From an archaeon GW2011_AR15 (GTDB lineage Archaea > Nanobdellota > Nanobdellia > Woesearchaeales > GW2011-AR15): 64,000 nucleotides of DNA. The DNA lies in contig CP010425.1 in the NCBI GenBank assembly GCA_000830295.1, forward strand, positions 192,001 through 256,000, read 5' to 3'. The notes under the pieces are model-generated. The model saw only the letters and a program-made list of their open reading frames with translations, ran no database searches and was not told the DNA's origin. Positions 1-64,000 of this stretch are shown here, piece after piece; within the stretch, counting starts at the first letter, position 1; every line of letters begins with the position of its first letter. The position numbers and the translations under genes are program-made.

Positions 1-429
1 GACATCCGGGGCAGGTATGTCTTTCATAGGCCCTATCTCCCTGTAAATTGCCTTTATGAATGCCCTTGACAGTCTCTCAAGCTCTTTTTCAGAAAGCTCT
101 TTGGGGTTTACAGCAATCCCTCCCTTTGCCCCTCCATAGGGTATATCCACCACAGCACATTTAATAGCCATCCAGAAACCCAGGCTTTTGACTTCTCCTA
201 GGGTTACATTAGGATGGTATCTTATGCCTCCCTTTGTCGGCCCCCTTGCATCATTATATTGTACCCTATAGGACTGAAATGCCTTTGCCTTGCCGGAATC
301 CATTTCAATCTCGAGATTTTCTTCAATTATCCTCTTTGGTGTAAGAAGAAGCCTCATTTCTTTGTCTGAAAGTTTCATTATGCTGTTGATTTGAGAAAGC
401 TGTTTTTTTACATTGTCAAATACATCCAT
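1..429 (-). CDS. gdhA: Glu/Leu/Phe/Val dehydrogenase (glutamate dehydrogenase), N-terminal part; runs off window edge
   Basis: Manual translation MDVFDNVKKQ...YRVQYNDARGPTKGGIRYHP...KCAVVDIPYGGAKGGI...DIPAPDV; GGTGA SD upstream. Confidence 0.93.
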   Translation of the reverse strand, partial: MDVFDNVKKQLSQINSIMKLSDKEMRLLLTPKRIIEENLEIEMDSGKAKAFQSYRVQYNDARGPTKGGIRYHPNVTLGEVKSLGFWMAIKCAVVDIPYGGAKGGIAVNPKELSEKELERLSRAFIKAIYREIGPMKDIPAPDV

Positions 430-476
430 GCTATCACCATATATGAAGATTAAGTGCTGATTTATAAATTTTATAT

Positions 477-2219
477 CTAACTGATGAAGAAGTTCATCAG
501 TGTTATCATTATGGCAAGCACAGGTGCGCAGATCAGGGCAACTGATAGCCCTGTCTTTACCATCTCGCCCCTTTCAACTTTGCCTGTTCCGTAAATCAGC
601 GAGAAAGAAGGCATAGCTATAGGTGTAAGAGCTGCTGCTGCTGTAGCCATTGCTGCTGTCATTACAAGAAGCCTTTGGCTTATATCAAAGTGCTGCGATA
701 TCTCCATAAGCACAGGAACAAGTATGATTGTCGCTGAGGAGTTATTGACAAAATTAGCCAGCACCATGGCAATGATAACGATTACAAGTATCACAATAAA
801 AATTGGCATCCAGTATATTGAAGCAAAAAGCTTGTCTGCCAGCAGGGAGGCTGTACCTGTATCTATGAATACCTGCCCAAGCGTGAGCCCTCCTCCTACA
901 AGTAAAAATATTTCCCATGGAATCCTCCTGACATCATCCCATTCCAGCACCCTGAATGAGAACAGCAGTATAGCTGCAGAAAGTCCTATTATCTCTGTCC
1001 TGTAGAATGCAGGAGGTATATTAAAAAAACTGCTGATTTGCCCTCCGAAAAGCCAGAGGAATATTGTTGGAATAAATATCATCAAAAGCTTCCTTTGGTT
1101 GTATGTGAACCTCGTTTTCTGGGCTGCCTCTTTTATTATCCCTATATCAATTTTCTCATCATCGAGTCTGTATATCTTCAGCATGGTAAAATACAGTATG
1201 ATGAAAAGGACTACTGATATCGGAAAACCTATTACAAACCAGTCTAGAAAGTCAAATTGTGTTGAAGTTCTCAGGAAGGATGCTGTTATGGCATTGGCAT
1301 TACCCCCAAGTATGGATGCCAGGCCGCCTATGGATGATGCAAATCCTGCGCTCAGCAGAAACATTGAAGTATGGTCTTTCCCGCCGTTATGCCCGACTTC
1401 GCCTGATATTGTAAGTATAACCGGGATCAGCAGGGCTATTGTTGCTGTATTTGACATCCACATGCCAAAAATCGCTGTAACAAACATAAGGTAGAAGAGG
1501 AGCATCTTTAGTCTCCCTTTGGATAGAGAGAGCACCTTTACAGCTATAAGCTTGTCAAGCTCGCTCTTCCTGAATGCCTGGGCGATTATAAGGCCTGAAA
1601 GAAGCAGGTAAATCATGGGATTGGAGAAGCCTATGAAGGGGTTTTCACCTCCTGAAATCCCCAGCACAACAGAGAGCACAGGAATAAGGAGAGCAGTCAC
1701 TATCATGCTTATTGACTCCAGTGCCCAAAGCATTGAAATGCATATGAAAAGCGCCAATGCGTTTCTTATCTGCGGCTCAACATCTATCGGCATCTTGAGA
1801 ACAATTGCCATCAGGATAAAAGGGATAAATAATCTAATGTACTTCTTAAGTTTGTCCGGAAGCCAGCTGAAAAAGAAATCATGCGTGATCTTCTGCTCAA
1901 TGCCGACAAAATAATGGAATCCGTGGCCAAGCAAATCTCCAGTCTTTTTTACTGTCTTCGGCTGCTCGCTGGGCTTTACCAGTTTCCTTACTTCTATGCC
2001 TTTTGTTATATCATGCTCTACTTCATGGAGCTCCTTTATGTCCTGCGAATGCTTCTCTTCTTCCTGCAAAGGCTCTTTTTCCTTCGGCTTCTCTTTTGCG
2101 GTCTTATTCACAAGGTTCTCAGCAATAAAAGCATGCTCTTCCTCTTCAGAAGTCCCGGGAGTAATACCCTCTCTCTTTTTGTTATCAGCCTTTTGCTGCT
2201 TGCTTTTTTTAGAACCCAT
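477..2219 (-). CDS. SLC13/DASS family Na+:di/tricarboxylate or anion symporter with charged N-terminal extension
   Basis: Many TM helices; two SNT-like motifs (WMSNTATIALLIP, FVNNSSATIILVP); start placed at MGSKK. Confidence 0.88.
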   Translation of the reverse strand: MGSKKSKQQKADNKKREGITPGTSEEEEHAFIAENLVNKTAKEKPKEKEPLQEEEKHSQDIKELHEVEHDITKGIEVRKLVKPSEQPKTVKKTGDLLGHGFHYFVGIEQKITHDFFFSWLPDKLKKYIRLFIPFILMAIVLKMPIDVEPQIRNALALFICISMLWALESISMIVTALLIPVLSVVLGISGGENPFIGFSNPMIYLLLSGLIIAQAFRKSELDKLIAVKVLSLSKGRLKMLLFYLMFVTAIFGMWMSNTATIALLIPVILTISGEVGHNGGKDHTSMFLLSAGFASSIGGLASILGGNANAITASFLRTSTQFDFLDWFVIGFPISVVLFIILYFTMLKIYRLDDEKIDIGIIKEAAQKTRFTYNQRKLLMIFIPTIFLWLFGGQISSFFNIPPAFYRTEIIGLSAAILLFSFRVLEWDDVRRIPWEIFLLVGGGLTLGQVFIDTGTASLLADKLFASIYWMPIFIVILVIVIIAMVLANFVNNSSATIILVPVLMEISQHFDISQRLLVMTAAMATAAAALTPIAMPSFSLIYGTGKVERGEMVKTGLSVALICAPVLAIMITLMNFFIS

Positions 2220-2266
2220 AGGAGAATTATAACTCAGGCACACATATTTATATTTTTAGTTTGGGT

Positions 2267-3268
2267 TTACAGCATCCTGGTCAGGAGATCAACAATTCTG
2301 CTGCTATACCCCCATTCATTATCATACCATGCAATCACTTTCAGGAACCTGCTACCTATCATCATTGTTGAGCCGGCATCAAATACAGCAGAATATGAGC
2401 TACCTATTATGTCTGAGCTGACAAGCGGCTCTTCTGAATACTGGAGTATGCCTTTCAGCCTTGATGAAGCTGCGGCTTTCTTAAACAGCTTATTGACCTT
2501 CTCTGCTGTTGTCCCTTTTTTCAGCACACAGACAAAATCAGTTATAGAGCCGCAGGGCGTCGGGGCCCTTATAGCCATGCCGCTAAGCTTCCCTTTAAGC
2601 TCGGGTATGGTTTCAGTGACTGCTGTTGCCGCTCCTGTTGTTGTTGGTATCAGGTTTAGTGCAGCTGCCCTGCCCCTTCTCAGGTCCTTGTGAGGAAGGT
2701 CAAGAATCACCTGGTCATTTGTATAAGAGTGGACAGTAGTCATAAGCCCGTGCTCAATGCCGTAAGCATCGTTCAATACTTTGACCACCGGAGCAAGGCA
2801 GTTTGTTGTGCAGGATGCATTGCTTATTATATGATCTTTTTTCTTATTGTACATTTCTTCATTGACGCCAAGGACTATTGTCTTTATCCTGTCCTCGCCT
2901 TTGCACGGAGCGCTGAGTATAACTTTTTTTGCGCCTGCCTCAATATGCCTTGATGCTAACTCTTTTGTCCTGAAAAACCCTGTTGATTCTACAACGATAT
3001 CAACTTTCAGCTTCTTCCATGGCAGCTTCTGCGGCTCTTTCTCGCTTAACACAAGGATTTTCTTGCCATCTGCAATAAGATTGCTCTTGTCATGGCCTAC
3101 CTCTCCCTTATACCCGCCATGGACTGAGTCGTGCTTTAGGAGATATGCAAGGGTCTCAACATTTGTAAGGTCATTTACCGCAACAAAATTCAGCTTAGGG
3201 TTTTTCAGGCCTATTCTCAATACTTGCCTTCCTATCCTTCCAAACCCATTTATAGCTACGTTTACCAT
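2267..3268 (-). CDS. gap: Type I (bacterial-type) glyceraldehyde-3-phosphate dehydrogenase
   Basis: AINGFGRIGR, ISNASCTTNCLAP catalytic motif, WYDNEWGYS. Confidence 0.97.
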   Translation of the reverse strand: MVNVAINGFGRIGRQVLRIGLKNPKLNFVAVNDLTNVETLAYLLKHDSVHGGYKGEVGHDKSNLIADGKKILVLSEKEPQKLPWKKLKVDIVVESTGFFRTKELASRHIEAGAKKVILSAPCKGEDRIKTIVLGVNEEMYNKKKDHIISNASCTTNCLAPVVKVLNDAYGIEHGLMTTVHSYTNDQVILDLPHKDLRRGRAAALNLIPTTTGAATAVTETIPELKGKLSGMAIRAPTPCGSITDFVCVLKKGTTAEKVNKLFKKAAASSRLKGILQYSEEPLVSSDIIGSSYSAVFDAGSTMMIGSRFLKVIAWYDNEWGYSSRIVDLLTRML

Positions 3269-3311
3269 CTTCTGAATAGATATCTATCCTGAGCTTAATA
3301 AATTTTATGGC

Positions 3312-3857
3312 TCACATTATATAGAAGGCAACGAATACAATCAGGGCCAGTACTGTGTTAATAATCAGCCAGTGGTATTCCCTTATATACGTGAAAGGTT
3401 CTTTTTCAACATATTTGTATGGATACAGTTTCCTTACAACTTTCCAGTCCAGGTTGAGAAGGAACGGGTTTTCTATTACTTTTGGATAAAAGAGCATGAG
3501 GTATGGGTGTGACGGCAGATCCAGCAAGATATGGGAGGTGAATCCTATTATGCATGATAACACTATCTTCATCAAGCTAAATTCCAGGCCAAACGCGGGG
3601 TAGATAAAATATGAAAGCATAAGCAGAAGAGGAAACAGAACAAGGTATATGCCTATTAAGGAGTGGAAGAACCCTGTCTTGAAGGCATTTATTGTCAACT
3701 CCTCTTTTTTGGAGCGCTTGACAACATCTTTCCCCATGATGAAAAAATAGTCCAGGTCAGGCAGGACACAGGCTGCCAAAAGTGCAATGAAATCAAGATT
3801 ATTAGGGAATAAGAAGTAGATAAGAGAGAGTGCAATATGCGCGAATACTGTCCCCAT
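3312..3857 (-). CDS. Membrane-bound metal-dependent hydrolase (YdjM/DUF457-like)
   Basis: H near N-terminus, LPDLD, FFHSL, SHILLD motifs; hydrophobic. Confidence 0.75.
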   Translation of the reverse strand: MGTVFAHIALSLIYFLFPNNLDFIALLAACVLPDLDYFFIMGKDVVKRSKKEELTINAFKTGFFHSLIGIYLVLFPLLLMLSYFIYPAFGLEFSLMKIVLSCIIGFTSHILLDLPSHPYLMLFYPKVIENPFLLNLDWKVVRKLYPYKYVEKEPFTYIREYHWLIINTVLALIVFVAFYIM

Positions 3858-3860
3858 GTT

Positions 3861-4724
3861 CTAAATATGCTGCAGAGCTTCTATAAATGTTTTTCCAAAA
3901 TACCGGTCAATCAGTTCTTTTGTTATCCATATCCTTGGGGCATGGAAATTGTGCTCCAGCGGGAATTCCTTCACATTAGAAAACAGTCTCCTGTAGCCTC
4001 TCAGGGTCTTGTCATAGTTAATCTGAGGATCGTTTTTAGACATAATGAATATTGTTTCATAAGGATATCTTCTGGTTTTTTTGCCCAAATCATAATTCAG
4101 GGTGGTGTAAAGGCTGTACATTGTAGATGTAAAACAGAATGTCCTGAAATTTTTTACATACCTAACCATGTTTTCTCTATCCCTGAAATTCTCCCTTGGA
4201 GTTATCAGCCTCATATACCCCAGCAGAATCCTCTCGCTGTCAAAGATTTTATTACCTACCTTAGTGAGCCTTTTTGTTGATACAATCTTTATCAGCTTCC
4301 CTCCAACTTTGAGAAGCTTGGGGCTGAAATTTATGCAGCCGGAGCTATACCATGGAGCCATCAGAATAATTTTGTCAATTTTCTTCCTGTCAATCCTGGC
4401 CAGCAGGTTATATGCAATCGGCCCTCCCATGGATATGCCAAGGATGCTGAATTTCTCAAGTGCGAGCTTTTTTATCCAGGCAAATATGAATCTTGAATAA
4501 TCTTCAACTGTATAATTTTTTTTCAGGTGGTTCCTGTTCCCATATCCCGGCACATTCAGAAAATATACCCTAAATCTTTTTCCAAGGTATTTCATAAGCT
4601 CCTCGGATCTGTCAATGTCCATGCGCCATGCCGGCATCATAACAAGGTTCTTCCCTTTCCCGCATGCTGCATATTTTGTCTTTATACCATTTATCTCTAT
4701 ATTGAATACTTCTAGCCTTGGCAT
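3861..4724 (-). CDS. Alpha/beta fold hydrolase
   Basis: PGYG, GISMGG nucleophile elbow, late D and H. Confidence 0.85.
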   Translation of the reverse strand: MPRLEVFNIEINGIKTKYAACGKGKNLVMMPAWRMDIDRSEELMKYLGKRFRVYFLNVPGYGNRNHLKKNYTVEDYSRFIFAWIKKLALEKFSILGISMGGPIAYNLLARIDRKKIDKIILMAPWYSSGCINFSPKLLKVGGKLIKIVSTKRLTKVGNKIFDSERILLGYMRLITPRENFRDRENMVRYVKNFRTFCFTSTMYSLYTTLNYDLGKKTRRYPYETIFIMSKNDPQINYDKTLRGYRRLFSNVKEFPLEHNFHAPRIWITKELIDRYFGKTFIEALQHI

Positions 4725-4765
4725 TGGGTCTACAGAATGAAAACGGATTTAAAATAATTGCTATG

Positions 4766-5887
4766 CTAAGCTTTTCCTGCAGCCCAGATGAACATACCTG
4801 CAGACCATGCAAAGGGCTGCTCTGACTTGTATAGCAGTTTCTGCACGGGCTTCCCGTTTCTCTCATAGCATTCATACACCCCGTTGTATTTCAGTATCTG
4901 CTCTGACATAAGCTCAATCTGCTTCTTCGCTTCTTTCTTTTTTCCAAGCTTATTCAGGGCTGCAACATATGCTGCAGCGGGCTGCCACCAGAGCATGCTC
5001 TTGTTCTGATAGTTCCCCATCCCTATAAGGTGCTGAAGCAAATCTATCCTCCAGAACGGATATGCCGGAGAGTTGGTCTCAAGAGTAAATGCTATCTTTA
5101 CTCTATTGCATTCCTCTATTATGGCTTCTGACTCCTGTCTGCTTGTAAATCCCCATGTGACTGCCAGCAGATTCCCATATGGATAAAAATAATCCTGCCT
5201 CTTGTAATCATTCCAGTCAGCAAAATATTTTCCGTTCCATAGCCTCCCCCTTATTGCTTTCGCGACATCTTCCTGCTTCTTTACCAGGCTTGCTCCCTGC
5301 TCTCCTCTCTTCTTAAGCAGTTTGTTAAACTGGTCAAGGCTGTACCAATAGATTATATTGGAATACAGAAGGTTGCCGAACTTATCTGCGCTGTCATTCC
5401 ATTCAGCCATTATCCCATCCCACAGCAGGCCATATTTCTCCTTCTTCTCAAGATAGGTAAATGCCTTTTTTGTCTGCTGTATGCGTTCTTTGCTTATTTT
5501 GCGGCCCATGAGTCCGAGCTTTGAAAGAAAAATTACTGCAAGGGTTGTTCCGTCAAAAACTTCCTGGTAAATATTCCTAAGCTTATATGTTGGCCTTGGG
5601 TATTCATATCTTTTTCTTTCTTTTCCAAGGTATTGCCCTAATGTTATAGGTGCATTCATCAGCCTGTAAGGTATAAGGCCCCTGCTGTTCTGATGGGAAT
5701 AGAACAAATCAACCATTTTTTCAGCAATTTTATAGTCGCCAAGTGCCAAAGCACCAAAACATGCGAAAAAGCCGTCCCTCCCCCAGTAATCGCTGAAGTG
5801 ATGCCTGCCTGCAACTATGCCATGTGTGTCATAGCATCCTCTCAATTCTCTTTTTGCTATTGCGTACGCTTTCTTTATTTTGTCCAT
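4766..5887 (-). CDS. (alpha/alpha)6 glycoside hydrolase (neutral invertase GH100 / amylo-alpha-1,6-glucosidase-like)
   Basis: YWGRDGFF motif, C-terminal YECY...QPFAWSAG. Confidence 0.75.
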   Translation of the reverse strand: MDKIKKAYAIAKRELRGCYDTHGIVAGRHHFSDYWGRDGFFACFGALALGDYKIAEKMVDLFYSHQNSRGLIPYRLMNAPITLGQYLGKERKRYEYPRPTYKLRNIYQEVFDGTTLAVIFLSKLGLMGRKISKERIQQTKKAFTYLEKKEKYGLLWDGIMAEWNDSADKFGNLLYSNIIYWYSLDQFNKLLKKRGEQGASLVKKQEDVAKAIRGRLWNGKYFADWNDYKRQDYFYPYGNLLAVTWGFTSRQESEAIIEECNRVKIAFTLETNSPAYPFWRIDLLQHLIGMGNYQNKSMLWWQPAAAYVAALNKLGKKKEAKKQIELMSEQILKYNGVYECYERNGKPVQKLLYKSEQPFAWSAGMFIWAAGKA

Positions 5888-5922
5888 TCTCTGCAAGTTA
5901 AGTTAAAAAATTAAAAATATTT

Positions 5923-8316
5923 CTATTTCTTTTCAGTCTCTATAACATTAAGAAGTGTCCTGGTGACTGCATCAGGGGTCACAGACAGAGATTCTATCCC
6001 GGCTTTAACAAGGAACTCTGCATATTCTGGGATTGAGGAAGGCGCATCGCCGCAGAACCCCATGTGCTTCTTCTTTTTCTTGGCTGTCTTTATGACCTGC
6101 TCAATAAGCACCCTCACTGCTTTATTCCTCTCATCATAAATATGTGAGACAAGCTCGGAATCCCTGTCCAGGCCGAGTGTCAGCTGCGTGAGATCGTTGC
6201 TCCCTATTGAGAAGCCGTCAAATATATCCAGGAACTCTTCTGCAAGGATAACGTTGCTTGGGATCTCGCACATGACATAGACCTTCAGCTTGTTTTTTCC
6301 CTGCTTAAGTCCGTTCTTAGCCATTACATCAAGCACCTTTTTCCCTTCTTCAACAGTCCTGCAGAAAGGAATCATCACTATAACATTCGTGAGGCCCATC
6401 TCATTCCTTACTTTCTTTATTGCCTCGCACTCGAGCCCGAATGCTTCTTTATACTTTTCATCATAATACCTTGAGGCGCCCCTCCATCCTATCATGGGAT
6501 TGTCCTCAACAGGCTCAAACTCCTTCCCTCCTATGAGGTTGGCATACTCGTTGCTTTTGAAATCTGATAAACGCACGACAACATCTTCAGGATAAAACGC
6601 CGCTGCTATCTTTGCTATGCCGTATGACAGCTTGTCAACAAAGAAGTTTCCCTTATCCTTGTAGCCAAAGGTCAGCTTATTTATAATCTCTTTAACATGG
6701 CTGTTTGTTATTTTTTCATAATGGAGAAGCGCAAGAGGGTGTATCTTGATGTATGAATTTATTATGAATTCTTCTCTCGCAAGCCCCACTCCTCTGCATG
6801 GCAGGTGGCTCAACTGGAATGCCTCTTCCGGATTGCCGAGGTTCATCATTACTTTTGTTCTTGTTTTTGCAAGCTTCTTGACATCCTGCTTCACTACTTC
6901 AAATTTGAGGAATCCTTCATACACGTTTCCTTCGCTGCCGTCGCTGCAGTCAACAGTGATATCCTGGTTGTTCTTTATTTCATGGCTTCCTGTCAGGGTG
7001 CCGACAACACAAGGAATCCCGAGCTCTCTTGAGACAATTGCCGCATGGCATGTCCTTCCGCCTTTGTCTGTGACAATTGCTGCCGCGTGCTTCATTATAG
7101 GCTCCCAGTCAGGGTCTGTCATCTCTGTCACAAGCACTTCCCCTTTCCTGAACTGGTTTATGTCCCTGACATTCTTTATAACGTGCGCATGCCCCTGGCC
7201 TATTTTGTCTCCAACAGATCTTCCCGAAACAATTATCTTCCCTTTTTGCTTCAGGACATATTTCTCAATAACGTTATGCTGCTTCTGGCTCTGGACTGTC
7301 TCCGGCCTTGCCTGCACAATATAGAGCTTCCCTGATATCCCGTCCTTTGCCCATTCCATGTCCATGGGCTTGTAATGCCCTGCTTTTTTTGAATAGTGGT
7401 CCTCGATTATGCACGCCCATTCCGCCAGCTTCAGTATCTCTTTATCATCAAGAACAAACTTATGCTGCTCTTTTTCAGGGACAGGAATGTTTTTTACTGG
7501 TGTTTTTGAACCAGAGGTATATATCATCCTGACTTTCTTGGAGCCAAGCTCCTTGCTTATTAGAGGGTTTTTTGCCTTCTTCATCGTGGGCTTGAAAACA
7601 TAATATTCATCGGGGTTGACTGCTCCCTGAACGACATTTTCCCCGAGCCCGTATGCCCCTGTTATGAAAACAACCTCCTTGAATCCTGATTCTGTATCTA
7701 TTGAGAACATAACTCCGCTTGAGGCCTTGTCAGACCTCACCATCTTCTGGATTGCTACGCTCAGCCCGATTGAGAAATGGTCGAACCCCTTGTCTACCCT
7801 GTATGAAATTGCCCTGTCTGTGAACAGTGAGGCAAAGCATTTCATGCATGCCTCTATCAGGGATATCGGGCCCCTTATATTCAGAAAAGTCTCCTGCTGG
7901 CCTGCAAAGCTTGCATCCGGCAGGTCTTCTGCTGTTGCGCTGCTCCTCACAGCCACATCAACTGCCGGCGAGTTATATTCTTTGGATAGCTTTTTGTAGT
8001 TCTCAATAATCTCTTTCTGCAAATCAATAGGTATGTGGGCTTCCCTTATCAGCTTCCTCACCTTGCTTCCCCTTTCTGCAAGATTGACAACATCTTTTGT
8101 GTCAAGGTCTGAAAGAATCTCTTTTATCCTGTATCTTATGCCTGCCTTTTCAAGGATATGAAAATATGCTTCTGCTGTAACTGCAAACCCGTTCGGGATA
8201 TTGACGCCCTTTCCTGTAAGGTTCCTGTACATCTCCCCAAGCGATGCATTCTTCCCACCGACTTTAGGGACGTCTTTTATAGTAACCTCATCAAACCACA
8301 GAACATATCTGGCCAT
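5923..8316 (-). CDS. ppsA: Phosphoenolpyruvate synthase (pyruvate, water dikinase)
   Basis: VGGKNASLGEM, RSSATAEDLPDASFAGQ, GGRTCHAAIVSRELG phospho-His, FSIGSNDLTQ. Confidence 0.97.
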   Translation of the reverse strand: MARYVLWFDEVTIKDVPKVGGKNASLGEMYRNLTGKGVNIPNGFAVTAEAYFHILEKAGIRYRIKEILSDLDTKDVVNLAERGSKVRKLIREAHIPIDLQKEIIENYKKLSKEYNSPAVDVAVRSSATAEDLPDASFAGQQETFLNIRGPISLIEACMKCFASLFTDRAISYRVDKGFDHFSIGLSVAIQKMVRSDKASSGVMFSIDTESGFKEVVFITGAYGLGENVVQGAVNPDEYYVFKPTMKKAKNPLISKELGSKKVRMIYTSGSKTPVKNIPVPEKEQHKFVLDDKEILKLAEWACIIEDHYSKKAGHYKPMDMEWAKDGISGKLYIVQARPETVQSQKQHNVIEKYVLKQKGKIIVSGRSVGDKIGQGHAHVIKNVRDINQFRKGEVLVTEMTDPDWEPIMKHAAAIVTDKGGRTCHAAIVSRELGIPCVVGTLTGSHEIKNNQDITVDCSDGSEGNVYEGFLKFEVVKQDVKKLAKTRTKVMMNLGNPEEAFQLSHLPCRGVGLAREEFIINSYIKIHPLALLHYEKITNSHVKEIINKLTFGYKDKGNFFVDKLSYGIAKIAAAFYPEDVVVRLSDFKSNEYANLIGGKEFEPVEDNPMIGWRGASRYYDEKYKEAFGLECEAIKKVRNEMGLTNVIVMIPFCRTVEEGKKVLDVMAKNGLKQGKNKLKVYVMCEIPSNVILAEEFLDIFDGFSIGSNDLTQLTLGLDRDSELVSHIYDERNKAVRVLIEQVIKTAKKKKKHMGFCGDAPSSIPEYAEFLVKAGIESLSVTPDAVTRTLLNVIETEKK

Positions 8317-8407
8317 CAATACACCTCTTTATTAAAAATAGAAACAGTACGGTTTATAAATTTGTTGTTCAGATAATTTTAAATATAAACATCTATGACT
8401 TTGGAGG

Positions 8408-9304
8408 ATGGATATTGTCAATACAAATGAGAAGCTCATTACAGGAACTCTTGTAGATGCAAAAGATATTGAGGTATCAGCAAAAGGAGAACCGCATAAG
8501 CATAGGGAGTTTATGCATAAAGCAATCCTGGAATTATTTCCTGATTATATAACTGCATCTATGAACCTTAAAGATGAACCCTTTTCTGAGTTGGTATCCT
8601 GGAATTTTGAGTATACTCAGGAATTGGGGACAAACGAGCCTACATATCATGCACATCTGGCATTAAGAGATGAGACCGGAAAGAACGGGCCTGGGATCAT
8701 CTACGGAAATAAAACTATTGAGGATTTGGTAAGAAATATAAAAAAAGCTGAAATACGGTCAAGGCTATTCCCAGAATCAACAGGTGTCTCTGACTATGCA
8801 CTAAAACAGGCATACCTTTTCAGCAATGCAAAATTTGTCGAGAGGACGTTTGAGTTTATGGCACTGTTATTGATGGAAGAAAAGCCTGACATAGAAAAAT
8901 CATTGTCCGATATTGCCTATTCTGACCCTAACTCCGGCCCCTGGGATTTTGATACTGGCCGCGGCCTGATGCCTGTCCTTTACAACCCGACCACTGAAAG
9001 AATAGGGAAAGCCACTGAAGTATTTAAAGAAGTCAACCAGGAATTAAACAGGAAAAGGGATGAATTTCTGTATGCTGCATTGCCTTTTAATGTTGCTCTA
9101 TATTCTGTTGTTGTCCCGGTAGCATATGTAAATAATCACTATGGGAAGGAAGCGCATATGATACCAAATGAGGCCAGAATAAGCATATTGCCTCATTCAT
9201 TTGAAATAGCTAAAAGGGCTTTTAATGACTATCTTTCTCATGTAAACAGGGAACCATTCATAAAGATGAAGGAATATACTTCCCCTCTCTCTCCTAACTA
9301 CTAA
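8408..9304 (+). CDS. Hypothetical protein
   Basis: 298-aa ORF with TATA box and GGAGG upstream; no recognised motif. Confidence 0.7.
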   Translation: MDIVNTNEKLITGTLVDAKDIEVSAKGEPHKHREFMHKAILELFPDYITASMNLKDEPFSELVSWNFEYTQELGTNEPTYHAHLALRDETGKNGPGIIYGNKTIEDLVRNIKKAEIRSRLFPESTGVSDYALKQAYLFSNAKFVERTFEFMALLLMEEKPDIEKSLSDIAYSDPNSGPWDFDTGRGLMPVLYNPTTERIGKATEVFKEVNQELNRKRDEFLYAALPFNVALYSVVVPVAYVNNHYGKEAHMIPNEARISILPHSFEIAKRAFNDYLSHVNREPFIKMKEYTSPLSPNY

Positions 9305-9908
9305 TCCTCTGAAACCGCCAGCATCCGACTTCAATCCTGTGTATTTTTCTCGTATGGAATTCCTGAGTCTGCTTTAGCGGAAAATCAAACCTGAAAAAAT
9401 GGGTTATCCTGAATCCCTTGTCTCTGGAAAACTTCTCAACGAAATCTTTTGTCGAAATCTTGTGAAAGGAATAGACAACCTCCGCTATCTCAAATGCTTT
9501 TTCCAGAAATGCCTTATCTGCGTGTTCGCTTTTTACGCCAAAAGGCGGGTTTTGCAGAACAACATCAGCTTTCCCATGAAATCCTGAAATGTCATGATGA
9601 AGTATTTCATATCCGTCTTTAATCTCCATCAGGAGCAGGTTTTCTCTCAGCTGCTTCAGGGCTTTTTCATCAGCATCCACAAAAAAGACTTTTTCCGGAC
9701 TGAAAAAGAGTGCAGCAATTCCGAGAGTTCCAGTGCCGCAGCCCAGGTCAGCTATTGTCTTTCCTTCTATATCCCCGATATGGTATGCAAACCACACCAC
9801 TTCTGCAGCTATCTCCGAGTCTGTAGGGTATTGCTCAAGCCTCCATGACGGCTTCTGGAAGCTCTGCATCCTCGATAATGTAACTGCCAGCTCCTTCTTT
9901 GACTTCAT
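9294..9908 (-). CDS. METTL5-like RNA N6-adenine methyltransferase
   Basis: LEQYPT, DLGCGTG, NPPFG motifs. Confidence 0.88.
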   Translation of the reverse strand: MKSKKELAVTLSRMQSFQKPSWRLEQYPTDSEIAAEVVWFAYHIGDIEGKTIADLGCGTGTLGIAALFFSPEKVFFVDADEKALKQLRENLLLMEIKDGYEILHHDISGFHGKADVVLQNPPFGVKSEHADKAFLEKAFEIAEVVYSFHKISTKDFVEKFSRDKGFRITHFFRFDFPLKQTQEFHTRKIHRIEVGCWRFQRISS

Positions 9909-9975
9909 TATACCGCTGTCATAAAACGGCAATGTTTATAAATTTATGATATTATCCTGGCAGCAGGGTGATTTG

Positions 9976-10461
9976 GTGTCTGATAAAACAAAAGAAGACA
10001 GGCTGAAGGATGCCTTCAACAAGATAAAGGCTGAAATGACAGACCATCTCGAAGCCATAAACGAGAACACCAGTGAAATAAATTCTTCACTTGACTATAT
10101 AAAACAACTTGAGGCAATGATATCCAAGCTTGAAGAGCGGCTTGATGCTGCGGAGATGAAGCTCTCCAGGATGTCGGGAGAGAAGACCTTCACAAATGAG
10201 GAGTTCAGCACTGTGGTTCTCAACCCTAAAGAAAGGGAGATTTTCCTTATGCTCTATGAGAGCAAAGGGGACCTTCTTGACTATAAGAAAATAGCACGCC
10301 ATCTTGGACTTACTGAAGAAATTGTGAGAAGGCATACGGCCGGCATGATAGGGAAAGGCATTCCCATAATAAAGAAATACTTTGACAGCAAGGTCTATCT
10401 TGTCCTTGATGCTGATTTCAGGAATCTCCAGGCAAAAAGGAACGTGCTTAACCTGGGATAA
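9976..10461 (+). CDS. Coiled-coil plus C-terminal winged-HTH protein
   Basis: N-terminal heptads; LNPKEREIF...YKKIARHLGLTEEIVRRH HTH; GTG start after GGTGA SD (track start 9946). Confidence 0.7.
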   Translation: MSDKTKEDRLKDAFNKIKAEMTDHLEAINENTSEINSSLDYIKQLEAMISKLEERLDAAEMKLSRMSGEKTFTNEEFSTVVLNPKEREIFLMLYESKGDLLDYKKIARHLGLTEEIVRRHTAGMIGKGIPIIKKYFDSKVYLVLDADFRNLQAKRNVLNLG

Positions 10462-10484
10462 AAAATAAAAAAATATCTAATGAC

Positions 10485-10688
10485 TTATTTCTTTTTGGTT
10501 GCTGCATAGTAGACCATATACAGTGCTGACAGGCCGACTAAGATGTAAACTACCTGCTGCAATAGTGGGACTGATCCAAAAATTAGGGCAACAAGGTCAA
10601 GACCAAAAAGGCCAACTAATCCCCAATTAAGCCCGCCCACAACTACAAGCACAAAAGCAGTCCAGTCAAGTGCGCTTTTTTCTGCCAT
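10485..10688 (-). CDS. DUF378 small membrane protein
   Basis: LVVVGGLNWGLVGLFGLDLV...VYILVGLSALY; GGAGGTGA SD. Confidence 0.9.
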   Translation of the reverse strand: MAEKSALDWTAFVLVVVGGLNWGLVGLFGLDLVALIFGSVPLLQQVVYILVGLSALYMVYYAATKKK

Positions 10689-10864
10689 TTTATCACCTCC
10701 CCATACCTTTTTGTAAGTTAAAAGCATAAGAATTCTTCAACCTGGTGAAAAACACCTGCGGCATAGCTATAATAGGGGTATCTACTTAATAAATCTTTTT
10801 GCTGGGCAGGATATGATTATCTCATCAGTAAAATTTATATACATTCCAAGTTATAGTTTTAGTC

Positions 10865-12991
10865 ATGGCATTATTTGGGCAGGAGGGGAGTTCTGATATA
10901 GGGTTCAGCAGGCAGATAGAGAGATTCAGGTCAGGCCTTAACAGCGCTGAAGACCTTGAGAAGGAATTTCACAGGCTGAGCAAGATAGTCAATTCTTTTC
11001 TTGCTGAGAAATACGGCGTGCATTACAAGTTTACATATGAAGACCTGAAATTTGAGCTCAGAGAAAAAGGATTCAGCGATGATATGTGGGCTAAAATTGG
11101 AGGGCTTTGCGACCTGATGGATAAGCTGGAATTCGAAAAGGATATGATAAGCAGGGAATCTCTTATGGATGCTGCTAAAAGGCTGGCCGGGCTGGTTATG
11201 TCAAAAGAGATTCCGGAAACAAAATTCAGTCCCGCTGATCTTCTTCCTGAGCCTCCACAGCTTGCTGAAGAAGTGCATAAGGCGCCCGCAATTGAAAAGG
11301 AAATGCCTGAACTCCCTAAATTTGAGCCGCCCCCGTTGAAGGAAAGGATAACAGGAGTAATAAAAAAACTGAAGAAAAACAGGAAAGAGCTGGATAAAGG
11401 CCTTGAAATGATAGAAAAGGAGAAAAAAATTGTTGGGCAAGAAAAGAAGCTTATAAAATCAGAATTAAAAGACCTGCCTGAATTCAAGCTTTTCAATAAG
11501 ACTCTTGAAGATGAAGTAAGAGAGCTTGAGACAAAAAAACAGATCCTGAAAAGGAAAGAGGAGTTTATCCTGAAGCATATTGAGGAGCTTACAGGGCTGC
11601 AGAAGCAGACTTCAGACCAAAGCAAACAGGTAAAGGAAGGGCATATATCATTGAACAAGAAAAAAGATTATGTTGAAACAAAAGAGAAGCTTATAGCAGG
11701 CATAAAAGAGGATCTTGAGGCAAAATACGCAGAGACTCTAGAGGAGATAGAGAAGATAAAGACAGAGCTGAAGGAGAAGAGAGCCAGTTTCACAAAGCTG
11801 CAAAAATTCTACAGAGAAAGAGAAAGCCGGCTTGCTATGGAGGAAGAGAACCTCCTGAATGAAAAGAGGAGATATGCCAAAACAATTTCCAGACTAATAA
11901 AAGAGCATCTTGAAATTGCGGCGGGAGACCTTCTCCTTACGCAGGCTAAGATAGAGGAGCTAAAGAAGAGATGCGATGAGGCTGATAGGAAAATCATGGA
12001 ATACAGTGACAAATACAGAAGCATGGCAAGAAGAAAAGCAGATCTTGAAGAGGCAACAGAAAAGAGGAAAAATTTTTTCATTTCTCTGGAAAAAGAAATG
12101 AGATCAAAAGATGCTGAATATGCTTCAATAAAAAAAGCAATTGATGACAGGAGAGACCAGCTGCTGAAACTTGAAAAGAAATTGAGCGTATTCGAGTCCG
12201 GGCTTGAGGAGCTGAAGAAAAGGTCAAAAAACAAGAAAGTGGAGCTTGATATGAGGGAGCTTGACCTTAAGGCGACAGAAAGCGAGATAGGAAGGATAAG
12301 GGCAGGAATACGGGCCAGCGAGCATTCTCTGGAAATCAAAGCAAGAGAGATGAAAAAGAGGAGTGACTCATTCGTGGAGATGGAAACAAAAATAAAGAAT
12401 GATATTGCGAGAGAGAAGCGAGCTGTTAGGAAAACGGAAGAGGAGCTTGAGAAACAGGGATATGCTGTTTCAAGAAAACTTAAAAAATTCGAGATAATGG
12501 AAAACTATTATGACAAGGCGGCCAAAGTCGCCCTCGAACGTCAAGATGACGCTCATGAAGAAGGCGGGAGGATAGAAAGGGAAATAAAAATCACCCACGA
12601 ATTCCCGAAAAGAGAGCTCGGAAGCCCTGATGTGCTGGATATACTTGAATCCCTAAAAAGGGCAAAATCACTTATCAGGAAAAACAGCATGGAAGAAGCC
12701 AGGGAGATCTATGTTGAGATACAGAAACTTTTTGACAGGCTGGATTACAGGGACAGAGACGAGCTGTACAGGAAAATGATACAGGTCTTCAATTCAACCT
12801 CTCCGCAGGATTTAAGCAGCGAGGATATAGATACCCTCATAGAAGAATTCAGGGATTCTGTCAGCAGAGGCGACATGAGGACAACTGCAGACATTTATCC
12901 CAAGATACAGTATAAGTATGCATCCCTGCCCCAGGAAGAGAAGGGAAAGTACTACAGCCAGATAATGGAGCTCCAGCAAAAAATCGCCTGA
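10865..12991 (+). CDS. Long coiled-coil protein
   Basis: 708 aa, E/K-rich heptads, Pro-rich linker, repeated helical C-terminal unit; no Walker motif. Confidence 0.75.
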   Translation: MALFGQEGSSDIGFSRQIERFRSGLNSAEDLEKEFHRLSKIVNSFLAEKYGVHYKFTYEDLKFELREKGFSDDMWAKIGGLCDLMDKLEFEKDMISRESLMDAAKRLAGLVMSKEIPETKFSPADLLPEPPQLAEEVHKAPAIEKEMPELPKFEPPPLKERITGVIKKLKKNRKELDKGLEMIEKEKKIVGQEKKLIKSELKDLPEFKLFNKTLEDEVRELETKKQILKRKEEFILKHIEELTGLQKQTSDQSKQVKEGHISLNKKKDYVETKEKLIAGIKEDLEAKYAETLEEIEKIKTELKEKRASFTKLQKFYRERESRLAMEEENLLNEKRRYAKTISRLIKEHLEIAAGDLLLTQAKIEELKKRCDEADRKIMEYSDKYRSMARRKADLEEATEKRKNFFISLEKEMRSKDAEYASIKKAIDDRRDQLLKLEKKLSVFESGLEELKKRSKNKKVELDMRELDLKATESEIGRIRAGIRASEHSLEIKAREMKKRSDSFVEMETKIKNDIAREKRAVRKTEEELEKQGYAVSRKLKKFEIMENYYDKAAKVALERQDDAHEEGGRIEREIKITHEFPKRELGSPDVLDILESLKRAKSLIRKNSMEEAREIYVEIQKLFDRLDYRDRDELYRKMIQVFNSTSPQDLSSEDIDTLIEEFRDSVSRGDMRTTADIYPKIQYKYASLPQEEKGKYYSQIMELQQKIA

Positions 12992-13060
12992 TTCTATTAT
13001 AAAAGCAATAAGCATTTAAATAAGTATTTACTCTTGAGTGGCACCAATTGAGGTGGTTAC

Positions 13061-13900
13061 ATGCCAATAACACTTTATTTACCAACCGCAGCCCATAATT
13101 ATAGCATGAGGACTGAAGTAGATAGCCCAAGCGAATACGGGAGTGGACAAAAACTAATAATCGGGGCTGCAAGATTTGAGGAAGTAGAGCCTGAATACAG
13201 GGTAAAGGCAGATTTGAAGAAGTTCAAGCCTGATACAAGCGGGATTGAAGAATTGGCTACTAGGCTGGCAGCAAAAGCTAAGCCGTATGCAGAAGTTGCA
13301 GGATCTGCTCTGTCTGAGGCATATGGAGGCCTAAAAGAAGCAGCCGGGCATGCTGCATCAGAAATCAGAGGTAAGCTGGCATCAAGGAAACCTGAAAATG
13401 AGGATTTGTCTATGCTTGGAGAGCTTGCCAGCGTTGTCGGCAGAAGGACTTACAAAGGGGCTTCTGCAGGATTAAAATCACTTGGAGCAAAAATATCAGC
13501 CGGAGCCAAAACTCTCGCTGCCAAGGTTAATGAAGAAGTACTGCCTAAGGCTGCTGATGTTCTGAACAAAGAAGTAATACCCTATGCTCACGTCCTGTCA
13601 CAGGATGCTCTTGAAGCTGCAGGACATTTCCTTCAGCAGAATAAAGATTCACTGCCTGATCCTGTAAAGAGGATGGGCATTGTCAAAGAAGTTCTTGCAG
13701 GACTTGACGGAAGCGTAAGGCTGGTGCTTGAGCTTGGACCAGAAAGCGGGACAAGGCAGGTATACCGAGTTCCGGGACCGGATTACAGGGCTTTTTTCAG
13801 TGACATGAAAATAAAGGATCTAGAGGAGCTTACAGGCCTGCCTGTCAGAGGATACATGAAAAAAAGCAGCCTGAATGCAATATCCGCTTATCAGGAATAA
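13061..13900 (+). CDS. Hypothetical protein with Ala-rich amphipathic helices
   Basis: 279-aa ORF, GAGGTG SD. Confidence 0.7.
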   Translation: MPITLYLPTAAHNYSMRTEVDSPSEYGSGQKLIIGAARFEEVEPEYRVKADLKKFKPDTSGIEELATRLAAKAKPYAEVAGSALSEAYGGLKEAAGHAASEIRGKLASRKPENEDLSMLGELASVVGRRTYKGASAGLKSLGAKISAGAKTLAAKVNEEVLPKAADVLNKEVIPYAHVLSQDALEAAGHFLQQNKDSLPDPVKRMGIVKEVLAGLDGSVRLVLELGPESGTRQVYRVPGPDYRAFFSDMKIKDLEELTGLPVRGYMKKSSLNAISAYQE

Positions 13901-13931
13901 ATTTATTATTTTATTAATCTTTCAAATCAAT

Positions 13932-14045
13932 ATGGTAGAGCAAAGAGCAGACTGGATATTCTGGATATTGCTTTTCATATCAGTAGCAATGGTATTTTTC
14001 CTCATGGCTGCTCCGCCTGAGATAAGGGCTGCACTGCTGCAATAA
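13932..14045 (+). CDS. Putative 37-aa single-TM small protein
   Basis: Manual: MVEQRADWIFWILLFISVAMVFFLMAAPPEIRAALLQ*, fills intergenic gap, AT-rich TATA-like stretch upstream. Confidence 0.55.
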   Translation: MVEQRADWIFWILLFISVAMVFFLMAAPPEIRAALLQ

Positions 14046-14076
14046 ATTTAAAAAGATATGATTTCTTTTTACCTGT

Positions 14077-14325
14077 ATGGCACTAAATATCCTGCAGATA
14101 TTCGGAAGGATGCTCGGTCATATCCTAAGAAGAGGAAAGGGGATATTTAAGGCACTTTTCGTAATAGACAGCTTTTTCAGGGTATTTACAATGACAATCA
14201 TCATCCCGCTGTTTTTTAGCCTTATGCGTTTCAACATTATAATCGTCTATCTTGGTCTCCTGCTCGGGATAATAATAGATGTGCATGACTTCATTGCAGA
14301 TGCAGGATTCGCAGAGTTCCTGTGA
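14077..14325 (+). CDS. Small membrane protein
   Basis: 82 aa, two hydrophobic segments. Confidence 0.6.
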   Translation: MALNILQIFGRMLGHILRRGKGIFKALFVIDSFFRVFTMTIIIPLFFSLMRFNIIIVYLGLLLGIIIDVHDFIADAGFAEFL

Positions 14326-14365
14326 ATAGTAATGTTTTTATTTTAATTGATTTTATGATAAATGC

Positions 14366-14635
14366 ATGACAAATGACCTAATAGCTGAAACTGTAGTGCT
14401 GACAAAGAGAGAACTGGCAAAAACAAATATGGGTCTGGGTTCTGCATTGAATTATCTTAAAAGGCTCGTTAGACGAAGATTTCTTGATCCAAGAGACGAA
14501 AGACTCGCCAGGGAGCTTGAATCTGTGTATTTCCTGCTGAAAAATAACAGGGACGGCACAACTGCATTTAATGAAGGGCTCAGGAGATTCAATATTGTCT
14601 GGGAAGAGCTAAAGAAAACCAGGAGAGTGCATTAA
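14366..14635 (+). CDS. Hypothetical protein
   Basis: 89-aa ORF in otherwise empty slot. Confidence 0.55.
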   Translation: MTNDLIAETVVLTKRELAKTNMGLGSALNYLKRLVRRRFLDPRDERLARELESVYFLLKNNRDGTTAFNEGLRRFNIVWEELKKTRRVH

Positions 14636-16218
14636 ATTTCTTTCAGAAGCCTGAGAGCCATTTCCACCTCTTCAGGTGCCGGAAATCTTAATTTTAATAT
14701 GAACTCCTCTTTTATGTTTCCAAGCTTTTTCAGCTCACTTTCATTTTGAAGGGGCTCATACTCTTTTATTTCTGAAATCAGTTTATCATATCCTTCAGGA
14801 GGCTCCGGGATATGCTTCTTCAGCCTTTGCCTTAATTTTTCCTTTATTGAAAGAAAACAGTAAACAATTGTATTGCCTGCGTTCATTTTTGCAAGGTCTG
14901 CCAGTTTGTCAAATCCTGCAGAGGCTTCATATCCTGCTTCCCCATTTTCTGCAGCTGCTTCTTCATGGCTTTTATAGCTCGAAAATATAGAGCCTTCATC
15001 TGTTTCCGGCTTTGGCTGCTCCTCAGGAATTTTAATTTCCTCGATTTCCGGAGTGTTTTCTTCTTCATTTTCAAGCTCGGTTATGTCCGTTACATCTATC
15101 TCATCTGGGCTTTTTTCTTCGGTTTCGGGCCCTGTTTCTGTTTCTTCCTTATCATACTGCTCAATCTGCTCAAGCGCCTGCAGGTCCTCTTCAAGGCTGG
15201 GCTCTGATATATCTATTATGTCCGGCATCTTTTCCTGTTCTTCATCATAAACTTCAAGCTCTACTGCCTCCTGCTCCTCTATTTTTCTGTCCTTTGTCTT
15301 CATGACATAGAGTGCCTCTTTTTTTTGTGCCCATTCTATACGCTGCTGCCTGCCAAATGAATTAACCACTTTCTTCAGCAGCCGTGCAATTTCCGTTATT
15401 TCATACTCAGAGAGAACCTGTCTGGTTGACCTCTCTCCAAGCTTATGTCTTATTGTCTCGTCGGTATCAATGTCCTTTACATACTCATACTGCTTATCAG
15501 CAACATCAATGCTCCTTACAGAAAGTGTCCTGTCATCAACTATATATGCATCCGGATAGACGCTGCCATATTCAAAGTCCTGCCCAAGCCCAAAGCAGGC
15601 ATTTACAACAATATTTTCACCGGCATAGTAGGCTATACCTGACTTATCAGCATTAACCATCTTCTGAACCACAAGAGCAATGGAGAACTCTTCTTTTGTT
15701 TTGTTCTCCCTGAAATTTTTTACATACTGAATAAGCTTGTCAGCACATGTTTCGAGAATTGCGCTGAACAGTCTTTCTTTTCCCTTTATGTTAAGTATGG
15801 TTTTCTGGACCAGCCTCAGTTTCTCAGGTTCGTTTCCTATAAAGCTGTGCCTTATCCCGACAAAAACCTCTTCTGATTCAAGCATAGATGTTACGCTCAT
15901 ATTGAGGTCTACAGACAGGCTAAGGTAGGCTTCGACAAGCTCTTCAGAGAAATCCTCGTTAAACCTGTATCTCCTGATTAAATCTTTTACCTCCTCGATT
16001 CTCTCCCTGAACTCTTCCTCAGGGCACTTGAAAAGGCTGCTGACTGGCCCTTTAATCTGTTTATGCCTTATTATCTCATCAAAAACCTCTCTGGAGATGA
16101 TGAATCCCGGAGGAACCCTAAACCCTTTTTTGAAGAGAAGTGCAAGGTTAAGAGCTTTCTTCCCTATATATGGAAAATCCTGCTCTCCTGACTCACTGAA
16201 AAAAAGGATATATTTCAT
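14632..16218 (-). CDS. Degenerate PEP synthase N-terminal (nucleotide-binding) domain protein with acidic linker
   Basis: IGKKALNLA..GFRVPPGF, VQKMVNADKSG, ACFGLG; lacks phospho-His and pyruvate domains. Confidence 0.8.
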   Translation of the reverse strand: MKYILFFSESGEQDFPYIGKKALNLALLFKKGFRVPPGFIISREVFDEIIRHKQIKGPVSSLFKCPEEEFRERIEEVKDLIRRYRFNEDFSEELVEAYLSLSVDLNMSVTSMLESEEVFVGIRHSFIGNEPEKLRLVQKTILNIKGKERLFSAILETCADKLIQYVKNFRENKTKEEFSIALVVQKMVNADKSGIAYYAGENIVVNACFGLGQDFEYGSVYPDAYIVDDRTLSVRSIDVADKQYEYVKDIDTDETIRHKLGERSTRQVLSEYEITEIARLLKKVVNSFGRQQRIEWAQKKEALYVMKTKDRKIEEQEAVELEVYDEEQEKMPDIIDISEPSLEEDLQALEQIEQYDKEETETGPETEEKSPDEIDVTDITELENEEENTPEIEEIKIPEEQPKPETDEGSIFSSYKSHEEAAAENGEAGYEASAGFDKLADLAKMNAGNTIVYCFLSIKEKLRQRLKKHIPEPPEGYDKLISEIKEYEPLQNESELKKLGNIKEEFILKLRFPAPEEVEMALRLLKEI

Positions 16219-16320
16219 AACGGTAAAGTGCCATGCAGCATATTTAAACATTTTGGAAATTTTTAGACAGATTTAAATTAAACAAAGTATTTTATAATAA
16301 AAACTGCGCAGGGGAGCATA

Positions 16321-16890
16321 GTGTTGCACAGCATAAAGATAGACGATATCGTCACAATAATAACCCGGCTTGGCAAAGATGGGGAGGAGCTTGTTGATAT
16401 GCTGAGGAATGAAATATCCCTTGGGAATTACAGGCCCACACAATTCCAGATTGACGATATAACCGATGACCTTGCATCTGTCAACCTGAATCTTTACAGT
16501 TTTATGAAATCACTCATGGGCGGCAATAAAGGGATTATTGATTCTTATCTTAAACATAATGTAAGGCTTAAGCCTTTCAATGAATCCCGGTATTTCGCAG
16601 ACCTGGCGGGCAGGGAAAAAATATTGTTTCTGCCAGGTGTCCAGGAGCTCTTTGAGGATGAAGGATATCTTCTTGAGGAAACTGTGCCCGATTACCGGGC
16701 TATTGCGCAGAAAGTGGCTGAGCTGGAAGATGATGGCCTGTTGAAAGTTTATAATGTCAACTCTAAAGGAATAAAGCTCGTTGTAGCTTTGGAAAAAAGC
16801 ATTGCCGATTACCCATGCATCTCCCCAGATAAGATGGAAAAGATAACAAAGAGGGATCTGTACGGCCAGCCAATAGGTTTTACACTATAG
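16321..16890 (+). CDS. Hypothetical protein
   Basis: 189-aa ORF, GTG start after GGGGAG. Confidence 0.6.
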   Translation: MLHSIKIDDIVTIITRLGKDGEELVDMLRNEISLGNYRPTQFQIDDITDDLASVNLNLYSFMKSLMGGNKGIIDSYLKHNVRLKPFNESRYFADLAGREKILFLPGVQELFEDEGYLLEETVPDYRAIAQKVAELEDDGLLKVYNVNSKGIKLVVALEKSIADYPCISPDKMEKITKRDLYGQPIGFTL

Positions 16891-16903
16891 ACTCTGGCAT
16901 AGA

Positions 16904-18295
16904 TTATAACTTTTTCACAACGCTGCCGCTGTCAGTATCATCAATAGAATAGCCTTTTTTCTTTATCTTACCACGGAGTTCATCTGCCAGCTTCCATTCC
17001 TTATTCTTCCTTGCCCCTTCTCTTTTTTTTACCAGCCCTGTTATCTCTTCAGGAATTTTTTCTTCCTCAAAGTCCAGAATCCCAAGAATTGTATCAAATG
17101 CCCTCATCTGTTTTATGCAGCCCATGGCCTCTTTTTTGGAAAGTTTGTTCTCTGCCATAAGCTTATTTGCTAAGTTCATGAATTCAAACACTGCAGCCTC
17201 TGCTTCTGAAATATTCAGGTCATCATCCATTGCATCTTCAAATTCTTTTTTTGCTCTGGAAATGATGTCGTCTGCGCTGCCGCCTTTTCCGTCTGCCAGC
17301 TCGAGTTTTCTCATAAATTCTTTAAACTTGTTTATTATGTTTTCTGCAGAATCAAGGGATCGGAATGTAAAATTCAGCTGCTTCCTGTAGTGCGTGCTCA
17401 TAAGAAGATATCTTATTGCTTTTGGAGAATATCCTTTTCCGAGTATATCTTTTAGGATGTAAAAATTGCCCTTGCTCTTTGACATTTTTTCGTTGTCAAC
17501 AAGAAGGTGCTCGCAGTGCAGCCAGTAGTTCACGAATTTCTTTTCAAAACAACCTTCACTCTGTGCAATCTCATTCTCATGATGGGGGAAGATAAGGTCA
17601 ATTCCTCCTGTGTGGATATCAAAGGTCTCTCCCAAGAATTTTGTGCTCATTGCGCTGCACTCTATGTGCCAACCAGGCCTTCCTTTTCCAAGCTCTGACT
17701 CCCAGAAAACGTTTCCGTCCGACTTTTCATATGCCTTCCAGAGCGCAAAATCATTTGCGGATTCTTTTTCATACTCGTCCTGCTTTACCCTTGCTCCTGC
17801 CTTCAGGTCCTTGAATTTAATCTTTGAAAGCTTGCCGTAATCCTTGAATTTTGAGACGGAATAATAAATCGAGCCGTCCTCGCTCCTGTAGGCCATGCCG
17901 TTGTCAAGCAATTTCTTTGTTATCTCAATCATCTCTTTGACTGACTCTGTTGCTTTTGGGTATTTTTCAACACGCTCTATGTTGAGAGTGTCCATGTCAC
18001 GGAAAAAATAGTCTGTGTATTTTTCTGTGAACTCCTTCAATGGAATACCTTCTTTCCGGCTGTCCCTTATTGTCTTGTCATCCACATCTGTAAGGTTCAT
18101 GACATGCATAACTCTGTATCCTTTGTACTTCAGGTATCGCCTTAATATATCAGAGAAAATAAATGCGCGCCAGTTCCCTATATGTGCGTAATTATAGACT
18201 GTCGGGCCGCAGCTGTATATTTTTACTGTGCCCTTCTTCAGTTCCCTAAAAGGCTCTTTTTTCCTTGTAAGCGTGTTGTAAAACTGCACTACCAT
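16904..18295 (-). CDS. cysS: Cysteine--tRNA ligase
   Basis: [30 protein letters not shown]. Confidence 0.98.
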
Positions 18296-18374
18296 CTCGG
18301 AGAGTAAAACATTCTCATTATTTATATTTATTCGTATAAAGCTTTAAATATTGGCAGTTTCTACAGTGTGGGGA

Positions 18375-18968
18375 ATGAAACTGCTGTTTTTTTCAGACGT
18401 TCACGGGGACATGAAAGCACTGGATAGCCTGAAGGCTAAATCTGGTCAGGCAGACAATGTCATATGCGCCGGGGATTTTACTGTTATGGAAAATAATATC
18501 CAAAAGATTATGAAGCAGATAAACAGCTTCAGGAGCCCTGTCCTGATGATACACGGCAACCATGAGAGCGAAGAGATGCTGAAGGAGCTTTGCGAAAAGC
18601 ATGACAATATAACCTTCCTCCATAAAGCTGTCCATCATGTCGGCGATTATGTTTTCATGGGATACGGAGGAGACGGATTTTCGACAAAAGACAGGTATTT
18701 CGAGGATGTTGCAGCGGAATTTTTCAGGCCGCAGGCTATCGGGAAGAGAAGGATCATCCTGGTTACCCATGGCCCTCCCCACGGAACAGAGATTGACAAG
18801 GTAAACGGAGAATACAGGGGAAACAAGTCATACAGAAAATTTATTGACGATATAAAGCCCCACCTCGTCATATCAGGGCACCTGCATGAGAACGCCGGAA
18901 AAAGCCACAAGATAGGCAGGACCCTTTTCATAAACCCGGGGAAAAGCGGGGTTTTTGTGGATATATAA
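18375..18968 (+). CDS. Calcineurin-like metallophosphoesterase (Icc-related)
   Basis: SDVHG, AGD, GNHE, VTHGPP, GHLHE. Confidence 0.92.
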   Translation: MKLLFFSDVHGDMKALDSLKAKSGQADNVICAGDFTVMENNIQKIMKQINSFRSPVLMIHGNHESEEMLKELCEKHDNITFLHKAVHHVGDYVFMGYGGDGFSTKDRYFEDVAAEFFRPQAIGKRRIILVTHGPPHGTEIDKVNGEYRGNKSYRKFIDDIKPHLVISGHLHENAGKSHKIGRTLFINPGKSGVFVDI

Positions 18969-19033
18969 CCCTTCCAGTTTCTTTTTGGAGATATTAAATT
19001 TAAATATAAGTTATTTTTTTCTGTATAAGCAAC

Positions 19034-20236
19034 ATGGTGGTTAATGTTGTAGCATCAATGTCTCCTTCTACGGATATCTGTGCTGCATCTGCAAGCGGGA
19101 TATATATCTATGATAGGCCGGAACTGAAAGGGAGAAGATATATTGATTTCTCCGCATCCACAAATAACCTTGTCCTGGGGCACAACCATCCTAATATAAC
19201 GCAGGCCATTATAGAGCATCTTTCGAGCGGCAGGCCTCTGCATGCCTCCTCAAGGTATCTTATGCCAACTCTTGATGACTACCTGTCTGCTCTCGGGAAG
19301 GCGCTGCCGGAAGAGCTAAGCTATGTAAACTACAAACTCTCAGACGGAAGCGACTCTGTTGAAGAGACAATAAAATCAGCTGTAACTTACCAAAGGATGA
19401 ACAAATCAGGGAAGAGCACAAAAGTAATCGTATTCAACAGCGCGCACCATGGGGAGACTATCGGAACTATTGCAGCCTCAAAGAAGCATATTGACAGGGA
19501 GCCATGGCATACTCCTCTCCAGTCTATGTTTGTATATGTCCCTGATTTTTATGATTTGGACAAATTAGAGGCTCTTCTTGAAAAAGAAACCACTGCAGCG
19601 ATACTGCTGGAGCCCATACTTGTAAATGGCGGCGTTATCATGCCTCCTGAGGGATATCTTGAAAAGCTGAAAGAAAAATGTGAACTGCATAGAGTTACGC
19701 TGATATATGATGAGGCCCAGACAGGGTTCGGATGGCTGGGCAAATACACTGCCGCGGAATATTTCTCTGTCGTGCCTGACCTTGCTGCATTCGGGAAGGG
19801 GCTTGGAAACGGCATGACTATAGCCTTGGCAGCATTAAAGCCCGAATATGATGTACTTGACTATAACCAGACGGGATTTACTGACGGCGGAACCCCGATA
19901 AATATGGCAGCTGCAACTGCAGTAATAAATACGCTGCCGGAATACATGGGCGGAGTGGAGAAAAAGAGTGCTGCTCTTCTCCAGAGATTAGACGAGATTA
20001 CTTCCCGTGATGCTCATGTAAAAAAAGTCAGGGGTGCGGGGCTCATTGCCGGCGTTGAGTTCGTATCAAAGGAGTTGGCTGGAGAAATATATAGTGCATG
20101 CATACAAAAAGGGCTTATTTTAAGAAAATCCGGTCCAGGCAACACACTGATATTCAAGATACCTATAATAGTAACTGAAGACCAGCTGCTGGACGGGCTT
20201 GAGAGATTTGAGCATGCCCTAGATGAAAAACAGTAA
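19034..20236 (+). CDS. Class III PLP-dependent aminotransferase-family enzyme
   Basis: YIDF...LGHNHP, HHGET, LIYDEAQTGFG, FGKGLGNG (PLP Lys), RGAGL. Confidence 0.92.
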   Translation: MVVNVVASMSPSTDICAASASGIYIYDRPELKGRRYIDFSASTNNLVLGHNHPNITQAIIEHLSSGRPLHASSRYLMPTLDDYLSALGKALPEELSYVNYKLSDGSDSVEETIKSAVTYQRMNKSGKSTKVIVFNSAHHGETIGTIAASKKHIDREPWHTPLQSMFVYVPDFYDLDKLEALLEKETTAAILLEPILVNGGVIMPPEGYLEKLKEKCELHRVTLIYDEAQTGFGWLGKYTAAEYFSVVPDLAAFGKGLGNGMTIALAALKPEYDVLDYNQTGFTDGGTPINMAAATAVINTLPEYMGGVEKKSAALLQRLDEITSRDAHVKKVRGAGLIAGVEFVSKELAGEIYSACIQKGLILRKSGPGNTLIFKIPIIVTEDQLLDGLERFEHALDEKQ

Positions 20237-21008
20237 TGAATATGGAGAGCTGCTGGAGCCTTATTTTAAAGAGGGTTCCCTGCCGCCTGATGTCAAAATA
20301 TTCAGAACAAAGACCGGCGGTCTAAATAACAATCTGTTCCTGAAATCTGAAAATGATCCGGAGATTTATGTCTTGAGAACCCCGCTCGAAACTGCATTGA
20401 GGAAGGAAACAGAAGATCATATCTTTCAGGAATACACCTCAATAGGCTTAAAGAATGGCGGGTGGAGATTCAGGAAGATTCCTGAACAGGCCGAAGATAT
20501 AGGCTGCTGGATTTCTCTTGGGTTCCCTGTTGTATTGCCGATATCGCATACTGAATCATCAATGCTGTATCCCCTTCTCTCAGCTCCAACATACAAAGAT
20601 TCTCTGATGGCAGGAGACCTCTCCGCGAACTCTGCCCTGCTGGATAATTATTTTTCTGTTATTATGGATGCACACAAAAAGAATGTTGTTTTTGGCGACA
20701 GGTGGGGACCGAATGAGTTTGTTTCTGATAAAGGGATTCTGCTCCATGATTTTGATACAAAGCTTCTCTCAGAGGACAGGAAGGACTTTGAGCTGTCGCA
20801 AATCATATACTACTCTGTCCACAACGCTGTATCATGCCGCGGGGAGGTTGTCCAGTTCATAAAAAAGCTGCTGGATGATAGAAAGGCTTCTCAAGAATAT
20901 AACCTGGATATTGTAAGCCAGTTCCTTGCAGGCCATATCAGCTTTTTCAGGGGCATGCCCGACGGCGGAATAGAAGAGGAGATAAGCTCTTTAATAGATT
21001 CTCTTTAG
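20223..21008 (+). CDS. APH/choline kinase-like phosphotransferase
   Basis: GGLNN G-loop, YVLR, FGDRWGPN catalytic-loop-like motif, HDFD; overlaps upstream gene. Confidence 0.6.
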   Translation: MKNSNEYGELLEPYFKEGSLPPDVKIFRTKTGGLNNNLFLKSENDPEIYVLRTPLETALRKETEDHIFQEYTSIGLKNGGWRFRKIPEQAEDIGCWISLGFPVVLPISHTESSMLYPLLSAPTYKDSLMAGDLSANSALLDNYFSVIMDAHKKNVVFGDRWGPNEFVSDKGILLHDFDTKLLSEDRKDFELSQIIYYSVHNAVSCRGEVVQFIKKLLDDRKASQEYNLDIVSQFLAGHISFFRGMPDGGIEEEISSLIDSL

Positions 21009-21107
21009 GATAATAATCTAAATTCTGCCCCTATTCTATTGCCTAATCCCAGATGATATTTCAGAAAAATATTGGAAAAGTAACTCAGTTCTGAAAGCGC
21101 TGATGCA

Positions 21108-21467
21108 TTACTGCTGATAATGATTACCTTGCTGCTCCTTGGCTACCGCAGTAAGAAATTCTATCTTGGTTTTATCCCCGTCAATGGCCGTGAGCCTGTG
21201 ATAGGCAACTATCTCCTCAATAGGCATTTTTAATGGGTTTTTGATGCCAGATAAATCAAACATATCCGTGGTGCTTCTGGACACTTCACTAAAATAAAGC
21301 AGGTTGTACCCCTGCAGTGTTTCTTCAAGCCCCACGACAGCATGCCACCTGTGAACCCATCTGCCTTCCTCCTCTGTAACAACCTCTGCCAGCTCAAAAT
21401 TTGTGAATCCTGGTTCCATAGAATGCTCTTTATAGTGCGGCAGATGCTTGAGATAAGTATAATCCAT
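21108..21467 (-). CDS. Hypothetical protein
   Basis: 119-aa ORF with TATA box upstream. Confidence 0.55.
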   Translation of the reverse strand: MDYTYLKHLPHYKEHSMEPGFTNFELAEVVTEEEGRWVHRWHAVVGLEETLQGYNLLYFSEVSRSTTDMFDLSGIKNPLKMPIEEIVAYHRLTAIDGDKTKIEFLTAVAKEQQGNHYQQ

Positions 21468-21566
21468 CTTATGTGCTGGAAGAGTGAAGTTATATTTAAA
21501 TTTAGGCTGCTGCTATTTGTTTCTTGCCTAGTTAATTTCTTATATAAGCTGTGCTTAGATTCTCCT

Positions 21567-21968
21567 ATGACCTATACTCCTGATTATGCCAAGGGCCAGG
21601 TTCTTGTACTTTTCATAAACCCGGGAACGGACAGGGGGTTTGCAGAAAAATTTGGCAAGGGCCTTGGATATGAACTGTCAAAAGAAGAGTATGCACATAG
21701 CAACGCACCTCATTTTATCTACCTTACGCCGGAAGGCGAAGAGCAGGCAGCCATAGATAATTTTCTCAACTACGCTGCTTTTGTTGAGTCAGCAGAATTA
21801 AGGGATATAAAACTTGAAAAAAGATGGGAATCAATGGGCAGGCTGGAAGAGCTGATAGGTGATTATACTGAAGCTGCTGAGTCGGATGAGAATTATGGGA
21901 AATTACTGGAGGAGATACACAGTAGCTCGGAAAAATTGTTTAGTGAATTTAACAGTGGTGCCGGATGA
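21567..21968 (+). CDS. Hypothetical protein, N-terminus resembling subtilase propeptide domain
   Basis: MTYTPDYAKGQVLVLF...; start refined from track 21342 using TATA box at ~21540. Confidence 0.55.
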   Translation: MTYTPDYAKGQVLVLFINPGTDRGFAEKFGKGLGYELSKEEYAHSNAPHFIYLTPEGEEQAAIDNFLNYAAFVESAELRDIKLEKRWESMGRLEELIGDYTEAAESDENYGKLLEEIHSSSEKLFSEFNSGAG

Positions 21969-22420
21969 TGGCTTTTCTTCCGCTGTATTTTGAGATTGGA
22001 GTTATTGTTGCGATATTCTTTGCCCTGCTTGAGATACAAATTGAAGGCAAGCACGGCTGGGCAAAAAAGCTTCCCACATGGAGAAAGCAGTTCTGGCTTT
22101 TCAACAGGATATTCGGAAGAAAGAAAGAGCTCACGGGCTATCATGTCTCTATGTGGCTGTTCATCTTTTCGATGCTGCATACTGCTTTCATATTTGCGCC
22201 ATGGACTCTGCAGAACGAGGCACTGGTGTTTTCATTGTATATCTTCATAACATTGAGTGAGGATTTCCTGTGGTTCGTGCTGAACCCGGCATTCGGACTG
22301 AAAAAATTCAGCAGAAAATATGTAACATGGCACCCGAAATGGCTAGGCCCGCTTCCTTTCCAGTATTATCTGGGGATTATGGCATGGGTGGCTTTGTTCT
22401 GGTTTGGTATAAATTATTAG
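21965..22420 (+). CDS. Conserved-looking membrane protein
   Basis: LEIQIEGKHGWAKKLPTW, LTGYH, EDFLWFVLNP; about 4 TM. Confidence 0.75.
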   Translation: MMAFLPLYFEIGVIVAIFFALLEIQIEGKHGWAKKLPTWRKQFWLFNRIFGRKKELTGYHVSMWLFIFSMLHTAFIFAPWTLQNEALVFSLYIFITLSEDFLWFVLNPAFGLKKFSRKYVTWHPKWLGPLPFQYYLGIMAWVALFWFGINY

Positions 22421-22444
22421 AAAAATGAAAAAATAAAATGAAAA

Positions 22445-23743
22445 TTATACTTTGGCAAGCTCCTCTTCTATCACAGCCTCAAATGCTGAGTAAGGCTGCG
22501 CTCCCCTGACACTCTGTCCTATCACTGTTTTTCCGTCAGCCTGTATCACACCAACTAAAAACCCTGGTGTGCCTGAAACTCCTGCACTCGTGCCTGCGCT
22601 GAAGTCGCTCTGGACCTCTGCCTGGTATTTTCTTGAGTTAATACAATTGTTGAACAGTGATGTGTCCATGCCGAGCTCTTCAGCCCATGCCTTGTAGTTA
22701 TCAGCACTTAATGAGTCCTGATTTTCGAACAGCTTGTTATGGAATTCCCAGAACATTCCCTGTTCGTCTGCGCATTCTGCTGCCTCTGCTGCAGGTGTTG
22801 CCTGAGGATGTATGCTGCTCAGAGGAAAATCTCTGTAAACAAACCGGATTTTCCCTGTGCTGATATAGTTCTGCTGTATTGAAGGCAGTGTCTCACTGTA
22901 AAACCTGCTGCAGTATGGGCACTGGAAGTCTGACCACTCTATTATCACAACCTTGGCTGATGCACTTCCCTTTGACGGATCATCATCTATGCTGCTTGTG
23001 TATTCTGTAGCCTGCGTTGGCTGTGTAGGCTGAGTAGGCTGCACTGGTGTTGGCTGTGCCTCCCCTGAAAGATGCCTGTCAATAACAGCCTTCAAATTGT
23101 CATATGGCTGTGCCCCCACAACTTTCTCTCCGCCTATGAAAAATGTAGGCGTGCCTGTAACTCCCCTGCTTGTTCCCTCATTGTAATCTGCCTGGACAAC
23201 AGATGCCTTTTCCTTGCTGTCATAGCAGTCATTGAATTTTGCAGTATTAAGGCCAAGATCTGCTGCGTGCTTTTTCAGGCTGGCTGTATCAAGGGCTTTT
23301 GTCTCAAAAAGCCTGTCATGATATTCCTCAAATTTGCCCTGGTCTCGCGCACACTCTGAAGCCTCTGCTGCCTGCTGTGCCAATGGGTGCAGGCTGCTCA
23401 GTGGGAAATGCTTGTATACAAACGTCACCTGCCCCTCATACTCATCCAGCAGCTGTTTCACTGTTGGATATGCTCTCTGGCAGAACGGGCACTCAAAATC
23501 TGAAAACTCCTCAATAAGCAGTTCTCCATTGCTGCCTGTATTTGATTTCTTAAGGCTGTTGAGAAGTGACCCGACGCCGTTGCCCAAACCAAATCCGTTT
23601 GTAAGTACAGACAGGACCAACAATACTCCCAGCACAATTGCATAAGTCTTCCACATATCATCTTTAGGAGCTGCTTTCCCGGATGCTCCTTTTGCGGATG
23701 ATCTTCTAGAAGCAGTTGACTTCTTTTTAGTGTTTTTAGCCAT
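22445..23743 (-). CDS. Membrane-anchored protein with two DsbA (Thioredoxin_4) domains
   Basis: SDFECPFC and SDFQCPYC, GVTGTP/GVSGTP cis-Pro loops, N-terminal TM, QPT linker. Confidence 0.93.
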   Translation of the reverse strand: MAKNTKKKSTASRRSSAKGASGKAAPKDDMWKTYAIVLGVLLVLSVLTNGFGLGNGVGSLLNSLKKSNTGSNGELLIEEFSDFECPFCQRAYPTVKQLLDEYEGQVTFVYKHFPLSSLHPLAQQAAEASECARDQGKFEEYHDRLFETKALDTASLKKHAADLGLNTAKFNDCYDSKEKASVVQADYNEGTSRGVTGTPTFFIGGEKVVGAQPYDNLKAVIDRHLSGEAQPTPVQPTQPTQPTQATEYTSSIDDDPSKGSASAKVVIIEWSDFQCPYCSRFYSETLPSIQQNYISTGKIRFVYRDFPLSSIHPQATPAAEAAECADEQGMFWEFHNKLFENQDSLSADNYKAWAEELGMDTSLFNNCINSRKYQAEVQSDFSAGTSAGVSGTPGFLVGVIQADGKTVIGQSVRGAQPYSAFEAVIEEELAKV

Positions 23744-23868
23744 TATTATATACCCCCTTTTGACAAAAGTATGGCTTAGCTAAATAGAATTGGTTTATAT
23801 ATTTTATCTAAATTTTAATTTTGGGAGAAACTTAAGTTTATAAAAAAATTTAAGAAAATTTCCGGAAA

Positions 23869-24105
23869 TTATCTTCTGGATTTGGTTTTCCTGGCTGCTT
23901 TCTTTGTTGCTTTTCTTGCATGTTTCTTGGCAGTCTTCTTGGCAGCTTTCCTGTAGCTTTTTTTTGCTGCCGGCTTTGCTCTTGCCTTTGTTTCGGTGCT
24001 TTTCTTGTTCTTGCAGACCTCACAATATAATGAGCCAGCATATTTTGGATAAAAGACTCCGCCGCATATCAGGCATTTCTTCCTTACTTTGTATAATTTT
24101 GCCAT
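23869..24105 (-). CDS. Small zinc-finger protein with histone-H1-like K/A/R tail
   Basis: CLIC...CEVC followed by KKAAKK-type repeats. Confidence 0.7.
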   Translation of the reverse strand: MAKLYKVRKKCLICGGVFYPKYAGSLYCEVCKNKKSTETKARAKPAAKKSYRKAAKKTAKKHARKATKKAARKTKSRR

Positions 24106-24142
24106 TTTGCTCTTTCTTGGAAAAACAAGTTACTTTAAAAGG

Positions 24143-24535
24143 TTACTGTAAAAACGCCTCGCACCCCGCTTTCTGTGCAAGTTCCAGCAGGCCTCTTTCG
24201 CCATTAAGCTCTGAGCCGTCTGCAAATCTCCATGTAGGGTAGCCTGTTATACCCTCATTCTGGCACAGTTCTGTCTGCGTCCTCTGGGCTGTTGAGCATT
24301 CAACATAGCCGCCTGCAGCAGCAAATGTATCCCATGAGTCCCCGAACAGTTTCTTATTGTTCTGGCAGTGCGGGCACCACCATGCGCCATACATCACAAC
24401 CCCGTTATCAGCAAGACACTGTGCGAGTTCATCATACTGGCCTGAGGAGCTGGCCGCGGATCTGAAAATCAAAAATCCAACAATAGCTACAGCAATTATA
24501 ACAACGTAAACCAGATAGCTATTTTTCTTTTTCAT
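24143..24535 (-). CDS. Membrane-anchored thioredoxin-like protein (VKOR-partner type)
   Basis: MYGAWWCPHC, YVEC...C, ITGYPTW. Confidence 0.87.
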   Translation of the reverse strand: MKKKNSYLVYVVIIAVAIVGFLIFRSAASSSGQYDELAQCLADNGVVMYGAWWCPHCQNNKKLFGDSWDTFAAAGGYVECSTAQRTQTELCQNEGITGYPTWRFADGSELNGERGLLELAQKAGCEAFLQ

Positions 24536-24649
24536 TAAATTTTCAGAAACATGGTAACGTGCACCATTTTAAATATGTTTTGTTTGTGGCTGCTGCCATA
24601 GTCAAAAAATATATAAAGGCTCAAAGTCCTAATACATAAACGATGAGGA

Positions 24650-27600
24650 ATGAGGGGTAGGGCCCATGATAGTACTATGGATAACTCTATACAACTTTTG
24701 TATAAGAAAGCAGGCATAAGGAGAATTCTGTTTCTTGTTGCGCTGTGTTTCTTTGTCTATTTCATGTTCCTCACTGTTTTGCCCGGAAATGAAAGGGTGA
24801 TTGTGTGCGCTGCCAATGATAATTTCTGCACAGCATCAGACGGCGATACGGATGCAGGAGCATGCACTGCATATGGTACCTGTAATGGCGGTCCGGGATG
24901 GAGTCTGGGTTCTGGAGATTGTACTGGAGACGCCTCGTGTGCAACAACATCATGCTGTGGTGATGACGCGGGTGAAGCTGTTGTAGCGGAATCCTCAAGC
25001 ACAGATACTCCTTCAGGATATAATGATGCTGTAACGGCATGCTGTAATGTCGCTACAGACTGCAATTACAATGGCGCCTGTGTAGCAACAGGAAGCGCAA
25101 GTTCTGCTTCCACACCGGATAAAGCCTACTGCGGGACAGGCAGCACATGGTACGGAGGGGATTACTCAGAAGATGCATGCACTGCTGTTGCAGGAACCGG
25201 CAGCTGGAATATAGGCGGAGAAATAAACACCACTGTCTGCTGCGGCGACGACTCAGGAGAAAATAAAAATACAAGACAAGTAAGCGAAATCTCTATTGAT
25301 AATGGGTTTGCTGATAATTCAAGCGATAAAGCATGCTGTCTGGCAGGTGATTCATGCATCAGCTCGGGCACATGCTACGCAAACGGGACCTCACCTGCGG
25401 ATGTGGACGGCGACGGAGATAATGATTACTGTGATGCAGGAACATGGCAAGACTGCAATTCAGATAGTGACTGTTCTCCCGGACTAATTTGCTCCTCAAA
25501 CGACTGCACAGATGTAAACTTCCCTTATTTCACATCAATACCTGGTGATGAAACAACAACATACGGTAATTGGGAGGGAGTTGATTTTAATGCTGATGAT
25601 GCTATAGGCGTTGATACTTATGATGTTAACGACACCAGATTTACAATAAACTCATCCGGGTTCCTTGACGAAGACTCCGCAGTGTCTGCCGGGGCCTACA
25701 GTTTAAATGTTTCTGTAAATGACACATCTGGAAATACAAACTCAACAATATTCACACTAACTGTAAACAAAGCAACGCCTTCACTCAGTCTGAATTTCAA
25801 TAGTACCAGTGGGAATACCACAATATATACAGGAAGCTCTATGGTATTAAACGGCAGTATTGTGTCAGGGGACAGCGGCGCTGTATTGCAGCTCTATAAT
25901 AATGGAACCCTGGCCGATCAGGCAGCCGGCGCAGTAATCAATGATACTTTATTCGGCAGTGCAGGTACGTATAACATAACTGTAGTTTACATGGAGAGCC
26001 AGAATTACACTTCGGGGAGCCTGTCATACTTCATAGGTGTCAGCGACCCTGATTTAACAGCTCCATATTTCACATTAATCCCCTCAAATGCAACAATAAC
26101 CTACGGAAGCTGGGCAGGTGTTGATTTCAATGCTGATGATAACATTGACATCGGCGACTATACTGTCAACGACAGCAGGTTTACAATAAGTTCCTCAGGG
26201 CTTCTTGATGATGTCTCTGTGGTTGCTGCCGGAACATACAGCCTGGATATCACTATAAATGACACATCTGGAAATACAAACTCAACAGTATTCGGGCTGA
26301 CTGTCAACAGGGCAGCGTCTTCGCTTACCCTAACCGTGAACAGCACATCAGGCAATTCAACTGTGCATCTAGGAAGCGCCATACTGCTTAATTCTACTAT
26401 AGTATCAGGAGACACTGGTGCAACACTCCAGCTGTATAATAACGGGACATTAATCAATCAGGGAGCCGGATCAATAAGCAACAATACCCAGTTTAGCAGC
26501 AGCGGGCTGTATAACATAACTGCAGCCTATCCTGAAACCCAGAATTACACTTCAGGCAGCCAGACATATTATGTAACTGTTGCTGACATACTGCAGCCTT
26601 ACTTTACCGCAATACCTTCCAATGAAAGCATAATATACGGACAGAACTGGTCAGGCGCTGACTTTAATGCCACAGACAGCAATGGATTTGACTCCTATTC
26701 TGTAGCTGACAGCAGGTTTACAATAAATTCATCAGGATTCCTTGATGACGCCGCAATACTTAATGCCAGCGAGTATCTTATTAACATAACAATAAATGAC
26801 ACTTCCGGGAATTATAACTCAGCTATATTCAACCTGACTGTGTTCGCTGATTCAGATGGCGACGATATTGCAGATATAAATGACACTTTAAACGGAAATG
26901 AATCAACTCCTGCTGTCTCAGGGATAAACAACCTGAATATAACCATAAGAGGGAACTCTTCAAGAGGAAGCTTCCAAGGCAGGCATCCTGTTGTAATCAA
27001 GGAGGATTCAGATGTTCTTGTAAACTTCAGCCATAACTTCACAGCAGCACATCTTAACCTGAGCAAAGTGCACATAACAAAAGGGGATAACTTCATACTC
27101 CTGAATTTCTCAGGCCAGCTGCTGACAAATAAGACAGTGTATTTCGATGACAGCAGCTATATCAGCCTGTGCGTGAAAGATGCGCCTGTCTCTGCATCGT
27201 CTGATATAAGCGCCGCATGCACAGGAGCCAATGAGACAGACTTTACATCATGCATCGGCAATTCAACAGGGACAACAATAAACAATATCACATGCTATGA
27301 TGAAGGCTCAAGGTTTAAGTTTGACAACCTACATCATACAGGAATTAAGGGAAGCGCTGCTGCGGAAGAAGAGGAATCAGGAGGGAGCAGTTCTGGGGGC
27401 AGCAGCTCAGGGGGCTCTTCTGACCGCAAGTATGATTTCTCTGTTACGCCTGAAAAGACCACGCTAGGAATAAAGCAGGGCGAGACAAGGGAATTCACAT
27501 TAAGGGTTGCAAACAACAACTCATATAATATTGTGGTGAAAGCATGGTCAACCCTGGCTGAATTTATGACCCTCGAAGAGATAGATTACCATATCAGTGC

Positions 27601-28276
27601 AAATGACTATCAGGATATTGCTGTTATTGCTGCTGTCCCCAATGAAACAGAGCCGAAATCATATCTCGGTGATATAGTCTTCAGCTCCGGCAGCAGGACT
27701 CAATTTATTGATATAAGGATTGACGTTTTCCCCAAAGGCAGCCTGTTTGATATCATAACAGAGATGGACCAGAGATACGCTTCTGTCCTGCCAGGAGAAT
27801 ACCTGAAATTTGATGTCACTTTATTTAAATTCCTAGATGTTGCAACAGAGGATGTAACTATTGTATATCTAATCAAAGACACCTCCGGAAATGTGCTGTG
27901 GAAAGAGAGCGATACAAGGGCAGTGCACAAGGAGCTTGAGTACAACAGGGAGCTGAGGATTCCCTCAGACCTGCCTCCCGGGGATTACCTTCTGGAGACA
28001 AGCGTCAATTACCAGGGCAAGGCCGCAACCTCAGAACTCTCATTTACAGTTGTAAGCCCTGCTCCTGAGGCTCCGCCTGAAAACTATCTCTTCCAGATAG
28101 AGCTTCCTGCAATAAAGATTCCTGCAGAATTCTTTACTTCAAGAGCATTCATATCTGCCTTCCCAAGAGTGCTGCTTGTGGTGATTATTTTATTGTCAGG
28201 GTTAAAGCCTCCTGGAACTGCAAGGAAGGGAAAAAAAGCAGGAAAGGGGAATAAAAAGAGAAATTCTAAGTCATAG
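24650..28276 (+). CDS. Large cell-surface glycoprotein: Cys-rich N-domain, tandem beta-rich repeats, Ig-like C-terminal domains, TM anchor
   Basis: N-terminal hydrophobic helix, many Cys (CCGDD x2), dense NxS/T sequons, GGSSS linker, C-terminal hydrophobic segment and basic tail. Confidence 0.85.
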   Translation: MRGRAHDSTMDNSIQLLYKKAGIRRILFLVALCFFVYFMFLTVLPGNERVIVCAANDNFCTASDGDTDAGACTAYGTCNGGPGWSLGSGDCTGDASCATTSCCGDDAGEAVVAESSSTDTPSGYNDAVTACCNVATDCNYNGACVATGSASSASTPDKAYCGTGSTWYGGDYSEDACTAVAGTGSWNIGGEINTTVCCGDDSGENKNTRQVSEISIDNGFADNSSDKACCLAGDSCISSGTCYANGTSPADVDGDGDNDYCDAGTWQDCNSDSDCSPGLICSSNDCTDVNFPYFTSIPGDETTTYGNWEGVDFNADDAIGVDTYDVNDTRFTINSSGFLDEDSAVSAGAYSLNVSVNDTSGNTNSTIFTLTVNKATPSLSLNFNSTSGNTTIYTGSSMVLNGSIVSGDSGAVLQLYNNGTLADQAAGAVINDTLFGSAGTYNITVVYMESQNYTSGSLSYFIGVSDPDLTAPYFTLIPSNATITYGSWAGVDFNADDNIDIGDYTVNDSRFTISSSGLLDDVSVVAAGTYSLDITINDTSGNTNSTVFGLTVNRAASSLTLTVNSTSGNSTVHLGSAILLNSTIVSGDTGATLQLYNNGTLINQGAGSISNNTQFSSSGLYNITAAYPETQNYTSGSQTYYVTVADILQPYFTAIPSNESIIYGQNWSGADFNATDSNGFDSYSVADSRFTINSSGFLDDAAILNASEYLINITINDTSGNYNSAIFNLTVFADSDGDDIADINDTLNGNESTPAVSGINNLNITIRGNSSRGSFQGRHPVVIKEDSDVLVNFSHNFTAAHLNLSKVHITKGDNFILLNFSGQLLTNKTVYFDDSSYISLCVKDAPVSASSDISAACTGANETDFTSCIGNSTGTTINNITCYDEGSRFKFDNLHHTGIKGSAAAEEEESGGSSSGGSSSGGSSDRKYDFSVTPEKTTLGIKQGETREFTLRVANNNSYNIVVKAWSTLAEFMTLEEIDYHISANDYQDIAVIAAVPNETEPKSYLGDIVFSSGSRTQFIDIRIDVFPKGSLFDIITEMDQRYASVLPGEYLKFDVTLFKFLDVATEDVTIVYLIKDTSGNVLWKESDTRAVHKELEYNRELRIPSDLPPGDYLLETSVNYQGKAATSELSFTVVSPAPEAPPENYLFQIELPAIKIPAEFFTSRAFISAFPRVLLVVIILLSGLKPPGTARKGKKAGKGNKKRNSKS
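25520..26845 (+). repeat. Intragenic ~540-bp tandem repeat (2 full + 1 partial unit)
   Basis: Identical 30-mer aatgacacatctggaaatacaaactcaaca at 25718 and 26258; recurring PYFTxIP...DFNA...RFTIxSSG..D...NDTSGN. Confidence 0.85.
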
Positions 28277-28319
28277 TCCTGAAAGTTTAGCAAAGTTTTT
28301 ATATTCCCCAGAATAATAT

Positions 28320-28772
28320 TTGGATATGAGTTTTTTAGGAGAGGTACTCACGAACAGGATAATTATAAGCGTAATCCTGACCTACATTGTAACAGGCGCC
28401 CTAAAGCTCCTTTTCTATTATCTTGGTACAGATGAATGGAATTTTATGGTATTTTTCAGGACAGGAGGCATGCCAAGCAGCCATATTGCCTCTGTTACTG
28501 CTATGAGCGCCGCAATATACCACCTTGAAGGCGTCTCCAGTCTCTTCATTGTGGCGCTTATACTCAGCTCAATAGTGACTGTTGATGCAATCGGCGCAAG
28601 AAGGGCTGCCGGCCAGCAGGCTCAGGTCATCAACAAGGTTGTTGATGAATTCAGGTATTTCAGGAAGTTCAGGACAAGGAGGCTCTATGAACTAATCGGG
28701 CATACCCCAAGACAGGCCCTTGTGGGATTTATAATAGGCATTATAGTCGCGAGAATTGTCTTTATGTTCTAG
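28320..28772 (+). CDS. Divergent PAP2 family membrane protein (DUF212)
   Basis: GGMPSSH, DAIGARRAAG, ELIGHTP. Confidence 0.9.
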   Translation: MDMSFLGEVLTNRIIISVILTYIVTGALKLLFYYLGTDEWNFMVFFRTGGMPSSHIASVTAMSAAIYHLEGVSSLFIVALILSSIVTVDAIGARRAAGQQAQVINKVVDEFRYFRKFRTRRLYELIGHTPRQALVGFIIGIIVARIVFMF

Positions 28773-29230
28773 ATTAGTGCTATAACAATGCCAATGAACA
28801 GGTAGACGATATTATCCCTGACAGGAAGAATAAGGTTATAGGCTAAATTTTCTTTAGTGTCATAATATACTGATGCTGTAAGCAGCCCGAATATGAATAT
28901 AAGGCCTGCTGCAAATGTGCCTGCTGTCTCAAACAGTATCACTGCAAGAAGGCTGTATGCCAAAACATCATTATACGGCAGGTTTGATTTCACATCCCAT
29001 AAAAAATACAGGACTGCAATTATCCCTGAAAGCGGTATTGAGATTGCAGGGCTTACTGCGAGGAACTTAAGGAAATAGAAGAAAACCAGGGACAGGACTA
29101 CGGGCCTTGCAAAAATAAAGTATTTTTTCCCTGCTTTAAGCTCCTCTTTTGTGAAATGCGAGATTATTGTCCCGACCAGAAGCCCGGAATATGTTACCAG
29201 CAGGAGCAGGATATGGTTGAGTGTCAGCAT
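28769..29230 (-). CDS. Membrane protein
   Basis: Hydrophobic; EELKAGKKYF motif. Confidence 0.7.
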   Translation of the reverse strand: MLTLNHILLLLVTYSGLLVGTIISHFTKEELKAGKKYFIFARPVVLSLVFFYFLKFLAVSPAISIPLSGIIAVLYFLWDVKSNLPYNDVLAYSLLAVILFETAGTFAAGLIFIFGLLTASVYYDTKENLAYNLILPVRDNIVYLFIGIVIALI

Positions 29231-29265
29231 AGATCTGTTGTTTTATTCAGAGTTTATATTTGTAA

Positions 29266-30420
29266 CTAAATTTTCTTAATATATCCCCTGACATATTTCA
29301 GTATCTCCTCTCCTGATGCTATGTTGAAGCTTATTCCCCCTGCAGAATCGTGGCCTCCTCCTGAAAGCAGGGCGGCAGGGAACTCCTTCTTCAGCTTTTC
29401 CAGGAGGTCAACACCTTTAAAATCAACTCCGTCTGCCCTGTAGCTGATTGAATCTGCCGTAACTGCAAGCGTTATTTTGGGCCCCTCGACAAGCCTGTGG
29501 GATATCCCTATCAGTTTTGAGGATGCATATTCCCAGTCAGAGACAAGGCTTTTCTCTATTATGACTAATTTGAATTTTCCAAAATCCTCTATCTTTGCAT
29601 ATTTCTTTGCTGCTGCCCTTACTCTCTCTGTCTCCGCTTCAATCCTGGGATAGATTTCATTGATTATCCTGGTATTATTGGCTCCCGGCATGAACAAACC
29701 CTCAAGTATGTCTGTCCTCTCAGGGAATTTGAGGTAATAAGTATCATGGTCAATCACAGCTGCCCACTTCTCAAGCTCTTCTCTGGTGTATCCTGACAGC
29801 TTTACATACGCATCATTATCCTCTCCTGACGACTTGTCAGCGACTCCTGAGAGACCCGGGAGATGCTCTATTCCCTTTAGTGCAGGGTCAAGTATGACAG
29901 CAAGTTCTGTTGCAAGTGCGCCTGCATTCAGCTCTGAGCCGAGCCCGAAAACATGAGGGTTCAGGAAGCTTACTGCCTCGTGCTTGTTTTCAGCATCGAA
30001 CCTGTGGTGGTCTATTATTACAAATTCAATGCCGTATGTTTTCAGCCTCTTTATTGATGCCATGCTCTGCTCATTTGAGCCCAGGTCTGCAAGTATGATT
30101 AAAGGGGGCGTAGTGCTTTTTGAAGAAAGGAAATTATTGAGGTCGCGCAGTGCATCTGTGTAATCATAGAATGGTGTCCTGCTGGACGTTCTCATAATGT
30201 TCCTGCTGTAGCCAATTGAATTCAGTGCTTTTTCAAGCACAAACCCTGCAGCATATCCGTCTACGTCGTTATGATGGCGTATTACTACGAACCTGTTCTC
30301 GGAAACAGCTTTTCTTATTACTGATTCTGCCTTCAGGAAAGCCTCTTTCATCTTTTCAAGGTTCCCGGAATCTATAAGAAAACCTTTCTTCCTGTCTTTC
30401 ACAATGTCTTTTATCATCAT
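29266..30420 (-). CDS. DHH-family phosphoesterase (archaeal RecJ-like)
   Basis: HHNDVDG, LADLGS, IIDHH, GGGH (DHHA1). Confidence 0.88.
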   Translation of the reverse strand: MMIKDIVKDRKKGFLIDSGNLEKMKEAFLKAESVIRKAVSENRFVVIRHHNDVDGYAAGFVLEKALNSIGYSRNIMRTSSRTPFYDYTDALRDLNNFLSSKSTTPPLIILADLGSNEQSMASIKRLKTYGIEFVIIDHHRFDAENKHEAVSFLNPHVFGLGSELNAGALATELAVILDPALKGIEHLPGLSGVADKSSGEDNDAYVKLSGYTREELEKWAAVIDHDTYYLKFPERTDILEGLFMPGANNTRIINEIYPRIEAETERVRAAAKKYAKIEDFGKFKLVIIEKSLVSDWEYASSKLIGISHRLVEGPKITLAVTADSISYRADGVDFKGVDLLEKLKKEFPAALLSGGGHDSAGGISFNIASGEEILKYVRGYIKKI

Positions 30421-30704
30421 CTTTCCAGAATATTTCCGTAGTCCCTTTTTCCCGAGTCCTGCCACGGGCTGTGACCGTAATGGACAAGGAGGTCCACGCC
30501 GAGCCTCTTGACTTCAAGAGGGAGGTCGCAGCTGCCGTAGCATGAGCCGCCCCAGATTATTACCTGGGCCCCTGTCTGCTTTTCTATCTCTTCCTGCATT
30601 TTTTTTGCATCCGGCTTTATGCCGTCCGGAAGATGAAGACAGACTGTCTTTGCTCCCTGCTTCTTTATCTCATCCACCAATCTCTTTATCTCAAGCTTAT
30701 ACAT
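30417..30704 (-). CDS. Diphthamide synthesis Dph1/Dph2, N-terminal domain only
   Basis: VCLHLPDGIK, SCYGSCDL, LLVHYGHS; about 95 aa. Confidence 0.8.
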   Translation of the reverse strand: MYKLEIKRLVDEIKKQGAKTVCLHLPDGIKPDAKKMQEEIEKQTGAQVIIWGGSCYGSCDLPLEVKRLGVDLLVHYGHSPWQDSGKRDYGNILER

Positions 30705-30770
30705 ACTGCAAAGGGAGAAAGAGGCCATATATAAAAATGATTGGTAATCTCAGAAAAGGAAAAAATAAAT

Positions 30771-30896
30771 TTAGTCTGCGGCAACCTCAAGGGAATTGTC
30801 ATCTTCTGACTTTTTCCATTTCTTGCCGTTTTCATCGCATTTTGGAATATCCATAAAATAAGTTGTGTTTGTCTTTGACTTTCTTATTCTTGCCAT
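30771..30896 (-). CDS. Putative 41-aa small protein
   Basis: MARIRKSKTNTTYFMDIPKCDENGKKWKKSEDDNSLEVAAD*; AGGATGA upstream. Confidence 0.45.
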   Translation of the reverse strand: MARIRKSKTNTTYFMDIPKCDENGKKWKKSEDDNSLEVAAD

Positions 30897-30930
30897 TGGT
30901 TCATCCTTGCTTAAAGCTGTCTCTGCTCTG

Positions 30931-31068
30931 TTATGATGATAAAAATAACTCGTCCATCTCCTCTTCAGTAAGATTCCTGTCGTTAATTGCCTTGGAGAAG
31001 TCCTTATTCCTTCTGGATGCATACCTTTTCACTTTTTTCAGAGTGTCTATGTCGTCTTGGTCGTACAT
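30931..31068 (-). CDS. Putative 45-aa small protein
   Basis: Manual: MYDQDDIDTLKKVKRYASRRNKDFSKAINDRNLTEEEMDELFLSS*; GTGATGGA upstream. Confidence 0.5.
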   Translation of the reverse strand: MYDQDDIDTLKKVKRYASRRNKDFSKAINDRNLTEEEMDELFLSS

Positions 31069-31081
31069 CTTCCATCACGGT

Positions 31082-31160
31082 TAAGACTTTTTGCGTAAGG
31101 GCTGTTCTTGTGGGTGGGGTGATAGTAAGAAATTTGCCCTTACGCAAAAGTTCTTACTAT
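31082..31160 (-). promoter_or_regulatory. Structured 5' leader / long inverted repeat
   Basis: 14-bp perfect (21-bp near-perfect) IR 31082-31102 vs 31136-31156; TATA box at ~31178-31186. Confidence 0.55.
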
Positions 31161-31235
31161 GAAGTAGTGGTGTTGAGTATATAAATCTTTCTATTTTTAA
31201 CTATTATAGAGTAACAACTTGATTAATATGGAGAA

Positions 31236-31562
31236 TTATTTTGTTTTGGCAGGAGAATATGGAAAGCGCATGTAGTTCCTGCATTTATGGCAGAAATAGA
31301 CAACTTTCTGGCCTGTCAGCCTTACACGGCAATTAGCTCCAGGAACTAGATAGGTGTAGCAGTGCTTGCAGAACCTTCTCTTGTGCTGCCTTGGCATTGT
31401 GACCTTGTATTTCATGCCTATTTTCCTGGCCAGTTCTACATACCTGTCTGCAAGATCAGGGCTTTTCCTGAAAACTTTCTCTGCCTGGCTGAAGAGCTCA
31501 TTTATCCTCTCCAGGGCTATCTCCTTCAGCTGGCCTGATTTTTTGCTGTGCGGCCTTTTCAT
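31236..31562 (-). CDS. rnp4: Ribonuclease P protein component 4 (Rpp21)
   Basis: IALERINELF...ADRYVELAR...KRRFCKHC...CHKC. Confidence 0.93.
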   Translation of the reverse strand: MKRPHSKKSGQLKEIALERINELFSQAEKVFRKSPDLADRYVELARKIGMKYKVTMPRQHKRRFCKHCYTYLVPGANCRVRLTGQKVVYFCHKCRNYMRFPYSPAKTK

Positions 31563-31635
31563 GGCAGGAGAGAATTGGGGCAGCTTAATAATTGTTGCCA
31601 CAAAATTTATAACCCCAAAATGAATTAATAGGGCC

Positions 31636-31896
31636 ATGGGCCACATATTCTGCCGGCTGAGGAATGTCAGTGTAAGTGATATAAGGGCAAGGCTGAAGGC
31701 AGATGAAAAAGAGCATGCCAAATACGGCCTCTATCTTGAAAATGTCTGGCAGAATGCAGATAATCCTGATGAAGTGCTGTTTTTGTTCAGGGCATATGAC
31801 CTGAAGAAAGCAAGGGATTTCATTGAGGCCAAGCATAAAGAGACGCTTGAGCAGAACCCAGAGGCTAATCTCCCGCAGATGATATTTCTTGAGTGA
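31636..31896 (+). CDS. Small hypothetical protein (possible dimeric alpha/beta barrel)
   Basis: VWQNADNPDEVLFLF pattern. Confidence 0.6.
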   Translation: MGHIFCRLRNVSVSDIRARLKADEKEHAKYGLYLENVWQNADNPDEVLFLFRAYDLKKARDFIEAKHKETLEQNPEANLPQMIFLE

Positions 31897-31916
31897 ATAG
31901 GCTGTTTTCAATCAAC

Positions 31917-32468
31917 TTATAGTTCCAGAAGTTTTTCGAGTAAAGGGAATTCTTTGTAGGGCTGATTGAAAGACTCAGAGCCCATATGCCCTTCTCCATG
32001 AAGAATGATTAGCTTGCCGCCGAGATGTTCAAACATAAAATATCCTTCCTTATCATCACATCCCCAGGGATCATTATCTGAATTTATGAAAATAATCTCT
32101 TTGGCGTTATGCTTTATCTTCTTCCAGTTATATTTTTCCTGCAATATTAATTCAGTCTTCTTTGCTTTTCCTTTGGGTCTTGCATAGCCTGCCACTAAAA
32201 CTGCCTTATGGATTCTTACTTTGATGTTTTCTAAAACTGCCAATGCTAATGGAGCCCCTGCAGAATGCCCGATTATTATGGTCTTATCATTGAATTCCCC
32301 GCTTTTAAGCACAAAAGGAAGCTGCGATTTAAGATTTGGCGTATCGGGCTCCGGAAGCGAAGGTACCCACACATCATACCCTTTGTTCTGTAAAAATTCT
32401 TTTATCTTGGGCTGCCAGAATGAATTTGGATTGCAGGAGGTTCCATGCAGGATAATTGCATTCTTCAT
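31917..32468 (-). CDS. RBBP9/YdeN-family alpha/beta hydrolase
   Basis: IILHG, IIGHSAG, SDNDPW, GEGH. Confidence 0.9.
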   Translation of the reverse strand: MKNAIILHGTSCNPNSFWQPKIKEFLQNKGYDVWVPSLPEPDTPNLKSQLPFVLKSGEFNDKTIIIGHSAGAPLALAVLENIKVRIHKAVLVAGYARPKGKAKKTELILQEKYNWKKIKHNAKEIIFINSDNDPWGCDDKEGYFMFEHLGGKLIILHGEGHMGSESFNQPYKEFPLLEKLLEL

Positions 32469-32524
32469 GCATGAAAGAGGTTTTCCTTTGTATATAAATA
32501 TTACCTGATAAAACAGGACTAAAT

Positions 32525-32548
32525 AAATATTTAAACTGGCAAATATTT
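32525..32548 (+). promoter_or_regulatory. Putative ArsR operator overlapping promoter (2 x AAATATTT)
   Basis: Palindromic octamers at 32525 and 32541. Confidence 0.5.
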
Positions 32549-32557
32549 GCTGTGATT

Positions 32558-32806
32558 ATGGACGTGTCAGAATATTTCGGGATACTTGCAGACAAGACAA
32601 GATTAAGGATAATAGACTTTCTGCAGGATGGGGAAAAATGCGCCTGCGAAATAGTGCCATACACCGGCAAATCACAGCCAAACGTCTCGCTTCACCTCAA
32701 AAAGATGGAAGAAATCGGGATATTATCTTCAAGGAAAGACGCTACCAGGGTATTGTATAAAATAAAGGATAAAAGAGTAAATGAACTTCTCAAAATTCTA
32801 AAATAA
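32558..32806 (+). CDS. ArsR/SmtB-family transcriptional regulator
   Basis: LADKTRLRII...EKCACEI...SQPNVSLHLKKM. Confidence 0.93.
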   Translation: MDVSEYFGILADKTRLRIIDFLQDGEKCACEIVPYTGKSQPNVSLHLKKMEEIGILSSRKDATRVLYKIKDKRVNELLKILK

Positions 32807-32808
32807 CA

Positions 32809-32848
32809 AGATATTTAAGTTAGTAAATATTTGTGAATATAAATATTT
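32809..32848 (+). promoter_or_regulatory. Putative ArsR operator (3 x ARATATTT, 16-bp period)
   Basis: Octamers at 32809, 32825, 32841. Confidence 0.5.
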
Positions 32849-32866
32849 GTAAAGAGGATTAATATC

Positions 32867-33847
32867 ATGGATATTTTTAGCCCTGTCCGGTCATTTGCAG
32901 ACCTTATTACCTATGATTTACTTAATCTGGGAAAGGACTCTTATCTCGGAAGTGCGGCAAATTTCTTCATATATGATGTAATAAAGATTGGTTTCCTCCT
33001 TCTGATAATAAACTATAGCATGGCAGTCATAAGATATTATTTCCCAATGGAAAAAGTAAAAAATATCCTGACAAAAAGAAGATGGCTCGGCCTGGATTAT
33101 CTGTTTGCAGCCCTGCTCGGCGTCATAACTCCCTTTTGCTCATGCTCATCAATACCTCTCTTTATAGGCTTTGTAGGAGCAGGCATCCCGCTTGGAGTGA
33201 CCTTTGCTTTCCTGATCAGCTCTCCGCTCGTGAATGAGGCCTCCCTTTATCTCTTCCCTGCAATGTTCGGGATAAAAGCTACCCTGATCTATAATATAAT
33301 CGGAATTGCTGTAGCAGTAACCGGAGGGATGATTATACAGAAGCTTAAGCTTGATAAATATGTAAGCCGGGAGCTATTGAAATTCAGGTCCAGGCTGCAA
33401 ATCTTAAAAGAGCAGGGTGGCAGGCCGCTGCAGCTTAAAGAACTTGTTAGATACTGGTGGCAGGACGGATGGAATATAACAAGACAGGTTTTCCCTTATG
33501 TTCTGCTGGGCGTTGGCATCGGAGCTGCTATCCACGGGTTTGTCCCTGCCAGCCTGGCAGAAAGATACCTGTCTTCAAAAGAGTGGTGGGCAGTGCCTCT
33601 TGCAGTTCTCATCGGTGCGCCGTTTTATGCAAATTCTGTAGGAGTCATCCCGGTAATGGAAGCACTGGTCGGAAAAGGAGTGCCTCTTGGGACTGCATTG
33701 GCATTCATGACGTCTATAGTAACTGTCTCAGTCCCCGAGCTACTAATCCTTAGAAAAGTTATGAAATGGCAGCTTCTAGCCACATTTTTGAGCATTACAA
33801 TTATTGGAATTGTTATTATGGGGTATGCTTTGAATGCAATCCTATGA
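32867..33847 (+). CDS. ArsP/DUF318-family permease
   Basis: TPFCSCSSIP, FLISSPLVNE, GTALAFM; follows arsR. Confidence 0.9.
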   Translation: MDIFSPVRSFADLITYDLLNLGKDSYLGSAANFFIYDVIKIGFLLLIINYSMAVIRYYFPMEKVKNILTKRRWLGLDYLFAALLGVITPFCSCSSIPLFIGFVGAGIPLGVTFAFLISSPLVNEASLYLFPAMFGIKATLIYNIIGIAVAVTGGMIIQKLKLDKYVSRELLKFRSRLQILKEQGGRPLQLKELVRYWWQDGWNITRQVFPYVLLGVGIGAAIHGFVPASLAERYLSSKEWWAVPLAVLIGAPFYANSVGVIPVMEALVGKGVPLGTALAFMTSIVTVSVPELLILRKVMKWQLLATFLSITIIGIVIMGYALNAIL

Positions 33848-33865
33848 ATCTTTAGAGAAAAGGAG

Positions 33866-33962
33866 TAGCCCCGCCAGGATTTGAACCTGGGTCGCAAGGT
33901 GCCTCCAGTGAAATTATTCATCTGCCAGAGCCTTGCATGATTGGCCGCTACACTACGGGGCT
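33866..33962 (-). tRNA. tRNA-Gln(CTG) with 24-nt intron at 37/38 (33901-33924)
   Basis: Acceptor AGCCCCG/CGGGGCT, anticodon stem CAAGG/CCTTG, GGTTCAAATCC T-loop, bulge-helix-bulge (CUCU/GGAG helix, GG^C and GC^A bulges). Confidence 0.95.
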
Positions 33963-34011
33963 AAAGTGTGTTAGTTATAATTTGATGAGAAATCTAGGTG
34001 TTTTATAAGAT

Positions 34012-34785
34012 TTATTCTTTTTTCTTGGCTGCTTTTGCCTTTGGCTCTTTTTTTACAGCAGGCTTTTTTGCAGCTGCCTTCTTCTTTGGCTTTTCTTCCT
34101 TGGCTTCTGCTGGCGTTTCCTCGGTCTTGGGAATGCCTGCTTCAATATCCTCAGCTTTTGGCTCTTCAGCGAGAGCTTTCTCCTGTGCCTTCTTGCTTAC
34201 ATATTCATCCGGCTCTTTCTCCACAACCCTGATGATGATGCCCTTCAGAGGATAAATCACATTGAATTTCTTCTTCAGGTCATTCTGTATCTTGTTCTGT
34301 ATGATCTCAGTATAGAGCTCTTCATAGGAAACGCCTGTAACAAACTTAACTAGTTCTGCCTTAAGCTCTGCTCTCAGCTTCTTTTCAACAGACCTGCTTA
34401 CCTTCTCCCTTGTTATAAGAAGCGGCTTGATCCTGATTTTTACACCGTCTTTTGTGGAAACGACGAAAGACTCATCTATCCTTGTAATGCTTCTCCTCAT
34501 GAGCCTTTTTACAGATGAGGGAAGATATTCATAAGAAACTATTTTTGTCTGGAGCTTGTTATCCTTGAAATCAGCTATCTGGAACTTGACTGCAATATTC
34601 TGCGACTTTATGTCACCTGTAACCTGCATAAGATTGACTTTCACAGTCCTCTTTATAGCCTCTGCAGGCTCGCTTAAGAATGATTCCCCTATAACCCTCT
34701 CTTCGAGGAATTTGGGAGCAGTTATCTTAATCCATTTCTTCTTCTTTATGCTTATCCTTGATGTTTTTGGTTTAACAACAGCCAT
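34012..34785 (-). CDS. rps3ae: 30S ribosomal protein S3Ae (eS1) with acidic then K/A-rich C-terminal extension
   Basis: KKKWIKITAP...RTVKVNL..VTGD...VKRLMRR...IYPLK. Confidence 0.88.
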   Translation of the reverse strand: MAVVKPKTSRISIKKKKWIKITAPKFLEERVIGESFLSEPAEAIKRTVKVNLMQVTGDIKSQNIAVKFQIADFKDNKLQTKIVSYEYLPSSVKRLMRRSITRIDESFVVSTKDGVKIRIKPLLITREKVSRSVEKKLRAELKAELVKFVTGVSYEELYTEIIQNKIQNDLKKKFNVIYPLKGIIIRVVEKEPDEYVSKKAQEKALAEEPKAEDIEAGIPKTEETPAEAKEEKPKKKAAAKKPAVKKEPKAKAAKKKE

Positions 34786-34837
34786 ATGCTGTTTGAATTT
34801 GTGTATAGTTTAAAAAGCTTTTGGAGAATGGTAACAG

Positions 34838-35182
34838 TTACCGGAACTGTTTAAAGAAGTGAAGATACACTGCTGCTGCATTAGGCCCGAATTCTCCCAC
34901 GCCTTTCCTGGCTACTTCACCAGCAGACAATATCCTCTCGGCCGAATGCACTGATGAGTACAAAAGCCTGTAATCCCCGCCCAGGCCAATCTCCGGGTTT
35001 TCTGGGTCATTCACTCCGTCATATGAGACCTGGGTTCTTACATAGAACGTATGTACCGTGTCTGGCTGGTAAATCCCAATATAAGCTGAATTTCTGGTTA
35101 GCCTATCGCCATGCCCTACATTCGCCAGGACCCAGACAAAATCTCCTGGGCTAATTTTTCTCTCCAGGTCTGATTTATTCAT
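34838..35182 (-). CDS. Hypothetical protein
   Basis: 114-aa ORF with TATA box. Confidence 0.6.
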   Translation of the reverse strand: MNKSDLERKISPGDFVWVLANVGHGDRLTRNSAYIGIYQPDTVHTFYVRTQVSYDGVNDPENPEIGLGGDYRLLYSSVHSAERILSAGEVARKGVGEFGPNAAAVYLHFFKQFR

Positions 35183-35220
35183 CCTGTAACGAGAACTATA
35201 AGTTATTTATAAATATATAA

Positions 35221-37119
<1,899 letters not shown>

Positions 37120-37292
37120 CTAACTCATTGATGATTTTTCTTCTGGAATTTTATGCGAGAAAACCCCCTTTTCTCCTCTATAAATACTGAAAGTTCGGGC
37201 ATATTTAAATGTTGTGGTAAGTTTGACAGAAGGAGGATAATTTTAAATATATATTAATTAATCTAAACTTAAGAGGTGGGACACGCACCCGC

Positions 37293-38483
37293 ATGAAACC
37301 AGATGATTTAGGATATAAAGAATCACTCATATACCGGCTGGACACATACGGGAACGACACGTTTGTCAAAGCCTCTGAATATTCATCTTCTTTTCCAAAC
37401 ACGCCTTACCAGCATGTAAGGCATTATGCAACTTCCGGCTTTGAAGGCATACTAGCTGTCAGGGATGCCAATAATGAGTGGTATATCCTTACATTAGAAG
37501 AGAACCTTGACAGGATGCAGAAAACTATGAAGCAGCTGTTCCTTACCCAGCCAGAGGCTCTTGAAGCATCGCTGGAAGAAAAAAGAAAATTGTTTTCTGA
37601 TATTCCGGGGGAGCCAGTAGCTTTGAAAGATGCTCCGCTGTTTCTTGACGCAAATAAAGACAAAATCAGGGAAGCCATCATGGAGACACTGAAGATAAAT
37701 GCAGAAAAAGGCTATCTTGACCTTGATGCAAAAGACGGGCTGATCTACATAAGGCCCAATTTCTACAGGGACCATAAGCTGGATGAAAACGGGAATCTTG
37801 TTCCCGGGCTTGGCGTTGCCTCACTTAGCCACCATGCTGTGCTGGAGATAATGGTGCAGAACGTACCTAATTACCTTGCGAGCGCTCCGAAGTCAGGGGC
37901 CCGCATTCTTGTATATGATGAAGAACTGCACAGGAGAGTCATAGGGCTTCCTCCCTCAGATACGCCCCATCTGGGCTTCTCAGGCATGTCGAGGAAAGCA
38001 AAGCTTGGGGCAAACTACGGCGCCGGTGGAATGGTGAAGAACCTTGCCAATCTGCTTGGCTTTGATGAGGGCCTGCTTACTGATCATGACAGGAATGTGC
38101 TGGAAGGAGGAGGGGAAAACGCTTTCATGATAAAAGACAACAAAGTATACACCCCTCCGTTAACCCAGGCAATACTACCGGGGACCAAAAGGAACCTGGT
38201 GATAAAAATAACAAGGGCGCTGGGATATGAACTAATAGAAAAGAAAATTCCTCTTGAGGATTTCATAAACGCTGATGCAGCTGCATTTTCTGGAACATGG
38301 ACAGGGTTTGAGCCTCTCGGAAGCGTGGTGAACTGGAATCCAAAGATGGAGAGCAACTACCGGCCGCACAGGATTTTCGGAAATGTAAGTGAACAGTATT
38401 CAAATTATCTTCAAGGGTATCCTCTTGACTCCCGCCTTGAAAAAGTGCTTCCTGAAAAGGCCCATATTGACTTCAGCAGATAG
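37293..38483 (+). CDS. Class IV (branched-chain-type) aminotransferase with insertions
   Basis: HYATSGFEG, YIRP, KAKLGANY, EGGGENAF, ILPGTKR. Confidence 0.85.
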   Translation: MKPDDLGYKESLIYRLDTYGNDTFVKASEYSSSFPNTPYQHVRHYATSGFEGILAVRDANNEWYILTLEENLDRMQKTMKQLFLTQPEALEASLEEKRKLFSDIPGEPVALKDAPLFLDANKDKIREAIMETLKINAEKGYLDLDAKDGLIYIRPNFYRDHKLDENGNLVPGLGVASLSHHAVLEIMVQNVPNYLASAPKSGARILVYDEELHRRVIGLPPSDTPHLGFSGMSRKAKLGANYGAGGMVKNLANLLGFDEGLLTDHDRNVLEGGGENAFMIKDNKVYTPPLTQAILPGTKRNLVIKITRALGYELIEKKIPLEDFINADAAAFSGTWTGFEPLGSVVNWNPKMESNYRPHRIFGNVSEQYSNYLQGYPLDSRLEKVLPEKAHIDFSR

Positions 38484-38515
38484 GTTTTTATAAGACTGCT
38501 GGTTAACTTCTTATT

Positions 38516-39760
38516 ATGGATTTTTTGGACAAAATAAAACAGGATTTGCGTCCGGATACTTCAGCGCTTGTTGAAATAGGGATATTTGTAAAAGAGATAA
38601 ACAAAGAAATTAAAAAAAGCAGGATAAAAGCCTCCTGTGTTGCAGGCGGCAGTGTTGCAAAAGGCACATTCCTGAAAGGCGATTTTGATGTTGACCTGTT
38701 TGTTAAATTTGATTACTCATACAAAGATAAGGATATATCAAAGCTGCTCAAAAAAATTCTCAGGAAATTCAGGCCGGTAACTCTCCACGGCTCAAGGGAT
38801 TATTACCAGATAAGGCATGACAGCCTGAATTACGAGATTGTCCCTGTCCTGAATATAAAGAACCCTGAAAAAGCCCTCAATGTAACTGACATGAGCTTCA
38901 TACATGTTGACTGGGTAAAGAAAAAGCTGAAAAAAGGGCAGGAGGATGAGATAAGATTAACTAAGAAATTCTGCAAAGTCATTGGGGTCTATGGTGCCGA
39001 ATCATATATACAGGGATTCTCTGGGCATGTTATTGACATCCTGATAGTGCATTACGGCTCTTTCCTCAATTTGCTGAAAGCCTCCCAGAAATGGAAGCCT
39101 AAATTAGTTATAGATGCAAAAAAGCACTACAAAAATTCCGCTGATGTGAAGTTCAACATCAACAAGTCAAAGCTGGAAGGGCCAATGATTGTTGTTGACC
39201 CTATACTGAAAACAAGGAACGCTGCCTCTGCTGTTTCCATGGAGAAATTTGAGCTGTTCAGGAAAAAAACAAAGGAATTCCTGAAAAAGCCGTCTGAGGA
39301 ATTTTTTGTTGAAAAAAAGATAAGTGTGGAGTATCTAAAATCGAAGTACAGGAAGCATCTTGTTGTGCTGAAACTAAAAGCAGGAAAAGGCAAGCCAGAT
39401 GTCATCGGCAGCAGGATACTGAAAGCATTCAGGTTCATGGAATCAGAGCTGGCAAAAAAAGGGTTTGAAATAAAAAAAAGCGGGTGGCACTGGGACAAAA
39501 AGCAAAATGCGCTTGCGTGGTTTGTATTTGAAAATGCTGTCCTGCCTGAAACAAGAATTGCTGAAGGCCCCCCTCTCGAGATGAAAAAGGCATGCAGCGG
39601 CTTCAAAAAAGAGCATAAGAAAACTTTTGAGAAAAAAGGCAGGCTATGGGCGGAAATCAAAATAGAAAAGAGGGGGATTAAAAAGAATATAGAGGAGATT
39701 TCAAGGAAAAAATACTTCAGTGAAAAGATTGGACTTGAAGCTATAGAAAAGTATTTATAA
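38516..39760 (+). CDS. cca: Archaeal class I CCA-adding enzyme
   Basis: GGSVAKGTFL..DFDVDLFV, VYGAE..GFSG, DP..RNAASA. Confidence 0.93.
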   Translation: MDFLDKIKQDLRPDTSALVEIGIFVKEINKEIKKSRIKASCVAGGSVAKGTFLKGDFDVDLFVKFDYSYKDKDISKLLKKILRKFRPVTLHGSRDYYQIRHDSLNYEIVPVLNIKNPEKALNVTDMSFIHVDWVKKKLKKGQEDEIRLTKKFCKVIGVYGAESYIQGFSGHVIDILIVHYGSFLNLLKASQKWKPKLVIDAKKHYKNSADVKFNINKSKLEGPMIVVDPILKTRNAASAVSMEKFELFRKKTKEFLKKPSEEFFVEKKISVEYLKSKYRKHLVVLKLKAGKGKPDVIGSRILKAFRFMESELAKKGFEIKKSGWHWDKKQNALAWFVFENAVLPETRIAEGPPLEMKKACSGFKKEHKKTFEKKGRLWAEIKIEKRGIKKNIEEISRKKYFSEKIGLEAIEKYL

Positions 39761-39782
39761 GTTATATTCTCTTCTCTTTATT

Positions 39783-40043
39783 ATGAAAAGATACATTGTT
39801 TTGATCTCGCTTGTCTTTCTGATTGCTGTTATTTCCGGATGTGCAACAGATGGGAACTATTCTAATGAAAATAATGGGGCAGACACTAATGAAACTGCAC
39901 AGGACGGGAAATGTTCGCCAAATAACGATATAGTCTGCACCATGGAGTACAACCCTGTATGCTGCAACGGCAAAACATACAGCAATTCCTGCGTTGCAAG
40001 GGCAAACTGCGCTACAGATTGTGTGGCTGGGGAATGTAGCTAG
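39783..40043 (+). CDS. Lipoprotein with Kazal-type protease inhibitor domain
   Basis: ISGC lipobox; CTMEYNPVCCNGKTYSNSCVA...GEC. Confidence 0.85.
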   Translation: MKRYIVLISLVFLIAVISGCATDGNYSNENNGADTNETAQDGKCSPNNDIVCTMEYNPVCCNGKTYSNSCVARANCATDCVAGECS

Positions 40044-40081
40044 GAAAATATTATAAACTCCATATTGTTTAATTTTCTCTG

Positions 40082-40738
40082 ATGTTTTCAGAACTTACTG
40101 CATGGATTCTTGAGGGAATAAGGACGCATGGGCTCCTTGCTGTCATAATCGGCGTTGCAATTGAGACAATAATCATCCCCATACCCAGCCCCCTCATTGT
40201 GATGGCTGCAGGCTACGTCCTGATACCGCAGGGAGCACTGATGGCTGTGCTCTGGAACGCTCTCTGGATTGCTGTTGTCGCAGGGCTGGCGCAGACAATA
40301 GGAAGCTACTTCCTGTTCTTCATAGGCTATTACGGCGGAAAGCCGATAATCGAAAAATATGAGAAGTGGCATGGCGTGTCATGGAAGGAAATAAAGGGAT
40401 TCCAGAAAAAATTCAGCAGGGGAGGAAAAGAAGACATAACTTTATTTACAATGAGGCTGCTGCCTATAATGCCTCTCTCTGTAATCTCCGGGGTTGCCGG
40501 CATCATGAAATATGACGTAAAAAGATACTCAGCAATGACCTTTCTTGGAGTAGTCCCAAGAAATATCTTTCTCGCGCTGCTCGGCTACAATTTCGGGGAA
40601 GTTTACACTCTTATCGCAGGCAGGATAGACCATGCAGAAACAATAATGACTGTGGTTCTTGTCTTGATTATCATTGCTTATGTTGCAGGAAAAAAAACAG
40701 GATATATAGATAAAGTAAGGAAAAACCTTTTAAAGTAG
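40082..40738 (+). CDS. DedA/VTT-domain membrane protein
   Basis: ETIIIPIPSP..AAG, GS...GYYGG, RLLP. Confidence 0.88.
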   Translation: MFSELTAWILEGIRTHGLLAVIIGVAIETIIIPIPSPLIVMAAGYVLIPQGALMAVLWNALWIAVVAGLAQTIGSYFLFFIGYYGGKPIIEKYEKWHGVSWKEIKGFQKKFSRGGKEDITLFTMRLLPIMPLSVISGVAGIMKYDVKRYSAMTFLGVVPRNIFLALLGYNFGEVYTLIAGRIDHAETIMTVVLVLIIIAYVAGKKTGYIDKVRKNLLK

Positions 40739-40756
40739 AGCAATTCAAAAATATAC

Positions 40757-41362
40757 ATGGCAGAGTTCAAGGGCTATATGGTAAGAAGAAAAGTAGTGCA
40801 TTTCCTGCTTGGAATAGCTTTTGTAATCTTTATCAATTCCGGGATTATCAACTACAAACAGGACCTGATACTTATCCTGCTATGCGGCCTGATACTTGCC
40901 TTCATTGCAAGCTGGTACATAAAGGTCAGGAGGCCAAAGCATCTCATTAATCTTCTTGCCCTATTCGACAAGCCAGAAGATCTTGCAAGCTTTCCGGCAA
41001 AAGGGGCCGTATTCTACATTCTCGGCGTGTTGATGTCTGTGTCGCTGTTTGACAAAGATATAGCCTCAGCATCAATAATGATACTGACAATAGGGGATCC
41101 TGCAGCCCATGTAATAGGAAACTATTACGGGAAAACAAAGACCGTAATCAATGAAAAGAAACTGCTTGAGGGGACTCTTGCAGGCACTCTTGCCGGTGCG
41201 GTTGCCGCCATGTTTTTCGTGCCCCTTCCAATTGCCTTCTTCGGCAGCGCTTTCGGCATGATGGCAGAAGCTGTTGAAGTTGAAGTGTTCAACCTGGATG
41301 ATAATTTCTTCATACCCTTTGTCTCAGGGCTTGTGATGAGCCTTATCTCACTGCTAATTTAG
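40757..41362 (+). CDS. Dolichol/phytol kinase-like (SEC59/DGK1/VTE5) CTP-dependent kinase
   Basis: RRKVVH, GDPAAHVIG..YG...KKLLEG, LDDNF. Confidence 0.87.
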   Translation: MAEFKGYMVRRKVVHFLLGIAFVIFINSGIINYKQDLILILLCGLILAFIASWYIKVRRPKHLINLLALFDKPEDLASFPAKGAVFYILGVLMSVSLFDKDIASASIMILTIGDPAAHVIGNYYGKTKTVINEKKLLEGTLAGTLAGAVAAMFFVPLPIAFFGSAFGMMAEAVEVEVFNLDDNFFIPFVSGLVMSLISLLI

Positions 41363-41980
41363 CAGTGCAAGAAGCTCCCTTGGGCTGTCGACAATTATAT
41401 CCGCATCCTTCAGCCTGTTCTTGTGGTGGAATCCGTATGTAACTGCAACTGTCTTTACTTTCGCAGCCCTGCCTGCTATTATGTCCCCGTCCATATCCCC
41501 GATATAGATGGCTTCTTCCGGGCTTACATCAAATTTTTTCAGGCATTTCAATAACAAATCCGGCTTCGGCTTCAGCTCCCCGTCATCCTCCGCGAAGTAT
41601 CCGTTGAAATATCCTGACAGCTTGTATTTCCCAAGCCTGTAGTTAAGCTCTGATTTGAAATTATTGGTGACAACGGCCAGCTTATATCTGGCAGAAAGCG
41701 CCTTAATGGCTTCTGGAATGCCGGGATACGGTTTTATGAGGGGGCTGTATTTTTTCAGGCCGGCCTTGAATATCCTGATGTTCCTCTCTATCTGCTCTTC
41801 TGTCACAATATTAAGCTTTCTTAATGTCTCTCTCCAGTCCAGTTCAAGAAGCTCTCTTAAGTATGCGTCATCATCAGGAATTTTGACCTTGAATTCTTCT
41901 CCGAGCTCTTTGTATATCTTTCTTGTGAAGGCAAAAGTATCCATTATCACGCCGTCATAATCAAACATTACAAGCTTCAT
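41354..41980 (-). CDS. HAD-family phosphatase (phosphoglycolate phosphatase-like)
   Basis: FDYDGVIMDT, KPKP, YIGDMDGD. Confidence 0.9.
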   Translation of the reverse strand: MKLVMFDYDGVIMDTFAFTRKIYKELGEEFKVKIPDDDAYLRELLELDWRETLRKLNIVTEEQIERNIRIFKAGLKKYSPLIKPYPGIPEAIKALSARYKLAVVTNNFKSELNYRLGKYKLSGYFNGYFAEDDGELKPKPDLLLKCLKKFDVSPEEAIYIGDMDGDIIAGRAAKVKTVAVTYGFHHKNRLKDADIIVDSPRELLALLN

Positions 41981-42072
41981 GAGGATTTGGATTGCTGCTT
42001 GATTTAAATAATTAGAGCCTCTATTTACTTTCTGCATAATTTAAATATAAGCTCATCCTATTTTGGGCTGGG

Positions 42073-42477
42073 ATGGTAACTTATGAATATGAAGGCCTGC
42101 AGCTTTTAAGGAGAAAACCTATAAAAAAAGGCATAATAAGGCAGAAGTATGCTGGCAAGAACAGGAGTGAAAGTGTTGGAAATCTGGAAGCAGTATTGAT
42201 TGGTGCATTCGGAGCAATTGCAAAAGAGTACACAGGAAGAATTGACAGGCCTGCTTTTACAATAGGTGTGAGGGAAGCCGATTCAGAAGAGCCCTATTCT
42301 ATCTGGAGAACAGGATTTGTGAACCATCCAGAGCACAACTCCATATACACTTCGCCTTTCGCTTCCAGGTATATCTCATTTGAAGGCTATGAGGTATTAT
42401 TTAGTAAAATAGAATCTGCGAATGAGGTCTTGGAACTAAAACAATTATTCCATGAATATTTCAAGGCACAACCTTAA
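42073..42477 (+). CDS. Hypothetical protein
   Basis: 134-aa ORF with TATA box. Confidence 0.6.
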   Translation: MVTYEYEGLQLLRRKPIKKGIIRQKYAGKNRSESVGNLEAVLIGAFGAIAKEYTGRIDRPAFTIGVREADSEEPYSIWRTGFVNHPEHNSIYTSPFASRYISFEGYEVLFSKIESANEVLELKQLFHEYFKAQP

Positions 42478-42537
42478 TTCTCCAGGTCTTTATCTTAAGG
42501 CGTTAACTATTTAAACCCCTATAATTTCCAAGCCCTC

Positions 42538-42747
42538 ATGGCTAAAGACCTTCCCAAAAACGTGAAAAGGTTCGGTGCAAGGTATGGCAGGACCACAAGG
42601 CTCCAGTACGGAGCTATAGAAAGGACCCAGAGGGCCTTCCACAAGTGCCCATACTGCAACCAGAAGAAAGTAAAAAGGATTTCAGCAGGCATCTGGCTGT
42701 GCCAGAAATGCGGCTCAAAATTCACAGGGAAGGCCTATACTCTTTAA
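42538..42747 (+). CDS. rpl37ae: 50S ribosomal protein L37Ae (eL43)
   Basis: RFGARYG, CPYC...GIWLCQKC..KFTG. Confidence 0.96.
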   Translation: MAKDLPKNVKRFGARYGRTTRLQYGAIERTQRAFHKCPYCNQKKVKRISAGIWLCQKCGSKFTGKAYTL

Positions 42748-42755
42748 TCAAGAAA

Positions 42756-42893
42756 ATGGTACTATACAAATGTTTCCAGTGCAACAAGGAAATAGAAGAC
42801 TCAACCTTAAGGAAGAGAGTCAGGTGCATCTACTGCGGTTCAAAGATGCTGTATAAGCCACGAACAACCACAACAAAAGTCAAGGCAAGATGA
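42756..42893 (+). CDS. rpoP: RNA polymerase subunit P (Rpo12)
   Basis: YKCFQC...RCIYCGSKMLYKPR; conserved synteny with L37Ae. Confidence 0.93.
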   Translation: MVLYKCFQCNKEIEDSTLRKRVRCIYCGSKMLYKPRTTTTKVKAR

Positions 42894-43108
42894 TAACTTG
42901 CACGCTTGAGATAAGCGAAAATGTCGGGGAGTTATACAAAGTTTTCCTGTCTGAAAAGCTGCAGTCGGACCGCGCGAGCTGCAGAATGACAAAGGGGAGG
43001 ACACTGAAATTCGAGATAGAGGCAAAGGACCCTGTCAGCATGAGGGCATTCACAAATTCGATTCTGAGAATAATTGAGACACATGAAAAAATTTCAAGGG
43101 TAAAATGA
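42890..43108 (+). CDS. pcc1: KEOPS complex subunit Pcc1
   Basis: Size, IEAKDPVSMRAFTNSILR motif, synteny. Confidence 0.8.
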   Translation: MITCTLEISENVGELYKVFLSEKLQSDRASCRMTKGRTLKFEIEAKDPVSMRAFTNSILRIIETHEKISRVK

Positions 43109-43425
43109 ACAAGGAAACAAAGGAAAAGCTGGAGCAGCTGCAGAATCTGGAGCAGAACATCAATTCTATTTTATCACAGAGGCAGCAGTTCCAGTCCCAG
43201 CAGCTTGAAATAGAAAATGCGATGGAGCAGGTAAAGGATACTGAAAAGGTTTTCAGGATAATAGGGAACATAATGGTTGCCTCAAAGAAAGAAGAGGTCA
43301 AAAAGGAGCTTAGGGAAAAGCTGGATATTGTTGAGCTGAGGCTGAAGACTCTGGAAAAACAGGAAGCAAAATTCCGCGAGAAAGCATCTGAACTGCAGAA
43401 GGATGTTATGAAGGAGATAAAGTGA
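43105..43425 (+). CDS. pfdB: Prefoldin beta subunit
   Basis: Coiled coil - VFRIIGNIMV - coiled coil; synteny. Confidence 0.93.
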   Translation: MNKETKEKLEQLQNLEQNINSILSQRQQFQSQQLEIENAMEQVKDTEKVFRIIGNIMVASKKEEVKKELREKLDIVELRLKTLEKQEAKFREKASELQKDVMKEIK

Positions 43426-43431
43426 TGGAAG

Positions 43432-43674
43432 ATGTCAGAGCTGGAAGAGATTACAGAAATTCTACAGGAACTGCTGGATGATACCACAGTGCCTAAAAAT
43501 GTCAAGACAAAGATTCAGCAGATAATTGATTCCCTCAACCAGAAGACTGAGCTTTCTCTGAGAGTCAACAAGGCGCTGAGCCTGCTGGATGAAATATCTG
43601 ACGACAACAACATACAGCCTTACACAAGAACCCAGATATGGAATGTTGCTTCAATACTAGAATCCATTAATTAG
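43432..43674 (+). CDS. UPF0147 family protein
   Basis: DTTVPKNV...LDEISDDNNI..YTRTQIW. Confidence 0.9.
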   Translation: MSELEEITEILQELLDDTTVPKNVKTKIQQIIDSLNQKTELSLRVNKALSLLDEISDDNNIQPYTRTQIWNVASILESIN

Positions 43675-44257
43675 GCTTTTCAGGAGATTTTGGTGCTCTC
43701 TTCTTTATCCTAATGCTTGACTTCACGACAGTAGCATTAGGGATGTATATTATATCGCCTGACTTGGTTCTTATTTTCACCTGGAAAAGATCAACATTCT
43801 CTATCTCCCCTTTTATTCCAGCTATCTCAACATGTGCCCCTTCTTTAAGTCCTTCTTTCCTGTAGAGCAATGTGCCTGCTATGAGGTTCGGGATGAAATC
43901 CCTGACTGCAAGGAAAAAAGACACTGCTATGACTATCGTCAGCAGGACAGACAGCATATAGACTATATAGCCTGCAACCCCAAGCTGGTCGAGCGCAGCT
44001 ATGAATGCGATAAAATAGATTATGTATGCCAGCACTGAGCTTATGAAACTGTCAGCATTGATTTTAAGTCCTGTGTACTCCCTGATTATCTTATTCAGCT
44101 CAACTTCGCTAAGCGCCTTGTATGCAAACCTTTCAACAATCTTACCTATTATCAGCCCGAATATAAATGTAAGGACTGCGAGGGCTATCGTTATCAGCGT
44201 AGCGTTGACTACTGAAAGTGCGCCTCTGAGGTCTGCAAATGGTATCTGGAATATCAT
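43667..44257 (-). CDS. Small-conductance mechanosensitive channel (MscS) family protein
   Basis: TM helices, NLIAG, G..VEI...GE, YIPN. Confidence 0.85.
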   Translation of the reverse strand: MIFQIPFADLRGALSVVNATLITIALAVLTFIFGLIIGKIVERFAYKALSEVELNKIIREYTGLKINADSFISSVLAYIIYFIAFIAALDQLGVAGYIVYMLSVLLTIVIAVSFFLAVRDFIPNLIAGTLLYRKEGLKEGAHVEIAGIKGEIENVDLFQVKIRTKSGDIIYIPNATVVKSSIRIKKRAPKSPEKPN

Positions 44258-44279
44258 TTTAGATTAGGGATATTTCATC

Positions 44280-44918
44280 TTATTTATTTTTATCTGTTCT
44301 GAGGGGGACAAACATGAAAGAGCCATGGTTCTCCCCTATTAGCTCACTCCCTTTTTTTCTTATTTTTATCATTGCCTGGCCTGTGTGCTGCTCGCCGAGG
44401 GGGAAAACAAGTATGCCTGTGCCCTTAAGCTGCTCTATCCATTCCTGCTTTAATTCAGGAGCAGCCGCAGTAACTATGATCCTGTCATACGGCGCTTCTT
44501 TTGCATATCCCCTGCTGCCGTCTGCCTCCACTACTGCCACGTTCTTTATGCTTGCTTTTTCAAGATTCTTTGCTGCGGTTTCTGCAAGCTCAGGAATTAT
44601 CTCAGTAGCTGTTATCTTTCCTTCTTTTCCTACAATCGTTGACATCACAGCGGCATTATAGCCGCTCCCCGCACCTACTTCAAGCACTTTAAGGCCTTTT
44701 TTCAGCTCAAGCAGCTCAATCATGAAGGCAACTGTGTACGGCTGGCTTATTGTCTGGCCATGCCCTATGTAGAGGGGATAGTTTGCATAAGCCTCTTCCA
44801 TATATCCCCGGGGGATGAACAATTCTCTTTTTGTCTTTCCCACAGCATCAAGGACTTTCCTGTCTTTTATGCCCATCCCGATGAGCTCTTTAACCAGGCT
44901 TTCTTTTGTGTATGCCAT
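44280..44918 (-). CDS. pcm: Protein-L-isoaspartate O-methyltransferase
   Basis: GQTISQP, VLEVGAGSGY, APYDRIIVTAA, FVPL. Confidence 0.96.
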   Translation of the reverse strand: MAYTKESLVKELIGMGIKDRKVLDAVGKTKRELFIPRGYMEEAYANYPLYIGHGQTISQPYTVAFMIELLELKKGLKVLEVGAGSGYNAAVMSTIVGKEGKITATEIIPELAETAAKNLEKASIKNVAVVEADGSRGYAKEAPYDRIIVTAAAPELKQEWIEQLKGTGILVFPLGEQHTGQAMIKIRKKGSELIGENHGSFMFVPLRTDKNK

Positions 44919-44972
44919 ATACCCAGGTAATCAGTAAAAACATATAAATACTTTCTTGGATTTTCCAGAGCC

Positions 44973-45854
44973 ATGGATGAGAGGGAGAAATATATTGAGG
45001 CCGGAAGGATAGCAGGCACTGCACTGAAATATGGGGGGAATATGATAAAAGTCGGAGCTTCCATGCTAGAAGTGACTGAAAAAGTCGAGGAAAAGGTTCT
45101 GGACCTTGGCGGAGAGTTCGCTTTCCCTCCGCAGATTTCACTTAATGAGATTGCTGCACACTACTGTGCAGAGCCGGATGACAAAATAGTTTTCAGAAAA
45201 GGGGATGTTGCAAAGCTTGACGTGGGCGTGATGATAGACGGATATATCGGGGATAATGCGCTTACTGTTGATTTAGGTGACAATGAAAAGATTGTGAAAG
45301 CCGCCAGGGAAGGGCTGAACAATGCCCTGAAGCTTGTAGGTCCGGGAGTGGCAATTTCAGATATCGGGAGGGCAATACAGGACACAATAACAAAATACGG
45401 CTTTGCTCCTGTGAGGAACCTTTCAGGCCACGCCCTCAGCCAGTATGTGTATCATGATTCCCCGAGCATCCCGAATTTTGACACAGGGGACAAGACAAGA
45501 CTGGAAAGGGGTATGGTGATTGCAATAGAGCCTTTCGCATCTACGGGAGCAGGCATAATATTTGAGAGCTCCAATGCAAATATATTCTCAATGAAGCAGA
45601 AAAAGCCTGTCAGGAACATGATAACAAGGCAGGTGCTGAAAGAGATAGAATCATTCAAAGATATGCCCTTCACAACAAGGTGGCTGACAAAAAAATTCCC
45701 AGAGCCGAAAGTCAATTTTGCGCTGAGGGAGCTAATGCAGCAGGATATGCTGAACAGCTATCCTCCTCTTCCTGACAGGGACGGAGGATTAGTGAGCCAG
45801 GCAGAGCACACGGTAATTGTGGATGATGATCCTATAATCACAACTAAGATTTAA
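44973..45854 (+). CDS. map: Methionine aminopeptidase type II
   Basis: AAHY, DVGV..DGYIGD, NLSGH, AIEPF, SQAEHT. Confidence 0.96.
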   Translation: MDEREKYIEAGRIAGTALKYGGNMIKVGASMLEVTEKVEEKVLDLGGEFAFPPQISLNEIAAHYCAEPDDKIVFRKGDVAKLDVGVMIDGYIGDNALTVDLGDNEKIVKAAREGLNNALKLVGPGVAISDIGRAIQDTITKYGFAPVRNLSGHALSQYVYHDSPSIPNFDTGDKTRLERGMVIAIEPFASTGAGIIFESSNANIFSMKQKKPVRNMITRQVLKEIESFKDMPFTTRWLTKKFPEPKVNFALRELMQQDMLNSYPPLPDRDGGLVSQAEHTVIVDDDPIITTKI

Positions 45855-47139
45855 GCCTGGAGATTATTTTTTCTGTGCTGAGTGCTTCTTCTTTTCCGGA
45901 TTTCATATCCCTGAGATTCAGCTTGCCGCTGGCCAATTCCCTTTCCCCGACTATAAGGGCATAAGGTATGCCATAGGAATTCGCAAATGCAAGGTTTTTG
46001 CTTATGCCCCTGTTAAGAAGGTCGATGTCCGTGTTTATGCCTGCTTCCCTGAGCTCCTGGGCAATACTGAGCGATTCCTTCACAGTTTTTATAGGGATAA
46101 CATATACTTTTGCAACTGACTTCTCATCAAGCCTGTCTTTTTCCCTTAGGGCCTCTGTTATGACATCTACGCCGAATGAAATTCCTGTTGCAGGAATCTC
46201 TTCCTGTTTCCCAAGGTAATTCCCTATAAGCCTGTCATATCTCCCTCCGCCTGCAACTGAGCTTGTGATTGAGGACTTGTTAAGGAATATCTCGAAAATC
46301 GGGCCAGTGTAATACGCAAGCCCTCTTGCAAGGGAAGGATTGAAAACTGCAGTCTTTACATTTAAGTCCTTGAGATAACCCAGAAGCTCGTTCATCTCTT
46401 CTATCCCCTGCTTTCCCTCTGCGCTTTTTATTGTCTTTTCAAGTTTTTTCAGGGTTGCGCTGCTGTCTTTTTCCGGAGAGAGCGTGTCAAGTATAAATTC
46501 TGCCTTATCTTTTTTCATTCCGTTTGCAGTAAGCTCTTTTTCAACTTCCTTTTTCCCGATTTTTTTCAGCTTGTCGATTGACACTGTAACAGAAAACCAG
46601 TCTTTCTCTTTTACTCCGGCATCCGTAAGCACGCCGTCCAGTATTTTCCTGTTGTTCAGCTCTATGTAAAAATCAAATTTAAGTTTCCTGAAAGCTGAGT
46701 CTGCCAGTGCAAGTATCTCTGCATCTGCTATCATCTCCCTGCAGCCGACTATGTCAGGGTCAAACTGGGTGAACTGCCTGTATCTCCCAGTCTTTATGGG
46801 CCCGTCCCTGAAAACCTCTCCTGCCATGTACTTCTTGAAAGGCATCTTTACATTGGGGTTCATTGCAATGTATCTTGAGAAAGGGACTGTAAGGTCAAAC
46901 CTCAGCCCGAGCTTCCTGTCTCCCTGGTCTGTCAATCTGAAAATCTCTTTCAGTGCATCTGACTCCTCGCCTGCTGCAAACTTTGCCGCCAGTGTCTCGT
47001 ATTTCTCAATTATGGGCGTTTCAACAGGGTTGAACCCGTAATTCTCGCATGTCTCCTTGAGTACTTTGATTATCTTGTCCCTGAGTATTTTTTCCTCAGG
47101 CGAAAAGTCCCTTGTCCCTTTTGCATTATCCAGCTCCAT
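45844..47139 (-). CDS. hisS: Histidine--tRNA ligase
   Basis: KGTRDF, LRFDLTVP, GRYRQFTQ, RGLAYYTG, GGGRYD. Confidence 0.97.
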   Translation of the reverse strand: MELDNAKGTRDFSPEEKILRDKIIKVLKETCENYGFNPVETPIIEKYETLAAKFAAGEESDALKEIFRLTDQGDRKLGLRFDLTVPFSRYIAMNPNVKMPFKKYMAGEVFRDGPIKTGRYRQFTQFDPDIVGCREMIADAEILALADSAFRKLKFDFYIELNNRKILDGVLTDAGVKEKDWFSVTVSIDKLKKIGKKEVEKELTANGMKKDKAEFILDTLSPEKDSSATLKKLEKTIKSAEGKQGIEEMNELLGYLKDLNVKTAVFNPSLARGLAYYTGPIFEIFLNKSSITSSVAGGGRYDRLIGNYLGKQEEIPATGISFGVDVITEALREKDRLDEKSVAKVYVIPIKTVKESLSIAQELREAGINTDIDLLNRGISKNLAFANSYGIPYALIVGERELASGKLNLRDMKSGKEEALSTEKIISRLKS

Positions 47140-47204
47140 TATTATCACCTTTGTTTTATTGTTTTATATAGTTTTTGTAGTTTTTGAAAAAAATAAAAAA
47201 TAAG

Positions 47205-48050
47205 TTAGTGGATTGATGCCCTCTCGTTTGATGTGCACACATAACCGGGAGCATCTGCTGCTTTTGTTTCTACCCTCATAGGCCTGCTTCCTGCACTATA
47301 CTCGTCTTTATCCAGCACCCTGACCAGCAAAGAGCACAGGCCTTTTTCAGGGTCAGCACCAAGAGTTACCTGTCCTGTCGGCAGATATGTCACCATGTTT
47401 ATGGCCTGATTAACTTCATCCGGCACAATGACTCTCGGATTTGGCGTGGACCTGAGAAACACAGGCCATAGAGTAGCAGAGCGGCCGTAAAGGGTTATCC
47501 CTGTAATGTTCTCGATAAGCTGCTCTTCCCATTCCGGCTCGGAAAGGATATAATCATACAATTCTTTCCTTACTTCCCCTGTACCTCCCTCTTCATTGCA
47601 GGCAATATAGGAATACTCCTGGCTGGCAGGGCTATAACTCCCTGAAGTCACCAGACCTACCCGGATTGCCCTCCTCAACAGCTGCCGGCACGCATCTATA
47701 TCCTCTTTGGATTCTTCTCCCCATTTGTATGAATTGGCTGCCATACGGCCAACCACAATAGGGTTTGGTATCCTGATATTGCTGGAACCGTTTCTTGCCA
47801 TACTTAGCCAGTCATCGTAAGACTGAATCTCCCTGACAAGAATGTCGTTTTCCTGAATAAGTTCTTTTTTCTCCAGTTTTTCCAGAGTTTTGTCATCAAT
47901 ATCCCCTCTTAATAGAAGAGAAGGATAGAGAACAACATCTCTTGGTCCTGACATTATAAATCTGTAGAACTCCGGGAAAAGAAAGGGCTGATTCTCTCCT
48001 CCATCCAATTCCGAAGCTATTTCTCTTGTTGTATTGATTTGTTTTACCAT
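47205..48050 (-). CDS. Hypothetical protein
   Basis: 281-aa ORF, AGGAGATGA SD. Confidence 0.7.
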   Translation of the reverse strand: MVKQINTTREIASELDGGENQPFLFPEFYRFIMSGPRDVVLYPSLLLRGDIDDKTLEKLEKKELIQENDILVREIQSYDDWLSMARNGSSNIRIPNPIVVGRMAANSYKWGEESKEDIDACRQLLRRAIRVGLVTSGSYSPASQEYSYIACNEEGGTGEVRKELYDYILSEPEWEEQLIENITGITLYGRSATLWPVFLRSTPNPRVIVPDEVNQAINMVTYLPTGQVTLGADPEKGLCSLLVRVLDKDEYSAGSRPMRVETKAADAPGYVCTSNERASIH

Positions 48051-48069
48051 TTTTCATCATCTCCTTGTT

Positions 48070-48480
48070 TTATTTTTTGTATTCCGGAGAAGGGCATTCT
48101 CCTATCTGCTCTGCATTCATTATAATATAGCCTAGCAGTGTTGTACTTATCCTATACTCACAGCCTTCCTGAAGGGGTTTATCATACAGGAAAAAGCCGC
48201 CCACAGGTTTCCCCTGAAGATCAATCTCCTGCCCTACCACTCTAACTATCCCGTCAGGGCCGAGGACACTATAATCAGCATATCGGAACTCGGAATACCA
48301 GCCCCTATCCATTAGGTATGCCCTTGTCGTATCTTCCCTGCCTATTACCCTCCCTTCAATATTTCTCAGGGGGAGAGTAACAAGGCATGCTGCTGCAATA
48401 GCAAGTCCTGCTGCTGATATGAGTAATTTGTCCTCTATGCTTATTTTATTTAGTTTAGCTAATGTTTTCATTCTCATCAT
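48070..48480 (-). CDS. Hypothetical membrane-anchored protein
   Basis: N-terminal hydrophobic helix; GGAGATGA SD. Confidence 0.65.
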   Translation of the reverse strand: MMRMKTLAKLNKISIEDKLLISAAGLAIAAACLVTLPLRNIEGRVIGREDTTRAYLMDRGWYSEFRYADYSVLGPDGIVRVVGQEIDLQGKPVGGFFLYDKPLQEGCEYRISTTLLGYIIMNAEQIGECPSPEYKK

Positions 48481-48574
48481 CTCCGCCGCTTAATGCCCGG
48501 CCGGCGCTTTGGTTATCTAATTAACAAAACCAGGACTGGAGATGATGATGCACTCGAGAACGAAAATAGTTGAG

Positions 48575-48646
48575 GGCGACAGGCGAGAATCGAACTCGCG
48601 TCTTAGGATCCACAGTCCCAAATTCTGCCACTAAACTACCGTCGCC
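48575..48646 (-). tRNA. tRNA-His(GTG), G-1 encoded
   Basis: G-1 + GCGACGG/CTGTCGC acceptor, C discriminator, TGGGA-CTGTGGA-TCCTA anticodon arm, GTTCGATTC T-loop. Confidence 0.95.
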
Positions 48647-48647
48647 A

Positions 48648-49331
48648 TTAAACATCAGAATCACCCTTAACAGAATATTCTACAGTTGCCTCGGCTAAAA
48701 TCTGAAGTGTGTCATACAATTTTAAATCCGAATCTTTCTGGCTTATCAAAAGAGGAAGCTCTGTGCACCCCAATATAACTGCATCGCATCCCTTTCCTCT
48801 AAATTGAGAAATTATTTTCAAAATAGATTTTTTATCAGACTCAAGTTTTTTCCCTGCAAGGATATTCAGGATAATCTTAGTTATTTTTTCCTGCTGTTTC
48901 GCGGTCGGGAGTTCAGAAGTTTTTCCGAGATTGCTTAGTTTTTTCTGGTATACCCCGGAATTAATAGTCTGCCTTGTTCCAAGTATCCCGGTTTTTCCTG
49001 AACCAATTTCCTCCAGTGTTTCATCCACTATGCTCAGAAAAGGCAGTCTGAAATCAAGAGAGGAAAAAAGTGTGCCTGCTGAATTGCATGGGCTCACGAT
49101 AAATTCAGCGCCAACAGCTGTAAGCTTATCAACTCCTTTCTGGAGTGAATTAATTACTTTAGGGTCTGTCGTTCTTACAATCTCAGGCAGAGGAAGGTTA
49201 TAGATGAATATCTCAGGGTAATCAAAATCATTTGCACAGCCATATTCTCTCTGGAATATGCTGATAATTCTTTTATAGAATTCCGCAGTTGCCTCTGGCC
49301 CCATGCCGCCAAGAATGCCAATTGCTCTGAT
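48648..49331 (-). CDS. Aspartate/glutamate racemase family protein (start uncertain: ATC at 49331 or TTG at 49361)
   Basis: IGILGGMGPEAT, PCNS and LGCTELP catalytic Cys pair. Confidence 0.9.
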   Translation of the reverse strand: MRAIGILGGMGPEATAEFYKRIISIFQREYGCANDFDYPEIFIYNLPLPEIVRTTDPKVINSLQKGVDKLTAVGAEFIVSPCNSAGTLFSSLDFRLPFLSIVDETLEEIGSGKTGILGTRQTINSGVYQKKLSNLGKTSELPTAKQQEKITKIILNILAGKKLESDKKSILKIISQFRGKGCDAVILGCTELPLLISQKDSDLKLYDTLQILAEATVEYSVKGDSDV

Positions 49332-49405
49332 GACGTAAATCTCCAGACTGGTTACTGGCAATGCCTCTGGAACTGGAATCCGGCTTAGTTAAAATAGACG
49401 TAGAA

Positions 49406-49450
49406 CTACTGACAATGAATACAATCTTCAGGCTGGTTACTGATTCTCAT
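49406..49450 (-). other. Candidate leaderless uORF MRISNQPEDCIHCQ upstream of racemase
   Basis: ATG ~24 nt downstream of TTTTATATA box (49474-49482). Confidence 0.4.
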
Positions 49451-49552
49451 AGCAGATGGGAATGTTTAACTGGTATATAAAACTTTTGTGATTTGTAACT
49501 TACAAGTGAATATTAGAAAAGTTTAAATAAAATAGTATTATTTCTTTCTCCC

Positions 49553-49603
49553 ATGCACAAGCCAGCAGCACAAAGCAAGTATTCTTATTACTATTATTGC
49601 TAG
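49553..49603 (+). CDS. Candidate Tyr-rich leader peptide MHKPAAQSKYSYYYYC
   Basis: ATG ~24 nt after TTTAAATA (49522-49529); TAT TCT TAT TAC TAT TAT run; directly upstream of phhA. Confidence 0.75.
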   Translation: MHKPAAQSKYSYYYYC

Positions 49604-49683
49604 CTGAACCTTTCCCTTTCTGAATAAAGCATGGGAACTAGGTTCCGGTGTGCATTTCTAAAAAACTATTCGGAGGTATTAAA
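49604..49683 (+). promoter_or_regulatory. Candidate translational attenuator (hairpin vs anti-SD pairing)
   Basis: GAACCT-TTCCC / GGGAA-(CT)-AGGTTC hairpin; TTTCTGAATA complementary (3 GU) to TATTCGGAGG containing the SD. Confidence 0.6.
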
Positions 49684-50451
49684 ATGAACTTTACAAATGA
49701 ACAAAACAAAACATGGAGAACGCTTTTTGCCAGATTGAGGCCTGTTGTAGAGGAGCACGCCTGCTCGGATTACTTAGCTGGATTCAGAAATCTGAAAATG
49801 GATCCGGAAAGAATCCCTTCGGTGGAGGAACTAAATGAACAGATTGCGCCGAGAACTGGCTGGAAAATCGAGAGGACAAAAGTGAGATACAGTGATGCTG
49901 TGCCTTGGTACTTGAAATTTTCAGAGAGGATATTCATGATAACAGATTATATGAGAACTTGGGAAGAGCTTGATTTTACTCCAGAGCCTGACATGTTCCA
50001 CGACATATTCGGCCACCTGCCTTTCATGACGCTGAAGCAATACACAGCCATACAGGACATGTTCGCCCCTGCTTTCATAAGGGCGACTCTTGAGGAGCAG
50101 GAAAACATAAAGAGGCTGGCATGGTTCAGCACTGAGTTCGGGCTGATAAAGGAAAACGGGGAGGTAAAAATATTCGGGGCGGGAATAATGTCCTCAAAAG
50201 GCGAGATAGAAAATGTAGTATCCGGAAAAGTCCCCATTCTCCCTTTCACAATAGAGAACGTGCTGAAAAGGAACAAGGCAATCTACAGCTTCAACAAGGA
50301 GCTTTTTATCTTCAATTCAGTTGAAGAGCTGAAGCAGGAACTCGGGAAATACTTTGACCCTATTGCAGCAAGAGAAAAGATAATAATCCAGAGAAAAGAA
50401 AAGATTGTGGACAGGGAGCTGAAAGACCTGAAGAGACCTATATTTCCCTGA
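49684..50451 (+). CDS. phhA: Phenylalanine 4-hydroxylase (pterin-dependent aromatic amino acid hydroxylase)
   Basis: TPEPDMFHDIFGHLP and WFSTEFGL (2-His-1-Glu iron triad), GAGIMSS; GGAGGT SD. Confidence 0.92.
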   Translation: MNFTNEQNKTWRTLFARLRPVVEEHACSDYLAGFRNLKMDPERIPSVEELNEQIAPRTGWKIERTKVRYSDAVPWYLKFSERIFMITDYMRTWEELDFTPEPDMFHDIFGHLPFMTLKQYTAIQDMFAPAFIRATLEEQENIKRLAWFSTEFGLIKENGEVKIFGAGIMSSKGEIENVVSGKVPILPFTIENVLKRNKAIYSFNKELFIFNSVEELKQELGKYFDPIAAREKIIIQRKEKIVDRELKDLKRPIFP

Positions 50452-51778
50452 GGTTTTCCATAACCTCGCTGAGAGTAGGATGGATATGGATCATCTTCTG
50501 CAGTGTTGAGACTGTCGCGCCCGCATTCATGAGTGCAACAAATTCATGAATGATGTCGTCTGCATTAGGCCCAGCTATCTCTGCGCCTATTATTTTTTTG
50601 TCTTTTTTGCTGAAAAGAATTTTCACCTGGCCGTTTTGCTCCTCTATTATCCTTGCCCTTCCCACATTGCTGAAATCAGCTTTCAAAATACCATAGCTGA
50701 TCTTTTTTTCTTTTGCAGATTTTTCATTCAGCCCGATCCCTGCAACAGGCAGGCTGGTGAATATCGCCCATGGCACTAATGAGAAATCCATTGCTGTTTT
50801 TTTTGATTCAAATATATTACTCAGGACAATCTTTGTTTCCCTCTTTGCTGCGTGGGCAAACATCGCCTTTCCTGTAACATCGCCTATTGCATAGATATTT
50901 TTGTTTGTTGTCTGCAGGAACTCATTTACCTTTATGCCTCTCCCCTCCAGCTCTATTCCTGCTACAGCGAGGTTCAGGAATTCGGTGTTGGGAACTCTGC
51001 CTGTTGCGACAAGCACTGCTTCTGCCTTGACTGACCTGCCCTTGTCAAATACAACTCTTTTCAGCTTTCCCTCTTTCCTGACTTCATGTATTGTGAATCC
51101 AGTATGCAGGTCAACATTTCTCTTCCTGTAATATTCTTCCACTATGCTTATTGTGTCAGCATCCAGCATATTGAGAATATCAGGCAGCCTTTCTATCACT
51201 GTTACCTTGCTTCCCAAACCTGCAAAAAAACTTGTGAATTCCATTGAGATGTAGCCGCCTCCGATCATCACTATCGACTTCGGAAGTTTTTTCAGATTCA
51301 GGATTGAGACATTATCCAGATAATCTATTTTGTCAAGGCCCGCTATTGGAGGCACAATGTTTCTTGAGCCTGCTGCAATAATAATCTTTTCTGCCTGTAT
51401 CTTCTCCTTTCCCGCCATAATAGTATTATTATCTATGAATTTTGCTTTTGCCTTAAAAAGAACTATATTCTTATTTTTTTTCTGGGCTTTCTCTATATGT
51501 TCCCTTCCCTCTTTCACTATGGCATTGACTCGAGCCATGAGCTTCTTAAAATTCAGCCGGGAAGTTGCTGTTATGCCGTACCTTGCTAAATCCCTAGACT
51601 GGAAATAAAGATGGGATGCATACAGCATTGCCTTTGTAGGAATGCAGCCGTTGTTAAGGCATGTCCCACCAAGATTACCGGGCTCTATAAGCGCAACTTT
51701 TACCTTTTTAGAAGCATGCGCTGCAGCCCGCCATCCGGAAGTCCCGCCGCCTATTATTGCAAGCTTAAATGCTTTCAT
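50438..51778 (-). CDS. Dihydrolipoyl dehydrogenase-like pyridine nucleotide-disulfide oxidoreductase
   Basis: IIGGG, GGTCLNNGCIPTK, IGGGYI, YAIGD, HPTLSE. Confidence 0.9.
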   Translation of the reverse strand: MKAFKLAIIGGGTSGWRAAAHASKKVKVALIEPGNLGGTCLNNGCIPTKAMLYASHLYFQSRDLARYGITATSRLNFKKLMARVNAIVKEGREHIEKAQKKNKNIVLFKAKAKFIDNNTIMAGKEKIQAEKIIIAAGSRNIVPPIAGLDKIDYLDNVSILNLKKLPKSIVMIGGGYISMEFTSFFAGLGSKVTVIERLPDILNMLDADTISIVEEYYRKRNVDLHTGFTIHEVRKEGKLKRVVFDKGRSVKAEAVLVATGRVPNTEFLNLAVAGIELEGRGIKVNEFLQTTNKNIYAIGDVTGKAMFAHAAKRETKIVLSNIFESKKTAMDFSLVPWAIFTSLPVAGIGLNEKSAKEKKISYGILKADFSNVGRARIIEEQNGQVKILFSKKDKKIIGAEIAGPNADDIIHEFVALMNAGATVSTLQKMIHIHPTLSEVMENLREI

Positions 51779-51855
51779 TATGAAAACTAATAGTAGAAAG
51801 ATTTAAATAGTTTTTTCCATGCCGGTATAGGTTAATAAAAAGGAGGAAAAAGACT

Positions 51856-51933
51856 ATGAAATCTGTTCCAGAGAAGGCTATGGGAAAAGGCAAAGGCAAG
51901 GATAAGGACGACGATGACTGTCCTTTCTGCTGA
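51856..51933 (+). CDS. Candidate 25-aa micro-protein ending in CPFC
   Basis: AGGAGG SD; MKSVPEKAMGKGKGKDKDDDDCPFC*; stop overlaps GAGGTGA SD of VKOR. Confidence 0.6.
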   Translation: MKSVPEKAMGKGKGKDKDDDDCPFC

Positions 51934-51941
51934 GGTGAAGA

Positions 51942-52460
51942 ATGTTTAAGGATGCCAACAAGATCCTGAATGTACTTTTAGTTCTGGGTATGCTGGTATC
52001 CCTGTTTCTTTTGTATGAGCATTTTTCTCCTAATGCAAGCCAGTTCTGCAATTTTGGTGCTGGTCTGGACTGCGGCATTGTAAACAAAAGCCCATATGCC
52101 AACATTGACGGCCTGTCATATCTTTTCACTATAGATTTCGGCTGGTCTCTCCCGCTTATAAATCTCTCAGGCATGAACTGGTTTTTTGACCTGCTGACTG
52201 CAAACGCATTCCTTGGATTCTTAACACTTGTATTCCTTTTCTTCCTGGCAAAAGCCCACAAGGAGAAAAAGGGCTTCCTGTTCATAGAAAAGAATAGCAC
52301 ATTAAACTGGATGAAAGGCATCACTGCTTTTGGTGTTGCCTACGGGTTCTACCTGTTCCTCATCCAGCATTTCATACTGAAGACCTATTGCGTATACTGC
52401 CTTGCTCTTGATGTTATATTGGTTGCCTCTCTTGTTGTTGTGTGGAGGATGAAGAAATGA
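51942..52460 (+). CDS. Vitamin K epoxide reductase (VKOR) family protein
   Basis: C...C.IV.KSPYA loop cysteines, C-terminal YCVYC, about 4 TM. Confidence 0.9.
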   Translation: MFKDANKILNVLLVLGMLVSLFLLYEHFSPNASQFCNFGAGLDCGIVNKSPYANIDGLSYLFTIDFGWSLPLINLSGMNWFFDLLTANAFLGFLTLVFLFFLAKAHKEKKGFLFIEKNSTLNWMKGITAFGVAYGFYLFLIQHFILKTYCVYCLALDVILVASLVVVWRMKK

Positions 52461-52828
52461 GGAAGATAATTGCAGTTGTTATGATATTGCTTCTTGTGCT
52501 GCTGACTGCCTGCTCAACAGGGCCTTCATATCCCCGGGAGCAGGTTGACCAGTTTGCCCAGTGCCTGACTGAAAAGGGCGCTGTGATGTACGGAACTTTT
52601 TGGTGTCCTCACTGTGCACAAGTCAAGAAAAACTTTGGCAGTTCTTTTAAATATGTTGAGTATGTTGAATGCGATCCGAGAGGAGATAATGAACAATCAG
52701 AACTATGCCTGGAAAAAGGAATTGAAAAATATGCTACATTCGAATTTACAGACGGCTCAAGGCTTGTAGGAGAGCCTTCATTTGAAGAATTGAGCGAGAA
52801 AACAGGGTGTGTTCTAAGTGGCGGTTGA
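52457..52828 (+). CDS. Thioredoxin-like lipoprotein (VKOR partner)
   Basis: LTAC lipobox, MYGTFWCPHC, YVEC; paralog of 24143..24535. Confidence 0.87.
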   Translation: MRKIIAVVMILLLVLLTACSTGPSYPREQVDQFAQCLTEKGAVMYGTFWCPHCAQVKKNFGSSFKYVEYVECDPRGDNEQSELCLEKGIEKYATFEFTDGSRLVGEPSFEELSEKTGCVLSGG

Positions 52829-53531
52829 GATTATCCTGCCTACATGGCCCGTGGTTCTGTCAACAGCACTTGTTGATTCTATCAACCCCTGCGCAATCGG
52901 CGTCCTTGTAATAATGATTGCCACCCTTCTGAAACTTTCCAATAACAGAAAAAAGATGCTTAGTATCGGCATAATCTATATAACCACGGTTTTCCTGACA
53001 TACCTTGCAGCAGGATTCGGCCTGCTCACATTCATACAGAAATTCCCCGGCATCAGCATCTATCTCGGCTGGATTGTGGGAGTCATTGTAATAGCAATGG
53101 GTTTTATAGAAATAAAGGACTTCTTCTGGTATGGCCAGGGTTTCTCTCTCCAGATTCCTAAAAAACATGCAAAAACAATTATGGAGAAGATAAACAACCT
53201 TACTGCGGGCGGCAGCATTTTTCTGGGGATATTCGTCGCTGCTGTAGAGCTTCCGTGCACAGGAGGGCCGTATCTCGCAATAACAACAGCACTGGCTAAA
53301 ATCGGGCTGTCATGGAAAGTATTCTGGCTGCTTGTTATCTATAACATCATATTCGTGATGCCTTTGATTGTCATACTGCTGCTTGTGTATTTTGGCGTCG
53401 ATGCAAATAAGATAAGGGACTGGAAAGACAGCAAGAAAAAATGGATGAGGCTTTTCGCCGGTCTGCTTCTGATAGGGCTTGGCGTGCTGCTTATACTGTT
53501 TGCCAACGGGACCATCACACTGACAATCTAA
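52818..53531 (+). CDS. CcdA/DsbD-beta-like membrane disulfide transporter
   Basis: DSINPCA and ELPCTGGPY cysteines; about 6 TM. Confidence 0.87.
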   Translation: MAVEIILPTWPVVLSTALVDSINPCAIGVLVIMIATLLKLSNNRKKMLSIGIIYITTVFLTYLAAGFGLLTFIQKFPGISIYLGWIVGVIVIAMGFIEIKDFFWYGQGFSLQIPKKHAKTIMEKINNLTAGGSIFLGIFVAAVELPCTGGPYLAITTALAKIGLSWKVFWLLVIYNIIFVMPLIVILLLVYFGVDANKIRDWKDSKKKWMRLFAGLLLIGLGVLLILFANGTITLTI

Positions 53532-53532
53532 A

Positions 53533-53973
53533 ATGAAATTCAAAAAAATTAATTTTGGCCATATAGACGACATGATAATCGCCTGGATGGACAGGTGGGG
53601 AGTAACGCTGCTGAGGTATTCCCTTGCCATAGTCTTTATATGGTTCGGCATCCTGAAGCCGTTCGGATTAAGCTCAGCTACAGACATGGTGGCAAAGACC
53701 GTCTACTGGGTTGACCCTGCATGGTTCATACCTTTTCTCGGCTGGTGGGAGGTTGTTATCGGGGTCTGCCTGCTCTATAAGCCCATGGTAAGAGCCGGGA
53801 TATTTCTCATGGCCCTGCAGATGGCGGGCACTTTCCTGCCTATGATACTGCTTCCTGATGTCGTCTATGTGCAATTTCCTTTCGTGCTTACGCTGGAAGG
53901 CCAGTACATCGTCAAGAATATTGTGCTGATAAGCGCTGCAATAGTTGTAGGAAGCAAAGTAAAAGAAAAATAA
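53533..53973 (+). CDS. DoxX/YkgB-family membrane protein
   Basis: LRYSLAIVFIWFGILK...EGQYIVKN. Confidence 0.82.
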   Translation: MKFKKINFGHIDDMIIAWMDRWGVTLLRYSLAIVFIWFGILKPFGLSSATDMVAKTVYWVDPAWFIPFLGWWEVVIGVCLLYKPMVRAGIFLMALQMAGTFLPMILLPDVVYVQFPFVLTLEGQYIVKNIVLISAAIVVGSKVKEK

Positions 53974-54018
53974 TGCCACAGCAAATTATATAAACAACTT
54001 TCTTTTTAGAGAATTCTC

Positions 54019-54303
54019 ATGGCAATAAAAGATTTAGAAGTGAACCAAAGCAAAGTTGATGTTGAAGGAAAGATAACCGAGCTTGGAGAGGTAAGGGAAT
54101 TCTCAAAGTTCGGCAGGGAAGGAAGAGTATGCAACGCCACAGTCAAGGACGATTCAGGCTCTGTAAAGCTGACACTGTGGAATGAGCAGATTGACATGGT
54201 CAAGGAAGGAGATACAGTCAAGGTAAAAAACGGCTATGTCAAGGAATGGCAGGGCGAAAAGCAGCTTTCTGTAGGAAAATACGGCAGCCTTGAAATCGTG
54301 TAA
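54019..54303 (+). CDS. Single OB-fold ssDNA-binding protein (SSB/RPA)
   Basis: IKDL...DDSGSVKLTLW...VKNGYVKEWQGEKQLSVGKYG. Confidence 0.92.
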   Translation: MAIKDLEVNQSKVDVEGKITELGEVREFSKFGREGRVCNATVKDDSGSVKLTLWNEQIDMVKEGDTVKVKNGYVKEWQGEKQLSVGKYGSLEIV

Positions 54304-54391
54304 TAGATTCTACAAGGCCCATAATAATGTAAAAGCACAGAAACCTTTATAATTAAATTTCTTTTTAGGGAATTCTAATAGGGGGTTAAAA

Positions 54392-54859
54392 ATGTCATCA
54401 GTATTAGAAGAAGTAACAGAGTCAAACTGGAGGCAACTGGCACTTCATGTCGCTCAAGAAATTTTTCCGAAAGGAAGTCTCGTAGACTGGCACTATGCGG
54501 GAATAGAATTCGGGCTAGTGGCTTCAATTAGCAAAACTGGAAAAATCACAATACAAAGAGGAAAACTCCCTCTTGAAAAAGTAACGGATAGCGAGGGGAG
54601 CGGCGGGACTTACGGAAAGTTCTGGTATCGGGCAAATTTAATAGAATTCACCCCGCATACAAAAGAAAGCTTAGCCCATCTTCTCGAGGCTCCAAGAACA
54701 AGATTTACTCCTCGCTGCTTCTATGGGACAGATTGGAGAGAAAGGGGATATGACAGCCCAATAGAATGGTATCAGGTAAAAGGGAACAGGGGTTTAATTC
54801 TTGGAAAGCCGAAAATCACAGAAAATGGTTTAATAATGGAGGAGCATTATTCTCCTTAG
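54392..54859 (+). CDS. Hypothetical protein
   Basis: 155-aa ORF, GGGGG SD. Confidence 0.6.
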   Translation: MSSVLEEVTESNWRQLALHVAQEIFPKGSLVDWHYAGIEFGLVASISKTGKITIQRGKLPLEKVTDSEGSGGTYGKFWYRANLIEFTPHTKESLAHLLEAPRTRFTPRCFYGTDWRERGYDSPIEWYQVKGNRGLILGKPKITENGLIMEEHYSP

Positions 54860-54938
54860 GGTTTCAGTGCGGGCTTTGTCCCAGAAATAACTTTTTTATC
54901 CACTTAAGTTTAAAAACTGTTTCTGATTCCTTTTTTAT

Positions 54939-55934
54939 ATGGATGAATTAGTCAGGAAAGCGTCAGCAACCTATTCAAAGAATTTTCCGGCTGAAACGCA
55001 TTTTGAAAGGGCAATATTCATCTCATGGTTCTGCGCCAAGCCAACGTGCAAGTTCTGCTATATGTACACTATAAAAGACAAGATAAAGAACCCTAGGCAG
55101 GCAAGGAGAAGGCTTGAATCCATATTTGCCGAGGCCCTTATATGCAGAATATGCAGCTGGGAGATCGGGTTTCTTTCTGCAGGAATCGCCTCCTGGGCAA
55201 CTTCAGAGCTGAAAGAAGTGCTTGACGGCCTTTACAAAATTACAGGGAAAAAGCAGTGGCTTAATCTTGGTGTGCTGAAAGAAAGACAGATAAAAGAGCT
55301 TTTGCCGTATATAGAAGGGATTACGGGAACTGTTGAATGCGTAAATGAGGAATTAAGGAGAGACATTGTCCCTGACAAGCCGCTTGATGAGATTGACAGG
55401 ATGTTTGAAATTGCGGATAAATACGAAATTAAGAAAGCAATCACAATTATAGTCGGGCTGGGAGAGACAATTGAGGATTTCCCAAGATTCACGGAGCTTG
55501 TCAGGAAATGGAAAGTTGACAGGATAAATTTCTACAGGCTGGTGCCCCATGAAGACGCGCCTTTTGAGAATGGGCCTGAAACCGGCTATTATATTGAATG
55601 GATAGCAAAAACAAGGATTGAATTCCCCAAAATAGAGATAATCGCAGGCTCATGGCCTGACAGGACAACTGAAGTCCCTCTTCTGCTGGAAGCCGGGGCA
55701 AATGCAATAACAAAGTTTCCTGCAATAAAGATGTTCGGAAAAAAGCCTGCGCATGAGATAGAGGAAGGGGCAGAAAAGGCAGGAAGGAAATTCCTGAGCA
55801 ACATGACAGTGTATCCTGATGTTGATATTGACAAGGAGCTTGGTAAGCTGGATTTTGATCATGCCATGAAAGACAAAATAAGGGAAAAATACCTGAAATA
55901 TTATAAGAATCTGAAAAAATATGAAGCCAAATAG
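54939..55934 (+). CDS. Radical SAM protein, biotin-synthase-related
   Basis: CAKPTCKFC (CX4CX2C), IIVGLGET, GANAITKFP. Confidence 0.82.
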   Translation: MDELVRKASATYSKNFPAETHFERAIFISWFCAKPTCKFCYMYTIKDKIKNPRQARRRLESIFAEALICRICSWEIGFLSAGIASWATSELKEVLDGLYKITGKKQWLNLGVLKERQIKELLPYIEGITGTVECVNEELRRDIVPDKPLDEIDRMFEIADKYEIKKAITIIVGLGETIEDFPRFTELVRKWKVDRINFYRLVPHEDAPFENGPETGYYIEWIAKTRIEFPKIEIIAGSWPDRTTEVPLLLEAGANAITKFPAIKMFGKKPAHEIEEGAEKAGRKFLSNMTVYPDVDIDKELGKLDFDHAMKDKIREKYLKYYKNLKKYEAK

Positions 55935-55940
55935 CCGGCC

Positions 55941-56291
55941 TTATTCTACCCCGTAGTCGAAATCCTTATATTTTCCTGAGTCAGCAACCAGCTGGTCTTT
56001 TTCTTCCTTAGGGCTAACCGTGACTTTCTGCGGGGTGTTAAATTTAAACTCCTTCATTTCCAGTCCCTTTGCCAGGTTGATATTCCCGCAGTTTATGCAG
56101 TTAAAATAGGGGCCGTATTTGCCTGTCTTCAGCTCAAGGTAGGAGCCGCATGCGCATTTTATATCGGGGAGGACCTCCTCTTTATGCTTAGTGCATACAT
56201 TCAGCCCCTGCCTGTTCCTGGCAATTGCCCTGTCCCCGCAAAAGGGGCATTTCTCTTCTTTGTACTGCCCGTATCTCTTTGGGATAAACAT
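55941..56291 (-). CDS. Zinc-finger protein (topoisomerase C4-like ribbon)
   Basis: CPFC..C..H, CACG..LELKTGKYGPYFNCINC. Confidence 0.75.
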   Translation of the reverse strand: MFIPKRYGQYKEEKCPFCGDRAIARNRQGLNVCTKHKEEVLPDIKCACGSYLELKTGKYGPYFNCINCGNINLAKGLEMKEFKFNTPQKVTVSPKEEKDQLVADSGKYKDFDYGVE

Positions 56292-56364
56292 ACTTTCTCA
56301 GGTTTGGAGATGTTTTAAATACCTTTGCATAACTATTAATATCAAACCCTTTTAATCAGCATAA

Positions 56365-56949
56365 ATGAAAAACAATATTGTCTATGAGCTGCTTAAGCAG
56401 GGCAGCAGGCTTCTTGACGATGTGCTAAAGGACAGGAAGAAGTTTCTTGTTTCTATCCTGCTTGTTCTTCTTGGCGTCCTTACAGTCATAAAATTTGAAA
56501 GGATATTTTTCACTGCTGTCCTTATAGGCCTCGGAGTAGTCTCCCTTGCTTATATCAGGTTTTTCAGGTATGCACATTATGTCGGTATAGAGTTGTGCAT
56601 GATGGCGACTGTGCTCATCAGCCTGGCATATGGGTCTGCTGCAGGGGCAGTTGCAGGCTTTGCAACAATAACAGGAGCGCTTGTGCTGAGCGGCTATTTC
56701 AAGCCGAGCTACATTGTGTCTGTAATCGCCCTTCCTATGGTCGGGCTTATTGTGCCTTTCTTTTCTGCTCTGAATCTGTGGCAACTTGGAGTGCTTATGA
56801 CGGTGCTCTATGACCTTTTTGTCCTGCCATTATACATAATGATGGGAAGCAAAATAGAATCCTCTGCTGTGTTTTTCATAACACATGTGCTTTTCAATTA
56901 TTGGGTGTTCACGACAATAGCGCCGTTCTTCTATACTCTGATAATTTAA
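56365..56949 (+). CDS. Membrane protein, possibly ECF S-component-like
   Basis: About 6 TM, GIEL...LAYGSAAGAVAG. Confidence 0.65.
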   Translation: MKNNIVYELLKQGSRLLDDVLKDRKKFLVSILLVLLGVLTVIKFERIFFTAVLIGLGVVSLAYIRFFRYAHYVGIELCMMATVLISLAYGSAAGAVAGFATITGALVLSGYFKPSYIVSVIALPMVGLIVPFFSALNLWQLGVLMTVLYDLFVLPLYIMMGSKIESSAVFFITHVLFNYWVFTTIAPFFYTLII

Positions 56950-56964
56950 AGAAAAAGTAAGAAA

Positions 56965-57420
56965 TTAAATTGAAGGCCCGTTGCTATATTCTGCTTGCGG
57001 AAGAGGCTTCCCTTCTACTGGGAAATAGGCAACAAGCATCCTGTTTGCAAGAAGCTCAATGCTGTTTCCTCCCATATCTTTTGCCACTACAACCGGAATC
57101 TCTATCTTATCATGTGGGGCTTTTCTTTCGAATCCTTCCATTACTCTGCTGGAGATATCATAGATGTCTCTCAAGTTTGATGATGGCAGCAAACGCCCTA
57201 CGTCCTGATGCAAGGCAACCAGACTTGTGTAAGGCCTGATTTCAGCAGCACCTTTTCCATTCATATATACAAGCTCCAGATCCCTTTCTGCCCATCCTAA
57301 AGTCAGGTCCCTGTCCTGCGTCAGGGCGAATGCTGGCAGATTGTTATAATCAAGCGGCACTATTCTTGTAGGCCTCTTTGCTGTTTTTAATGATTTTGAA
57401 CCATTACCATTGCTTGGCAT
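56965..57420 (-). CDS. Hypothetical protein
   Basis: 151 aa, AGGAGG SD. Confidence 0.65.
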   Translation of the reverse strand: MPSNGNGSKSLKTAKRPTRIVPLDYNNLPAFALTQDRDLTLGWAERDLELVYMNGKGAAEIRPYTSLVALHQDVGRLLPSSNLRDIYDISSRVMEGFERKAPHDKIEIPVVVAKDMGGNSIELLANRMLVAYFPVEGKPLPQAEYSNGPSI

Positions 57421-57575
57421 TTTTATCTTCCTCCTATGAAGTATGAAAAGGGTTAACCTGAACTTATATAAAAACGCGGTGTTATTATTTTAACAAATAT
57501 TTTTAGTGATTGTTATATTCTCTATTCCCGTTATTTAGCAATCTTTTTATAAACTATGAGATTTAACCAGATGAT

Positions 57576-59237
57576 ATGGGAGATCTTGACGTGAATCACT
57601 GGGCTGACCAGATTGCAGATGAAGTCATTGAAAGGGTCGAAAAAGACTCTGTTCTCAAAAAACAAGTCGCCAAGACAGGCTACTTCATCTATGACGAGAA
57701 AACCCCTTCAGGAGTCATACATATAGGCAGCGGAAGAGGCTGGGTTATCCATGATGCCATTGCAAAGGCACTGAAGGACAAGGGGAAGAAAGCAAGATTT
57801 GTGCTGAGCAGCGATGACATGGACCCGCTGGACAAGCCATCAAAAGAACTGAGCAAAGAAGATAATGAGAAATATATAGGAATTCCATTCAGGTATATCC
57901 CGAGCCCTGTAAAGGGCTACAAAAATTTCGGGGAATATTATTTCAGGCAGTGCACTGACCTTTTTCCCAGATTCGGCATAGAGGCAGAACTGGAAAGCAC
58001 AGGAGAAGAGTATGAAAAAGGGACTTTCAACAAAGCAATAAAGACTGCTCTTGACAATGCTGACAAGGTGCAGAAGGTTTATGCTGAGCTTTATGGGGAA
58101 GATGTTGCTGCTGCAAACAAGCTTCCGTTCAATGTAAAGTGCCCGAAGTGCGGGAAGATAGCGACAACTCTTGCAATCGAGTGGGACAGGAAGAAAGAAG
58201 AGATTTATTTTGAATGCTCTGACAAGGTTGTTGAGTGGGCAAAGGGCTGCGGCCACAAAGGCTGGATCTCCCCCTACAACGGCAACGGAAAATTCCCCTG
58301 GAAAGTTGAGTGGGCTGCAAAATGGCCCTCAAAAGGCGTAATAGCAGAGACAGCAGGAAAAGACCATTTCACAAAAGGCGGCTCAAGGACAATTGCGTGC
58401 AGGATTTCTGTGGATGTCTTCAATTATCCTCCCCCATATCCGAGCAATGGATACTACACCGGCCAGGGCTATGAGTTTTTCACAGTAGGCGGTAAGAAAA
58501 TGTCAACAAGCAAGGGAAGGGGAATCGGGTTTGCAGAGTCTGTGAACTTTGCTCCTGCAAAAATGCTGAGGTTCCTCCTTATAAGGACAAGGCCGAATGC
58601 CGTGATTGATTTCGACCCTTATGGGACAAACGACATTATCCTGCTTTACGAGAGATATGATACAGCAGAAAGAGTGTATTTCGGCAAGCAGGACCTCGGG
58701 GAAAAAGAGAACATCAAGCAGAAGAGGATATATGAGCTGAGCCATATCGGAAAGATACCAACGCAGATGCCTCCGCAGATATCGCTTGTGCATGCCGCAA
58801 CCCTCGTTCAGATATTTGACAGTAAAGATGATATAATAGAAAACCTGAAGCAGACAGGCCACATAAAAAAAGGAACTACAAAGGAAAGCATAGATTATGT
58901 AAAGGACAGGCTGGATTTTGCTGAAAAGTGGGTCAAGGAATTTGCAGACGAGCAGTACAGGTTTGAGCTGCAAAAAAAAGCCCCCGATGTGAAGCTTGAT
59001 GCAAAACAGGTAAAAGCCATAAGGACACTGGCAAAAAAATTAAGGGAAAAGGAATGGGATGAGAAATCCCTGTACGATGAATTCTACAATATTGCAAGGG
59101 ATGAGGCAGGAATAGAGCCAAAAGAGCTTTTCACAGCTGCATATCTTGTTTTGCTGAACAGGGAAAGAGGACCGAAGCTTGCTCCCTTTCTGCTTGCTGC
59201 AAAAGAAAAGGCAATAAAATTATTTGAAGCTATTTAA
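57576..59237 (+). CDS. lysS: Class I lysine--tRNA ligase
   Basis: HWAD, PSGVIHIG, CPKC, WKVEWAAKW, KMSTSKG, GPKL. Confidence 0.96.
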   Translation: MGDLDVNHWADQIADEVIERVEKDSVLKKQVAKTGYFIYDEKTPSGVIHIGSGRGWVIHDAIAKALKDKGKKARFVLSSDDMDPLDKPSKELSKEDNEKYIGIPFRYIPSPVKGYKNFGEYYFRQCTDLFPRFGIEAELESTGEEYEKGTFNKAIKTALDNADKVQKVYAELYGEDVAAANKLPFNVKCPKCGKIATTLAIEWDRKKEEIYFECSDKVVEWAKGCGHKGWISPYNGNGKFPWKVEWAAKWPSKGVIAETAGKDHFTKGGSRTIACRISVDVFNYPPPYPSNGYYTGQGYEFFTVGGKKMSTSKGRGIGFAESVNFAPAKMLRFLLIRTRPNAVIDFDPYGTNDIILLYERYDTAERVYFGKQDLGEKENIKQKRIYELSHIGKIPTQMPPQISLVHAATLVQIFDSKDDIIENLKQTGHIKKGTTKESIDYVKDRLDFAEKWVKEFADEQYRFELQKKAPDVKLDAKQVKAIRTLAKKLREKEWDEKSLYDEFYNIARDEAGIEPKELFTAAYLVLLNRERGPKLAPFLLAAKEKAIKLFEAI

Positions 59238-59347
59238 ACGGGCTGAGATAGACTTCAATCTCAGTAAAATGTTGTGCTATGCCCGGTAGGCTATGCTGCA
59301 GATACACCGAGAAAAAAGATAAGATTCAATGAAGAATATGTGTTTTT

Positions 59348-60052
59348 TTAATAGTCTAAAAGATTTCCCGGCTTTTCTTTTTTGGTCTCTCCTGTGATTT
59401 TTGATTCCCTATATCTGCAGTATTCACATCCCTCTGTTTCTTTCGGCATCGGGCCGTCCAGAACTTCAAGTGCTCTTTTCAGCAGTTCCTCAGCAATCCT
59501 GTTGTGTGTGTTTATCTTTATCAGGTCCCTGTGGAATATGAATACATTGTCCACGACCTTGTCAGGGTGGTAGAAAAGGAGATAGGAGAAATCTTCTGTC
59601 TCATAGCCGTTTTTCCTCAGCAGATAATTGTAAAGCGCCTGCTGCTCAATATAATGCACATGCGTATCATCTTTTACAGGATAGCCTCTTGTCTTATAGT
59701 CCAGCACTATCAGTTTTTTTCCTTTTAGAAGAAGGGCATCAATTGCGCCCTTAAGCAGAAATCTTTCTGTGTCATACTGTATCCCTGTATAATTTGACCT
59801 CCATTTTTCAAGAAGCTTAAGGTCCGGGAAGAGTTTGACATTCTTCATCTCCTCCCTGCCGTCAAGCTCTGGCGGAAGTTCTCCTTTCCTGGTGAAAGAG
59901 TCAAAATGCTCTTTCAGTATCCTGTCCATACCGCTGGGAAGGGACGGAAAGATTCCCCTTGGCCTTATTATCTCCGTGTTATAGTGGAGCCAGAAGCATT
60001 TGGGGCATTCCTTCAGCAGGCCTATCTGGGATGGTGAGAACTTGTATTTCAT
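59348..60052 (-). CDS. PD-(D/E)XK nuclease (Cas4/AddB-like), solo
   Basis: FSPSQI..LKECPKCFW, GAIDAL...LDYKT, QQALY, CEYC. Confidence 0.85.
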   Translation of the reverse strand: MKYKFSPSQIGLLKECPKCFWLHYNTEIIRPRGIFPSLPSGMDRILKEHFDSFTRKGELPPELDGREEMKNVKLFPDLKLLEKWRSNYTGIQYDTERFLLKGAIDALLLKGKKLIVLDYKTRGYPVKDDTHVHYIEQQALYNYLLRKNGYETEDFSYLLFYHPDKVVDNVFIFHRDLIKINTHNRIAEELLKRALEVLDGPMPKETEGCEYCRYRESKITGETKKEKPGNLLDY

Positions 60053-60207
60053 TGACAGTATGGATGAACTATATACTTATAATTGTTATGGAGAAATGTC
60101 CAGTGAATATTGCTTCGCTCCTGTCCCGTAAAATGGCAGCCGCATCATTTTTTTATTGTTGGGTGGACAGAGGTATTTAAAATTAGTTATATGCTGTCAT
60201 ACAGGTC

Positions 60208-60717
60208 CTAGAAAAAGGTGACTAATCCCCTGTTTCTTGGATCAGAATATACAGACGGCTTTTCTGCGACAGGCTCATAAAGGATCCTGTGCGTCTGGCC
60301 TGCAACCTGGTGGGAATTAAACAGTTTTGCTTCCGGCATCTTCTGCTCTATAGTTACATGATGGCCGAGGAGAGTATCAAATGTCCCGTCCTGGTACATC
60401 TCCAAAATATTATATAAGTCTCCACTAGAGTCGAAAGGCTCCAGCCCTTTTATTTTTGCCTTGTAGAAATTTATCCTTGCCTGTTTCCTCTCTTCTATGA
60501 TTCTCTCAGCTTCTTTAGAATCTGCGTACATAAAATCGAATGTTTTGTAGAGAAAGCCTGCCAGGCCTTTTTTTTCTTTCCTTGCCCTGGAATCGTTTAC
60601 AATTTCAGCCAATTCCATGGTTGTCAGTTCATCAAGTGCTGCTCCTGGCACATATGGCATTACTGTTGGGTCCATATAGCGCATTCCAAACGGGTTTGCA
60701 GGATCGAAATTTGGCAT
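60208..60717 (-). CDS. Hypothetical protein
   Basis: 169-aa ORF with TATA box. Confidence 0.6.
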   Translation of the reverse strand: MPNFDPANPFGMRYMDPTVMPYVPGAALDELTTMELAEIVNDSRARKEKKGLAGFLYKTFDFMYADSKEAERIIEERKQARINFYKAKIKGLEPFDSSGDLYNILEMYQDGTFDTLLGHHVTIEQKMPEAKLFNSHQVAGQTHRILYEPVAEKPSVYSDPRNRGLVTFF

Positions 60718-60804
60718 GCTGGCTGGTGACTGCAGTTTATATTTAAAGTTAACCCCTGCCTATTTCAGACTAGTTTTAAATATAAGTTTTTTCTCAGGCT
60801 AAGT

Positions 60805-61764
60805 ATGGGAAACATACTTTTCATCATCGGCACAGTGAACACAGGGAAAATGATGTACAGCATATCTAAGGAGCTGCAGGAGCACAGCTGTTATTTCACG
60901 CCGTTTTACCTTAATTCCCTGGATGAATTGCTGACCAGTAGTATGATTGATATTCCTTTAAGGAAGAAGCACTTTGAGAATACCCAGAAATTCATAGAAG
61001 ACAGAAGACTTCCTCTGGACTACAAGGGCATTGGCCGTGAATATGACCTTGTCGTTACATGCACAGACGTATATATCCAGGACAACATACTCGATAGAAA
61101 AGTGGTGCTTGTGCAGGAAGGGATAACAGACCCGGAAAGCTGGACTTATAACCTGATAAAGATTTTCCCTTTTCTTCCGCGCTATATTGCCAATACTTCG
61201 GCAACAGGATTGTCTGATATATACGAGTATTTCTGCGTTGCTTCTGAAGGATACAGGGAGCTTTTCACCAGGAAAGGAGTCAGGCCTGAAAAAATAAGGG
61301 TTACAGGCATTCCCAACTTTGATGATATGGAGAAATACAGGGATAATGATTTTGAGCACAGGGGATATGTATTGGCAGCAACCTCTCCCCTGCGGGAAGT
61401 CTTTAAGCCTGACAACAGGCCTGCCTTTATAAAAAAAGCTGTTGACATCGCCGGCGGAAGGCAATTGATTTTCAAGCTCCATCCTTCAGAAAAAGCTGAC
61501 AGGGCGGTGTATGAAATAAACACGCATGCTCCCGGAGCGCTTATCTATACAGACGGCAACGGAGAAGAGATGGTTGCCAACTGCGATGTCCTGATTACAC
61601 AGCTTTCCACTCTCACGTTTGTAGGCGTTGCACTTGGAAAAGAGGTCTATACAGACTTGGATATTGATGAAGTGAAGAGACTGATGCCAATGCAGAATAG
61701 CGGCCAGTCTGCAAAAAACATTGCTGATGTATGCATGGAAATTTTAAACAGCCCGGACAATTAG
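60805..61764 (+). CDS. GT-B fold protein (UDP-GlcNAc 2-epimerase / capsule glycosyltransferase-like)
   Basis: LVQEG, VTGIPNFD, FKLHP, DVLITQLST...ALGK. Confidence 0.7.
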   Translation: MGNILFIIGTVNTGKMMYSISKELQEHSCYFTPFYLNSLDELLTSSMIDIPLRKKHFENTQKFIEDRRLPLDYKGIGREYDLVVTCTDVYIQDNILDRKVVLVQEGITDPESWTYNLIKIFPFLPRYIANTSATGLSDIYEYFCVASEGYRELFTRKGVRPEKIRVTGIPNFDDMEKYRDNDFEHRGYVLAATSPLREVFKPDNRPAFIKKAVDIAGGRQLIFKLHPSEKADRAVYEINTHAPGALIYTDGNGEEMVANCDVLITQLSTLTFVGVALGKEVYTDLDIDEVKRLMPMQNSGQSAKNIADVCMEILNSPDN

Positions 61765-62957
61765 AATCTTTTTTTTATGAATCTTTCCAGCCGGTTATAG
61801 CCTTCTTTCAGTGCCTCTTCAGAAGCGGCGAATACGACCCTGAAATGATTTGTCCCTTCTTTTTGTCCGAAGCCTGAGCCGAATACAAACAATACTCCTT
61901 CCTCCCTGAGCAAGTCAAGGACAAATTTCTTGTCTGATTCTATAGGCAGCTCTATCTTCGGAAATGCATAGAATGAACCTCTTGGCTTTGCGCAGCTTAT
62001 TCCGGGAATCTCGTTTAGTCTCTTGTACGTAATATCCCTCCTTGCCTTTAATTTTGCAACAAGCCCCTTCAGATGGTCCTGGGGGCCTTCAAGTGCTGGC
62101 TTAACAGCAAACTGCATGGGGTGGCTTATTGACAGGCGCGCACGGGCAAGCTGCTTGACAGCCTCTGCATACTCTGAAAATTTCTCCATTGGCCCTGAGA
62201 AAAACAGCCAGCCCACTCTCCAGCCGGGGCACAGGTAATTCTTTGAAAGCGTATTGAATGTAACAACAGGCACATCGCCTGCAAGGGAACCGGCTGCATG
62301 GAATTTAAAATTATCATCAAAAATCAGCTTGTCATATGTCTCATCGCTGAATATCACAAGATTATGCTCCCTTGCCAGAGCTATTATCTTCATTATTGTT
62401 TCTTTTGTATACACTGCTCCTGTCGGGTTGTTTGGGCTGATAATGACAATGGCTCTTGTTTTGCTGTTGATTTTCTTTTTCATCTTTTCAATGTCAGGCT
62501 GCCACTCATTCTCTTCCTCCAGCTCATATTCATTTATTTCCCCGTCAAGATAGTTTACAACTGCATTGTACAATGGATAGCCAGGCTTTGGCAGCAGAAT
62601 GTTCTCTCCCTTGTTTATCAGTGCGCCTATTGCCATTGAAATCCCTTCAGAGCCGCCTGAAGTCATCACAACGTCCTCTTCAGTGACGCCCGGAATCCCA
62701 AGCCTTTTTGCCTCTCTCGCAACTGCCTGCCTCGCCTCTAATAATCCCAAAGAATCAGCATAGCTTGAGCTTTCCTTCCATGACCTGCTCACTGCCTCAA
62801 CCATATGCTTTGGCGTCTCAAAATCATACTTCAGAGGGTCGCCGACATTCAGATAGATTATTTTTTTGCCCTGCTTCTCGAGCTTCTGTGCTTCTACAAC
62901 AACATCCCTGATGGCATAGGTTATTTTTCTTGTCCTGTCTGCGGGCGTAACTTTCAT
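61761..62957 (-). CDS. Class I/II aminotransferase (alanine aminotransferase-like)
   Basis: LNVGDP, PNNPTG, SDETYD, LSKNYLCPGWRVGW. Confidence 0.92.
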   Translation of the reverse strand: MKVTPADRTRKITYAIRDVVVEAQKLEKQGKKIIYLNVGDPLKYDFETPKHMVEAVSRSWKESSSYADSLGLLEARQAVAREAKRLGIPGVTEEDVVMTSGGSEGISMAIGALINKGENILLPKPGYPLYNAVVNYLDGEINEYELEEENEWQPDIEKMKKKINSKTRAIVIISPNNPTGAVYTKETIMKIIALAREHNLVIFSDETYDKLIFDDNFKFHAAGSLAGDVPVVTFNTLSKNYLCPGWRVGWLFFSGPMEKFSEYAEAVKQLARARLSISHPMQFAVKPALEGPQDHLKGLVAKLKARRDITYKRLNEIPGISCAKPRGSFYAFPKIELPIESDKKFVLDLLREEGVLFVFGSGFGQKEGTNHFRVVFAASEEALKEGYNRLERFIKKRF

Positions 62958-62996
62958 TCCAGTCAGATAGTTCTGCTAATTTATAAAAGTTTAGAA

Positions 62997-63938
62997 TTAT
63001 ACTGCGGACAATATTTCCAGGGGCGCATAAGTTGTTGTTTCCACAGTGTTAATTACATGGAACCTGGCCAGGTTATTAAGATGTTCTTTTATCCTTCTTT
63101 CATCCCATATTGATTCAACATCAATTGGGGAAAACCCATATGCTTTTCCTCCTATCAAAACATTCCCTTCATATTTTTTGAAGGCCTTCATTATCTCCTC
63201 AGGTGTTTCCACTCCCTTTCTTATCTGGTCTACATAGAACATTGCTGCTGGATGCAGGAAGAACCCAAATGCAAGCCCTTCATGATACACTGGCTCAGCC
63301 CTTGGGAAGGCATCCACCATGCTTGTAAAAGAAACTAGTCTGTCCTCCCTTGCTTCTCCAAGGAAATAAGCCAGAAAAGTATCTCTGCTTCTGACTGGTC
63401 TGAACATGTCCGCAGAATAGCCTGAGAGTCTTGACGCGTTTTCTCTTAATCTGGGCAGGCTGAAAGCAGCATAATCTGAAAATTTAATGGGCTTTTCTGT
63501 TCTTAGTTTAAAACTGAATTCTCTCTTGTCACCCTCTCGGGCTATGCCTTCTTCTACCATATAGTATTCACTGTCCCCATAAGACGGCGGACATGCCAAT
63601 CGTGATTTTTCTACTGCGTCTTCCAGACCCCTGCCGGTTTCAAAATGCAGGACTTCATCATCTGTTCCCTCAAGAATTACCTGGTGGAATCCAAATCCAT
63701 ATTCCTGCTTCAGCTGCAGTATGATATCTAGAGCTGCTTCAATGTGGTGCGTTATATCAGATGTAGCTATATTATTTGCCCTGTATCCAAATTTTTGCGG
63801 CTGCTGAAGCCGTGGAAAAATTATATATGGCTCTTTAATGGTTAGTTCAATAGGATGAACGGGAATGTCTGAGGCAGCTCCCACCATATCACTTGGTTTA
63901 ATATTATCGTTCCAGTACGTGTATATCTCAATATCCAT
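62997..63938 (-). CDS. Hypothetical protein
   Basis: 313-aa ORF with TATA box upstream. Confidence 0.7.
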   Translation of the reverse strand: MDIEIYTYWNDNIKPSDMVGAASDIPVHPIELTIKEPYIIFPRLQQPQKFGYRANNIATSDITHHIEAALDIILQLKQEYGFGFHQVILEGTDDEVLHFETGRGLEDAVEKSRLACPPSYGDSEYYMVEEGIAREGDKREFSFKLRTEKPIKFSDYAAFSLPRLRENASRLSGYSADMFRPVRSRDTFLAYFLGEAREDRLVSFTSMVDAFPRAEPVYHEGLAFGFFLHPAAMFYVDQIRKGVETPEEIMKAFKKYEGNVLIGGKAYGFSPIDVESIWDERRIKEHLNNLARFHVINTVETTTYAPLEILSAV

Positions 63939-64000
63939 TTTCAGGTTGAGAAAATCAAGTTATATTTAAAGCTTAATCCGTCCTTGGCTTTAAGTCTGGT

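Follow-up and report, generated by a model that had tools for sequence, protein, structure and literature searches.

A candidate tyrosine-sensing leader peptide upstream of the phenylalanine hydroxylase gene in the archaeon GW2011_AR15

Leader-peptide attenuation is a textbook coupling of transcription and translation in bacteria; in its classical forms the position of the ribosome selects between alternative RNA structures, and we know of no leader-peptide attenuation described in archaea. A short reading frame rich in Tyr codons, placed between a racemase gene and the hydroxylase gene phhA of the archaeon GW2011_AR15, raises the question of whether such a device could sense tyrosine supply in an archaeal host. 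The window analysed here is a stretch of 64,000 nucleotides of contig CP010425.1 (positions 192,001 to 256,000 of the forward strand), and all coordinates are given relative to its first nucleotide. A preliminary description of this locus had proposed a leaderless, Tyr-sensing attenuator of phhA, and each element that it listed (TATA box, reading frame, hairpin, anti-Shine-Dalgarno (anti-SD) segment, 7-nt complement, SD region and phhA) is present at the coordinates reported below.

The phhA gene (49684-50451, plus strand) encodes a 255-amino-acid aromatic amino-acid (phenylalanine) hydroxylase with a match to Pfam PF00351 (Biopterin_H, 1.2e-40) and homologues of up to 53-68% identity. The top NCBIfam model, phenylalanine 4-monooxygenase, scored 203.8 bits, under its 247-bit cut-off. 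PhhA converts phenylalanine to tyrosine. The host genome is archaeal, 1.16 Mb in size, assembled into one contig and 96.8% complete; within it neither EPSP synthase nor prephenate dehydratase was found, no prephenate dehydrogenase scored above cut-off, and a pterin-4a-carbinolamine dehydratase is encoded. Judged by these missing biosynthesis markers, the organism is unable to make aromatic amino acids, with tyrosine coming either from uptake or from phenylalanine through PhhA. As in ribosome-mediated attenuators, the codon cluster is cognate to what lies downstream, with Tyr codons standing ahead of a phenylalanine hydroxylase homologue in a genome where other tyrosine routes are missing.

The gene is a rarity among its relatives, having been found in GW2011_AR15 alone of 61 related genomes. 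A contig search for phhA returned two loci, one of which (L003) was left unused as it lacked the 5' end of the gene, and contigs from four public DNA runs were identical wherever they covered 49300-50500, with no strain variation, such that the phhA leader is known as a single sequence. The sequencing runs identified for the locus comprised 20 from DNA and none from RNA. Seven other hydroxylase homologues from the same order, found among 400 other genomes (29-35% identity), had no Tyr-rich upstream reading frame when their upstream translations were read. At three other archaeal loci, a racemase gene lies directly 5' of the hydroxylase gene.

Promoter and reading frame ahead of phhA

The putative promoter of the leader spans 49514-49533 on the plus strand, where an A-rich, BRE-like stretch precedes an 8-base TATA box (49522-49529). 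Scored with a PWM trained on 192 promoter sites of the same genome, it reached 16.7, a score that puts it at the 85th percentile among real sites and that none of 50,000 random genome positions attained. It was also the sole strong TATA/BRE match on the plus strand of 49362-49700, the runner-up in the 323-nt intergenic region scoring 1.9, and no second promoter-like site was detected ahead of phhA (best PWM score 0.4). A second promoter placed directly 5' of ileS, valS or phhA was likewise considered for the GW2011_AR15 genome and rejected, with no site scoring above 4.2. Counted from its first base, the TATA box lies 31 nt upstream of the leader ATG at 49553, and the modal distances in this genome are 30, 31 and 32 nt. 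This promoter geometry and TATA-to-ATG spacing suggest that the phhA mRNA starts at the leader AUG and carries no 5' UTR, in agreement with the earlier prediction of a start at 49553 rather than downstream of it.

The predicted leaderless reading frame (49553-49603, plus strand) consists of 16 codons and a stop (49601-49603), and belongs to a set of 43 predicted leaderless short reading frames in the genome. Its proposed sensor comprises five Tyr codons within 49580-49597 (49580-49582 and 49586-49597), which occupy codons 10, 12, 13, 14 and 15, or five of six positions, in a run that ends one codon before the stop; a gap of 80 nt separates the stop from phhA. Among 13,802 small ATG-initiated reading frames genome-wide, this was the sole case with at least five Tyr in six codons, though by our own rough estimate about one such frame per genome is what base composition would yield. 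The Tyr run is thus near chance and the fold of the whole leader, described below, is unexceptional, so the significance of the locus rests on the position of the reading frame, the promoter geometry and comparative data. Searches of 48000-51000 against Rfam, at E-values up to 10, gave nothing significant except a tRNA-His.

Tyrosine runs and cognate-run leaders at other loci

The preliminary description had anticipated that homologous phhA loci would carry Tyr-rich upstream reading frames, and this was borne out in bacteria. Of 81 loci, the 72 with at least 250 nt upstream were retained, and in 21 of these the 250 nt preceding the bacterial phhA gene contained an open frame with at least four Tyr in six codons, compared with none in five controls (opposite strand, 0/72; downstream, 0/58 and 0/58; further upstream, 0/62 and 0/62). 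The bacterial leaders, which derive from metagenomes (e.g. L004, L007, L023, L030, L052 and L081), precede hydroxylases of the same subfamily as the archaeal PhhA (53-64% identity), and their Tyr-rich frames lie 72-149 nt upstream of phhA, the archaeal gene likewise having such a frame upstream. A hairpin followed by a T-run, at -10 kcal/mol or stronger, was present at 21 of the 22 bacterial loci with a Tyr run (from the 77 of 81 loci with at least 150 nt upstream). These hairpins are GC-rich and the bacterial reading frames mostly longer, whereas the archaeal hairpin lacks a T-run. A tree of the hydroxylases was built from 80 of the 81 loci (protein of at least 200 aa); in the clade of the archaeal PhhA, one bacterial locus shows a sigma-70-like promoter followed by a leader of 16 codons. 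When the archaeal leader was aligned in MAFFT with the two nearest loci of low GC content, no convincing similarity emerged among the three sequences.

Equilibrium models of these bacterial terminators, which cover 8 of 18 loci, gave mixed results. With a ribosome placed on the last Tyr codon, the modelled terminator probability fell from 0.87 to 0.00 in L007, from 0.97 to 0.29 in L034, from 0.94 to 0.50 in L030 and from 0.98 to 0.79 in L020; it did not drop in L004, L023 or L044, and in L049 it rose from 0.53 to 0.87. In Rfam searches of 12 bacterial loci, tRNAs alone exceeded gathering scores. The tRNA beside three of the bacterial leaders is a tRNA-Val and is not relevant. Overall, the sequences point to a seemingly undescribed Tyr-leader terminator attenuator ahead of phhA at many bacterial metagenome loci, which would imply that PhhA supplies tyrosine there rather than serving a catabolic role.

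Leaders of comparable design were found upstream of aminoacyl-tRNA synthetase genes in relatives of GW2011_AR15. Short reading frames ending in a cognate run preceded 15 of 28 ileS, 10 of 26 valS and 16 of 25 thrS loci, and in cross-controls non-cognate runs occurred at 0-2 loci per cell. These tables exclude, for ileS, L124 (5' end off the contig) and L122 (short upstream region); for valS, L149, L158, L159 and L160 (C-terminal piece only); and for thrS, L189 and L191 (partial matches). A TATA-like box stood 26-36 nt upstream of the short-frame ATG in 38 of 40 leaders. The leaders are 11-31 codons long, the run lies 0-2 codons from the stop, and the structured spacer measures 35-152 nt. Conservation is confined to the terminal run, the remaining peptide being variable, and in all three gene families the run is cognate to the synthetase. 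The phhA leader resembles them in the 30-31 nt that separate a strong TATA box from the ATG and in its terminal cognate run, and shares with many thrS leaders a Cys codon between run and stop. It differs in being unique to one genome and in preceding an acquired metabolic gene, whereas the ileS, valS and thrS leaders show conservation between genomes and stand ahead of synthetase genes. Outside this family, no Thr leader was found at any of 20 thrS loci in an evenly drawn sample, from which 7 of 27 non-own loci had been dropped (six with a match starting at residue 70 or later, plus L212).

The spacers of these relatives also differ from that of phhA, since they often hold T-runs and lack a modelled SD switch. 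In the first 60 nt past the leader stop, T-runs of five or more were present in 9 of 10 valS, 11 of 16 thrS and 2 of 14 ileS leaders; in 10 of 16 thrS leaders the stop codon lies in the loop of a small hairpin, and the ileS leaders have a helix, one arm of which is made up of the Ile codons themselves, with compensatory changes in 6 of its 9 pairs. The valS hairpin rests on single-sequence folds, RNAalifold having returned 0 pairs from an alignment that was too gappy. Across 28 leaders, accessibility of the ribosome-binding site (RBS) did not change consistently between states (means 0.57, 0.54, 0.56 and 0.56), and SD masking as a general output for all leaders was rejected.

Within the GW2011_AR15 genome itself, leaders of the same predicted design, with a strong TATA box, a leaderless ATG, 13-21 codons and a terminal run, accompany further genes. 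An Ile-run leader precedes ileS (TIGR00392, 812 bits), a Val-run leader precedes valS (NF009687, 1034 bits), and a degenerate Thr leader with two Thr only precedes thrS. A Phe-run leader, specific to this genome like the phhA leader, stands ahead of an operon whose last gene encodes the pterin dehydratase, the partner enzyme of PhhA; the products of ORF192 and ORF154, which lie behind this leader, matched no Pfam or NCBIfam family. In all five leaders (phhA, ileS, valS, thrS and Phe) the TATA box lies at -30 or -31 and scores 16.1-17.3. In models of the Phe leader the 3' arm of the hairpin overlaps a perfect anti-SD, and the SD is unpaired with a probability of 0.22 versus 0.00, in the same direction as for phhA and matched by 4 of 200 shuffles. 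Models of the valS leader, the thrS leader and one further leader of the genome showed no SD switch. No cognate-run upstream frame was found at ten synthetase-like genes of the genome. The genes for its two class Ib synthetases, TyrRS and TrpRS, between which the assignment does not distinguish, have no cognate leader.

Predicted alternative RNA structures and rival explanations

Under the proposed mechanism, the 16-codon leader peptide would report tyrosine supply to the downstream phhA gene. Transcription would begin about 30 nt after the TATA box, and the mRNA would open with the leader AUG. Under a shortage of charged tRNA-Tyr, the leading ribosome would stall at the Tyr codons (49580-49597), a hairpin would form during transcription, and the phhA SD would be left comparatively open, allowing PhhA to be made. 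When tyrosine is plentiful, the ribosome would instead reach the stop codon and cover the 5' arm of the hairpin; the segment 49617-49626 would then pair with the SD region (49667-49676), and translation of phhA would be held down. We infer the transcription start, the translation of the leader, the stalling and the output step alike.

The RNA between leader and gene holds the parts that this scheme calls for. The hairpin (49606-49645, plus strand) starts 3 nt past the leader stop, with arms at 49606-49616 and 49633-49645, a 2-nt bulge and a predicted stability of -14.6 kcal/mol. Its loop contains the pyrimidine-rich candidate anti-SD segment (49617-49626), which complements 49667-49676 through 7 Watson-Crick and 3 G-U pairs (best duplex -9.4 kcal/mol). 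The SD region of phhA (49667-49676) includes a pentamer (49672-49676) separated by 7 nt from the ATG at 49684; the 3' end of the 16S rRNA has a matching anti-SD, and SD-like motifs genome-wide peak at -15 to -8. A further 7-nt segment (49649-49655) is a perfect complement of the leader 5' end (49553-49559) and is paired in the minimum-free-energy (MFE) structure, although by our estimate a 7-bp inverted repeat within about 130 nt is not rare. The leader as a whole folds unexceptionally (z-score -0.89; 37 of 200 shuffles fold equally well).

Folding models constrained by a ribosome, with an assumed footprint of 12 nt past the A site, gave partial agreement with the scheme. The hairpin is part of the MFE structure of the free leader and of the leader with a ribosome on the first Tyr codons, and is gone with a ribosome at the stop; once its 5' arm is masked, the SD finds its best partner in the anti-SD segment, at a pair probability of about 0.8. 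In these models the hairpin and the anti-SD:SD helix cross and are hence mutually exclusive. The footprint-constrained effect forecast in the preliminary description was reproduced for early stalls, the SD being unpaired with a probability of 0.45 for a stall on the first Tyr versus 0.12-0.13 at the stop, but not for stalls on the last two Tyr codons, which were already 'off' at 0.15-0.27 (0.15 on the last Tyr). The free RNA, at 0.44, resembles the 'on' state, and the 'on' direction of the models fits early-Tyr stalls only. Since the free RNA is 'on' and last-Tyr stalls are 'off', which way the switch operates depends on the footprint chosen and on kinetic trapping. The stall-versus-stop difference in SD pairing was matched at a frequency of 0.007 among 400 spacer shuffles and, separately, by 1 of 200, whilst sequestration in the stop state was equally strong in 25% of spacer shuffles.

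Taken together, promoter geometry, bacterial homologues and sister leaders are three independent lines of sequence evidence under which the core of the original claim, a leaderless Tyr attenuator of phhA, is likely; the support for its hairpin and anti-SD output step comes from folding models, and that step is not general among the sister leaders. Several other accounts need to be weighed against it. An unlikely one retains the same Tyr sensor and makes the output transcriptional or a matter of RNA stability: the hairpin past the stop would promote termination, pausing or processing, and a stall on the last Tyr codons would cover or melt its 5' arm and permit read-through into phhA. Oligo-T tracts terminate archaeal RNA polymerases, the bacterial phhA Tyr leaders end almost uniformly in hairpin and T-run terminators, and among the synthetase leaders the T-runs of valS and thrS, the stop codon in the small-hairpin loop of thrS, the covarying Ile-codon helix of ileS and the absence of an RBS switch in the sister leaders would all suit such an output. 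The phhA leader itself fits it poorly, as no T-run longer than 3 follows its stop and no terminator-like site was found on the plus strand of 49300-49760; T5 runs are also scarce in ileS leaders, and the SD switch is statistically unusual in precisely the phhA and Phe leaders.

It is improbable, in our assessment, that the Tyr frame is a relic or coincidence, brought in with a horizontally acquired gene or arisen in AT-rich DNA, with phhA expressed constitutively from the upstream promoter. A single five-in-six Tyr frame per genome is near chance, very many windows were scanned (a look-elsewhere effect), the T-run of the bacterial counterparts has been lost, and the thrS leader of this genome, reduced to two Thr, illustrates that such leaders can decay. 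Against this stand the exact leaderless spacing between the ATG and a top-scoring promoter of archaeal type, an arrangement that a relic from bacteria would lack, and an intact frame whose run ends one codon from the stop, like the native ileS, valS and thrS leaders. The second genome-specific leader, with its Phe run before the operon encoding the partner enzyme of PhhA, and the spacer shuffle tests (1/200 and 4/200) also weigh against coincidence. A different role for the frame appears very improbable, whether the Tyr-rich peptide is itself the product, as a small protein or a substrate of the hydroxylase or racemase, or the frame loads ribosomes that re-initiate at phhA. Its placement between racemase and hydroxylase, and the racemase-hydroxylase order at the three other archaeal loci, would accord with this, and a role in re-initiation has reportedly been proposed for bacterial leader frames (PMC4833913). 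The sister leaders, however, keep the terminal run alone and match it to the synthetase, which fits codon sensing and not a peptide product, and a Pfam scan of the neighbours revealed no peptide-modifying genes. PhhA-type enzymes, moreover, act on free amino acids. On balance, we lean towards a Tyr leader on which stalling ribosomes register the supply of tyrosine and thereby adjust phhA, with anti-SD:SD masking as its modelled output.

Relation to known attenuators and biological meaning

As in the classical attenuators of bacteria (trp, his and pheA/pheL), codons for the amino acid that the downstream gene supplies are clustered in the phhA leader, and pheL-type leaders are of about equal length. 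The classical systems are bacterial and use a hairpin and T-run terminator as output, whereas the phhA leader is archaeal, has no terminator and has SD masking as its modelled output. To our knowledge no Tyr or phhA leader figures among the classical examples; none was found among known attenuators in the literature searched, and no Rfam family matched.

Leaderless short reading frames with comparable features have been reported in bacteria. The polycysteine frames of mycobacteria, which sense Cys, share with the phhA leader leaderless initiation (predicted here), a run of one codon and one signal used at several loci (Canestrari et al., bioRxiv 10.1101/834739). As described there, the stalled ribosome blocks a structure that would otherwise sequester the site, whereas in the phhA model the SD is half open in the free RNA and masked with a ribosome at the stop (bioRxiv 10.1101/834739). 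In Deinococcus deserti, genes for tRNA synthetases and for amino-acid functions are preceded by predicted leaderless leader peptides rich in cognate residues (PMC4007540). That organism is bacterial, its start sites were mapped by dRNA-seq and terminators were proposed, whilst the start of the phhA leader is deduced from TATA geometry alone (PMC4007540). That upstream reading frames regulate archaeal genes is stated, in a general way, in one tool paper. The literature searched, which comprised articles without their supplementary files, contained no archaeal precedent for leader-peptide attenuation.

Within a wider frame, we consider it fairly probable that the locus is a member of the first amino-acid-sensing leader-peptide system in Archaea. 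In such a system, Ile, Val and Thr leaders would control their cognate synthetases in one family of small-genome archaea, and one genome would have extended the device to two horizontally acquired aromatic modules, phhA and the pterin-dehydratase operon, with outputs that vary by leader, from SD masking here to oligo-T sites elsewhere. The locus is probably an archaeal instance of a control device described so far in bacteria only.

If true, this would mean that amino-acid sensing is within reach of archaeal ribosomes that initiate at a 5'-terminal AUG, and that ribosome-mediated attenuation extends beyond bacteria and works with archaeal transcription and translation machinery. It would also illustrate how a gene acquired from bacteria is brought under host control. 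Such leaders would open a route to studying how genes are regulated in uncultivated archaea that have small genomes and rely on scavenged amino acids.

A predicted leaderless transcript at phhA

The phenylalanine hydroxylase gene phhA of archaeon GW2011_AR15 (ATG 49684, end 50451, + strand; Pfam Biopterin_H, 1.2e-40) is preceded by a 16-codon ORF (ATG 49553, stop 49601-49603, +) in which codons 10, 12, 13, 14 and 15 encode Tyr. The best NCBIfam model for the protein was phenylalanine 4-monooxygenase (203.8 bits, below the model's 247-bit cut-off), and two His and one Glu, presumably the iron ligands, were invariant across 15 aligned homologues. A sequence check recovered every element named in the preliminary description, all on the + strand: an 8-base TATA box (49522-49529), the Tyr leader, a hairpin (arms 49606-49616 and 49633-49645, 2-nt bulge, -14.6 kcal/mol), a loop segment (49617-49626) that is a candidate anti-SD complementary to 49667-49676 through seven Watson-Crick and three G-U pairs (best duplex -9.4 kcal/mol), a 7-nt perfect complement of the ORF's first 7 nt (49649-49655), paired in the MFE structure, and the Shine-Dalgarno (SD) pentamer of phhA (49672-49676), 7 nt ahead of its ATG.

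The mere presence of a Tyr-rich ORF is not significant, because base composition alone would by our own estimate yield about one ORF with at least five Tyr in six codons per few genomes; place and context decide. Among 13,802 ATG ORFs of 8-60 codons in six frames of the entire 1,157,790-base genome, the Tyr leader alone reached this density, with six ORFs having four Tyr in six. The fold of the whole leader was likewise unexceptional (z -0.89; 37 of 200 shuffles equally stable).

The genome is a single contig (96.8% complete) whose rRNA genes best matched archaeal models within their clans. TATA-like 8-mers were concentrated 26-35 nt 5' of long-ORF start codons (177 matches among 1,078 ORFs), whilst SD-like motifs, matched by an anti-SD at the 16S 3' end, peaked at -15 to -8 genome-wide; most first genes therefore look leaderless, with a minority SD-led. 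In a weight matrix built from 192 of the genome's own promoter sites, the modal distances from TATA to start codon were 30 nt (71 sites), 31 nt (29) and 32 nt (26). Within the 323-nt intergenic region upstream of phhA, just two positions were of promoter grade, 49522 (+, 16.7) and 49481 (-, 17.2), the next best scoring 1.9; none of 50,000 random genome positions reached 16.7, and closer to phhA the top score was 0.4, with no promoter-like site. As the sole promoter-grade TATA box on the + strand lies 31 nt before the Tyr leader ATG, the phhA mRNA is predicted to start with the AUG of the short ORF and to carry a 131-nt leader. The transcription start, leader translation and ribosome stalling are all inferences.

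Downstream of the divergent promoter (TATA first base 49481), again at 31 nt, an ATG (49450) opens a 14-codon mini-ORF without an amino-acid run (49406-49489 region, -). A mini-ORF is therefore predicted at the start of both transcripts of this intergenic region. The divergent mini-ORF ends (49406) 44 nt ahead of the TTG start (49361) of an Asp/Glu racemase gene, directly 3' of which lies a tRNA-His (GTG anticodon; 48574-48645, -). Two further short ORFs were observed in the window: a 20-codon predicted leaderless ORF without a run (60086-60148, -; TATA score 14.5), 33 nt before a 234-aa ORF, and a 25-codon ORF with a four-Asp run (5 of 6 residues; 51856-51933, +), ending 8 nt upstream of another ORF (51942-52460).

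Leaders with cognate codons in the genome and its relatives

Scanning the genome with the promoter matrix gave 695 sites scoring at least 10, of which 230 had an ATG 28-33 nt downstream opening a long ORF, 43 had one opening a shorter ORF (under 60 codons) and 422 had none there. Four of the 43 predicted leaderless short ORFs resemble the Tyr leader in carrying codons of one amino acid: 13 codons with four Ile at the end, 84 nt before ileS (TIGR00392, 812 bits); 14 codons with three Val near the end, 94 nt before valS (NF009687, 1034 bits); 21 codons with two Thr near the end, 64 nt before thrS (TIGR00418, 681 bits); and 14 codons with four Phe, 122 nt before an SD-led operon (G000:C1:165204-166806, on the genome's own contig; loci L086, L094, L103). 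The three synthetase leader regions lie outside the window (G000:C1:936785-940048, 672608-675143 and 1076382-1078458; loci L095, L096, L098, L104, L134, L165). The Phe-led operon comprises two genes without a known family and 4a-hydroxytetrahydrobiopterin (pterin) dehydratase, the partner enzyme of PhhA; its first gene, like phhA, was found in this genome only, here among 31 examined. TATA scores of the five leaders were 16.1-17.3 at -30 or -31, with no second strong promoter at any of them by matrix score. Ten further synthetase-like genes of the genome had no such leader. An 8-codon predicted leaderless ORF with two Asp and two Asn (G000:C1:288358-288384, -; L099) was also seen; a gene for archaeal-type PEP carboxylase (PF14010, 6e-178) begins 63 nt after it, an arrangement that could be due to chance.

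In related genomes, terminal runs (three or more of the residue in question among five, within the last seven residues of the upstream ORF) followed the downstream gene: 15 of 28 ileS loci had an Ile run and none a Val or Thr run; valS (26 loci) had 10 Val, 2 Ile and no Thr runs; and thrS (25 loci) had 16 Thr, 1 Ile and no Val runs, although these counts, coming from related genomes, are not independent. This three-way specificity is hard to explain other than by codon sensing. Run-positive loci fell nearly all within the organism's own family, and none of 20 thrS loci sampled evenly across other families had such a leader. A TATA-like box lay 26-36 nt ahead of the short-ORF ATG in 38 of 40 leaders. 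The Ile codons of ileS leaders form one helix arm, with compensatory change in 6 of 9 pairs, whilst in 10 of 16 thrS leaders (L167-L184) the last codons pair with bases 3' of the stop, leaving the stop codon itself in the loop of the resulting small hairpin; this would explain the Cys codon that ends most thrS leaders, as it does the phhA leader. A short motif common to the leaders, with T runs following it, was found no more than 30 nt past the stop in 8 of 10 valS (L135-L157) and 10 of 16 thrS leaders.

Candidate output steps

The preliminary description proposed a switch between the hairpin and pairing of the loop segment with the SD, chosen by ribosome position. A ribosome stalled on Tyr codons would keep the hairpin and leave the phhA SD comparatively open; one reaching the stop codon would remove the 5' arm and let the loop segment pair with the SD region, masking it. 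In our folding model, with the ribosome covering 12 nt past its A site, this held for stalls on the first Tyr codons (hairpin intact, P(SD unpaired) 0.41-0.45) and for the stop codon (5' arm lost, 0.12), but the off state was reached even with stalls at the last two Tyr codons. Of 400 spacer shuffles, a fraction of 0.007 matched the stall-versus-stop difference, as did 1 of 200 in another shuffle set. Against the switch, the ribosome-free leader RNA modelled in a state resembling on, and SD masking at the stop was equally strong in 25% of shuffles. The Phe leader, whose architecture is clearer in that the 3' hairpin arm overlaps a perfect anti-SD, changed in the same direction (0.22 versus 0.00; 4 of 200 shuffles). 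Hairpin and anti-SD:SD pairings cross, so that a co-transcriptional choice between them could outlast the ribosome's departure.

The valS, thrS and ileS leaders showed no consistent change in RBS accessibility between modelled states, and a T5 run lay within 60 nt past the leader stop in 9 of 10 valS, 11 of 16 thrS and 2 of 14 ileS leaders but not in the phhA leader, so that the output step may differ from leader to leader. For phhA, itself a single sequence, we rate SD masking ahead of termination.

Bacterial counterparts, novelty and physiology

Tyr-rich upstream ORFs at homologous loci, a check set by the preliminary description, were indeed found. From 81 loci encoding hydroxylases of 53-64% identity, open frames on the gene strand within 250 nt upstream contained at least four Tyr in six codons at 21 of 72 loci (at least three at 30 of 72), compared with none at the four-Tyr threshold in controls (opposite strand 0/72; downstream 0/58 and 0/58; further upstream 0/62 and 0/62). 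Of the 77 loci whose upstream region reached 150 nt or more, such a four-Tyr run was present at 22, and 21 of these also had a hairpin (-10 kcal/mol or stronger) with a T-run after it; a further 14 had hairpin and T-run with a weaker Tyr run, and 41 had neither. These bacterial metagenome loci (L004, L007, L020, L023, L028, L030, L034, L035, L037, L039, L044, L046, L049, L052, L081, L083 and others) resemble classical attenuators in sequence, and in one group the Tyr run gives way at once to a small GC hairpin, whilst a segment rich in purines is complementary to the loop of the terminator. Equilibrium models of antitermination gave mixed results. No Rfam family other than tRNAs matched in 12 bacterial loci, and a literature search found no phhA leader peptide; a Tyr-leader terminator attenuator before bacterial phhA is predicted and seemingly undescribed. 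In a protein tree, the archaeal PhhA clustered with four low-GC loci (support 100/88), a placement made unsure by its long branch; one of the four has a 16-codon Tyr leader with a sigma-70-like promoter before it and a terminator after it. Alignment with the two nearest low-GC loci revealed no convincing DNA similarity between archaeal and bacterial leaders.

The phhA device would work like bacterial leader-peptide attenuators. The closest known systems are the leaderless poly-Cys ORFs of mycobacteria (Canestrari et al., bioRxiv 10.1101/834739) and the leader peptides, also leaderless, predicted for Deinococcus deserti (PMC4007540), from which it differs in being archaeal, Tyr-sensing, in control of phhA and without a terminator. 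We found no archaeal leader-peptide attenuator in the literature searched, chiefly main texts outside the subscription journals; an earlier report may exist.

The presence of phhA in 1 of 61 related genomes, together with closest homologues of at most 68% identity, several named as Anaerolineales, points to horizontal acquisition. Distant, N-terminally extended homologues of the hydroxylase (29-35% identity) in other archaea of the same order (L087, L088, L089) have a co-directional Asp/Glu racemase gene directly upstream; the racemase is the divergent neighbour in the window, and the gene pairing is thus recurrent. The genome has no prephenate dehydrogenase above cut-off (18.5 versus 26.5 bits), and neither EPSP synthase nor prephenate dehydratase was found in it; by gene content, Tyr can therefore only come from uptake or from Phe via PhhA, whose cofactor recycler, pterin-4a-carbinolamine dehydratase, is present. 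Induction of phhA upon Tyr shortage would thus make sense for this organism.
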